DNA of 55,514 nt, filler included, from Platydemus manokwari (GCA_037951405.1; 5 parts of 5 records of this genome joined end to end with filler, not necessarily neighbours in it); one strand, 5' to 3'; positions 1-55,514 are shown, counted from the whole stretch's first letter. Made by a program: numbers and translations. The notes: generated by a model from the letters alone, not told the origin.

Positions 1-1368
1 AATTAACTTATTACTATTCTTAATCGGTTTTAGAATAAATGAAACCAAAATAGAATAAATATATTTTGCTTTCCTCATGTGTAACATTCATGAGTTTTTG
101 ATATTTTTCGATTTTCAGATCAAATATTATCAAAGTTTTTGTCGATTAATTTAAATCTGTTGAGTTGTTTTGTTCTTTGAGTATTCTTATAATTCTTTTG
201 TTGATTTATTTTATTATTAAGCTGATGAAATCTAAACTACTTTTAAAAGCAATAGTATTTTACCTGAAACATAACTTCAGGTAATAAATATTCTGAAAGA
301 TGAAGGAATATTTTATGATCGTTATTATTTGATTCCTTAATACTTCGTTTTTATTTTTAGAAAGGACTAAATATTTTTGTGAATCTGGTAATTAAACAAA
401 TATAATGAAATACAATGTTGTTGAAGTCAAACTAAAAGTTAAACAAAAAGATGACCTCTAATGACCCAGTAATACTCTTGTAATATGCATACGTGCCTAG
501 CCAACCATTTCAAAAATAACAACAAAATCAGTATGTTTTCATACATACATACACATAACTACATACTTGGAAGCGGCTTACTGAAGTCTAATAATTTTAA
601 ACTACCAATCAAAAATTATATGAAAATTACTAAAACCGAATGAGGAAAATCTATATCCTTAAATTTTACAAGTACTAAAGGAGCTGGTGTCAAAGAAATT
701 TTGCCATATTGGTCAACTTTCTTGTTCATGTCAGTCATGTATTGAACGTGCGTGAATGGTTTTTCATGTTTTTTCGTGACTAATCGCAGTTCTTATTATC
801 CATTATCATTTAGATACGCTTTTAATACGTTAACAAAAAAGAGTATTGGAGCAAATAATACTTTGATAAATATAAATAATAATTAATAATAAAAATTAAA
901 AATCTATAAAAATTAAGAATTTTTGTTGTCCAAAAGTAGAGTCATTTTTTCAAACTGTTGAAAACGTAACTTAAAAACAAAAATTATCTCATACTAAATA
1001 GTAAAACACTTGTTAACAAAAATAAATATATAGACAAAAATAGTAATATGTGTTGTTAAATAGAGCACATCTATCAAAAATATATGTCTAAAAATAGTAA
1101 CAAAGGTCTGTAATTCCAAGTCATATTAGAACATACATGCAAGTCAGCCAATTGAACAAAAACGTTCTCACACTTTAAATTTATTATTGAATTTTAGAAA
1201 ATTGATATTATTCTGGAATTTTACTCTCATTATGCTTGTCATTTATTCATTTGGATTCTTAGTTAAGTATCGACTATGCTTTGAATTGAATTAACTACAG
1301 TTAATAATTATTCTTGAGAAACACTTGTTTAAATTGGTTTACGACAGATAAAATAACATGCAACGCAT

Positions 1369-2377
1369 TGTTGGGTACAAAAATAACCTAAAATAATGAT
1401 ATTAAAACATTAAAATAAAATTTCAATTTTCCAAGATTTCCAAGACCTTCCAAAAATAGTAACTACAAATATAAACATAAATATAAATTCTAAAAATAGA
1501 AACGATTAATTAATCAATATATAAGTTGAATAATAATAGTATTCGTAACTAAAAAAATAAATTAAAAAATACCAAAATAGATAAAATACCCAATAAATTA
1601 AAAGAGATAAAAACATCAGTGTAAAATACAAGAATGATGCATAAAAAACGCCTATTATTAGTTTATTCAGAAATCAGCCCGTAATTTATTGCTTACTAGG
1701 CACAATATTAACTGATTTGGAAAGCAGCCCATTACTATTTTAAGCTCAGAAATTATTCTGTACAACTTATTGATTTAGTTGCACTTGAGATAAAATAGAC
1801 ACAACATAATATTCTACCAAGAAAAATCCACACAGAAGTTATTGTATTAATTACGCGGAATTATAGATAGGGAAATTACATTTGCATATAATCGTCCCAC
1901 CTGAAGCAGCAAAACAAAACGAACGAAACGAGACATTAAAGAAGTATTCCGCAACGCAACTTAAAAGTAAAATTCATCTAATCATTATTCTAAGAAATTT
2001 ATAATGCATTGTATTATGATTACCGTTGTTATCGTCAGTGTCTTGGGCCCCGCACAACCAATATTTAATTAAACTCTAAAACTTCTCAAAGTAATCTTCA
2101 ACTTTCTGTGTAGTTGCCGGACTATTAGGTCCCAACTATCCTCAGTAAATTTTAGGGCTTTGCAGCTCTCCACACAAGAGACTTGTAATATTACAACAAG
2201 AACAATTGCAGATAATTAATTGGATAATAACTAATATTCCTTGTCATTTGTTAATCAATATTTACCAATTAAATATTTTACATTTTATTTTAGAACTACT
2301 ATAAATTGTCTTAGTTTATTTATTTATATTTAAATTTATTTTCTTCGTTTTAATGCACTGCCTTCTGGAGTCAGGCA
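1369..2377. mobile_element. ~1-kb non-coding interspersed element (copy 1), solo-LTR-like or foldback-like
   Basis: Shares TGTTGGGTAC...TGGAGTCAGGCA termini and length with 15508-16481. TG...CA ends; the exact right boundary is uncertain. Confidence 0.55.
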
Positions 2378-3298
2378 CATAGGAGCATATAATTATTAAA
2401 ATAAAACCATCTGAAGTTTGGAGCTAATGAGAACCAAACAGTATTAAGAAATTATTTTTTTCTGTTCATTGTTTTTTCTTAAAATGGCAAACAACACTGA
2501 GACTATTCTTTATATTTTAATTTTCGCGCTTCATCTCCTGGATGTCTTTTGCGAGTAATTTATTAATTACTTTCGATTTCTATCTTACTGCCGAAATTAG
2601 TATTAATTTTTAATAATGACCTTAATTATAAAAACATTTCCATTAATAATTGATTGTTTCTAATTATATCGATTATCTATTATTTCTTTAATATTTATAT
2701 CAACAATAATTTTATTATAAAACATGTGTTCATTATTTATTCATTATTTATGATATCTTAATTATTGTGAACTTGGTGAACAATCTTCTATTTACACATT
2801 TGTTTAGATTTACAGTTTCGTTCAAATTTTCGTTAAAGTTCATAATTATTATTTCACGTTGGGTTTAATTTTTTGTTATAAATTGTTCAAAATTACTACT
2901 TCTCACTTGGTGGTTTGGTAATTTCATTGATATTGAAGTTGTTTTTGATTCTGACTAAAATAAAAATCATAGGATTTATAATTAATATTGATTTATCGTG
3001 TGGGAAGTAATGACGATTATATAATATCATGGATTTATAAATCTGAAAAAAAAATGATGAGTTCAAAAATAAACAATTAAGATAAAGCCATTAAGAATAA
3101 GAGCTAAAGTAAAGAATAAACAAATAAATGCAACTTAATAAAAAGTAATATTAATCAGAAATATAATTATATAAACTAAAATTAAAAAAATTTTAAACAA
3201 AATGAAATTATATTACTATTAATTACGAGGCACTGAAAATAAAATATTTTATAGTTAAAATAAATATTAATAGAGCAAATATTGAATTTGTGGATAGT

Positions 3299-3409
3299 AA
3301 TAGCAATTATCGACTATATCCGGTAATTGGAATAAATAAATGGGAATTCAAAAATAATGATAGCAATTACCGACTGAGTCCGACAATTGGAAGAAATAAA
3401 TGGGTTCAT
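3299..3409 (+). repeat. Two-copy 60-bp tandem duplication
   Basis: TAGCAATTA.CGACT...TCCG..AATTGGAA.AAATAAATGGG at 3301 and 3361. Confidence 0.85.
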
Positions 3410-6400
3410 GCTATAGTAAGTATGAACAACAAGATGCACACAGAAGGGATGTACATAGCGAAAATAAGTATATAAATAAATATATAAGTATATAACTCCT
3501 TATTTTTACCCATTCAACAAGAAAACTTCGAAAGTAAGATGCTATTTGTTGTTTTAGTGGCTTGCCATGCAACAAGTGTATTGTTTTCGTATTAGCAGCG
3601 CGCAAATCGGTATAATAATAAAGAATTATTGTGTAATATTAAGCAGGAATAGATTCTGAGCTGAGGTATTCAGCTGAAGTGTCGGGACTTAGTCCCAGTC
3701 TTATTAGGATAACTTTATAGGGGCTTGTGTTCTCTCAGTGTTAATTTTGCGTAGTAAATTGTTGTAAAAATATAACTTAATCAGAAAGTTGTTTTTACTT
3801 AGTGTGCACCGGATTTTGAATAAGAGCCAGATTAGGAGAATAAGACCAAGTCGTTAAGTTAGAGTAGTGCTAAACTTAGCAAAAATATTAAACCTTTTAT
3901 TTAATAGAAAAAATTAAAATTGTATTTTTTTGAAAGGGAATTTACGTATTAAATCATAATAAAATCAATTGATAAATAGACTTGAAATATGTCAAGAAAC
4001 AGAGCCAAACATTCAAATCATTCATTAAAACCAATTACAGTTCACAGTTAAAGATTTAAAACAATTTCATCATTTGGGTTTTCCATTTTATGTTGTTTAA
4101 ATTTGATAAATAAATGAATCCATTAAAAAAATTCACGCAATCGCACAACACTCGTTCCCAAACACGATTCCATTAGTCGACTGATATACGATAATAATTC
4201 TGGAAACTAATATTCCCAGCTTTCACTGTATAGATCATCGAATGCACTTTCCATTTCTAATTGTCAATCAAAACATTATTTAGTCACTTTTAAATAAATT
4301 TCAGTAATGATATTTCAATCTTTGACTTCGTGCCTTACTAATAATTTTAATTGATTATAATTCAGGAATCATTTATTTTATCTCATATATTTTATATTCC
4401 AAGCAATTTTCGATAAATGTCTATAGTATACTTAGACGTATTCAGATACAGCCAAACTTATTCAAGATAAAACCCATTATGTCAATTTTTCTTAAATTCT
4501 TATTTAAAAATAATATGGACACTCTGTTGAGTAGGACGTAGTCTTAGAATAGAAAAATGGATTTACATCTTTCTGATTTTTTCCATTTAATCAAAATTAA
4601 TTGATATACTTAAGTGCATCTTATAATAGTTCTTAAAGACCTTTACAGTTCAATGAGTTCAAAGCTCATAGCATTATGCATCGAGAGAGAAAAAATAATT
4701 AAATGTAGTTCATTTCAAGTGCTTTTTGTGATTGAGCGTGCTATCTAAATCACGCTGCTTTAATGCAAACCTGTACATTTTTCAACTAATCTTTAAAAAT
4801 TTTAGGGTCATCCAAAACCTTGTACACCAATGATAACAACCAACTGGAAACTTTTATTGATCAAAATGTTAGAAACAAAGGAGTTTTACTTGACTTTTAT
4901 AAAAACCAATTTTTTTATTTTATCTACTAACATATTAACTCTGAAAAATATATTTAAGCAATATTTAGAAAATTTGTTACTTAGCTTATCTTCTTTAGAA
5001 ATTGTATATGTTCCATTATCAAACATTTCCCGGAAAGTCCAGTTTCTTCACAATTATAAACATTTCTATCTTTCGTATTCCTTCAACTTTGATTTATACA
5101 ATTCCTTAAAATTAAGAACAAATCCTTCATCCATATTTATGATTATTCAATAATTCTTTTAGGCGATATCACGTGTCTTGAAACAAAAGAATTAAATTTT
5201 ATGCTTTAAAATTATGATTTCGAAAGTCCTCTCACAATTTTAACGCTTTCTGTTGCATTATATTACTACTGATACTAATATTTCTTGTTCTCTGGATCTC
5301 GAATCCTCTCAGCATCAACTTCCCGACTACTGCGTAAATGTAGTTTCGTTTTTTATTAAATTTTTAAATTTGCTCATTGTTCTAAATTATTAACAATGTT
5401 TTTATTGGAAAATCGATTTTTAAAAGGATTCCTATAGTTTTGATAGGTTTCGACTGAAATGATTTTGTGCTCATATTGAATTGGTTTGATTGTATTATTT
5501 TACTCATAAACTTGAACTATTTATGTGTATTCTTCAGTATTTTCTCTTTGATAAATATTTAGACACCATCCTATCACTTATGTCGATTTCCGCCGAATAT
5601 CGAAAATATATAGGATAATAATAAATTGTTCAATCAATCGATTCTGCACCCTTGGACTAATTAAAATTTATTATCAGAACTTTTTGTAAATAAGTGATTA
5701 ACCTTCAAATGGACTGACTCCAAATTGAACAAAAAGATTCCTGTCGATTAATGGGTGATATGAATAAAAATAATGTTTAAATTAAAGATGTCCGAAAAAT
5801 ATGATAATGCATTAGGATGTATTCTTGGTTAATTAAAATTTAAAATTTGATTTTAAAGATATACAATGATATTTTATTGCGGAAAGTGATTGGATAGATC
5901 TGTTAAATTCCCACTCGTTTCGGGTAGTACTAAAATTATCAAATAAATCATTCATCATTTATTCCAACAATAAATCTTCAAATCAATTCTGAGGTTAAAT
6001 AACCCCTGGGAAATACAAATCAAAACCCATCATCAATCTTTATTCCGAAAATCAATTCAATTCATCAGAAAAATCAATGATTTTTTAATTATAAACAATA
6101 ATTTGATTTAAAACATTAACAGCGAATTGGGTTTTAATATTTTGATGTTTAGAATAAATGTATAACCCGATAATTTTGACATCAACATCTGAATATTTTA
6201 TCTTTTTATATCATGTCTTTTGAATTCATAAATGTATTGTATCAGAGAAACTAGAGTCAAGGATTTAAGGGAATAATAGTAGAAATTAATAAAATATTAC
6301 AACCAAATAAGAATAAGAGTAATAAATAATATAAACAGGCAAAATAATAATAAATAATAAACTTGGGGAAAAAAAGAATTTTAATAAAAAGATTAAGACA

Positions 6401-7037
6401 AATTAATAAAAACGAAAAATAATAAACTTTTGATAATGATTAGTAATAAAAATACAAGCTAAGATCTATGAAAAATGAGAAAATAATATTCAAGCCGTAA
6501 TTAGACAGAAAATTTCCTTTGAGTTTAAGAAATAATATTAATAATAAATGAATTTAGTAAATTAAAGAATCACCTGAAACATCAATTTAACCTACGAAAA
6601 ATAGAGGTATAAATACGGAATAATCAAGTAAATCCACTACAATTTATTGGTTATTATTGTATTCGGAATTGCTTCCTTTTCGGATTTTGAATATTTGCCT
6701 TTTTTATTGTTGCTAAAATTATTGCCGCTTCTTCTCCTTTCGCGTTGGATTTCCAAATATCTATTTGAGTAGTATGTTGTGTGTCGCGTGAAAAGTTCTA
6801 TTATTTTTTACTGCTAAATCATTTAGCCTTCTAAAATATATTTTATTAAACATCAATAAGTAAATAGGGTTTTTCGAATGTTCGAGTTCATATGTTTTTA
6901 ACATATATTGAGACTCGTAACTATCGTGACTATTAATTAAATCGTATTTAGTATTCAAATAAAATCGACTAACTCATACTCAATCCGATTATCACTCAGC
7001 TGCACTTAATGATATATCAATTTAAAATCCTTTAGAT

Positions 7038-7403
7038 CAGTAGTTCTCAATCCCAGGATCGTGAGCCAAAATGGGATAGGCAAGCATTTTTATAGGGGTC
7101 GCCGAATTATGGAAGGTGTACTAACCATTACATGTGAAATATCGTGTTTTAAGATGCTGTTAAATAACTAGTTTGTGATGCTGATTAAACTACTTCTGTT
7201 CACAGTTACCTTGACTATTACAGTTAAGTATTTCATAGGTAATGTTATTACCATTACTTGTTGTAAATCAATGAAATGTTGTAAATTGGTTTTATTAAAT
7301 ATGGTGAGTTATGACTTATTTTTAGTAATATTGATTTTCTTTGGGGTCGTCAAGATTCTAAAAATTGGAAAATGGATCGCCATAAAAAAAGCTTGAGAAC
7401 CTA
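7038..7403. mobile_element. hAT-family (Charlie-like) non-autonomous element
   Basis: Termini CAGTAGTTCTCAA...TTGAGAACC with subterminal GGGGTCG/GGATCG motifs typical of hAT MITEs. Confidence 0.65.
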
Positions 7404-10094
7404 TTTTGGTAACCTATCGATCAATCCTTGATTCTGGAGTCCCCAAAGAGCCTGCTTGCAATAAAATAAATCACAACTTATTCAATTGACCCTCAGATTT
7501 ACCAATATATAATCTGCAACTTTCGACGTCCGGATACGGTTTTCAAAAAGAAAGTCGGGAACAATCAATTATGAACTCTATAATTTTTAATAACCACAAG
7601 ATTAAAATTTATTCATGGGTCAAATCTTTATTTCACCAAATAAAATTTTATTAGTGATTCCTTCTGTTGATAAAATATTTACTACAGCGATTTTATTAAA
7701 TAAAATCTTTCTGAATAAGCGAAAGGATGGAACAGATGTTTACTCTCTTGTCGTTTCAGTTTATTGAAATTTCTGTGGATATAAAATTTGTGCAAATGAA
7801 TGAGCAGGCCATTGGTTGTCATTGCGAATTTTAAATGAGTCAGAGTGATTCAAATTAGTGTAAAGACTTGTTATTGCGTTTGTTAAACTTGATACATTTA
7901 AACAAGCTGGAAATTGAAAGAATGAAGCAGCTTAAATTTTGATGTTCATTTATTTTTGAATGTTTGTTTCATTTTTCTTGAATTTTAAAAATTATTTTTA
8001 GTTTTATATCTTGATACTTTTTTCAAGTTTTTATATGGTACATTTTTGAATTTCTAATTTGCAATTTTTGTTTTTCATTTTTATTTATCTATTTTATTAT
8101 TTATATTTTAGTTTAATCGAGATATCTAGTTGCTCACATACAATTCTCCGGTGATTTTTAGCATGAAGCTAATAAATTATAAAATGAATTGTATTTTACA
8201 CTTCATTCAAATGTATTAAAATAAACTCGGTTGTGACACCACATTCTTAATGTTTATTTATTTTGGAGTGTGTATTAAAATTATGCTTCAAGTTTTATTT
8301 TTCCATTCAATTCCGTACATAATTTTATGTATTGTCTTGTTAATTGGTAGACTTTGTAATTCTCTATATGTTTATTTTGTGTTGATTGAAATTATGTAAC
8401 TGCATTATATCTGAAATTTATCATGTCATATCAGTTACAGAATTAGTACTATTTACGTCATTATCATTTATAACTTTAAACATTAACCAATATTTATGAC
8501 TAATTTATTTTTATTATTTTTTCTTTATTAATTACTGAACTTAATTTCTTGTTCCTTTCCGTACCTGGGATATCATCACATTGGTTATATTAATTTAAAA
8601 AAATAATTAAAAACCTATAAAGATATCTAATAAAATAAGAACATATTATTATGCGGTCATTTTCTCGATTTAAAAGGAGAGCAACTATTCTCACATTGCT
8701 GTTTCGATGAAAACCCATTCAAAATATTTAATGATGACCGGAACTTTGGAATTGTTTTAAAAAATTCATTTAATCATGTTCTCTATGAACGGTTTTTTTG
8801 CAAACATATCTTGATGACATCCCAATTGTATAACAGAGAGGAAATCAAAAGAATCGTTGAGGAAAAACGAAAATGAGAAAGTGGAAATAACAAAATGAAA
8901 TTTAAAAATTGGTAAAGGAGGAAGAGAGTAAAGATCGAGAAATATAAAAAATATCTACATCAAGCTATGGAAAGAACCATGAAAGAAGTTATCGATTCGG
9001 GGTTAAAATTGTACAGTGATGAAAAGAAGTGTAATGAAAATAAGATATTTTATAAAACATTGGATATGAGGATTATTTAAAAGAATAATTTTTTAATATG
9101 CGAGATTGTAAAAATTCTAAACGTCTTTAAAATCTAATTTATTTAAATTAATCAGATTTTTAATTTGAGATTTTTAATTATTCTGATTGAGATTCACATT
9201 GTTTGATCATATTATTTTAATTCGTGAAAACTTGATTAAGTTAGTTTGAATATTCGTGTAAGAATTTTCTATTGATATTTGTGGATAAACAACATTTTGG
9301 ATTTGAACCGTTAATAAATTAGAAGCAAAAAAAATTTAATATTTCATCGATAATGGCATTTGAAAGTGTGAAATAAAGCAAATTTTTTTTACAGTAAATC
9401 ATTAACAAAAGTAAATCACTAACAAGCTCTGATTATTTTCAATTTGTATGTAAATGAAAATATATATATAATCACATTAAATAATTAAAAACACTGTTCA
9501 GTGGTAAACAAGCATTATGGATTGTCAAATATATGCTTAGTTTATATCGAAAATAGTATATAAGGTCTGAGATCATAAATAACTCGTGGTTAGCACTTGT
9601 TTCAACTTAATCATTTTAAATTTTAAATCATTTCAATTTTCATTGATTCCAATGCAGTTTGTTTTTAACTTTTGGTGCCTTTATACTTTTTCAAAATTTT
9701 TCTATTATTATGTATATCCTACAAACAATGTAGCACTTTAAAAAATATGCAATAATTTAATTTAAAAGAATCGATAAAAAAGGGGTAGAAATTTATAATA
9801 ACATGGTTCGGCACTAGAATGGAAAACCATTCATAAACTCTGAACGCCTTTAACAATTATTCATGATATTTTAAATTTCTAGATGCTGTGTGATTATTTG
9901 ATGTAATATAAGCTAATACAATTACAAGTATTTATAATCACGATTTGTTGCTAAAACATTTGTGATGGAGGGATTTATAAAATGATTTGTAAAAGAACAA
10001 ATAAATAGATGAAAATTAAATATTGGGTCTATAACTTAATAACCGGAATTTGACACCAGATGTAAACACTTGTGTGTGTGCTGTAGCAAATCAT

Positions 10095-10194
10095 NNNNNN
10101 NNNNNNNNNNNNNNNNNNNNNNNNNNNNNNNNNNNNNNTTAATTAATTAANNNNNNNNNNNNNNNNNNNNNNNNNNNNNNNNNNNNNNNNNNNN
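10095..10194. other. Artificial contig linker
   Basis: N44-TTAATTAATTAA-N44, which gives stops in all six frames. Confidence 0.97.
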
Positions 10195-13100
10195 TAAATT
10201 TATTCATTGAAATACAAATTTTAACTCATTTTTGTAAAAGCCGGAATCATACTAATACACCTAATATAAAAATTTTATTAGCACAAGTACTACCTAGTTG
10301 TCGCCTATATAACATTGGACATGTTTCATAAAAAATAATTATAGGATGCATTCCATTTCTAGATAAATTTTTTATTGTTAATCATCAGTATGAAAAATGA
10401 ATAATATTAAATCGGAAATGAAAAATAGGATTATGTCAGCATGTTAATAATAAAATTCAAATAGAAATCAATTCAAATGGAAATCAATACAAATGGAAAT
10501 CAACCCCTCTTGTCAGACAATGAAGACACGCATTCTCGATCATATGGATTTTTTCAGTGAAAATTTTTTCAAGTGTTAAATTTGGTCCAAAGCCAGATTT
10601 GTTCTAGAAATCAAGAAAAATAAAACAAACCTGAAATTAAAAAACGAATAAGCTTTAAAGAAAATACATCTATAATTGATGCAACATTTACAAATGATTT
10701 TGATTTTTTAGAAAATTGGGAAACAAAGATGTCGGAAATACATACGAAATTAAGTCGTTTAGCTAACAAAATCGAACCAAAAGATGAGTCATATAATCTA
10801 ATGGTTATCAATAAAAACTGCATTAAAGAAACCATAGTTAGACAGACATCAGAACTAAACACCAAACGAAATGATAGAAATTAAGAATAATAAATGCAAT
10901 GAGATAGAAGACTAAACAACAGTGATTGTAAGGCAATATATACCTAGATATATGACTTTTGAAAATGTAAACAAGCACCTTATAACTGAGCTAATTTTCG
11001 GGCATGTTAAGACGTGAAATATTGTGTGTCAATGCTTTATTAGTAAATGATTTTTGAAAATCTTGAACTGTTACTCGAAAGAAGGTGATAAATGTCACAT
11101 TCAATTTTACTGTTATCTTATCGATTAATGTCAGAGGTTCTAAATTTAAAATCAACTATTTTAAAATTACGCAATCTATCATCAGCACAAAAGTTAATAT
11201 TGATAATTGACTTCGACAAGAAAACTCAGCATTATTCGATTCAATCGATATTAAAACAATATGCGATATCATTGCATTAAAAAAATATAAAATTATCACA
11301 ATTTTCATTGTAAATGTAATGTCATCAACTTATTGAATTTTCGCAATGTTTGATTTTTATATTTTCACTGATGAATCGATTATTTTAAATTGATTAAAGA
11401 ACATATAACTATTGATGTTATTTTAACTTATAGCAACTTATCTTATTTACGAGTGAAGTTACGGATTTTAAAACTTTTTCATTTATTTGATATGTAATTT
11501 CATATGAATCTGCTACCCCAACACAGCTGACTTCCATTCTTTTATCACTATTCCAAATCTGTACGGATCCGTTTTTATAACTTAATATAACTATTTATTG
11601 GGCATACACCCCACACACACCCCATGCATGTACATAGCAAATATCCCTACATATAGAATACATAGAATACATTAGCGCATAACACATAAATATCCATACA
11701 TATATAATACCCTAATATCCCTACATATATAGTACCCTACATATATAATAAGTTACGAAAAGCTCAAATATAATCCAAAAATATACACATTGACCCCGAG
11801 TGTGGACTGCCCCGCTGCCGACAAATCAAACCAACAGCCAACAATATTCGGCAATGATGAAAGCTCGAAACCAAGAATATCCAAATGAATTAACAATAAA
11901 CTTTTTATTAGATGTGATTGATAACAATAAATGCTTTATTGATAATCTTTTTGTTCAACGTGATAAATAAGCATTTGTGTCTTGAATGTTGTTTTAATTT
12001 TTCAGTTTATTATTTGTGTTTTATTATTATTATTTTTTGGATAGAATGTTAAAATCTGGAGGCGAGGGAGGTGAAAGGTGTGGAGAGAGATAAATAAACA
12101 ATAAATAATATAATTAAATGGACAATAAATAATATAATTGAATGGACAATAAATAATGTTGAGTAAAATAATTAATAAATTAATAACAAAGCGATAATAA
12201 ATAATAACAAGGAAGATAATGAGAGTAATAATAAATATAATAAATTAGGGAAAGTTAGAGAAAGAAAGGCTAATATCAGAAAGTTGATTATAACAAATAA
12301 TAAAAGTAAATAATAAGATAAAATTCATTAGTTATTCACTCGAATCACGATTCAAAAGCGTGTGAAAAAATGGTGAACATTGATGTGAAAAATCGGCATG
12401 AGGAGCCGTGTGAAAAATAGACATGGCCAACGTATATAAATAATGGCGTTGGTCATAAGATACCACCCACAAAAACAATCAATAAGTTGATTAGCTCTGC
12501 GCAGTCTACGGTGATTTCAAGTTGGTCTAATAACTTTGTAAATTAGCTTGAGTATTTAACTATTCTTAAAGATAATTTCAACTTAACGGAGTGGAGTTTG
12601 CACAGATTGAATTTTTTACGGAATAATTTTCTCAGCAACAGTAAGAGTTGTTTTGATTTCATTCATTCACTAATCACGTTCGTTTGCTTAATATTCTACT
12701 TAATCATAAATAGTTAATGTCATTGATGTCACTATTATAATTAATTTTATTAATTTTGTAAAACCGATTGTTAAATAAATAAAAAATAAAATCGTAAGTC
12801 GTAAGAATTCACATTCGTAAGAAGAAACATTAAAAGTTTCATTTCTATAGTCAACATATTATTACAAAATTATAAAGTTACATAATTAAAATCTTATAAT
12901 GAGTGATAAATTACATAACTATAGTTTAGTTTAGATAACAGGGCATTAAAATATCATTTCAACACTTACTACAAAAAAGTAGTTATTGTATTGAACTATT
13001 CTGGACTACATTCATAAATATTGATGTTGAAGTGTTTTGAATTTAAAATGCATTGTATGCAAAAAGAAATTATTTTATTATCGCTACAATAAAAGCCATT

Positions 13101-15049
13101 ACAAGCTAAAACAAGGCCATAGAATAGAAATAAAAATACATTGGACAAATGCAGTTATTAAAGATAAAGTTAAAAATGCGAAGATTCTGGGGGATAAAAT
13201 TTGAAAAGAATTAGAAAGAAAAGTTCTATTGTACTAATCGAATAATAATCTATATTGATGAGTTTTTTGCTAAGAGTGTTGCAGACTCTGGTAAATCTAT
13301 TAAGACTCTTCAACCAAGTATGAGAATCTGAGGTAGTAATTCTTATCTCAATGAGACTAGACTGGCAATGGTTAATTCAGCAGACAACCGAAAATACTAT
13401 TTTTAAAATATATTTATATTTACTATGACTGTTACTAGTGACTAAGCTGCGAAAATTAATGTTGTTACCAGAAGCCATGAACGCGAAATGTTTTTGAAGT
13501 CGCTATTGAAGTATAAGAGACCTTGAACTTTAATGTTCGAAAATATGACAGTTAAGACCCAAATGAAGCTACTCGATAGATCCAGAATATGGAAGATAGT
13601 TTATTAATCAACAACATATATTAGTGCTTTTGATTTATTATTATAGGAGGAAACGTGGATCGTATGAAGGAATTTCAGAAATAAAGCAACTAAGTGAGAA
13701 GACGCAAGGTTGTTCGTTGACACCTTAACAAGAAAAGTCATAGATTTATTTGTTGAATTAGCAAGAGTTCAACAAATGAAAATGAGAGATTCAATACATT
13801 CGAGATTATAGTTCAAAAACATATTGAATAAGTTATGGAATCCATGTAAGATATTGATTTTAATATTTTTTGGAACAATAATCAATACAATAATAATATA
13901 CAATAATAATAATAATAATGTAATGTAATATATAATACACATTCAGCTCACGTATGCTGCCCAAACACCCCAGCCTACATAGGGAATTTTAATAATTTAA
14001 TTAATAAAAGTAATAAATCACATCACGGCGATAAATTAATAGCGTTGCCAAGGCAACGCCCTTGGTAAATATCAGATAAATTAATGAAATTGCCAGGACA
14101 ACGGCAAAAAAATTTCAAAAAAGCTTAATTGCTTCCACACACGCCAAAGGGGGAAACAATATACAAAGGAAAACAAAATTTATAACAAAGTTATTATTCA
14201 TCGAATTTTTCGGATTATAAATCAACTCTCTCGGATATCGTTATTCCAATTGCTTACGGAATCACAATCGTATCAATCGAATTGCCTGCGGAATTAAATT
14301 ATATTAATTGTTTCACGGGATTGGTTCTCACTAATCAAATTGCTTAACGAGATCAATCTTCCTTCGACTTAGTGGGAGTACAGACATTCACCATATTAAC
14401 CGATACAAAAGGAACCTCCTCGAAGACAATCATGATGAACGCTGTAATTTGGATTATTTCCGACATTGGAAGAGTATAAAGCCGCAAGGTTTTGTACTCG
14501 GTGCCACATTTAAGCCAACTTGTGATCCTCTATACAACGGTGAAAGCATTTGTATAACAGTATCGTTACGCTGCAAAGCAGCAAAGGTTTGTAGCCACTA
14601 AACTTTTAGCAACTAAAATCGTATCTTCCTTAGTTTTTCGTCCGAAGTAAAGCGGCACTTAGTTCCTTAGGTCGGTTTGTTTTCAAACTCTTCAGGGCAT
14701 AACAATTTCAAACTTGGATAGACTACTATGATATCGGAAAGTTGAAAAGCATAATGATGGATTATTTAAAATCCACGAAGCTTGATGTTTTCAATGCTAA
14801 ACCCAACACGATTTTACCAAAACTGAGAAAGCAAAAGCAAGAAGCTTAGCACAAATCCAGAGTAAATTAGATATCATCTTGAAAATTAGTGAAGAGCTGG
14901 TGAAATACCATGAAATATGAAAAATTATTAAAACTCTTTCATAGCAATTAGAGTATGATACAAATTTTATTCCACGAAGTTCTTACACAAAAGTTGAAGA
15001 ATACATATAAAGTAAAATAATTATATGCAAGTGATAGAAAAGCAGAACG

Positions 15050-16800
15050 GAACCACTGTGATAATCCAAAGGGATCTTGGCTCACAGTTCATCTAGTTTA
15101 TAAATGAAGAGCTATACTGGACTAACATGTTCACAATTAGAAACAAAGTTTCAAAAAATTGTACAATGAAAAACTGATCAAAGAACAAAAGAAGTCACAC
15201 TTCCGCGACAACGTTCAAAATAATAAAAGATACATATTTGTTATCATAGACAGGTTGAGTAAGCTTGTAAGTCTAACAGCCTTGGCTAGACAAGATGAAA
15301 AGACCATTTGTGAAGCAATCCTTAATTCTTGTATTTGTCGTTTGATAAACCAAAAAATATTTTGGCAGATAGTGGCAAACAGTTTGAAAGCTAAACCATA
15401 ATAAAAGAATGTGTGGAATTCGGCATTCGCCAGGAGATTAACTCGCCTTATCAGCGCCAATCAAATAGATAGGCAGAACAAAACATTTGTAGTGAGAGTC
15501 ATTATTGTGTTGGGTACTAAATATCCCAAAATAAATAATAAAATCATATAATTTTTTTTTAAGAAAACGAGGCATCAAAGCCATATAAAAATAGAAATTA
15601 TATAAAAATAAAATTTATTACAACCAAAAATAGAATAAATAATTATAAGTTATTAAATTTAGGACAAAAAAGGTTGAGAACATAAAAATAGATAAATAAA
15701 ATATGAAAATAATAAAAAAGATAATTCGCTAAAAACGAAACAATAACTATAAAAGAAAAGCATTACTCAGAAAAACCCCTACAACTATTCTAGACAAAAG
15801 TTTATAAGAAATGCCCACAACCATTATAATTCAATAAATCAAGCTATAATTGATTATTCTAGGAATTATTGTTCCGTATAAATAATCAATACGACAATAG
15901 TACTCTGTCAAACAGAAGCTAATATATAAGAAAATTATTAATCGATTAGAAGTGCTATAACGAGAAAAACTAGTTTAGTTCAAAAAAAATCATCCTAAAC
16001 AGCAATTTTAATTTTCATTATTTTAACGAACTTAATGTATTCTATAACGACTATTTTATCGTCTATTTTATCGATTATTTTAATTGTGTCATGGATCTCG
16101 TCCAATCACTCATTCAGTAATCACATGAATTTATTGAATTTCCATTATCTTATCTATTATATAGTTGCCAAATTTCGTAGGTCCTAATTATCCTAAATTA
16201 AAATTTAAGGACCTTGCAAGTCTCCCCACAGGGAACTATTAAAATATCACACAAAACAATAACCTCTAATTAAAATTTTAATTTAAAGCCTGGTTATTTT
16301 TTATCGAATAAATATTGTTTATTCAATTATCACTTATTCGATATTTGTAAATTGATATTTTAGTGACTATTATTTGTACAATATTTGAATTAATAATTAT
16401 ATATTTTCATTTATCCTCATTTGTTTATTTATATTTAAATTATTATCATTGTTCCTACTACTGGGCCTTTGGAGTCAGGCAAAATATAAATATTACTATG
16501 ATTCTACTTTAACAAGCCAAATCCTTCTGAACATAAATAACCAGTAAGACCGAACAATTGTTACATCGATATAAAGTGCATGCAAGAATTGAATTTTCGA
16601 TCAGCGCTACTCATCAAGATTCAACAAAATTCTCTTTTACCAAAGTCGTTTTTGGACGGAAAGTTAGTCTCTGAAAGTGGCTACAAAGGCTATGTTCAAA
16701 TTCTTGATTGGCGGATAATGAGATGTATATACAAGAGATACAGTAAAAGCAGACATCGAGAATTCAAATTTCAAGAGAAAATACTAGTCCGCACAGACCA
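15050..16800 (+). mobile_element. Decayed Ty3/gypsy integrase, split by a ~1-kb insertion
   Basis: Motifs LYWTNM..C, YIFVIIDRLSK, KPKNILADSGKQFES and GIRQEINSPYQRQSN..AE run to ~15490. The protein resumes after the insertion at 16588 with IEFSISATHQDSTKFS..VVFGR and REFKFQEKILVR. Confidence 0.82.
15508..16481. mobile_element. ~1-kb non-coding interspersed element (copy 2) inserted in the gypsy integrase
   Basis: Starts TGTTGGGTAC and ends TGGAGTCAGGCA, like copy 1 at 1369-2377. A-rich left arm and T-rich right arm. Confidence 0.6.
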
Positions 16801-18739
16801 AAAAAAGTATTTATTTATAAGTATTTATCAGTTCGAGAAGCGCCAAGGAAATTTTAAGTTTCAAATAGTAACGTTAAGTGCAGATTCAGTTTCGTATTGC
16901 GATCAAACTAGGACGGATTGAATTGCTAAAGAAATGGTCTTGAAATTAAGTGTGAAAGAGTCACGTGATTGCTTGTTTTAATATTCAGTTGTGTGATACT
17001 ATTTTTGAACTTTAACATTTACATTTACTCTGACTATTATTACTACATTATCAATCTGTTTTATTCCTGTATTATCGGTTATATTTTTAATAAGTGTAGA
17101 AAAGCGACTATACCACAGAATCGGTTAATTTATCTTTAAGATTAATGGAAAGTCTAATATATCAAATAGAACTAGTTATAGGAATGGAAGACAAGATAGA
17201 GAGGAAAAGAAAATTTCGATTAGAATGGTGTATCAATACAAATGATCAAAAATGGATAACTTGTCAAATAAAATCACAACTAGAACACGTCAGAAGATGG
17301 AGAAATAAACGAAGAATTCCATTATTTAAAAATAAATGTAAAGTAGACCTAAGAATTCTTTAAACGACTAAAATACAATATACCACATACACCAATATTA
17401 AGATACCCAGATATGACAACGATATTTATCATAACTTTTGCAAGTAATGAAACTTGAGGAGAGTATGGGATAGATACCAGATTGTAAATGAGATTTCACT
17501 TGAATATGCTATATTGTATGTTAAAAACAAGGCAGATCCACACTCTGTGCTGGAACAATCTATCAAAAAGATGAAAACTTCTGTATGGATTATTACCTAC
17601 GATAATCACAGAAAAATAAAATACCTTTCAAAAATATATACAGAAAAGAAATAAGAAGCAAAATCTGCAAATTATGGAAAAATAAATGAATAAAAAAATT
17701 ACAAAATCAAGCAGAAAATTATGAAAGCTCAACAAGAAAACCATACGAAATCTATCAAGACTATATCAGAATGAATTACCTTTGGTTGAAAACTATTTTC
17801 ATCTTATTAACACAGAAAAGATTCATGCAATTACAAATAAATTAACCGAAGATGAAAATCACACTGGAATTAGACGTAGAAAAGAAGCAGAGCAAGTGTT
17901 GAGGAGGATATATCAACATATGAAGAAAATAAAAAATGACTATATTACAAGTGCAAGATCAGATCTATGATCTGTGCACAATAAATAAAATTATATTGTA
18001 ACGATAAAGTCAACTTCAAGATTCAATGAAAAAGTATACACTAAAAGAAAAGTTATAATATTCAAATGATAAATCAAAAATTTTAATAAAGTATAAAGTG
18101 AAAGATCATGTTATGTCTGTTTTAAAAAATGAAATAAAAAATGAAAAAATATAATACTTATAGCAATAAATAAAACAGCTCTCTTATAATCGTAGACGAA
18201 AATGAGATGTCAACTTTTCCGCAATCAATTTTAATTTGTTATATTGAATTTCAAAATCTTTTAATCATTAATTTATAAGGCAAAATCATTCTAGTCTTGG
18301 AGTGCTACATGTATTGAGATTTTATATATGTATAAATATAAAAGAACTATTGGAAACTATCTATAAATCACCACAAATTCTAGAGTTTGTTTACCATTTA
18401 TCAAGACTAAGACAGCAACGAGTGCATTGTTAGTGGTAGGTATAATTTAAAACAGTCATATGTGAGTCAATGTAGAATAATTCTCAATAAACAGATTATT
18501 TAAACAAATATATTCTTAGAAGTTTAAATAGCGTTCTTGATCTCAAACATTTTCAATTAAAATTATAATTTATAATATAGGTATGAATATGTTGAATTAT
18601 TTAAAATTCCAAGATGCTTTTTAAAAATTAATATTCAAATACTCGTCATTAGAAGTAATTAAATACCATTTTAAAATTTAATAACTTATCTCGTTCTTAT
18701 TGAAAAATAATGGCACCACAATCAACTATTTTTCCTAGC

Positions 18740-19312
18740 TGTTACCAACATGTTTTCGTTTATTATTTCACTGTTGCGTTGGAAATTTCACAAAAATAAC
18801 CAAAATATTTACGGAAACCATGGAAATAACTCTCAGAGAGTTGATAAACACAGATTCGATGAGTGCACGTGTCAATAGCCAATCAGATTCATATTTCAAA
18901 TTTCACTTATGCCTACAACTAACAACAAACACCAAAATTCGCCAATGGTACGAGAGATACAAGAAAATTTGCTAACAAAATTACGTGTGAACGATTCTAT
19001 CGAATGAAAAACGAAGTTTTGTGATATCAAGTGAACACATACGATAAGCCTATAAAAGGAGTTGTATTTCACGAGCAACTGCCAGTCTTGTAGGTCAGTA
19101 ACTCTTATTCTGTGTGACTTTTATGTGATTTTTCCAACAACCAGTTTTCGTGGTTGTATTCTGTTCTGTACTGGTTTTTTTGGTGACTTGCTGAGTTTGT
19201 AACTCATTGTGATTTAAATTATAATTTTCAGTATTCAGTGTCAGTTAAAAATGCAACAGTTGTAATCCAAGAATTTTTCTGTGCTTACTAATTGTCTAAT
19301 AAATTTATAACA
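18740..19312 (+). mobile_element. Probable solo LTR
   Basis: TGTTA...TAACA termini, an internal TATAAAAG at 19051 and AATAAA just before the 3' end. No target-site duplication recognised. Confidence 0.55.
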
Positions 19313-21109
19313 ATATCTTGTTCATCATATCGCGTATATTGTTTTTTATTATTACGGTTTATAAGCGGCTCATGCAATTGCTCAACCAAAGAATCGTTTG
19401 GTCGTTTACTAGTAAAGTCTTTTCTTAATTATTAGTTTTCATATTAATAGTTAGAGACCTTTTATCCGAACCAAGATGGAATAACAATTATAAACCAACA
19501 TTCTTATATCAAATATAGCAAGATATTATAATTGAAAATATAATTAATTTAAAGAATAATTGATGAATACCAGATATACACAAAAATATATACTACAAAT
19601 CAAAAAATGTATTGTTGTCTACTGATGTACATAATTAATATTCATTAATCTTTGTGAAATGAAAATTAATTTAGTTTTTATTTGTTAGGAGTACCCACCC
19701 AACTCAACCTCACCAGCCTCATAATTCACTGTTCATAGAACAACACCCATGTATTCATGCATAATATACATCCATGCATTCCATAGACTATTATCAATGG
19801 ATAAAATCAAATCCAAGAAAAGCGCGAAAGAAAGTCAATTCAGAATCAAAAAGTAAAAGACAATATGATCTTAAAAACTGTTTTGAATTGTTTTGTATAA
19901 CCTAAGACAATAACCAATTTACTGTGTTTCAAGCAATTTTAATATTTATGTTTTAAGACAATTTTTATTTTATAGCTGTTCAATTTGCGTTGTGAATCTC
20001 ATATTTTTATATTTTTAAATTTATATGTAAAAAAGTGGATGATCAAGAATTTTGGTAGGTATATAAATAAAAGTAAAATAAGATAATATAATAAAATAAA
20101 ACAATAAGATGAAAAGTCTTTAAAAGCAGACGCCTTGAAATAATAAGAACTACAATTTTCGACGTGTTAGTCGTACTCATGATTAGATGTTGACAGCACA
20201 CTCAATTTATTTATATAATTATATTTAGTCAATACACTATATACGTTTAATATTCTATTAAATAAATCGAGTGAGAGTGATGCATTATTTATATGTTTAA
20301 AGCACGACTAAACATCCAAAGACTGACTTATTCATCACGTTATTGACATGTGTTATAGGGAGAGGCAGACCAATTATATTGCAACTAGCCTCCGGGTTTT
20401 TTGATGTTCTATTGTAAGTATTTTTGTACCATATTTTTCTTCGTATGTTTTCGAGATGTTTCTCAAGTGCAATTCTGCACTATCATTTAATTGTATTTAA
20501 ATTTTGGAGTCCCACCTCTTATATTGTATCTTTTAAATATAGTTTATTGAAAAACAATATTTATATTTATGTTTCTTACAGATTTCTTATTTCATTCTAT
20601 TTTACTTAACATTTTAATAAAAACAGATTTTAGATAAGTAAATATATTTGTTAGCTGCAGTACAAATTTTATCAATTTCATGTTCAGATTTTAAATCAAA
20701 AGACATAGTTTCAGTAGATTAACATTTACTTATTAGCACATTACGGATTTTTTTAGAAATTTTATTTAATATCGACTTTATTGAATATAAATAAAAACAA
20801 TAATATGATTAAACACTACTCAACATAAACTATAATAAAATTTTATTATATTCATATAGGAATTTTAGGATTACTTTTATTTATCATGAATTTCAATGAT
20901 TAGTACAGAATTAGGCGAGATCAGTACACAATCTTTCAATTAATTTTTAACCAATAAGGCTATAAAGTTTCTCATAATTTTAATGAATTATTATAATTTC
21001 TTAATATATTCTAGGAAATTATCTTAATATACAAGTCATCGTTTAACATTTAACATTTATAAAAACTTAATACTTAAACATTTATATCTCCTTTTTAAAA
21101 TCTGTATTT

Positions 21110-21201
21110 GATATCTATGTCCTTTGCTATCAGGTCATCTTTCCTGTGGTTTCTCTCTAATCAGAATAGTATTAAAATGTTCAGCGAATCTTTGTAATTG
21201 G
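21110..21201 (-). mobile_element. Possible LINE (RTE-like) ORF2 fragment at a contig end
   Basis: QLQRFAEHFNTIL resembles the RW.EHF..LLN motif upstream of LINE RT domains; very short. Confidence 0.3.
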
Positions 21202-21301
21202 NNNNNNNNNNNNNNNNNNNNNNNNNNNNNNNNNNNNNNNNNNNNTTAATTAATTAANNNNNNNNNNNNNNNNNNNNNNNNNNNNNNNNNNNNNNNNNNN
21301 N
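21202..21301. other. Artificial contig linker
   Basis: Same 100-bp spacer. Confidence 0.97.
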
Positions 21302-21389
21302 GATCAGAATGATTGTCGTTTAAAAATTGTTAATAAACATACTTATCTTATTACATAATCATTACATAATTTGATCTTCCTTACATACT

Positions 21390-21467
21390 CAAGTATAATA
21401 CTCCCCGCATTTTTAATGTTGAAATTTGAGACGAAAATGGGACCATTATACTTGGGTGATTACGGTA
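21390..21467. mobile_element. Single end of a pogo-like MITE
   Basis: Inverted CAAGTATAAT/ATTATACTTG pair ending in TACGGTA. Confidence 0.4.
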
Positions 21468-23291
21468 TGTCTTGAACAAGAAGTATATTACCACTAGCAT
21501 TTAAACGACTAATTTCAAAAATTAAATGAAGTAACTAGCACTAACAGAAGATATTGTGTTTCACCGTGTCAATTTTTCATCGATCCTTGCTAATATTATT
21601 ATTTTTTGTAATTTTATAATAATTATTATAATAACCATAATTATTTATATTCTAATTACTGTTATTGCTGGATCAATCAAATAAAATTCTAATTTATGCA
21701 ATTGCCCGTAATTTTGAAATAGCCTGAAAATAAATATTTAATTTACGCTTCAATGATATTTGAGCAACCTCTGGTAGCAGCTTTGGAATAATTCGTGGAA
21801 ATAGCAGTGAAAACATAGCAACATTTGTCGACCAAATGGAAATCAACGAAAACGGAAACAAGGTACACCAAAAATGCACCTATAAACCACCAGATTACAC
21901 AAAGCCGATATAAAAAGGCCCATGAAATCTTAAAATTTCAATGACAATTCAGATTACAAAATCTAAGCTGACAGCCATCATCACTGTGAGGAAATTTTAA
22001 AGCAACCAATAATAATTTAAAATAAATAATTTTAATCAAAATTTTTAATTAAAATTTTTATTATTTAATAAAAAGTTTAAAAATAAAAAAATATTTTGAA
22101 ATTTTATTAAATTATTTAATATAAAGTATTTATTAAATAATGTAAATATTTTTATCTATACCTGATTAAGATTGATAGCTAAAGCTTTCTAGAAAAAGAT
22201 TTAAAAAAAGAATTTAATTTTGTTTAAATTTTTTTTTTATTTGTTTGCATTGAATAAAGGGTAATGAAAATCATAATAGTGACTTTTTTTATTGAATCCT
22301 CAATTTTAAAGGAAGAAGCTACAACTAACACTCACTAATTTGAAACATTTTCCAAAGCGGAATTCAGGTGCCCTATTCAGACCTTGTTGTCCTCATACAC
22401 AGTTGTGATAAATTATTAAATTAGGTGATTACTTACTTGATCCTTTCGTTGCTAATAATTTATTTCATTTTTAAGTCATTAAATACGCTAGTGCTTGCAA
22501 TAATATTATTAGATATTAGGAAATTACCACGCAATAATTAATAAAAAAAACATTGTATTTTTCAACGTCAAGCCATTATTCATTATGTAATAAAGATAAC
22601 TGTCTAGTCTATATGTTGTTCAATTATCGCTACTGCATAATTAATCAATTTCCAGAAGATATTGAGTCTTACATCTTCAACTAGCAACACGGTAACTTTG
22701 CATTATTTTTTATCACATGCAAAAGCTAAGAAATATTTATCTGTGATAAATATTTATTGGCATTTTAATTATCTTTTTGAATTAAATTAAGAAAAATGGT
22801 CCTTTGATCTAATTTTAATGTAATCATTTTTCGTGTATCATTTGATTTCAAAATTTATTTTTAAAATATATTTCATCGTATTTTGTCTTGAAATTTTAAT
22901 TTTAGATGTAAAAGAATAAAAACAGCTCACCTTTATCAGAAAAATAGCAATTACAATTTAGTACCGATTCAAAATCGTGACCATAAATGTCTCACTTATA
23001 TGAATTCACAAAGCATTTAGAAAGATTCCCATCGCCATGTTGGTAACCTAAGTTCGGAAGGCATTTATAGGACTTTCAATGAAACCTCAGATCAAACTTA
23101 TAATTAAACATCCGAATATAATTAAATAAACTATATAGATTTTTTGCAATACACTCAACAAATTAAAAATTTTATTTTAGGACCTCTTTTCTTAACTTAA
23201 ACCTAAATTTTGAATTAAGAGCTTAAGTGAAAAAATAGTGTCCTAAAATAAATTTTTTTAATTGGTGGAGTGTATTGCAAAAATCTGTATA

Positions 23292-23839
23292 CCTTGTTTT
23301 CCCTTTTATAAGCGTTGGCTTATACTATTTTCAGACGAAAAAAGTGGGGCACCGCTTATATTTGGAGGACAACTTATATTTTTTTAACCGAGATTTTGAA
23401 CACTCAATTAATTCCAGTGATTTAAGTTTATATTTGATAAGTGGTCCTAATCTCTTAACTTTTGCTATGAAGCTTTCTTCGAATGAAACCAACTTGTCCA
23501 GATAGATAGCATTCAAAGCTTTTTTGACACAGTTATCATTAATTTTAGCCCAGGCATCACTAATCCCCGTGACTATTTCTTGTAGATTTGGTTTTACAAT
23601 GTTGCTCTTTTAAATTCTCACAATTCTCTTCTCAATATATTCATTGATTTCTAATCTAAGATTGTCCTTAAATAGCTTATTTATCATCAAATCTAAACTT
23701 TGAAGAAACCCTGTTATTCTAGCCTGTATCTATGTTTGATCAACTACCGATTATATTTGGAGAGCCGCTTATTTTTTTATAAGAAAAAAACACGCTACCT
23801 CTTATATTCGGGATACCGCTTATAATAGGAAAAACGCGG
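23292..23839 (-). mobile_element. Internally deleted pogo/Tigger-like DNA transposon
   Basis: ~23-bp TIRs (CCTTGTTTTCCCTTTTATAAGCG and CGCTTATAATAGGAAAAACGCGG) with TA target duplication. Minus-strand DDE tail ITGFLQSLDLMINKLFKDNLR...ISDAWAKI. Confidence 0.85.
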
Positions 23840-24023
23840 TAGTTTATTTAATTAAATTAATTAAAAATATTTTGAATTTTGTATTAAGGAACCTGAGAAG
23901 AATTTTAGTTGCTTATAATCAAATATTATATACATAGGATTTCATAAATCTACTAAAAAAATCACATTTAAAGTATTTGGAAAGATTTCTAAGATTTTTA
24001 GAGTTTTTTTATGAAAAAGTGAC

Positions 24024-24450
24024 TTGGAAATCATTGAGAAGTGCCGTGAATTAGGTACTTTTATTTTATCTCAAAATAATTACGTTAATATTTATTTAAC
24101 CGTTTCGATAGATAGATCCAAAGCCTGTCGATGCTGTAATGAAAGGAATATTTTATCAAAATCAAATAAATTGTATAGGCGGAGATGCCACAAATATATA
24201 AGAAATTTTGGAATTCGAATAGGGACTTGGTTCAACAATTCGTCCTTGTTCCGTTTCGACATTCTGAATAAGGTATTTTTGATGGAGGCTTATAAAAATA
24301 ATTGGAAGCCGAAATATCGTCGTATAAATAGATGAGGCCTATTTTAGAGAGGCCAAATATAAAAGCAGACCTCGATACATGATATTTGAGTTGCTGGCAG
24401 ATTGGAGAGATACAGTAAGAAAGAATTGCTTCTTATTTCTATTCTGCAAT
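24024..24450 (+). mobile_element. Merlin (IS1016/IS1595-like) transposase remnant
   Basis: Zn-finger region CRCC...RC...GIRIGTWFNNSSL followed after frameshifts by IDEAYFREAKY..R and VAGRLER, matching the Merlin motifs IDES.F..RKY.RGR and WVFG..ER. Confidence 0.7.
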
Positions 24451-25552
24451 CAAAGTGCAGCGACTCAAGGCGCAATGAATACAAGTTAAATGATACTTTT
24501 ATTTAATTGTAGGTTTGTGAAACCATGATCAATAATATATAATAGTTGTTTTTTCCTTTTTAATCGATAATTGAATTTTATGTAAAAATTTCATTAAATT
24601 ATAATAAGAAATACATTAAATAAATAAATAACCCACGAAAAATCATTACATAAAATTGGGTCAAAGGAACCTTTTTCTTAACCTAAGCCGAAATTATAAT
24701 ACAATAATAAATTTAAAATCGAAAACAAATTTCGTTTTCCTGGTATCAGAATGACAAAACAAATTATGATTGGAATCATGATGTAACTCATTTAAGATAT
24801 AAATGTGTTACCAAACTTATAAAAAATTTATTAAAAGAATTTGATTTAATTTTAGTTTACATATAGAATACTAAATACTGTTTGACGATATATTAGTTAT
24901 TTTAAATAGATTTTAAATTATTTCCTAAATGAAAATATTTCCTGCTTGGACTAATCAAGATTGAAAAATATTTCTGACTTTCAAAATTAATTGCAATCTC
25001 CACCCATTTAATTGACACTCAATCTTTAATTAATTTCGAAAGTTTAAGAAAATATCGCAAAATGATATAAAATAAAATAACGACAATTTGATCTTACAGA
25101 TTTTATCACTAACTTTGAATACCAATTTGTTTTTGAAAATTATTTCAATTTATTACATTTCTATACAAATATTTCTCGTTAAATTATCATTGTCTCTTAA
25201 TAGGTCTTTCTGTCTATTGCGATTGTTATCTGTAGCGTTTTCAATCAAATTAACACAGATAATTGACAGATAATATATTTCTTGCCAACAGAGTAATTGC
25301 AATGAAAGCTCAAAAGAAAAATCAAAACACTTTCTGTTATATATAACCTAATAGGAATGCATCTAGAAAATCAGGAAAACATACCAAAGGATTCATAAAT
25401 TTACGTCAAATATCAAGCTTGCCACAAATTATGGTAATGCTTCACTCGATTAATAATACCAAAGTATATTTGTACTTTAAATTTAATTAATATATCAGTT
25501 ATAATTATAAATATTATTTTTATTGTAAATCACATTTTTATATGAACATGCC

Positions 25553-26058
25553 GTGCGATTCATAAGTCACTGTCTCTAAAACTAAAATAAAACAACAAAA
25601 CACAATACTGTTTATACTCACATATTTATATTCATTGATATAAATTATTATTCACTGATTAATGTACTTTATTTCTTATTAATCAGTTGCATTATTACAA
25701 TATAACGGAAGCAGCTGGTGTTTTTAAATTTTCGCTTGCGGATAGAGCGTTTACAATTAGCCATGTAACAGTGTACCAGAATAGTGCCAGAGCTTGCCAC
25801 GAATTTCAACAACATTTCAACCGTGCAACACCAGCTAGGACAGCAGTGCAATACTGGAAACAGACGTTTGAAGAAACTCGAAACTGATCCACTATGTTGT
25901 GATCAGGAAGACCATCTGATGAAATCATTAAGGAAAAGGTGGTAAATTCTACAAAAGAGAATGATAGCACAAATCAACGAAATTGCTTATTATTTACCGT
26001 TATTTGTTCTTACTGTTGTTGTATTTTAGTTTTAGAGACGAAGCCTTCTGAATCGCAC
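25553..26058 (+). mobile_element. Internally deleted Tc1/mariner-superfamily element with N-terminal HTH remnant
   Basis: ~40-bp TIRs (GTGCGATTCA..GTCTCTAAAACTAAAATA and TATTTTAGTTTTAGAGAC..GAATCGCAC). The ORF FSLADRAF...FQQHFNRATPARTAVQYWKQTFEET is followed by SGRP. Confidence 0.78.
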
Positions 26059-27189
26059 TTTATATATATATATCAAATATATCAATCTTTGCTAAGATAA
26101 AAAGGCGAAAATTAGAGAAAAAATTAATCAAAAACAGTTTTAATAATGATTAACTAAATAAAATATATTTCATCACTAAAATAGAGAAATGATAATGAGT
26201 ATCATAAGCAAAATAATTGTTGGAAACCCACAGAAACCTTGCTAATGAGGTCAACACCTTATAATAATTAAATGTCGAGTTTTACATCCCATGGGGTTAT
26301 ATAAGCTCTCATCAATTGGATAGGCGAGTTCTGTTTCATCATCATTAAGTTTGATCAGTTAACAACTTTATTAACAAAAATCGTATACACAGATGCCACA
26401 TTAATACAAGATTTTCTCAATTATTTTCATGAAAGCATGGAAAGGGAGTGATTATGGAACAGCCACCCTGTTTCTAATTTCTTATAAATTATTAAAAGTT
26501 TACAGTTTCCTATCTCTATCAATGATAAGAATTTCAGTAACTCGAATTACAAGTTCTATATTTGATTCCAATTAATGATTTCTTCTTTATTCATTGATAA
26601 TAGTTTTATTATTTCCCAGATTCAATGTTCATCGTGTATTCATTATTATTTATAATTTTTGTTTTAAATCTTATTGATATAATTGGCATGCCTGAGTACA
26701 AGGCCTAGAGTATCGGAAAATGTTTTTTGATATTTGTGACTGTTTAGACTTCTGTGTGTGTGTCTGTTTCGTTTGTCTGGCAAATTTTATCTCTGTATGA
26801 ATCAAATGAGTTTCTTCGTTGTGTGCGTTGGTTATGATCAACATGTTTACATGTCATAGGCACTCATGTATGTAATTGGTTAATTAAGGTTTTCCTGGAC
26901 AATTAGCACAACAAATAATGTGATTATAAAAATTCGTGCATTATCGATGGAAAAGATATCACAAATTTATTATAATTATGCAAGTATTTATTCATAAACT
27001 TTGAAAATCGAGGCATCCGTTCATTAAATTATGGGATGTACATGGTTCTTTCCATCGATCGCTATATGAATCAGAGTTCGCTGGTTTAATCAAACAATGC
27101 ACTCAACTTTTTAATCAAATTTGATTTTCCGCATTTCAGTCGCTGTTTATGAGATAATCTCTTCCCCTATTTTTAAAGTTGCCTTTGTT

Positions 27190-27610
27190 GCTGTAGTTTT
27201 TCCTCTGTAGAACCTCCATTGCATAAAGCTTGCATTTATGTTCAACTTTGTGCAAACAAGAGTTAATTTATTTATTATTTCCTTATCCATCACTAGTTTC
27301 TTTAGGCCTATGTTTGCCAAGTTCAGAAAACCCATACAACAAAAGTGAACGGTTCCATAGTACAGCCGGGCCACTTTTTTATCGCATTTCGGAGGTTTGA
27401 ATATATTTCTACATTCTATTGAGCTGTTTCTGTCATTGACAGAGGTTCGTACAATGGCCATTGTACATCGATTAAGACAATCGTAGATTTTCTACCATTT
27501 ATTAATTGAAGACCCACTTTTAATTTGGATTCTTTCTCAACTAAGACCCGGTAATCTGTATTGTTATCAATTTCCTTGATCAGTATATCCATGATTCTGT
27601 CGTTTCGATT
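27190..27610 (-). mobile_element. Second decayed RLE-type non-LTR retrotransposon endonuclease fragment
   Basis: Minus-strand translation gives NRNDRIMDIL...VLVE...IVLIDVQWPLYE...YSNL...PFTFVVW..TW, then after a frameshift IGLKKL..CTKLNINASFMQWRFY. The layout matches the 41.9-42.4 kb element. Confidence 0.65.
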
Positions 27611-29519
27611 TAATATATTTGCTAGAATTCTAAATTTTTCATTGATAGCAGCAGTGGATTTGGTGTATGAATAAATATCGATTTAATTTACAGTCCATGG
27701 TTAAACGATAATAAACAGAAACGATAGTTGGGTTGAAATTCTATACTTTCTCTTACGAGTGTTTTTAGCATTTAGCCAATATTAAAGTGTGTCATTTAGA
27801 ACCCGAAGAATTTGATCTGTAAAATGATTGGTAAAAATATTTTGGAATGACAATTTGGCAAAACATCCTGATGTAAAAATGCAACGAGTAGAGGAGCTTG
27901 AAAAGTTAACGTTTGGTATTTTCAAGCTTAATTTTTTTTTAATTTGATTTCATTAGACTTCTTTCCTTTGAATCCTCAGTAAATATTCTTTGAAACGAAT
28001 GTGTGGTCGACGCAGTTTTCAGCACAGCATTAAATAAGTACATTGCCGATTTATAATATAAACAAAAGCGAAAATTTTATACTGTGTATTTTCAGCTAGA
28101 AGCCCGATTAAAAATGTTATTCTCAAAGAAATTCCTATTAATATTTCTTTAATTTAATTTCGTTTTTCATTGAGGTTGACATTGAGATGCGAATAATTGA
28201 AATTTCAAAAAAAAACAGTCCGTATCGTTTCGTTTATGCAAATTTAATTTCTTGCAAAGTGAAAAATATGGATAATAAAATTAAATTAATTTGAGAAAAT
28301 TCTCTGCTTGACAAAATGTAAATGTTGCGATGTAGATCTTGATCGATCACGCTACCAACATATAAATTTCTAAGGAATCAATATATCTAGCTGAAAAGCT
28401 AATTGATTTTTTCTATATAATCTTCATGACCAAAACTGCACAACGACTAAATATGAGAGAATAAGATTTCCTTGAAAAATGAGTTATTATTTCCATCAGA
28501 TATTTCCATTGATTGACGTAAATATGTCGTTTATTATTGGGCTCGATGAATAAAAGTTCTGATGGCAGTTTTATTGTAAAGTAAATATATTGTTTAGTAT
28601 TTTATAACGAACTGAAAAGTCACGAACTGAAAAACGAAGACTATAAATGATCAATAGAAGGAATTTCGCATATAATTTATTAACGATGTTTTATTTTGAT
28701 TCTTATTCACTGGCTGCTTGTATATTCCTTAAAATATGAACGTTAATTGTAGTCGATAAAGAAAAACAGCTTGAATTTAATGATAAAGAAAGAATAATGA
28801 AAAGAAGAATAATAATAAAAGATAAAAAAATAATGAAAAAAGATAAATAAAATATTATAAGTATATTTATGATCCACTTTCCGATATTAGCAAATGATGT
28901 TTAATACGATGATATAAGTAATTGACAAGCAATTACGTAAAACTCCAATGTCATCTCCAATAATGGAAGATTCTCAAGTGAATGGTGATCTATTTCACCT
29001 GACATCATATTATAGTCACACAATACAACGCTTATTAATAAAAAATAATATCGTTATAGGAAGTCACAGAACACTATAACAGAAAAATATGTTAATTAAT
29101 TATGCTGTTGTGAAGAAACTATTACGAAAATAGTGAATTGTTTGGTTAGAACAAATAAGGTTTCACTATTTCCCGTTTTGTGGATTATTTGGCTTATGAC
29201 AATTTTCACTTAAGTTTTTGCACCTTATTTATTTATTGACAGTCTAGCGTACACTCACGAATGATTTTAATCAATGAGGTCGAATTTCTAAATAATCAAA
29301 TTAGTTTTGACTTGTGTGAGAGTAGCTGGACTGACTTAATTGGGTTGAAATAATTATTAATCGATGCTCTGGGCTAGTAGTCAGGATTTTGTCGAAATTT
29401 TAACATATATCAATTACTTACCGAAGTCACCTTATTTTTAGGCTTTTATTAAGTTATTCACCTGCTTATTTGGATATTTTTTGAAATTATTTTATTAACT
29501 ATTTATGCTTGCTTTTTAT

Positions 29520-29606
29520 AATTATAATTATTAGAATTGTTATTGTCGTTATAATTAATATTATTATTATTATTAATATTATTATTATTATTATTAATAT
29601 TATTAA

Positions 29607-29649
<43 letters not shown>

Positions 29650-29802
29650 GAGAATTTATAAGTAATATATTAAAGAACAAAAATTAATAAAATGATTATT
29701 ATTATCAATAATAATAATAATTATTATTGTTATTATTATTACTGAGAATTTATAAAGTTATATATTAAGAAGCGAAAATTAATAACATGATTATTGATAA
29801 TG

Positions 29803-29841
<39 letters not shown>

Positions 29842-29850
29842 TATTATCAT
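29520..29850. repeat. (ATT)n/(AAT)n microsatellite complex with a ~96-bp duplication
   Basis: An (ATT)n tract to ~29649, a duplicated TGAGAATTTATAA...AAAATTAATAA.ATGATTATT unit, and (AAT)n at ~29805-29840. Confidence 0.9.
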
Positions 29851-30941
29851 TTCTTCTTGGCATTACCAAGAAATTTTTCTCAAAATTTAAGTAGGTACTT
29901 TAATAATAATTATAGTAATAATAATAATGATTATCATAAAATAATTCAAAAAAGATAAAGTATTAATTAATCAATATTATTGTTATTGATTAAAACAAAT
30001 GATAATTGAAATAAAAACAATAAAAGATAAAGCTTGATGATTATAATTACAATCTTAATAAAAAAGAAAATATTAATATCATCATATTTTCTCATTCCAT
30101 AAATAATAATAATAATAACATCGATACATTAATGCTATTGTAACTATAACGATTGTGTATCGTAAATCATGCAATATAAAATCAATTAAAAATCTGATAT
30201 TAACCTAAAACACATTTACATCTCAATCAATACTTGCTCGTAAAATCAATCATAATTTTGTCGATGAGAAATAATGGAAAGAAATTTTCAATCTGAATTT
30301 CTCTTTATTATCCATTTCTTAATCGCAGATTTTTACAGTTTGTCACGATGACTCATCATTTCTGTGACAATCGATCGGAAGCAATTCATTTTCCATGATG
30401 CTGATTTTTATTGGTCGAATTTTATCAGATAATCAATTTTCAATCATGATTACATTTTTATAAATTTAAACTATCTCACAAGAAAATCATTAAAAGAAAT
30501 AATTAGATTTCAAAAAATCGATATTTTCAATGATGTTTAGAGAGTAGTAGTAGTATATATATATATATTAGGAAAGCTGTGTGATGTATATGAGATGTAT
30601 ATTTGAAGGCCATACAATTTTGAATCCTTAGTATGTATTTTAACTGGAACAAGGAAATCGCACAAAACCACGTCACCAAATTGTTTTTCAGGCAGTGTTT
30701 TAAAATTTTATTCAAAATAATTTCGTTTTTTGAACTTTTTTTAGTGATTTGGTTTTTCTCATTCAGATTTTCTGTTAGCCAGACATGGTAATCGATAAAA
30801 ACCAAAAATATCAATAAAATTAAATCCGTTCTATTTATCATAGTATCGTAAAGAGAAATTTGTCACATTTATTTACAACCATCAATCGATAATTAATAAT
30901 CGATAATTAATTAATAAATATGATTATTATTATTATTCCAG

Positions 30942-31061
30942 AAAAGTGTATGGAAAAACAAATCAGTAAGCCAAATGTCATTTTCGCTGTGCTTCTCAAA
31001 TTTCATCATCGGTACTTTATGGTCGGCGTATGGATTTTTGAAGAATGATTTCTCATTATTG
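30942..31061 (+). CDS. SLC50A1: Internal exon of a SWEET (MtN3/saliva, SLC50A1-like) sugar transporter, second MtN3 repeat
   Basis: ttccag| acceptor and |gtaaat donor bound a 120-bp phase-0/0 exon encoding KSVWKNKSVSQMSFSLCFSNFIIGTLWSAYGFLKNDFSLL. This matches the SWEET pattern V..KS...MSF.L......LW..YG....D. Other exons were not located. Confidence 0.8.
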
Positions 31062-31361
31062 GTAAATATAATTAATAATATATTCATATTTATATTATCA
31101 AGTTGTTGTTTTATCTCAATTATTAGCTCTTTTAATGATGTTTTCTCGGAGAACCATTGCCAATCATAAATAACATAAAATATTTATTCTGCGGCTACAT
31201 TTGATACCTGAATATATGAAATCCTTTTCAAAAATAATTGTTTGGTGTAATCTGATCACGACTGGCCCAGTAAAAATATGATATCACAAGTTGTATGGAT
31301 TATAACATTACACATAACTTTTGAATATTTTATTAAGTAATAATAATAATAATAATAATTA

Positions 31362-31461
31362 NNNNNNNNNNNNNNNNNNNNNNNNNNNNNNNNNNNNNNN
31401 NNNNNTTAATTAATTAANNNNNNNNNNNNNNNNNNNNNNNNNNNNNNNNNNNNNNNNNNNN
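31362..31461. other. Artificial contig linker
   Basis: Same 100-bp spacer. Confidence 0.97.
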
Positions 31462-31855
31462 GTAACAAAAATTATGAAAAACTATAAAAGCAATACGTGA
31501 TTAATGTTTTATTTGATTTTTCAAATTTTTGAAACCATTTAAATATCTTGTTCGATTTACAATTGAATATCAGCAATCACTGTTTATATTTGGCTACTTG
31601 ATTTATCAATGATTAAGATATATGAAGCCTGTCACTCAATCATTAGAAGTCGCAAAATAAAATCCAAATAATGGTAAATATTTTAGTTATCAAACAATAA
31701 CTCAAATACAAATAATTTCGAGTCTTTCGTGCGTGCCAAATGATGCATGAATGAATCATTATTTATGATGGGTTGTGCTATTCCAACCCACACAGGTTAA
31801 ATGATAATTTTATGAATTTAAAGTGATATCTCAAAATTTATCTTCAAATATTTTA

Positions 31856-33847
31856 ATGATGAATTTTTCATTTCTATGTACTTTAACGCTTAGTTTAATT
31901 TTTTATCATTCTTCACGAGTAAATGGAGAGTCTGAGAAATGTTTGAAAGTGTTACTCCCGAATATTCGAAAGTGTGATAGTGAAATTGCGAGAATTGACC
32001 AATATTGTATTCAAGGTTACAGAAATATCAATAAAAAATGCAAAGGTATCGATACAGAGCATTGTGCTCTTACGTTTAGAAAATTTACAGCGTCATGTAA
32101 AAAGAAAAGAGAGCTTTTTTCGAATAAATGCAAACCGCTTTATGATGGTTATAAAAAGGAATGCGGTGAAATGCCTGCTTCGTATTATCAAAAAGTGGGT
32201 CCAGAATCGTTTAGATGCTTGAAAGTGCTAACACCACAAGTTGAAGTTTGTGATTCAAAAATTGCTATTATTGATAAACAATGCAGAAAAGAATATGAAA
32301 AGATTGATAAGGAATGCAAAGGAAAAGATACCGATGAGTGTGGTAACAAGTATAAAAATATCAAAAAAATATGTCTAACAAAAAGGAAAAATTTCTTTCA
32401 ATCGTGCAATCCAACTTATCAGGCATACCAAAAAGAATGCAAAGGAAGTCCTGCTGTTTACCCTCCTCCAACTGGACCAGAATCGGACAGATGTTTGAAA
32501 GATTTAATTCCAAAAGTGCAGGCTTGTGACAAAATGATATCCGAAATTGACAAGTATTGTAATAAACAATACCATATTGTCGACGAACTCTGCAAAGGAA
32601 AAGATACGGATGAATGTGGTTTGAAATTTAAGAACATTCAAACGTTATGCAAAAATAAACGAAAAAATTACAAATCAAAATGTGGGCCAATTTATGGTGC
32701 ATACAATAAAGAATGTAAAGGCGATTCGGTTGCTAAACGTCCAACTACCGGCCCGGATTCAGATAGGTGTTTAAAAGAACTGATTCCAGGGATTAAAAAC
32801 TGTGACAAAAAGGCATCCAAAATTGAAAAGTTTTGCAAGAACGGGTTCAAGAAGATTGATTCTATATGTAAAGGGCAGGACACAAATGAATGCGATTTAA
32901 AATATAAGAAGTTTAAGATATTATGCGAAGCAAGACTAAATAAATACAAAAAAGTCTGTGGAATAATTAATATTGCCTATAAGAATGAATGTACAGGGGC
33001 ATCCATTCCATCTGTCTCTGCAGGTGTCGACATTAGTAATTGTTCTCATGAATTAGTTCAATCTCTGGATGTTTGTGATGATTATATATATCATATTGAC
33101 AGTCTTTGTTATCAAGGATTTATTAAAATAGAAAAAAAATGCGAAGGCAAAAGAACAGAAAAATGCGGTATTAAATTTAGAAAATGGACTGATTCATGCA
33201 AAGAAAGAAGACAGAATTTTTGGAAAATTTGTAGCATAATTTACGAAGGCTATTTTCAAGAATATGCAAAAGTTCACGGAAACAGTGCAGAATTTCTCAA
33301 GAAAAGGCTATATTTCGAATCCGTAAAGTTGGAAGAATCTATCAAAGCAATAACACCTGCAAAATCTACAAAATCAGCAGCTATAAAAATCCCACAAATT
33401 TCAATTAAGCAATCCACAAAGTCAGCCAAATCGGTAAAATATTTAACAGCTACGAAAAATAAGACGATAATAAAAACAACATCAAAATCGCCAATACCTG
33501 TGCCACTCAAAGTAATAATCAAACCTCCTATTAATGGGAAAATTAACAGAATTCCTTACAGTACTTGTAGGAAAAGTTTGGTTCTTTCCGTTACCACATG
33601 TGATATAAGGACGACAAAGCTTGATGAATACTGTAGTTCAGGATACAAATCAACTCATCAACTATGTAAACGAGTAAGTAAGGCCAAATGTGGTTTAAGC
33701 TATTACAAATTGACTACGATATGCAAAGCTAAAAGAGAAAATCTTAGAAAAACATGCCAACCGATTTACGATGAATATCAAGATGACTGTGAAGGACAGT
33801 GTTTATCGCTAACAAAAACTTCGGACATTTTCTCGCATAAATTTTAA
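31856..33847 (+). CDS. Secreted Cys-rich repeat protein (663 aa from the first ATG) with six CX10C-ladder modules and a K/S/T/P-rich spacer
   Basis: Intronless 2-kb ORF in AT-rich DNA. The ORF track starts at GTG 31823, but the first in-frame ATG is 31856, followed by a signal-peptide-like stretch (MMNFSFLCTLTLSLIFYHSSRVNG). It has six 75-aa modules with spacing C-10-C-10-C-10-C-7-C-10-C-10-C-10-C and an ATTAAA at 33871. A clear paralogue lies at 38373-39509. Confidence 0.93.
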   Translation: MMNFSFLCTLTLSLIFYHSSRVNGESEKCLKVLLPNIRKCDSEIARIDQYCIQGYRNINKKCKGIDTEHCALTFRKFTASCKKKRELFSNKCKPLYDGYKKECGEMPASYYQKVGPESFRCLKVLTPQVEVCDSKIAIIDKQCRKEYEKIDKECKGKDTDECGNKYKNIKKICLTKRKNFFQSCNPTYQAYQKECKGSPAVYPPPTGPESDRCLKDLIPKVQACDKMISEIDKYCNKQYHIVDELCKGKDTDECGLKFKNIQTLCKNKRKNYKSKCGPIYGAYNKECKGDSVAKRPTTGPDSDRCLKELIPGIKNCDKKASKIEKFCKNGFKKIDSICKGQDTNECDLKYKKFKILCEARLNKYKKVCGIINIAYKNECTGASIPSVSAGVDISNCSHELVQSLDVCDDYIYHIDSLCYQGFIKIEKKCEGKRTEKCGIKFRKWTDSCKERRQNFWKICSIIYEGYFQEYAKVHGNSAEFLKKRLYFESVKLEESIKAITPAKSTKSAAIKIPQISIKQSTKSAKSVKYLTATKNKTIIKTTSKSPIPVPLKVIIKPPINGKINRIPYSTCRKSLVLSVTTCDIRTTKLDEYCSSGYKSTHQLCKRVSKAKCGLSYYKLTTICKAKRENLRKTCQPIYDEYQDDCEGQCLSLTKTSDIFSHKF

Positions 33848-35558
33848 TGTTATTCCTAAATTTGAAAACAATTAAAAATCTTGAAATAATTGGCCATTGT
33901 AAAATGTGCTCAATTAGGTAGCTTTTAATGTTTTAAAAATATTTTTGCCTTTGTCCCAATGTATTGTTTTAATGTATTTTTGTTTTTGTTATTTTTACTA
34001 TTAGTGATTTCGATCGATTTTCGATTAATAATTATTTTTATTAATAACAAAAAAATTATCAACATGGTAATGTTTTTACAAGCGCTTCATATTATTTAAT
34101 ACACATAATGCCCTAATGAAATAGCATATCAAATTGATAGATTAGAAATCATGTATTTAAACGAAGTACTGCATTTTGATTTCGAATCGGTTAAGTCTGG
34201 AAAATTCGAAATATTAATCTACTTGATATTTAATTTAAATGATTAAACCTATTTAATAATAATATTTTTTCAAGCGACTTTTTTCATAATTAAAATTTTA
34301 GTTTCCTCTTAATTGAAAGTACTGTATTTGTTTTCATAAGCGAAAAGTAAATAACAATACAAATAAATAAATACGAATATAAATGATTAACATGTTATGC
34401 CTTGAGTCGCTGGTTTCATTATAATTAATTCTATTCTATTATAATACTAATCCTCACTATCTACGACTGCTATCAGCCTATTGGGTCGTATTCGACCATC
34501 AGTAAGTAAATTAATCCTAAATAATTGATCGTTTTTCGCCGAGAAGTTTGATGAAGTATATAGTAATAAGCGGAATTTTTATTTCTATTGACCATAAAGT
34601 TTCCAAAATTTACACGAAGTTATTTTCCATACAAAAAAACTTATAAATTTAATAATATTTTATACATTAATATATAAATCAATGCACGAATATCGTCAGA
34701 TCATTGGAATTTAAATTTGTAAATAATCCCAAACCCCAAACAAAGTTCAAGATTGTCAAAGTTAGGAGTCAAATTTTGTGTATCACAGCGCAATTTTGAG
34801 TGTTTAGTTATTCTTCATAAATGAATTATTTTTGTTTTGAAACAAATACTTTATATTTTCGTCTAACATTTTTACTAATAATGATTTAAATGATCGAAGT
34901 CATTAAAAATAAACATAAGATCTAAATACTAATAATAACAATTACATAAAGTATTATTAAAATTAGCAGATGTACTAGAATTTGCTATAAAAATAAAAGA
35001 TCAAATAACATTATAGACTAGACATAGTAAACAAATAAACAAATATAAAAAGAAAACATAAATAACTTAACTTTTAAATATTATGCTTTTAAAAAGTAGC
35101 ATTAATATAGACATAGTAAAAAACACAATGAAATGATTGATTAGTAGAGGGACCACACCAAAGGATCCATGCTTACAAAACGAAGTAAGCGACTCAGTTT
35201 ATTTTCAAAATATTGAGAGTTCTAGCTATTGTTGCTGTGAGAAGCTAGAGTACACTGAAGTACTTTATTGTATCAATGGTATAGTTAGCTTACATTGAAC
35301 ATTAGTTTTCATGTCTGTTACAGAATGTCTGTTACTAATAAAACTACTAAATTACTAAACTACTTGTAATTCTAGAACAAGTATTGAAACCTAGTCATAG
35401 TTTAGAACATTATTAACGTTTTGTGAAGTGTGTGTAAATCGATTAAAAATAATTATCAAAACCATAGGAGAAATCTTCAGTGTTGATACACACAGACACG
35501 ATATATACAAGTTCCAGTAGCCAATTTTTTTGTTTTCCCTTTGTGAAAGCAACTTAAA

Positions 35559-36010
35559 TGTCATCCTAGGGATATATATATTTAAACTACGTAGCTGGAA
35601 AAAAAATAGCTGGAAAATTTTTTTAAATTATCGATTTCTCAATAAACTTCGATAGTTAGTTGGTACACACTAACGACCAGAAATGAATCTCGAGATACGG
35701 CCATGCCAAGGAAGTTAGAAGAAAATTTCTCAATATAGTAATCTTCAGAAGTTTCTAACAAATGGAAAGCAAATTTGCAAGGCAACAGATAAAAGGAGTT
35801 GAATATCGAGGTCTTTTCTGCATTTATTTTTATCTGTAATGTGTTCAGCTCATTGTGATTTTGACGTATTGCTTTTGGAACTTTTGTGTTTCTGAGTAAG
35901 TTTGATTTACGATTTTTGAGTGTTGTACTTTGACGATCTTATTGGATTAGTACGAAATGTTATTTTACAATTCTAGCTTTGAGAATTCAGCTTAGGCAAT
36001 TATCGTAACA
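35559..36010 (+). mobile_element. Probable LTR related to 18740-19312
   Basis: Shares ATAAAAGGAGTTG and CTCATTGTGATTT in the same order and ends in TAACA. The 5' boundary is uncertain. Confidence 0.4.
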
Positions 36011-37417
36011 ATTTATTAAATACCGAGTACACTTTTGATTTGCTGCATAATGTTTTGTATTTAAAAAATCTTTACAATGAGAAATGTTCATTATTTACTA
36101 TCGATTGATGAAAGTCTGATACAGAAAGAGAAAGTTTAGGAATTGAACTTCTTATTTGAGAAAACTAAGAAAAATTACATTAAGACTGGAGTTAAGATGA
36201 ATTTAATACCCAATATTTACTCACTTCCAAACGCAGCCTTAAATCTTCAAAAATGAATAATACATTTAAAATCTCTCAACACAAAAACGTTCGCTAATTC
36301 TGATAAACTAGGATATCTGAAATAGGAGTAATAAATTGTTAAGTCAAGGATCAATGATTTTGTTATTTGTGGAACTTAAGAATAATATCGATGAAAACAC
36401 ACCACTCGTTGTTTCTACTCTAGTGAATGAATTAAAGAGCTGATTAGATTCTGATTGTAGAAATGGAAACATTATTGATTAAAGTCAAATTGATCATTTT
36501 TAGAGGAATTAAAAGTCATGATGGTTGATTCATTATTAGTTAATTATGTTGGGAAAATATAAACAGACTAGTTCTCTCCTTGGAAAGTGAAGAAATTGAG
36601 TGCGCCAGAGGCCGAAAAAATACCCATCACTTGTTAGCCTATATGGTGCATTGAAAAAAGAAAAATACCGAATCAGAGATGGTAAGATATCGTACCCAAA
36701 CAAACAAGTATGGTCTGATAAATAAAGAATCAAAAAATGAACCCCAGTACAACACTTAGTAACGGTGGCACAGTGTAAAAATGATCTGAGAAGAGACCAG
36801 AGTGGAAAGAACAGGATTTCGAATTTGGATGCCTGAGTTAGAGATAGAATCAGTCCCCTAGAACAAATGTTGAAATTCCTTCGAGTACCACAAATCAATC
36901 CAATCCCAAAGACATTTATATTTTGATAAACATTTATGGTCCTTTCTTTAAAACATTAACTTGTTTTGGTTCCTTTAAACATTTATGATTTAATAATTAC
37001 TGATTTAAAAATATATGACACTAACAAGTGTATAAGCTGATGGATTTTAATCATAAATGACTCTTGTAAAAATTGTAAACGATAACTTGGTAATCAATAC
37101 TAATAATTTGATAAATGATAACAATCGTTATAGAAAATCAGGATGTTGTCAAAAATAATAATTCTTTCTGAACATAATAATTTGGTAATTTGATAAATAA
37201 ATAACCGATAATTAAAAGACCATACGGATCGCACCTTTAGGATTTCCAAAAACCATATTTTTAAACTTTATATTTGCAAAATTATTAAGGTGTTCTTGAG
37301 CTCACGGCAAGATAATCTTAGCAATTTGTTATTAACTGATATTTGCTGAGGTAAACTTTTGTAAAACTCAATTTATAAATAATTACTAATCGCATTGTGC
37401 TCTCATTTTTGATAAAT

Positions 37418-37680
37418 TAACGGATATCGCCAAATAATATGACTCATACTATTGAATAGTATGACTATAAAAATAAAAAATATTGATCATATTATTTGGG
37501 TAGTCATACTATTCAGTGCTTTCAAAAAAAATTAACACTTTGCGTTGGAATTTAGGTTGTTTAAAACATATACATGATCCAAATTATTTATTAAACATCA
37601 AAAACTTCATAAAAATTTGGTCATACTATTCGGGTAGTCATACTATTCGAGGTAGTCATACTATTCAGCGATATCCGTTA
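37418..37680. mobile_element. TA-flanked MITE with subterminal repeats
   Basis: Perfect 13-bp inverted termini TAACGGATATCGC and GCGATATCCGTTA, with multiple GTCATACTATTC motifs in both orientations. Confidence 0.8.
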
Positions 37681-38372
37681 GTTATACATATAAAGGAGCT
37701 CTTTACCTTTAAGTTGCCAAACATAATTTAAAACCCACAACTCAACAGTTATGACAAACATAATAGTGTAATATATTCGATGAATCGAAATATTACTTTG
37801 TTATCCCATTGTATTTTTTATCAACGACCACTTATTTTGATATATATTTTGATCCATCTAAAATGAGTGAATCAAAATCCACTTTTGTGTTGGATATTTC
37901 CTTGAAATATACTTAAATAGTTGTTGAAATGATCCATAAAATAGGTAAAATAATAATAATTATTATTATCAGTGTCGGTATTTAATATGCATCATAGCTT
38001 TATACATTTAACTTCAATTTCGTAATAAAATTTGACTATACTATAATGTTTCATTCGACAATATGAATTAGGGATTCTAAATTTAATATTCTAGTAATCC
38101 AGAAAAAAAACTCTAAATAAGACACAAGTCTGAACAGGCCATTTATACCAAATAAAACTTATCAAGCCTAAAATGTAAAATGCTATCAATTATTGTAAAA
38201 ATTTATCACAAAAGATTGAAATTATAAAACAAACAAATTTATTGAATTCTATTAAAATTTCATCCAATAAACTTCCAAAATTGACAGAGTTGAACATCAA
38301 CTTTGATCTTAATTATAAAACACCAATTATTATAATTATGAAATTAAGTAAATATTTGCTAACTTCTTTCTT

Positions 38373-39509
38373 TTAACCTGCTCTTACAGTGCATTCTTTC
38401 TTATAAGCAGCAGTGATGGCATTACATCTCCTGTTAAATGTTTTTTCTCTTTGTTTACATTTTGCCGTAAACTGAGTGTATCTTAATCCACATTCAACGG
38501 TGTCTTTTCCCTTACATTCTTGATCAATTTCTCTGAATCCATTGGTACAGAACCTAGTGAGTTTGGCACCATCGGTATCACAAATCGCTAATGCTGGTAT
38601 CAATTGTTTCAAACAACGGTCAGATTCTGGTCCTGTTGACGGTGCGACTGGTGCTCCAGTACATTCTTTTTTATGCCTTCTGTATAATGGTGTGCACCTC
38701 GTCGTGTACGCCTGTCTTCTGTCTTTACATCCTTTTTCAAATAGCAAAGTTTTTAATCCACATTCAATCGTATCTTGTCCTTTACATACTGCTTCAATTC
38801 TCGCAATTCCTTCAGTGCATTCTCTGTCGATCGTCGCTATTTCTGCATCACACTTATTGATTTCAGGAAGCAATTGTTTCATACATAAATCTGATTCTGG
38901 TCCTGAAGCCGGAGCTGCAGATCCACCTCCAGCACATTCCTGTCTAAAGCTTGCATATATTGGCCCGCATTTCGATTTATACACTCCTCTTCTCTGTTTA
39001 CAATCTAGTGTTAATTGATTGTATCTCTGACCACACTCTACTGTATCTTTTCCTTTACATTCGCTATCAATATTCTTGAAACCTCTGTTACAATATTTAT
39101 CGATTTCAGCAATTTCAGAATCACAAGTAGCCATTTGAGATACCAGTACTTTTAAACATCGATCTGACTCCGGTCCGCTTTGCGGTTTAACAGACGGACC
39201 AGTGCATTCTTTGTTATGTGCAGCATAAAGAGGCTTACATCGAGCATTGTAACCTTTTCTTTTGTCTTGACAACGTTTTTCGAATTGTAAATATCTCAAT
39301 CCACATTCAATTGTGTCTTTCCCTTTACATTCGATATCGATATTGGCGATTCCTTCATTACATCTTTTTTCAATACCAGTAATTTCTCGATCACATTTTT
39401 TAATTCGTGGAAGTAAATCTTTCAAACATCGATCTGAATCGGGTCCAAGACCTTGTGAATTTACAACATTGATAACCAGATATAGAATAAAAAACAGAAA
39501 ACTCTTCAT
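38373..39509 (-). CDS. Secreted Cys-rich repeat protein (378 aa) with four perfect CX10C-ladder modules
   Basis: ATG start, signal peptide MKSFLFFILYLVINVVNS, four 75-aa eight-Cys modules joined by 15-16 aa Pro/Gly linkers ending GP(E/D)SD(R/L). There is a TATA/Inr upstream and an AATAAA at 38238-38243 on the minus strand. Confidence 0.95.
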   Translation of the reverse strand: MKSFLFFILYLVINVVNSQGLGPDSDRCLKDLLPRIKKCDREITGIEKRCNEGIANIDIECKGKDTIECGLRYLQFEKRCQDKRKGYNARCKPLYAAHNKECTGPSVKPQSGPESDRCLKVLVSQMATCDSEIAEIDKYCNRGFKNIDSECKGKDTVECGQRYNQLTLDCKQRRGVYKSKCGPIYASFRQECAGGGSAAPASGPESDLCMKQLLPEINKCDAEIATIDRECTEGIARIEAVCKGQDTIECGLKTLLFEKGCKDRRQAYTTRCTPLYRRHKKECTGAPVAPSTGPESDRCLKQLIPALAICDTDGAKLTRFCTNGFREIDQECKGKDTVECGLRYTQFTAKCKQREKTFNRRCNAITAAYKKECTVRAG

Positions 39510-39524
39510 ATCGTTTCAACAATT

Positions 39525-39561
39525 AGCTAATGGATTTTTCACGTTTTATCAAATATTTATA
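39525..39561 (-). promoter_or_regulatory. TATA box plus initiator-like core promoter of the 378-aa gene
   Basis: Minus-strand TATAAATA at 39561-39554, with an Inr-like CCATTA whose A (39531) is 30 nt from the first T of the TATA box and 22 nt upstream of the ATG. Confidence 0.55.
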
Positions 39562-41467
39562 ATACAGTTGAAGTGAGCTTCTAATCCGTGGGCTCAACTG
39601 TAGGACTTGACTGATTGTTTTGCGCTAGGTATGTGACTAATATCTGGTTTGCTGAAATTTTAGCCAAATCATGTCTGCAATAACTCAGTTTAGAGGATTT
39701 CCACTGAGAAGATGATTCAATACTTATGAACTATATTTCTAAATATAGAATAATATAATTGTCTGTCAGACATTTGAAACGATCAGCATCGATTGTTATA
39801 ATAAAAACAATAATTTTATTTCTAATAATTTTATTTAAAATTATACACATACATATATATATATAATGATGAATATCAATGAGTAAAATGTATAACAAAA
39901 GTCGACTATCTTTGAATTAATTACAAAGGCTTGTTAATTTCCCTCAAACAATACAACAATTACATCAGTAATATTAAAAGCATTAATAATTTTAATATAC
40001 AATAACTAAATGATAATATTTATAATAATTTACATTTTCTTCAATGAATTTTTTTCGGATTTGTTTGTGGTGAATATCCAGGTAATATTTTTACTACACA
40101 TATTGTTTTGCCGACCACATGAATTGATTTTCAAAGTCATAAATATCTTTAGTGATTTGTCGGCATCACTGATTTTTACAGTTATATTTAATATTTCTAT
40201 ATAGCATAATGATAATTTTGAGAATAATATATGCTTACAGTAGAAGACTCTTTAAATATTTCGACCCAAGTATTAAATATAACTAATTAGTAAAGTTATG
40301 AATTGATATGATACATCAGTGTTTTTAGAAAATGAAAATGAAATTTCATGAAAATATAACTATTTTTAATAACATTAATAATGTTTAAGAATCTGAGTTT
40401 TGCAGCTGTTTATAAAATAAAATCCTGTGATCTTTGTCGTCTTTGGCATATGGGTTTGTTAATATCTTGGCGTTCGTTATAGCTTGTTTAAATCTTACTC
40501 TGATTGTTTCAAGTGTAATACTACAAGCTATTAGTTTATTATTGAGGAGATTGAATTTATTTGATTTTGCATCAATGCTGCTATTTGATTGTGCATATTT
40601 GTATCACAAATCTCAATTAGTAGTAAGTAAAATCAGTCCTTGACTTCACACTCCAAAAATAATAATAATATATAATGTATAGTGAATCAAAGACCAATTT
40701 ATAATGTAAAATGAATCTGAGAACAATATTAATATATATAGCAAGTAAAAATTGATTAAAATTTTGAAAATGTGTATTAAAAAAAATATAAAAAAATGGG
40801 CGAGTATAAATGTCAAATATGTGATAATAGCTTAATATTATTCAGGGTCTTAAATCACACGAAAGATTCAAAAAACATATAACAAATATAAATAATGATA
40901 ATAATTATGATAATGAAATAATATATCCATAAAATTCCATATTTAATTTTCTATAATTTGATATATAATTTATTAAAACCCTTTCAATACCCCTCTAAAT
41001 GAGTTCAAAACAAAATATGTGCTGGGTCAAAAAAATCTAATAACATAACACATGTTGACAATTGATACTTTACCGATAAAATTTCAAAATAATCAAGAAG
41101 ATGAATATGTATGTTGAAAAATTCTCACTCTCCGTGTTTGCGTGCGGAAAAGTTATATTATTATGATTTCCATTATAGTTATAAAATTATAAAGAACTAC
41201 AATATATGTTTAAGAAAAATGAAAAATAAATTTGGAAATAAAAAATAAATTTTTGGGAAATCATAAACATCAACAAATTTATTGGTTGGTTATTTTTAAT
41301 TTTTGGAAAATCATTAGTTCTCACCTAAAAAGAAAAAAACATTCATTTTATATTTTTAAATAATTGATTATCAAATAAGATTATTAATAATGTAACAGTT
41401 AAATATAATAATAATTATATTTAATTAAAAATAACATGTGTTTAAATTAAATGTTAGTAAAATAAAA

Positions 41468-41601
41468 TCACTTTTTCAAATTGTAAATCTCATCTTCTGG
41501 TCTACGCAATGCAACAATAACAGGCCACAATGCTTCTCCAGCACAAATGCTATATGGATCATCGACGAGACTACCCGGTGACATAATACCAGCATCATCC
41601 G
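41468..41601 (-). CDS. Probable terminal coding exon of an unidentified gene, truncated by the contig end
   Basis: A locally GC-richer open frame, DDAGIMSPGSLVDDPYSICAGEALWPVIVALRRPEDEIYNLKK*, runs from the linker to TGA and is followed by AT-rich UTR-like DNA. Confidence 0.55.
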
Positions 41602-41701
41602 NNNNNNNNNNNNNNNNNNNNNNNNNNNNNNNNNNNNNNNNNNNNTTAATTAATTAANNNNNNNNNNNNNNNNNNNNNNNNNNNNNNNNNNNNNNNNNNN
41701 N
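41602..41701. other. Artificial contig linker
   Basis: Same 100-bp spacer. Confidence 0.97.
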
Positions 41702-42560
41702 AGTAAACGCAGTAATTTTATTGCAGATACAATTAAGCTATCTCCACGAATTAATAAGATGATTTTTCGTAGTGACCTAAATCTTTTGGGTTTAAGTTCA
41801 TTCATCAAGCTAGAACAAATAATCTAGCAATTAATGCATCGTCTTGGAAAACAAACGAGGAAAGCCAAAAGTGCCGACATTGTCATAGTTTCCCTGAAAC
41901 CACGACACATGTACTACAGTGTTGCATCCCGAACGAAAAGCTACAAACTGCTCGCCATGATGTATGCTTGAACAAAATTGTTGACTGTCTCCGATCAAAA
42001 AATATTATTGTAGTAGTGAACCAAATGTACTCACTGTTACCGGACAGAAAACAGCGCATCGATTTATTGGTTACTGATGTAGAGGGAATAAAGATCTACC
42101 TGCTAGACTTGAAATGTTTGATCGACACAATACAAAACTTCGAGGAGTCAAACAAAAATAATATAATTCACTATACCGTGTTTAGGAATGAGTTCGCCAA
42201 ATTGAAACCAGATTAAAACATTGAGCTTTTCACGTGCATTATAGGCTCACTCGGTACAGTTCCGGCCTCAACAGAAGCAAATTTGGCGAAAATTGGCATG
42301 CCGAAAAATAAAATCCAAATCCTGGTCAAAGAAAGCGCAATTTCAAATATTGAACATTCTTCAAGAATCTGGCATTTTCACTCGACCTGTGTCTTGATAG
42401 ATTTATCTAACACAACATAGATTCAAACAATTTCATTCCAACGAAAAGCCGAAATGAATGAATGAAAATTCAAAAATGACTTCTCGAATCAAAGCTTTCA
42501 GACCAAGCAGGTCACAATCAATCCAATAATCCCAACAAATCTGTATTAAATAAATCTTGT
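41702..42560 (+). mobile_element. 3' end of an RLE-type (R2/R4/NeSL-like) non-LTR retrotransposon, decayed
   Basis: CCHC knuckle CRHCHSFPETTTHVLQCC at 41872, then RHD, RIDLLV..IYLLDLK (PD-D/ExK restriction-like endonuclease), IIGSLGTV and SRIWHFH. There is one frameshift and one internal stop, a TAG at 42420, then a 3' UTR with AATAAA. Confidence 0.85.
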
Positions 42561-42923
42561 AACAACGAAAATAATTTATTCGAATATTACATTAATATTA
42601 TTCATATCATATATTAATGTCAATTTTATCGTTAACTTAATTTGATGTAAAAAATTAAATTTATTTTTAAACTTTTCCTTTCTTGAAAAATACAATAACA
42701 ATAATTAATAATTTTTACTTTTACCGTCAATAAAATTCAAAATAGGATTCAACGCATATGTCAATTGGAATCACTGGCTATATTTTACCATAATCATCAC
42801 TAATAACCAATAGAAATAATTCAGTAAAATATGAAAGGAAATTCAAACATAGCCACAACATCAGGGAAATAATTGCATATTTACACATTACTGCTATCAT
42901 TTCCTGTTCAAACATTATTTGAA

Positions 42924-43822
42924 ATGTTGACACTTATTTTAATAATTCTCAATTTATCATTTATTCAATGCAAATTCAACTTTGTTGGCAAAATGGTTTG
43001 CGTATTTGAAGAATACAGCACATTAAGTACAAATGACCTTTTCAATTGTGCTATCCAATGCAGTTCTGCAAATTGTCCAATATTTTATTTTGACGAAAAA
43101 GAATTGAAATGTTATTTCTTTACATTTAACGACATATGCGAATCAAAAAATTATTGTAAATATGTGAAAGCATATTTCAATGATAATTATTCAGATGAAG
43201 TGGGTATACCATTTGTATTCATGATATATAATAATTGTGTTTCTAGTTCATAACTCCTACTCATGCACTGTATGCAATATTTAAAGATCACGATTACCCT
43301 CTGGAATTGAATAGAAATTTTATATTTACAGCTGCTAGCGATAGAAAAGTTGAAGCCGTTATTGCAAATGATAAACGGATTTTTGTAGGTGTTGGACATT
43401 ATAATAATACTAAACTAGGAGTGTGGTCTCCAGACACTGTACTGAATGGCATAAGTTACTTCAATTCGGGTAGTCAAATTATAGCGAATAATTTTGCTTC
43501 ATACTTAACAAATGGAAACTGCGTCAGTTATTTTAGTTGTTATCATCCAATAGATGAATTTGATATGTTCATTGGAATAGAGCATCTGGTTTTTGGAGTT
43601 GTACCGTTTTCTCGATTTAATGTTTCTAAATTTATAACTAACACGGTCACATATAAATGGGGAATTATATTCAGTTCGGGATCCGATATAGTGACAACAA
43701 ATGAGGTTAAGATCCTATTAAGAGAATATGGCTTTTGCTTAGTTTACACAATAGGATCAGGTGATTACCACGAAAGTAATGCTTGTGAACCTTATATATT
43801 GAAAAATTTTGCTTGTGATTGA
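42924..43822 (+). CDS. Two-exon secreted protein (283 aa): signal peptide, PAN/apple-like domain and two DM9-like repeats; exons 42924-43199 and 43247-43822
   Basis: ATG 42924 plus signal peptide MLTLILIILNLSFIQC, then the PAN-like pattern CAIQC....C..FYF......C. A 47-bp phase-0 intron (GAA|gtgggt...ttctag|TTC, 43200-43246) joins the two ORF-track ORFs exactly in frame. There is an internal duplication (IFVGVGH..FNSGSQII and MFIGIEH..FSSGSDIV). Domain names come from motif recognition only. Confidence 0.75.
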
Positions 43823-46800
43823 CAATGTTTAGAAAAATTATGAAAATTTATTAGATGTTTATTATGTTTATCTATTGTTCTTTCAGTGTCACAAATTTGC
43901 ATTAGATTTATACTAGATCGTTTTCAGTTTACTTTATTATATTAATCATCATTTAGAAATAGAGATTAGAAATGCTGAATATTTATTAGTAACATCTCAT
44001 TACGTTTTACTGTTTTCATTTTTTATTTTCTTATGAATTATTAAATTTCACATTGGTCTTATTTATTGTATTGGTCCATTTGTTTTAATAAATTCTTGAT
44101 ATATTGCAATTTATTGAGAATTTGTGGTGAAATAAATCTTAATAGCGTCTCATTTTAAAACTTGTTCAAGTTTTGTTTTCAAAATCGAAACAAATAAATG
44201 AAAAGCAAATAAATTTCATATACCAACGATTTAAAACTTTTATTTGTTTATTTCTCATTTTAATTATTTCTAGAGACCAGTTCACTAAATAATCGGTTGG
44301 AGACATTTATTTCATTTATAAAATTCTGAAGAAAACTAATATTTTTGAAAATTTCTATTAATAACATTTGGTTAAAAATTTTGTATAAAAAAATCATATA
44401 AAAAATCAAAATATCTAATATTTACGCCTAAGACTTTTTTAAAATGTCAACCTCATACAAATAAATGTTGTATGAAATGAAATAATAAAATCCATAAAAC
44501 ACAATTTTTACAAAATCGGGTATAATAAAAAAACTGAGTTTTTCAATCTAAAAGATTAAATTTTAGATTAAATTTTAAGATACTTCAAGAAACTTCAACA
44601 AAATTGCTAAATTGTATTTATTTTCAATATAGATCTTGTTATATTTTATATCAATCATGTATACCACTACTATTTTATATAGAAATATATTATAATTTAT
44701 GATATTATTTTATAAAATCTTTTATGTATAAATTTGCAAAATCTTTACAATTTATTTTCTTTTTTATTTTTAAATTTTGACCAGCCTGTATTTAGTTAGT
44801 TTTTAGCTCCTTATAATTATTTATGGTCGTTTAAAAATAAGATGGCAACGATAATTTATAATTGTGTTGTTTCAAGTGTAATTCAAGATTTTGGTAAAGA
44901 TTTGAAGCCAGACTCATAAAGGTTATTAGAAAAATATGTGAAATATTGAAGGTTTTCTGGTAAAGTTGCTTTATTACCAGATTTCTATCATTATTAAATT
45001 TCGTTTTGTTAATTATAAATATTAGGTGTTTTTGCCATTTAGAAAAAATATTTTAATGATTTTATTATTATTATATACTCTAAAGAATCCTAAAGAAACA
45101 AGAACCAATTTAAACATATTAGTTCATATTCTAATCTAAATAATATTTAAATATATTTTATTCTCTAACCCTTATAGATATGAGGTCTGTGAATTTGAAA
45201 TGCATTATTGATATTGATGTTTGAAACTTAAAAAACAATACGGTCATATTGTATGAATTAATATTTGCTACACTCAACATTATTTTCAATTAAGAAAACA
45301 ATAGAAGGAATAGAATTACACAATGGAGATCACTTAGTTCAGGCGACTAACTTACATGTGTGTTTTAGAAAAACAATAAAAATGCACACAAACCAAAGTT
45401 AAGTGATGTATAAAATATTAGTGAGAGAAATTCATTAACGATAAAGATTCTGTTATCCTGAACAAGTTTCGTACTTAGTTTCATTGAATTGAAAATTGAT
45501 TTATAAGTTGCTATGGAATGTTCTAAATTATTTAACATTTATGGTGTTTGTACTTCAACAGTTTTGACCTCAACATATAAAACAAGCATGCGTTCATTTG
45601 TATTACTTAATTTAATCCCTTATAAAGATTGATAAATCCAAATTTTCTAAAATGTTTCCTGATATTTAAAATGATTTTCCTGAAATATTCTTAAAGATAA
45701 ATATTAAATGATAAATTTAAAAATAGTAATTTGCATCAATATGAATATTCCAAGATGAAACATGAGAGACAAGGTACAAAACATTATGTTATTATTTAAT
45801 TGTTTTGATTTATTTATCATATTTATTTTATTAGTAAGTTTATATGTCATACCTTTTCTTGTAATAACACTTACATTTTATTCCATCAATGCTTACAAAA
45901 TTATTGTATTTATGAAATATTTGTTACATAAATTACGAAATAAGATTTCATCATTTATAAATAATTTTTTTTCTTTTTTTCAAATAAATTGTTTTTTTAA
46001 TGTTTTCCATGCTATTTCAACAAAGTTTATATTGAATACAAATTAAAGGCGTCAACACAAATGTTTTTTGAATAAAAATTCTGTAATACATTCTCTAAAT
46101 AAAAGTTAGAAGTACAATTTATTAATTCTTTAAAACCCTTATGTATCTGATTAATAATTCAACAAATTTCTCTATTTTGCTTGCTCTGCATTGTAAAGCC
46201 ATTCAAATCTCACAGTTAAATGTATTTTTACACTAAAACCAAATTCAATTGAGAATATGAAGACCAGAATAATAGTTTTCATCACTTTAATCAATTGTGA
46301 AGCGTTTATTTCATCAGAGATTATTTAATTGAGGTCATTATTCTCTTTTATCACGCTAAATTGAATTATAATTTAAAAAATTGCAGAATAATAATTTTAA
46401 TTAGATATATCAAATCTATTAGTATAGATGATAATACCAGAATCATTTACACGATTTGTGACAATTATGATTAAATGTGAATTATTATTTAATAATAAAC
46501 ATTTTTATATAAAATTTACAAGATTGAGACATCTTAAAATAATAATACAACGATGTAGTTTAAAAATTTATTATTTGGCTGCTATCATTTTAAGTGCAAA
46601 AATTAAAAAAGTTTATTGGTTTTTCTCAAGTCATTTTGTATCAATGAATGAATAAATCTAAATCTAAATATTTTTATACACTTAAAAAGTTTTGAAATAT
46701 TACCGGGTTTCTGTATAGATTCTAATGTCTAAAGGTCCCATAATGAGTTTTCTAAAATCATCTAAATTTTTATTTTTAATATTATTTGATTTCATTTTAT

Positions 46801-48281
46801 TTAAGGTGACAATATTGACGAAAATCAAAAGTAGCCATTGGAATTTATTTAAATTATAATTTCTATTTTAATTCCATATTTGAAACAAAATATTGTTACC
46901 GGTTTCGATAATTCTTTGATTTATTTATTATATTTCTCCGTGAATTTTTAAGTTAATTAATATTTTGGAAAAATAGAAGAAATAATACTAACAAATAAAT
47001 TTTGCTTACTGAAATTAAAGGTAAAAATAAATTATCAATCTGGGATTTTAAATTTGGTACTCTCACAGGTAAATCGAACATTTACATATGAGATTGAAAT
47101 ATCATTCTTTGTAGATAAGGATATATTTATGTTATCAATGTGTAAATATTGAATTTGAAAATAATACCTGAATATATAAATTACCAAGCGATTCCAGAGA
47201 CTAATCAAATCTAACATAAAATTATAATTCTAACAACTTGTTGATTAAATTAATAAATAAATTTTTTATCAAGAAAATATTAATTTTTAGCATGAATATA
47301 TTAATGTCTCACTTCGTCAATCTACATCAAAATATTATCCTATCTTTAAAAAATATTTAAAAAGATTCAAATTAACAACCAATATAAACAGTTCATCTAC
47401 TTTTATTATCTTCATACACACATATTAGAGGAAAATGAATTTAAAAAGAAAACTAAATACGTTATATTTAGTAAACAAGAGTTTGAGTGGCTTTAGAAAG
47501 ATTTTCGAAAGATTTTCTCAAGACAAAATTTTTCACATTGTTAGTCAAGTTATGAATTGAATTATTCAAGGGAAAGTTTAAAACATTCGAGAGCGGTTAT
47601 TATTCTTTTTTATTATGACGAATTAATCGTACATGAGATCTAGTGTTAAATAGATAAAATATAACATCTTCTTTTGAATATTCATTATTAAAATATGTTT
47701 TCAAGAAAAATGAAAATGAATAAATTTATTAATAATAATTTAAAAATGAATTATTTAATGAAATATTTATAATTTTAGTTAATAATTTTACAATTTTACT
47801 TTAAACGGTTTATGAAAATTTTAAATAAGGTGCACTGTAATTATAGATTGCTTGAGAATATTTTATTTGTTTAAATTACTTCATTTCTTTTGCAGAATTA
47901 ATATTTCATGATCTTCCTGTATAATTAATTCTAACGAGTTTCATAATTCAAATGTTGTATTGCTATTTTGAGTAGACTTGTATCTAAAAAAGCAGACGAG
48001 GGGACGATAAGAAACGGTGTATCAAAAGCAGTTATCATTATTTCGACCATACACGACGGCCAAATCAATAAGAAATCTAATTGTAATTGCCTTATTTGGT
48101 CTGGGTGCGATTATTCAATACAAAGCAGTTTCAGACAATATTTAGCATTATGATAAAAGACTAAAAAATGCCGTCGACCAAGAAGGATCATTGGCTTAAG
48201 ATTAGTCAAGAGCTGTTCAATATTGAAAGAGTCGGATTCCAAATAATTGTTCTCTAATAAGATATAAAGAATTAAGGAACC

Positions 48282-48480
48282 ATGACTTGCTACAACTGCA
48301 ACAAACCAGGTATTATATATTCCAAAATTATAAATATCTAAAATTTTTAATGCGTTATACTTTGATTAATAGAGGCCTTATAACCACATATTGTTAGGAT
48401 TTAATCCGGTTACTATTACGGGCATGACGTTGAAGAATGTTACACCAATTTGATTAAATGTTGTTGCAACAGGCACGAAC
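48282..48480 (+). mobile_element. Decayed retroelement gag zinc-knuckle remnant
   Basis: MTCYNCNKPG motif with further degenerate Cys/His clusters; heavily disrupted. Confidence 0.4.
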
Positions 48481-51400
48481 ACCAAGAAATATAGAGAGAG
48501 TTAAAAAATATTGTAATTCCTAGTAATAATGAAGAAAACTTTAAAAGACGATTTAATGATGTTCTGAAAACGCCAAATTACAGAAATAAAGAACATGTCG
48601 CGCCATAAACCAATAAATCCTCAAAAAAAGAACGAATGCTGCAGATGGTAAGCTTCTAATATCAGGCAAGTAGTCGGAGCAGTGCAATAAGCAATAGTGT
48701 TGATTTTGATCTTGATAACGTAAATATACGTTATCATATTTGCATAAAATTACCGCGTATAAATACAAAATAAGTAAACAAACAATGTAACTTGTAAGAA
48801 AAACGATTAAAACAATATAAAAGATAAAATGAAGAAGCAATAGTAAAGGTGGTTCAGAATCAATAAATTTAAAATTACAGGGCTGCTAATGTAATAAATG
48901 CAAATTGTTGTAAATGCTTTAAATGACAAAGAATCAAAGAAATAGGTTTTAGAATAGAAAAATATCTAGAATTCTTCAGGCATTAACGAATGATTCTATT
49001 AAATGACGAACAAACTGAAAAACGAAAAAATGAAACTAATAAATAAAATTAATTTATTTTTATCATATTTGTAAAAATCACACGAATTTTTAAATGTATT
49101 TTCGATTTGTTTTTAAAGTTAAATTTTGTTTAAGTCAATAAATAAATTTATTAACATAACCAATGATATCACTAAGTAGTAATACTGCAGTAATACCGTT
49201 GTTAATAGTTTTAGCATTGATGCAAAACAATGTTTGCAATTAGATTCAGGTGAAATTCTGATATCTTTAAAATATAAGCTTAGTCAATCTGGTACAGAAA
49301 ACAAAACAATTTAAATTTATTAATCTTGTATTTGGTTTATGAATAAAGAAAATTTTGCTATTTTAAATGAATTCAGCTTTTACTTTTTGTGAATCAAAAT
49401 AATTTATTTAAGTAGACATTGAACACATTTAACTGACAATGTAAAGGAAATTAAATTTTAGGTTTTTTTCTCAAAAATTTCGTTTATAGTGTAAAAATGT
49501 TTTCTTTTCTCTTTGAATTTAAACTTCTTATAAAATTGTGTGTTTTATCTAGATACATTAAATATTATACCGCATTTGCATTAAAAAATATATCATGTTA
49601 GAAACTGATAGACACCTAAATCATTTTTCGAAAGGAAAATTTCTACTGGAAATTTACTATTACAAACGATTTGTATTTGCTGTAATACCAATTATATTTT
49701 ATTACGATAAAGCTATTGAGTTGACGTATAGGTTAGTGCGGTTTATTAAAAATAATGAAAAATGCATACTGTTCGAGAATTAAAACACCCCAAATGATTC
49801 CAGATAACAAAATGAATTTATGAAATCATTAGATAAAACAAATATCCCAGTCTCAATTGGTGAGATATTCTCCGCCACAATCAATCACTTCCTTTCATCG
49901 ATATGGCAATTCTTCAATTCCAAGTTTGGTAATTGTAGTTGAAAAATCTTTCGCTGACTGCCTTTTCACCATAAACGGAACAAATCATTCAAATGGGTTC
50001 AGCAGTGTTTAAATGTTGAATAAAATAGAAAAGGAGTAAATGTCAGAAATGTTCATTCTTATCTCCCTGACACTCCATCTTAATAAGGATAATGAAACCC
50101 AACAAATGATATAATAACTTATTGGAGATCTTTAATGGATTCACTGAGTACAGCCACAGTCATATAATGAATACCATTTGAATCAATCGCAAATTTTTGC
50201 GTAGCTAATTATAATTTATGATTTAGAATAAATCTGTCTTAAAATCCAATCATGATCTGTACTCTACTATCTTCGAGAAGTATAAATAAAAGTAAGCTGA
50301 TATTTAGTTTTTCCTTAATTAGTCACTAAAATGTGGCGATAAAAATTATTTTTAGCTACAATTATTTAAGAAGAACAATATTTTAAAACCGGATTTTGAA
50401 TTATTGTTATTTCATTTTTCAAATCGTCTTCATTTTGAAAATTATTGTGCCATTTATCTGGCTTAAATTATTAGATTTATGAGTAATAGAATTATTTCAT
50501 TGATATTTCTGATTTGTTTATAAAATTCAAAATACCACTTTTCAAACAGTAGACAAAGTTTGCCTTTGCATCATCTTTGTTGAGTTTGATTTATTTATCG
50601 AAATTTATAATCAAAAGTTGATGTTTTCATTAACCACAAATGCGATCAATATTTACTAATAATTCTCTAACAATTATTTTAAAATTAAATTCATTATATT
50701 TAAAGTTGAGTATTTAAAACTGCTTGTTTTAATTTTTATTCCAATTTTTAATAATTTAAATTCAGTTTTTATATTTAACAGATAAAAACTCAAATTATTT
50801 TTTCATGTAAAATTCGTGCAACTATTTTATTGATAATTTAGCTTTAAATTTTTTTATGTATATTACATATTTTTTATTTATTTGCTTGTGATATTGATTG
50901 ATTGAATTTGACAAAGAATGATCATGTGGATCAGCTTACTGAGTATACTTGTATGATGAAGAATTATAATCTATTCTTATCGTACATTAACCTCAATTTA
51001 CTTCGAAGTCGAATACTTTTAATTTGTTTTGAAAAGAACGGTTATTTAATCCTAGATCTTAACAACAAATTATCAATATTTAGTATTTGAAAATGAAAAT
51101 TAAGATCGATAAAAATAAATCTATTTCATAGCATCAATTTATTGATTGTTTTGAAGATAATCGATAATTTTCAAATCTAATCTAGTTTTCAATAGAGTTG
51201 AAAATTTGGTTTTTTCCAGTTGTTTTATCCATTGTATTGTTTTATTTTTTTCTCAAATAGAACTTGTTATTCTGATTATTGATTTTTATTAGCTCTGCAT
51301 TTTGATGAATTTTTATCTTAATTATGAACAATTGATTGATTCTAATAATTTGTTTATCACAGGCTGTGCTTTGTAAATTTTGAAATTTTTTAGATTAAAT

Positions 51401-54400
51401 AATATTTGAATTTTGAGTTAAACTTCCAAGTTATTGATTGGAATGGCATTCTAGAGTTTTGATATCGATTCATTTTTAGTGCAATAATTGAGACATCGGA
51501 CGTACTAGTTTATCTGATTTATGTGGTATAGTATTCGATTACAGATATCGAATATCATGATTAATTTGGTTGCCTCATTAATATTTTCGATTTATTAAGC
51601 TGCTCAGTACATGAAATGCTTTAAGATATTTGAGGTTATTAATGATTTGTCAGTGGCTTTTAGTGGCACAACTAATTGTCTGGATTTAAGTCTGATTCTA
51701 GCAGAGTTGGGTTTCCACTGCATCGGTGTTTATGTTTGCCTTAATTATTTGCTTCTCGCATTCATTAAATCTTTTCAATTCGTATTTTTAATAATCAATT
51801 TATTGTTCAAAGTTATTAATCGTTCCAATTGCTTCTGAGTTATCAGCTGTTTCAAGTATTTGTGTTGTGCTCCATCTCTTCATAACTTGTTTTGCCTTTA
51901 TTTGAAAGGTTTGCTCGTCTATTAAATGGGATAGCAGCGACAACAATGATTACACAATTTTCATTTCGTTACGTTTGTTAATGCTCATATGTGCTCAGTA
52001 ATAATCTTTATCATCCATGTTTCATATTAAACATTATCAAATCAATAAAATTATAAATTTATATTTAATCAATAAATATTTAAAATAGAGAAAATATTTA
52101 TCAATATAAAACCCTAAAATAAAAAATCACAATAATTAATTTATAAAGCACTGCTTTAATTTAGTGAGTAACTAATATGCGTAATAAAAATGCTTGATAA
52201 TCATTTGTTCTGTCGACGGGTTGTGCAATAATTCTGTGAGAGAAATTTTTTTCATTCAAATATTTTGCTATATCGTTGCCATAGGTGTGAATATCTCTCA
52301 ACAAATTGTTTAAGAATGTTCTTGTTTATCCAATTTCTTGTTGTGGTATTGATAAATGCAAATGTGCATTTGTTTGTATCATTGCCTCAAATCTCTCATG
52401 AAATGTAACTAGATAATATAAATCTATCAGAATTTGTGAAAAATAAATTGGTATGGGTTTTGTTTGCTATGGTTAAATTTTATTAAAATTCTTTACATTT
52501 AAATTAATTCGATAGTCCATAATATTTGTTAAAATGTTAGATTTATTGATTTGCTACTAGTCAGTCTTTCAAGCAGGATATTGAAGTGCTAATTTAGTAT
52601 AGCGATTCCAAATAAATTGAAAGAATTACATTTATTTAAATAAGATTAGAAAGAAATCAAAAATAATTCTCATAACCAACATATAACGATAATGCAAACA
52701 ATTGTGTCACCTCTCGTTACAATGTACCACCGCTTAAGAGAATTGAATTATTGAGAACAAAATCATTCTAGTGTTGATAATGCCAAACATATTTTTACGA
52801 ATGTTCAAAAAATAATCTAAAATAATCAAGAAAATGATTTAATTAACTACATTAATAATTATTTTAAATTAATAAAAATATTCCAACATAAGATTTATTT
52901 TTTTAAAGAATCAGTTAAAGAGAAATTCCTCATAACTATGAATGTATAACAAAAAGTGTCGGATTTTATAAAATTAATAGGGTCTTCCAAATAATAGAAA
53001 TCGAATATACAATGCACGAGTAGAAACTGATAAATCAAATGTTGATCTTCAATAGAAAAAGTTAGTCATGCATCATCATTTATAGATTTTCGATTAATAG
53101 TAAATCATATAATCTATTTCTCGATTTTTAGTAAATAGATTAGTGAGATAACCTTTAAAATAACAGATAGAAATGAAAATTTTATAAATTTTAATGAAGA
53201 AAAAATATTATCACATCTTCACTTAAAATAAGTACAATTAGTTTTTTAAAAAACATAATTTAATAAATTTTCTAGGAAATAATGGAATTAATCAAACCAC
53301 AATTTTTGATTTAAAAAATATTGCCGATGATTTAAATTTAGAAGTGAAAATCGAATTGAGAGATCAACTGACTGCAAACAATGATGTTTATAGCAGTATT
53401 CTATCGTAAAACTATTGTGAATGATTATAATTCGTCTGTAATGTTTGTCAAAATATTCGACTAATAAATGCTATCATCTAGATAAGAAAGAATTCTTACT
53501 TTCTGAATGACACATTATTATTGTATATGTCTTCTCAATTTTGTCGTATATTTTTTCATTAAGTAATGAAGCTTATATTGTTGATGTTTAATACAAACAG
53601 ACCATCTTTAGCATTTACTTCATTTCTTACTTTCTCAGAGTATTAATTTTTCAAAATACTGGACTTTTAAGAGATTGCGTTTCAAAGTTTTTATGAATTA
53701 TCATGCTGTCGTTATTCTAAATTCATTAAAAATGTCTGGTTTAGATTAAGACACTATTCAAGTAAACTACTGCAGTTTCAAAAGTCACTTTGCCACATAA
53801 ATATTATTATAAACGTCAATTATACAAAAAGGTTATATTGACGTAAAATTGAACAATTTTTGCACTAGATTATGTGATGTTCTGTGCATTTTACATATGA
53901 CCGATCATATTATGGATTAGTTCGAGATATATTGATAAAAACTGTTTTTAGTTTGTCTTTATTGACGATAGAGGCACGTATTATTAATCATTCGCACTTT
54001 TTGTTAACAAATTGATATGCTTGGTAAAGTAATAATTTTACCTCGATTTATTTTAAACACCCTCACGAAAACACCTAATGAAGTGATTTTCATAACTATC
54101 CCAAAATGATTATTATAAATAGGATTTTAAAATCTGTACTCATTTATTGTTTAATTTCCCAGATCATTCGTATAAAAATTTTATCTAATTTCCACAATTT
54201 ATGCACATCTAGTTTGAAAAGTTACCTATTCCATTGTCATCTTATTATTGTTAAATAAATATTTTATTGTTCTCTCTTCTCTATTGATTCCAACTGTACC
54301 TGAAATACTGACACACACGCGATGTATTTTCTGTCACTTCTAACAAAAGACCATAAACACGTGAGGGTATGTTAAGTTAAAATTTTATAGCCGTTTAGGT

Positions 54401-54626
54401 GATGACAAGTTATATCGATAATTTTTCAAAATATTTGACTAAAAAATAATGTTTTTTAGCTACACACATGGGGAAGATAATACTGATTCTCTTTCTCTTT
54501 AAGATGTTGTCATTTTCTTATATCCGCTACACATCATTTGGAATTGAATTTCCTACATCCTACAATTTTAATAAAATTACACTAATAATTCAAAATGGAT
54601 TATTACTAAGATTATTTGTTTAGCTA

Positions 54627-55127
54627 ATGATAGTTTTTCAAGTTATTATTATTGTTTTATTAACACATTTGAATCTGCAGTTTAATATTGCCTATGAATT
54701 ATTGTCCCGAAATAAACCTACAAATCAATCATCTTATTTTGAAATAAATAGAACTTCTAATCTCGGTAATGATGGCTCGTATTTTCAAAATACATTTAGA
54801 AAGGTTAATAATGAAGAAATATATGAATGCATTCTAACTGGTAATGAAAGTATCAACTATTGGCTAGTAGATCTAGAATATAATTCAATTATTAATGAAA
54901 TTGTTATATACAACAGATTAGATGATTTAAATACCCGATTGTTATCAACGGAAGTTATAATTATCAATGATTCTGGATCTCAATTTGTTTTGGCGACAAT
55001 CAGAACAGTAAAGTTAATTTACAATCTGACAGCTAATAACTCCGTTGGCCGCTATGTAAAATTTGCATTACGTAACAACTATCTGTCATTCTGTGAAGTG
55101 GATGTTCTAGGAGGTAAAAATCATTAA
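54627..55127 (+). CDS. Secreted F-type lectin (fucolectin/FTP domain) protein, 166 aa
   Basis: Signal peptide plus the F-type lectin motifs LSRNKPTNQSS, GNDG, YWLVDL, IVIYNRxD, GRYV and LSFCEVDV. Confidence 0.88.
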   Translation: MIVFQVIIIVLLTHLNLQFNIAYELLSRNKPTNQSSYFEINRTSNLGNDGSYFQNTFRKVNNEEIYECILTGNESINYWLVDLEYNSIINEIVIYNRLDDLNTRLLSTEVIIINDSGSQFVLATIRTVKLIYNLTANNSVGRYVKFALRNNYLSFCEVDVLGGKNH

Positions 55128-55440
55128 TTTTTTTTATTAAACTTTAATTTAATTTTTTTTACAACAACATAGAGATTTTATCGTAATAATTATTATATTT
55201 CTTACAAAATATATTCAAAATTTTAAAATTAAAAGTGAAATTTTGACACTTTTTAAAATTTTGTGTCAATTTGAATATAGATAAGTTTTGTATAAAAAAG
55301 ACAGAAATAATCAATGAAATTACTAGAAAAATTTGAGAAATTTTACAATCATGACTGTTCAAACCATTTAATTATAGTTTCCGTTATCATTTAAAAGCTA
55401 TTAGAATAAGTAATTATTTAACATAAAATATTGAATCAGA

Positions 55441-55442
<2 letters not shown>

Positions 55443-55514
<72 letters not shown>
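55443..55514. repeat. (ATT)n microsatellite at the window end
   Basis: Pure trinucleotide repeat. Confidence 0.97.

What the first reader, a model, noticed from the sequence alone, without database searches (positions are those of the whole stretch)
31856..39509. Candidate new family of secreted polymodular proteins built from a symmetric CX10C disulfide-ladder helical hairpin
Seen: two convergent intronless paralogues on one contig carry ten copies (6+4) of a 75-aa module with invariant spacing C-X10-C-X10-C-X10-C-X7-C-X10-C-X10-C-X10-C. There are no indels in any module despite strong sequence divergence. Hydrophobic residues fall about 4 and 7-8 positions after the cysteines, the turn is usually CKGxDTxEC, and most linkers end GP(E/D)SDR. 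Established: 11 residues are about three alpha-helical turns (hendecad periodicity), so the cysteines line one face of the helix. Inference: the spacing is mirror-symmetric about the 7-residue turn, predicting two 34-residue antiparallel helices stapled C1-C8, C2-C7, C3-C6 and C4-C5, strung as rigid rods on Pro/Gly linkers. The closest analogues I know, twin-CX9C (CHCH) hairpins and nemertean neurotoxin B-IV, have different spacing, and I recognise no named family. Possible roles (mucus, adhesive, capsule or toxin/defence secretion) are speculation.
Basis: partly seen in the sequence, partly recalled or inferred. Interest (0 to 1): 0.88.

Follow-up and report, generated by a model that had tools for sequence, protein, structure and literature searches.

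The report
Secreted disulfide-ladder helical hairpin repeat proteins
Two neighbouring intronless genes of an AT-rich eukaryote encode secreted chains of a 75-residue, eight-cysteine module that is predicted to fold into a long two-helix hairpin pinned by four disulfide rungs spaced 11 residues apart; the domain is rare, matches no described family, and its biological role is unknown.

Summary
ORF A (+, 31856-33847, 663 aa) and ORF B (-, 39509-38373, 378 aa) are convergent, uninterrupted and start with signal-peptide-like N-termini. They carry 6 + 4 copies of C-X10-C-X10-C-X10-C-X7-C-X10-C-X10-C-X10-C with no indels. One correction: module 5 of A has Tyr in place of the eighth Cys.

No Pfam, NCBIfam or PDB sequence match reaches threshold. 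The best is Pfam 'Colipase-like' at 25.4 bits against a cut-off of 27, which I judge cysteine-driven. An exhaustive profile search of 1.84 billion representative proteins found only six true relatives:
- one four-module homologue of the same length (54% identity);
- four single-module secreted proteins (a separate word-index search added a fifth);
- one variant with a longer, still mirror-symmetric ladder.

AlphaFold2 models the module as a helix-turn-helix hairpin (pLDDT 90.8). It models full-length B as four hairpins joined by disordered linkers. Cys sits at hendecad position a, with hydrophobic residues at e and h. Structure searches return only generic helical hairpins.

The disulfide pairing, secretion, expression and function remain untested, and no RNA data exist. 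This is a new, lineage-restricted family within the known class of cystine-stapled helical hairpins.

The parts
31856..33847 (+). Gene A: intronless ORF of 663 aa plus a TAA stop. It has a signal-peptide-like N-terminus, six modules, pI 9.3 and 49 Cys (1 of them in the signal peptide).
31856..31915 (+). Predicted signal peptide of A (about 20-24 residues, hydrophobic core FSFLCTLTLSLIF).
   Evidence: judged by eye, no predictor run
31940..32164 (+). A module 1 (C1 to C8).
32216..32440 (+). A module 2.
32492..32716 (+). A module 3.
32768..32992 (+). A module 4.
33041..33265 (+). A module 5: a divergent 7-Cys variant with Tyr at the C8 position.
33266..33565 (+). A 100-residue low-complexity spacer rich in K, I, S, T, A and P, between modules 5 and 6. 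Possibly mucin-like.
33566..33790 (+). A module 6: divergent, atypical turn. It is followed by an 18-residue tail that carries one extra Cys.
38373..39509 (-). Gene B: intronless ORF of 378 aa plus a TAA stop. It has a signal peptide (18 residues, predicted cleavage VNS|QG), four modules, pI 8.8 and 32 Cys.
39204..39428 (-). B module 1.
38934..39158 (-). B module 2.
38661..38885 (-). B module 3.
38391..38615 (-). B module 4.
39549..39561 (-). TATA-box-like TATAAATATTTGA, 52 nt upstream of the ATG of B. An identical 13-mer lies 48 nt upstream of the ATG of the homologue in L001.

Best explanation
Genes A and B encode secreted 'beads-on-a-string' proteins.

Each bead is a 75-residue module that folds on its own into two antiparallel helices of about 35 residues, joined by a 5-residue loop (K-G-x-D-T). 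On each helix the four cysteines are 11 residues apart, about three helical turns. They therefore stay on one face (hendecad position a), with hydrophobic residues at e and h completing a narrow core. Because the spacing is mirror-symmetric about the turn, the cysteines face each other pairwise. In the oxidising secretory pathway they should form four nested disulfide rungs: C4-C5, C3-C6, C2-C7 and C1-C8. This would give a stiff, very stable rod about 5 nm long. Conserved C-x-G after each helix and D/S/T before each helix act as helix caps.

Modules are joined by flexible 15-17-residue Pro/Gly/Ala/Ser linkers, without fixed contacts between modules.

Status of each step:
- Shown: the sequence pattern, the predicted hairpin, the rarity, and purifying selection.
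- Inferred: the disulfide pairing and secretion.
- Guessed: the role. Most likely (about 35%) it is a structural or protective extracellular material such as a surface coat, egg or cyst envelope, mucus or adhesive. There the basic, hyperstable rods would act as spacers or cross-linkable units. The odd cysteine pair in A is a candidate intermolecular cross-link.
For: Pattern and ORFs.

Hairpin: the AF2 module model has pLDDT 90.8, pTM 0.74 and helices 5-40 and 46-81. Full-length B gives 4 x (helix-loop-helix), with linkers below pLDDT 50 and pTM 0.28.

Hendecad core: hydrophobic residues at +4 and +7 from each Cys.

Small residues next to the Cys and caps: G at C3+3, C4+2, C5+1 and C7+1; D at C2+1.

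Mirror symmetry conserved in relatives: six single-module or four-module proteins keep all 8 Cys without indels. P0007 extends the ladder on both arms, with Cys pair sums of 202, 202, 202, 202, 201 and 200.

Signal peptides in A, B and all relatives with complete N-termini.

Selection: the homologue P0001 has the same length and architecture. Synonymous sites are saturated (third-position identity 41%), dN is 0.35-0.38 and LWL85 dS is 1.6.

No dibasic processing sites in the linkers of B or P0001.
Against: No model coordinates could be inspected, so S-S distances were not measured. The AF2 alignments are shallow and consist mostly of paralogous modules (10 modules for the module model, 3 proteins for the full-length model).

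Conserved Pro at C1+6 (14 of 20 modules) and at C7+2 (10 of 20) lie inside both predicted helices between rungs 1 and 2. The open end may therefore be kinked or not helical.

No RNA data exist. The only run holding the locus is genomic DNA.

Nothing bears directly on function. Surface residues diverge fast (27-60% identity between modules), which would also fit a recognition or conflict role.
Confidence: 0.6

Rival explanations
1. The module is an autonomous bioactive unit, such as a toxin, an antimicrobial or a pheromone or recognition ligand. A and B would then be multivalent or precursor forms rather than structural material.
For: Single-module relatives exist as stand-alone secreted proteins of 127-137 aa. 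Several pair a basic module with an acidic C-terminal tail: module +5/+4 with tail -9 in P0002/P0008. This resembles the anionic propieces of cationic peptides. Window modules carry a net charge of +1 to +10. Cystine-stapled helical hairpins are used as toxins and defence peptides elsewhere (nemertean B-IV, plant alpha-hairpinins; established knowledge). Divergence between modules is fast.
Against: The linkers of B and P0001 have no KR/RR or other evident processing sites, and only one linker of A contains a KR. The linkers are conserved Pro/Gly-rich spacers ending in a helix N-cap motif. At 75 residues the module is larger than typical hairpin toxins. No similarity to any toxin family was found in Pfam or PDB.
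Confidence: 0.22
2. It is a divergent member of an already described cysteine-rich family, so it is not new. The candidates are Pfam PF15083 'Colipase-like', the GDNF/GAS1 domain, or CHCH/COX6B.
For: PF15083 matches four modules in one register, spanning C1 to C8. The best is 25.4 bits with E 1.6e-5. GDNF/GAS1 reaches 16.9 bits for P0007. COX6B is weakly hit by 4 of 10 modules.
Against: All hits are below the curated cut-offs of 27, 22 and 26 bits. HMMER E-values are inflated for sequences with about 11% Cys. The register is shared because the modules are homologous to each other, so the four hits are not independent. Colipase is a beta-rich finger fold (established knowledge), whereas the model here is all-helical. 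From memory, colipase has a run of Cys about 10-11 residues apart, and that would be enough to produce the score. CHCH proteins lack signal peptides and use CX9C.
Confidence: 0.06
3. The ORFs are real, but the fold or chemistry differs from the hairpin model. The long helices might pair between chains or between modules, the disulfides might be intermolecular, or the cysteines might bind metal.
For: AF2 tends to favour helical hairpins when alignments are shallow. Conserved prolines lie within the predicted helices. Protein A has a module with an unpaired C1.
Against: The X7 turn is strictly conserved, with helix-capping residues on both sides. Single-module relatives cannot pair between modules. 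Rungs are gained symmetrically in P0007. A signal peptide implies oxidising folding conditions. All five AF2 models agree (pLDDT 89.8-90.8).
Confidence: 0.1

Closest known systems
Twin-CX9C / CHCH hairpins (e.g. COX6B, COX17, CHCHD4 substrates)
   Same: A helix-turn-helix hairpin in which cysteines on one face of each helix form nested (antiparallel) disulfides. This is the same construction principle.
   Different: CHCH has two rungs with CX9C spacing. It has no signal peptide and is oxidised by Mia40 in the mitochondrial intermembrane space. It is usually a single domain. Here there are four rungs (up to six in P0007) with CX10C (11-residue) spacing, which keeps more than two rungs in phase on a near-straight helix. 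The proteins have N-terminal signal peptides and tandem arrays. There is no significant sequence match (COX6B best E 0.7; PDB best E 0.88).
Nemertean neurotoxin B-IV and other cystine-stabilised alpha/alpha hairpins (plant alpha-hairpinins, scorpion kappa-toxins)
   Same: Secreted, disulfide-stapled antiparallel helical hairpins. B-IV also has four disulfides (established knowledge).
   Different: These are much shorter (about 30-55 residues), have different and irregular Cys spacing (CX3C in hairpinins), and are not tandemly repeated. No PDB chain of this kind appears at E <= 10 with either the protein or the module profile, nor among the listed structure matches (top 50 rows each).
Pfam PF15083 'Colipase-like'
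   Same: A small secreted Cys-rich domain of similar length. It is the best-scoring Pfam model (25.4 bits).
   Different: The score is below the gathering threshold in every module. The expected fold is beta-rich colipase-like, whereas the prediction here is all-alpha. The similarity is probably limited to coinciding Cys positions.
Rotifer MMR / mate-recognition protein genes (PMC2746195)
   Same: Intronless genes encoding a signal peptide followed by head-to-tail repeats of an 87-92-residue motif predicted to be helical. They show no database homology and occur as paralogue pairs with different repeat numbers.
   Different: The MMR repeats are nearly identical to each other, acidic (pI about 4) and directly abutting. 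The paper mentions no cysteine pattern.

Membership tests
CX10C-ladder hairpin family (defined here) | Eight Cys spaced X10-X10-X10-X7-X10-X10-X10, without indels | tested here: met
   Met by 9 of 10 window modules (the tenth has Tyr for C8) and by all modules of P0001-P0005 and P0008. P0007 contains the pattern inside a longer ladder.
CX10C-ladder hairpin family (defined here) | Helix-turn-helix fold with Cys at hendecad position a and hydrophobic residues at e and h | tested here: met
   AF2 pLDDT 90.8, H5-40/H46-81. Position-wise hydrophobicity. This is a prediction only.
CX10C-ladder hairpin family (defined here) | Nested disulfides C1-C8, C2-C7, C3-C6, C4-C5 | not testable with these tools
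The pairing is inferred from the mirror symmetry and from the symmetric extension in P0007.
CX10C-ladder hairpin family (defined here) | N-terminal signal peptide (secretory route) | tested here: inconclusive
   Hydrophobic N-termini with small residues at -1/-3 are seen in A, B, P0001-4, P0007 and P0008. No signal-peptide predictor was available.
Twin-CX9C CHCH | Two CX9C motifs, one per helix | tested here: not met
   The spacing is X10 throughout, with four Cys per helix.
Twin-CX9C CHCH | No cleavable signal peptide; intermembrane-space protein | tested here: not met
   Signal-peptide-like N-termini are present.
Twin-CX9C CHCH | Pfam CHCH/COX6B model above threshold | tested here: not met
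   COX6B best E 0.7, 9.1 bits against a cut-off of 26. No CHCH hit.
Pfam PF15083 Colipase-like | HMM score of at least 27 bits | tested here: not met
   25.4, 16.5, 13.8 and 11.7 bits for four modules; the others do not hit.
Pfam PF15083 Colipase-like | Colipase-type beta-rich, five-disulfide fold | tested here: not met
   The module is predicted all-helical and has 8 Cys. The colipase fold is taken from established knowledge and was not re-examined here.
Pfam PF02351 GDNF/GAS1 | HMM score of at least 22 bits | tested here: not met
   Best 16.9 bits (P0007) and 13.9 bits (protein B).
Pfam PF22299 BRISC_FAM175B_helical | A domain-level match to the 62-position helical domain | tested here: not met
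   Only 23-26-residue local matches to positions 31-57. A single module scores at most 13.7 bits. The whole-protein sums are 23.7, 25.7 and 29.4 bits, with no stretch of P0001 passing on its own. It is a cytosolic coiled-coil segment.
Neurotoxin B-IV-like hairpin toxins | Detectable sequence or structural similarity to the solved toxin | tested here: not met
   No such chain at E <= 10 in the PDB sequence searches, and none among the listed matches (top 50 rows each) of Foldseek or VIA-align.

The most novel reading that the evidence does not exclude
This is an undescribed protein domain superfamily: a hendecad-phased disulfide ladder. Cysteines recur every 11 residues on both arms of a helical hairpin, and the number of rungs is evolutionarily adjustable (four here, up to six in P0007). 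It would be nature's way of extending the two-rung CHCH principle into long, hyperstable extracellular rods. In one AT-rich eukaryotic lineage the rods occur both singly and as tandem arrays.
Probability: 0.55. Interest if true: 0.62.

Novelty: new variant of a known kind. Interest (0 to 1): 0.55.

Why it matters
If the pairing is confirmed, this would be the first natural helical hairpin, to my knowledge, with four or more regularly spaced disulfide rungs. The 11-residue spacing also gives a simple geometric reason why more than two rungs can stay in phase where CX9C could not.

Such a module would be a ready-made, genetically encodable, hyperstable 5-nm rod for protein engineering. It would also add a family to the catalogue of cystine-stabilised folds.

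Biologically it marks a lineage-restricted set of secreted proteins, found as single modules and as arrays. They probably contribute to an extracellular structure or to an interaction of an organism that is poorly represented in databases. The finding does not resolve a long-standing question, and its function is unknown.

Tried and rejected
- **Family libraries.** Pfam and NCBIfam scans of the whole proteins, single modules and relatives gave only sub-threshold hits: Colipase-like, BRISC_FAM175B_helical, GDNF, COX6B, Kazal and defensin. I rejected them as cysteine- or coiled-coil-driven.
- **PDB sequence searches.** The protein and the module profile gave nothing below E 0.2.
- **Structure searches.** Foldseek PDB, the ESM-Atlas shape search and VIA-align wide returned only generic long helical hairpins: designed bundles, MORC2, EsxGH, YscO and similar. 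The Z-scores of 8.5-9.7 are in the range the tool itself calls uninformative for helical models.
- **ESM Atlas feature search.** It was run on B, P0002 and module A1 with no usable hit.
- **Further loci.** IMG/VR, JGI metagenome and GTDB genome scans found none. One of these calls failed for lack of a conserved stretch.
- **More relatives.** Word-index searches with B, with a family alignment and with P0007 added only P0008.
- **Expression.** No RNA run holds the locus. The single holder (X1) is genomic DNA covering genes and spacers evenly.
- **Source organism.** It could not be named. Exact look-ups of B, P0003 and P0005 found nothing. Accession searches in the literature found nothing.
- **Rotifer mate-recognition (MMR) genes.** They are only an architectural analogue.
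- **Internal duplication.** Testing helix 1 against helix 2 gave hhalign probability 69% and 10% non-Cys identity against 7-8% in shifted controls. This is too weak to claim.
- **Positional orthology of modules.** It is not supported. B modules 1 and 3 group together, as do P0001 modules 2 and 4.
- **dN/dS.** Synonymous sites are saturated, so only purifying selection in the broad sense can be stated.
- **RNA genes.** No tRNA or Rfam family was found in the piece.
- **Control not run.** Scanning sequence-reversed modules against PF15083 was left out because it would have required pasting sequences.


Full report
**1. What is in the sequence**

The piece (31462-41601) is AT-rich. Non-coding GC is 26% and CpG observed/expected is 0.9, so there is no CpG depletion.

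It holds two long ORFs:
- A runs from ATG 31856 to 33847 on the + strand and encodes 663 aa.
- B runs from 39509 to 38373 on the - strand and encodes 378 aa.

The ORFs are convergent, 4.5 kb apart, uninterrupted, and both end in TAA. With this base composition, open frames of 663 and 378 codons have chance probabilities of about 8e-26 and 5e-15.

Both proteins begin with a short hydrophobic N-terminus followed by small residues, in B "...VVNS|QG". This fits a cleavable signal peptide, but no predictor was available to confirm it.

A TATA-like box, TATAAATATTTGA, lies 52 nt upstream of the ATG of B.

**2. The repeat**

A regular-expression scan finds C-X10-C-X10-C-X10-C-X7-C-X10-C-X10-C-X10-C five times in A and four times in B.

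A sixth copy in A (module 5, nt 33041-33265) keeps the first seven cysteines in register but has Tyr at the eighth position.

All ten copies align without a single gap over 83 columns. Identity to the first module (B1) is 27-61%. Seven of the eight Cys columns are invariant, as are Leu at C1+4 and Asp at C2+1.

No further copy, intact or decayed, lies elsewhere in the piece.

Protein A also has two extra features:
- A 100-residue spacer rich in K, I, S, T, A and P lies between modules 5 and 6.
- One extra Cys lies four residues after the last module. With the missing C8 of module 5, the mature chain still has an even number of cysteines.

**3. Predicted structure**

Relative to each Cys (position 0 of an 11-residue unit), hydrophobic residues are concentrated at positions 4 and 7 on both halves of the module. 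This is the a/e/h core of a hendecad coiled coil.

The geometric argument rests on established helix parameters. Eleven residues at 100 degrees per residue make 3 turns plus 20 degrees, so four Cys spaced by 11 stay on one face. A 10-residue spacing (CX9C) drifts by -80 degrees per step and works only for two rungs.

AlphaFold2, run with the ten modules as its alignment, gives one hairpin with helices 5-40 and 46-81. Mean pLDDT is 90.8, pTM is 0.74, and all five models score 89.8-90.8.

In that model C4 ends helix 1 and C5 is the third residue of helix 2. Residue i therefore faces residue 88-i, which pairs C1-C8, C2-C7, C3-C6 and C4-C5.

The conserved non-Cys residues have structural explanations:
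- Gly two residues after C4 and after C8 acts as a helix C-cap.
- D/T before helix 2 and S/D before helix 1 act as N-caps.
- Gly next to C3, C5 and C7 allows the close helix approach that disulfides require.

Full-length B, modelled with P0001 and A in the alignment, comes out as four hairpins. The linkers and the signal peptide score below pLDDT 50 and pTM is 0.28, so there is no fixed packing between modules.

Three caveats apply:
- The alignments are shallow.
- Coordinates could not be inspected, so S-S distances were not measured.
- Conserved prolines sit inside both predicted helices between the first and second rung: C1+6 in 14 of 20 modules and C7+2 in 10 of 20. The open end of the hairpin may be irregular.

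**4. Relatives**

A profile of the ten modules was scored against all 1.84 billion representative proteins. It gave seven hits with E <= 1e-3, of which P0006 (a repetitive 1455-aa protein) is spurious.

The true relatives are as follows.

- **P0001.** It is 378 aa, with four modules and the same linker lengths, and is 54% identical to B. It lies on a 1.5-kb Logan contig as a single ORF, with the same 13-nt TATA-like box 48 nt upstream of its ATG.
- **P0002-P0005, and P0008 from a separate word-index search.** These are 127-137-aa proteins with a signal peptide, one module carrying all eight Cys in register, and a 22-30-residue tail that is strongly acidic in P0002 and P0008.
- **P0007.** It is 162 aa, from the same sample as P0001. 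Its Cys spacings are 8, 11, 10, 10, 10, 10 | 7 | 10, 10, 10, 9, 10.

The P0007 ladder is lengthened on both arms at once. Position sums for the candidate pairs are 202, 202, 202, 202, 201 and 200. Rungs gained in mirror-image pairs are what a nested hairpin ladder predicts. This is the best evolutionary evidence for the pairing, although it rests on one sequence.

All these loci are AT-rich and intronless, and three of the five have a TATA-like motif about 40-50 nt upstream.

Between B and P0001, third-position identity is only 41%. dN is 0.35-0.38 and LWL85 dS is 1.6. The genes are therefore old and under purifying selection, with every Cys retained.

A module tree gives three results:
- The multi-module proteins form one clade (support 92/90).
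- The single-module proteins fall outside that clade.
- Modules do not group by position: B1 groups with B3 and P0001-2 with P0001-4. This indicates lineage-specific duplication or conversion of two-module units.

No relatives were found in IMG/VR, JGI metagenome contigs or prokaryotic genomes.

**5. Comparison with known families**

Nothing reaches a curated threshold in Pfam or NCBIfam.

The strongest sub-threshold hit is PF15083 'Colipase-like'. Four modules match it in a single register spanning C1-C8. The best score is 25.4 bits (E 1.6e-5) against a cut-off of 27, and the others score 11.7-16.5 bits.

I reject membership for four reasons:
- All scores are below threshold.
- The shared register follows from the modules being homologous to each other.
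- E-values are optimistic for sequences with about 11% Cys.
- The colipase fold is beta-rich, whereas this module is predicted all-helical.

From memory, and therefore unverified, colipase contains a run of Cys about 10-11 residues apart, which would be enough to produce such a score. A reversed-sequence control would settle the question but was not run.

The other weak hits also fail:
- GDNF/GAS1 reaches at most 16.9 bits.
- COX6B has E >= 0.7.
- BRISC_FAM175B_helical gives only 23-26-residue local matches.

PDB sequence searches give nothing below E 0.2.

Structure searches return only generic long helical hairpins, none of which appears from its title to be a cystine-stapled hairpin.

Full-text searches for CX10C, C-X10-C, disulfide or cysteine ladder, and eight-cysteine helical hairpins found no description of such a protein.

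The closest known things are analogues in construction rather than relatives. They are the mitochondrial twin-CX9C (CHCH) hairpins and the secreted cystine-stabilised alpha-hairpins (nemertean B-IV, plant alpha-hairpinins).

**6. Function**

No direct evidence was obtainable. No RNA run holds the locus. The only holder, X1, covers genes and spacers alike at about 10-15x and is therefore genomic DNA, probably the source sample.

The relevant features are these:
- The multi-module proteins are basic (pI 8.8-9.3). B has no N-glycosylation sequons and A has three.
- The linkers are Pro/Gly/Ala/Ser-rich. The linkers of B and P0001 have no dibasic processing sites, and only one linker of A contains a KR.
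- The conserved positions are almost all structural, while the surfaces vary.

I therefore favour a structural or protective extracellular role at about 35%. In this reading the proteins are chains of hyperstable rods, with the unpaired C1 of module 5 and the extra C-terminal Cys of A available for cross-linking.

The main rival (about 22%) is an autonomous bioactive or recognition module. It is suggested by the stand-alone single-module relatives with acidic tails.

**7. Verdict**

Disulfide pairing, secretion and expression remain inferred.

The family is very rare in public data and matches no described family. It is a new variant, with many rungs phased on an 11-residue repeat and arranged in tandem arrays, of the known class of cystine-stapled helical hairpins.

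The interest is moderate. The architecture is elegant and possibly useful, but the family is lineage-restricted and its function is unknown.

The source organism could not be named. Its composition, lack of CpG depletion, intronless TATA-driven genes and abundant MITEs point to an AT-rich eukaryote, and any more specific guess would be speculation.

Noticed in passing
window 37415-37683 (high depth over 37282-37878): A MITE-like element. It has 30-nt terminal inverted repeats (87% complementary) and internal GGTAGTCATACTATTC sub-repeats. Summed contig depth in run X1 is 2,689-6,682, against about 10-15 in the flanks, so the genome holds hundreds of copies.
   Followed up: partly
window 38640-39420 (gene B coding region): Run X1 also contains contigs 90-95% identical to parts of gene B, for example 21 differences in 274 nt at 39099-39372. 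This is a second allele or very recent paralogue(s), so the family in this genome may be larger than two genes.
   Followed up: no
L004 1284-1772 (P0007): A relative with a longer ladder. It has 13 Cys with spacings 8, 11, 10, 10, 10, 10 | 7 | 10, 10, 10, 9, 10, which allows up to six mirror-symmetric rungs plus one odd Cys. It comes from the same sample as the four-module homologue P0001.
   Followed up: partly
window 39549-39561 (-) and L001 147-159: An identical 13-nt TATA-like box, TATAAATATTTGA, lies 48-52 nt upstream of the ATG in B and in its homologue. It is the only non-coding stretch that aligns between the two loci.
   Followed up: partly
window 33041-33265 and 33791-33844 (protein A): Module 5 has lost C8 (now Tyr), leaving C1 without its predicted partner. 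One extra Cys lies 4 residues after module 6. The two may pair with each other or form intermolecular cross-links.
   Followed up: no
window 35889-36087 and 36685-37082: Contig depth in X1 is moderately raised (38-59, against about 10-15 around). These are further low-copy repeats in the intergenic region, and the loose ends of several contigs start here.
   Followed up: no
L004 345-605: An 86-aa ORF upstream of P0007 whose sequence looked to me like a retrotransposon Gag fragment. It was judged by eye only and not searched.
   Followed up: no
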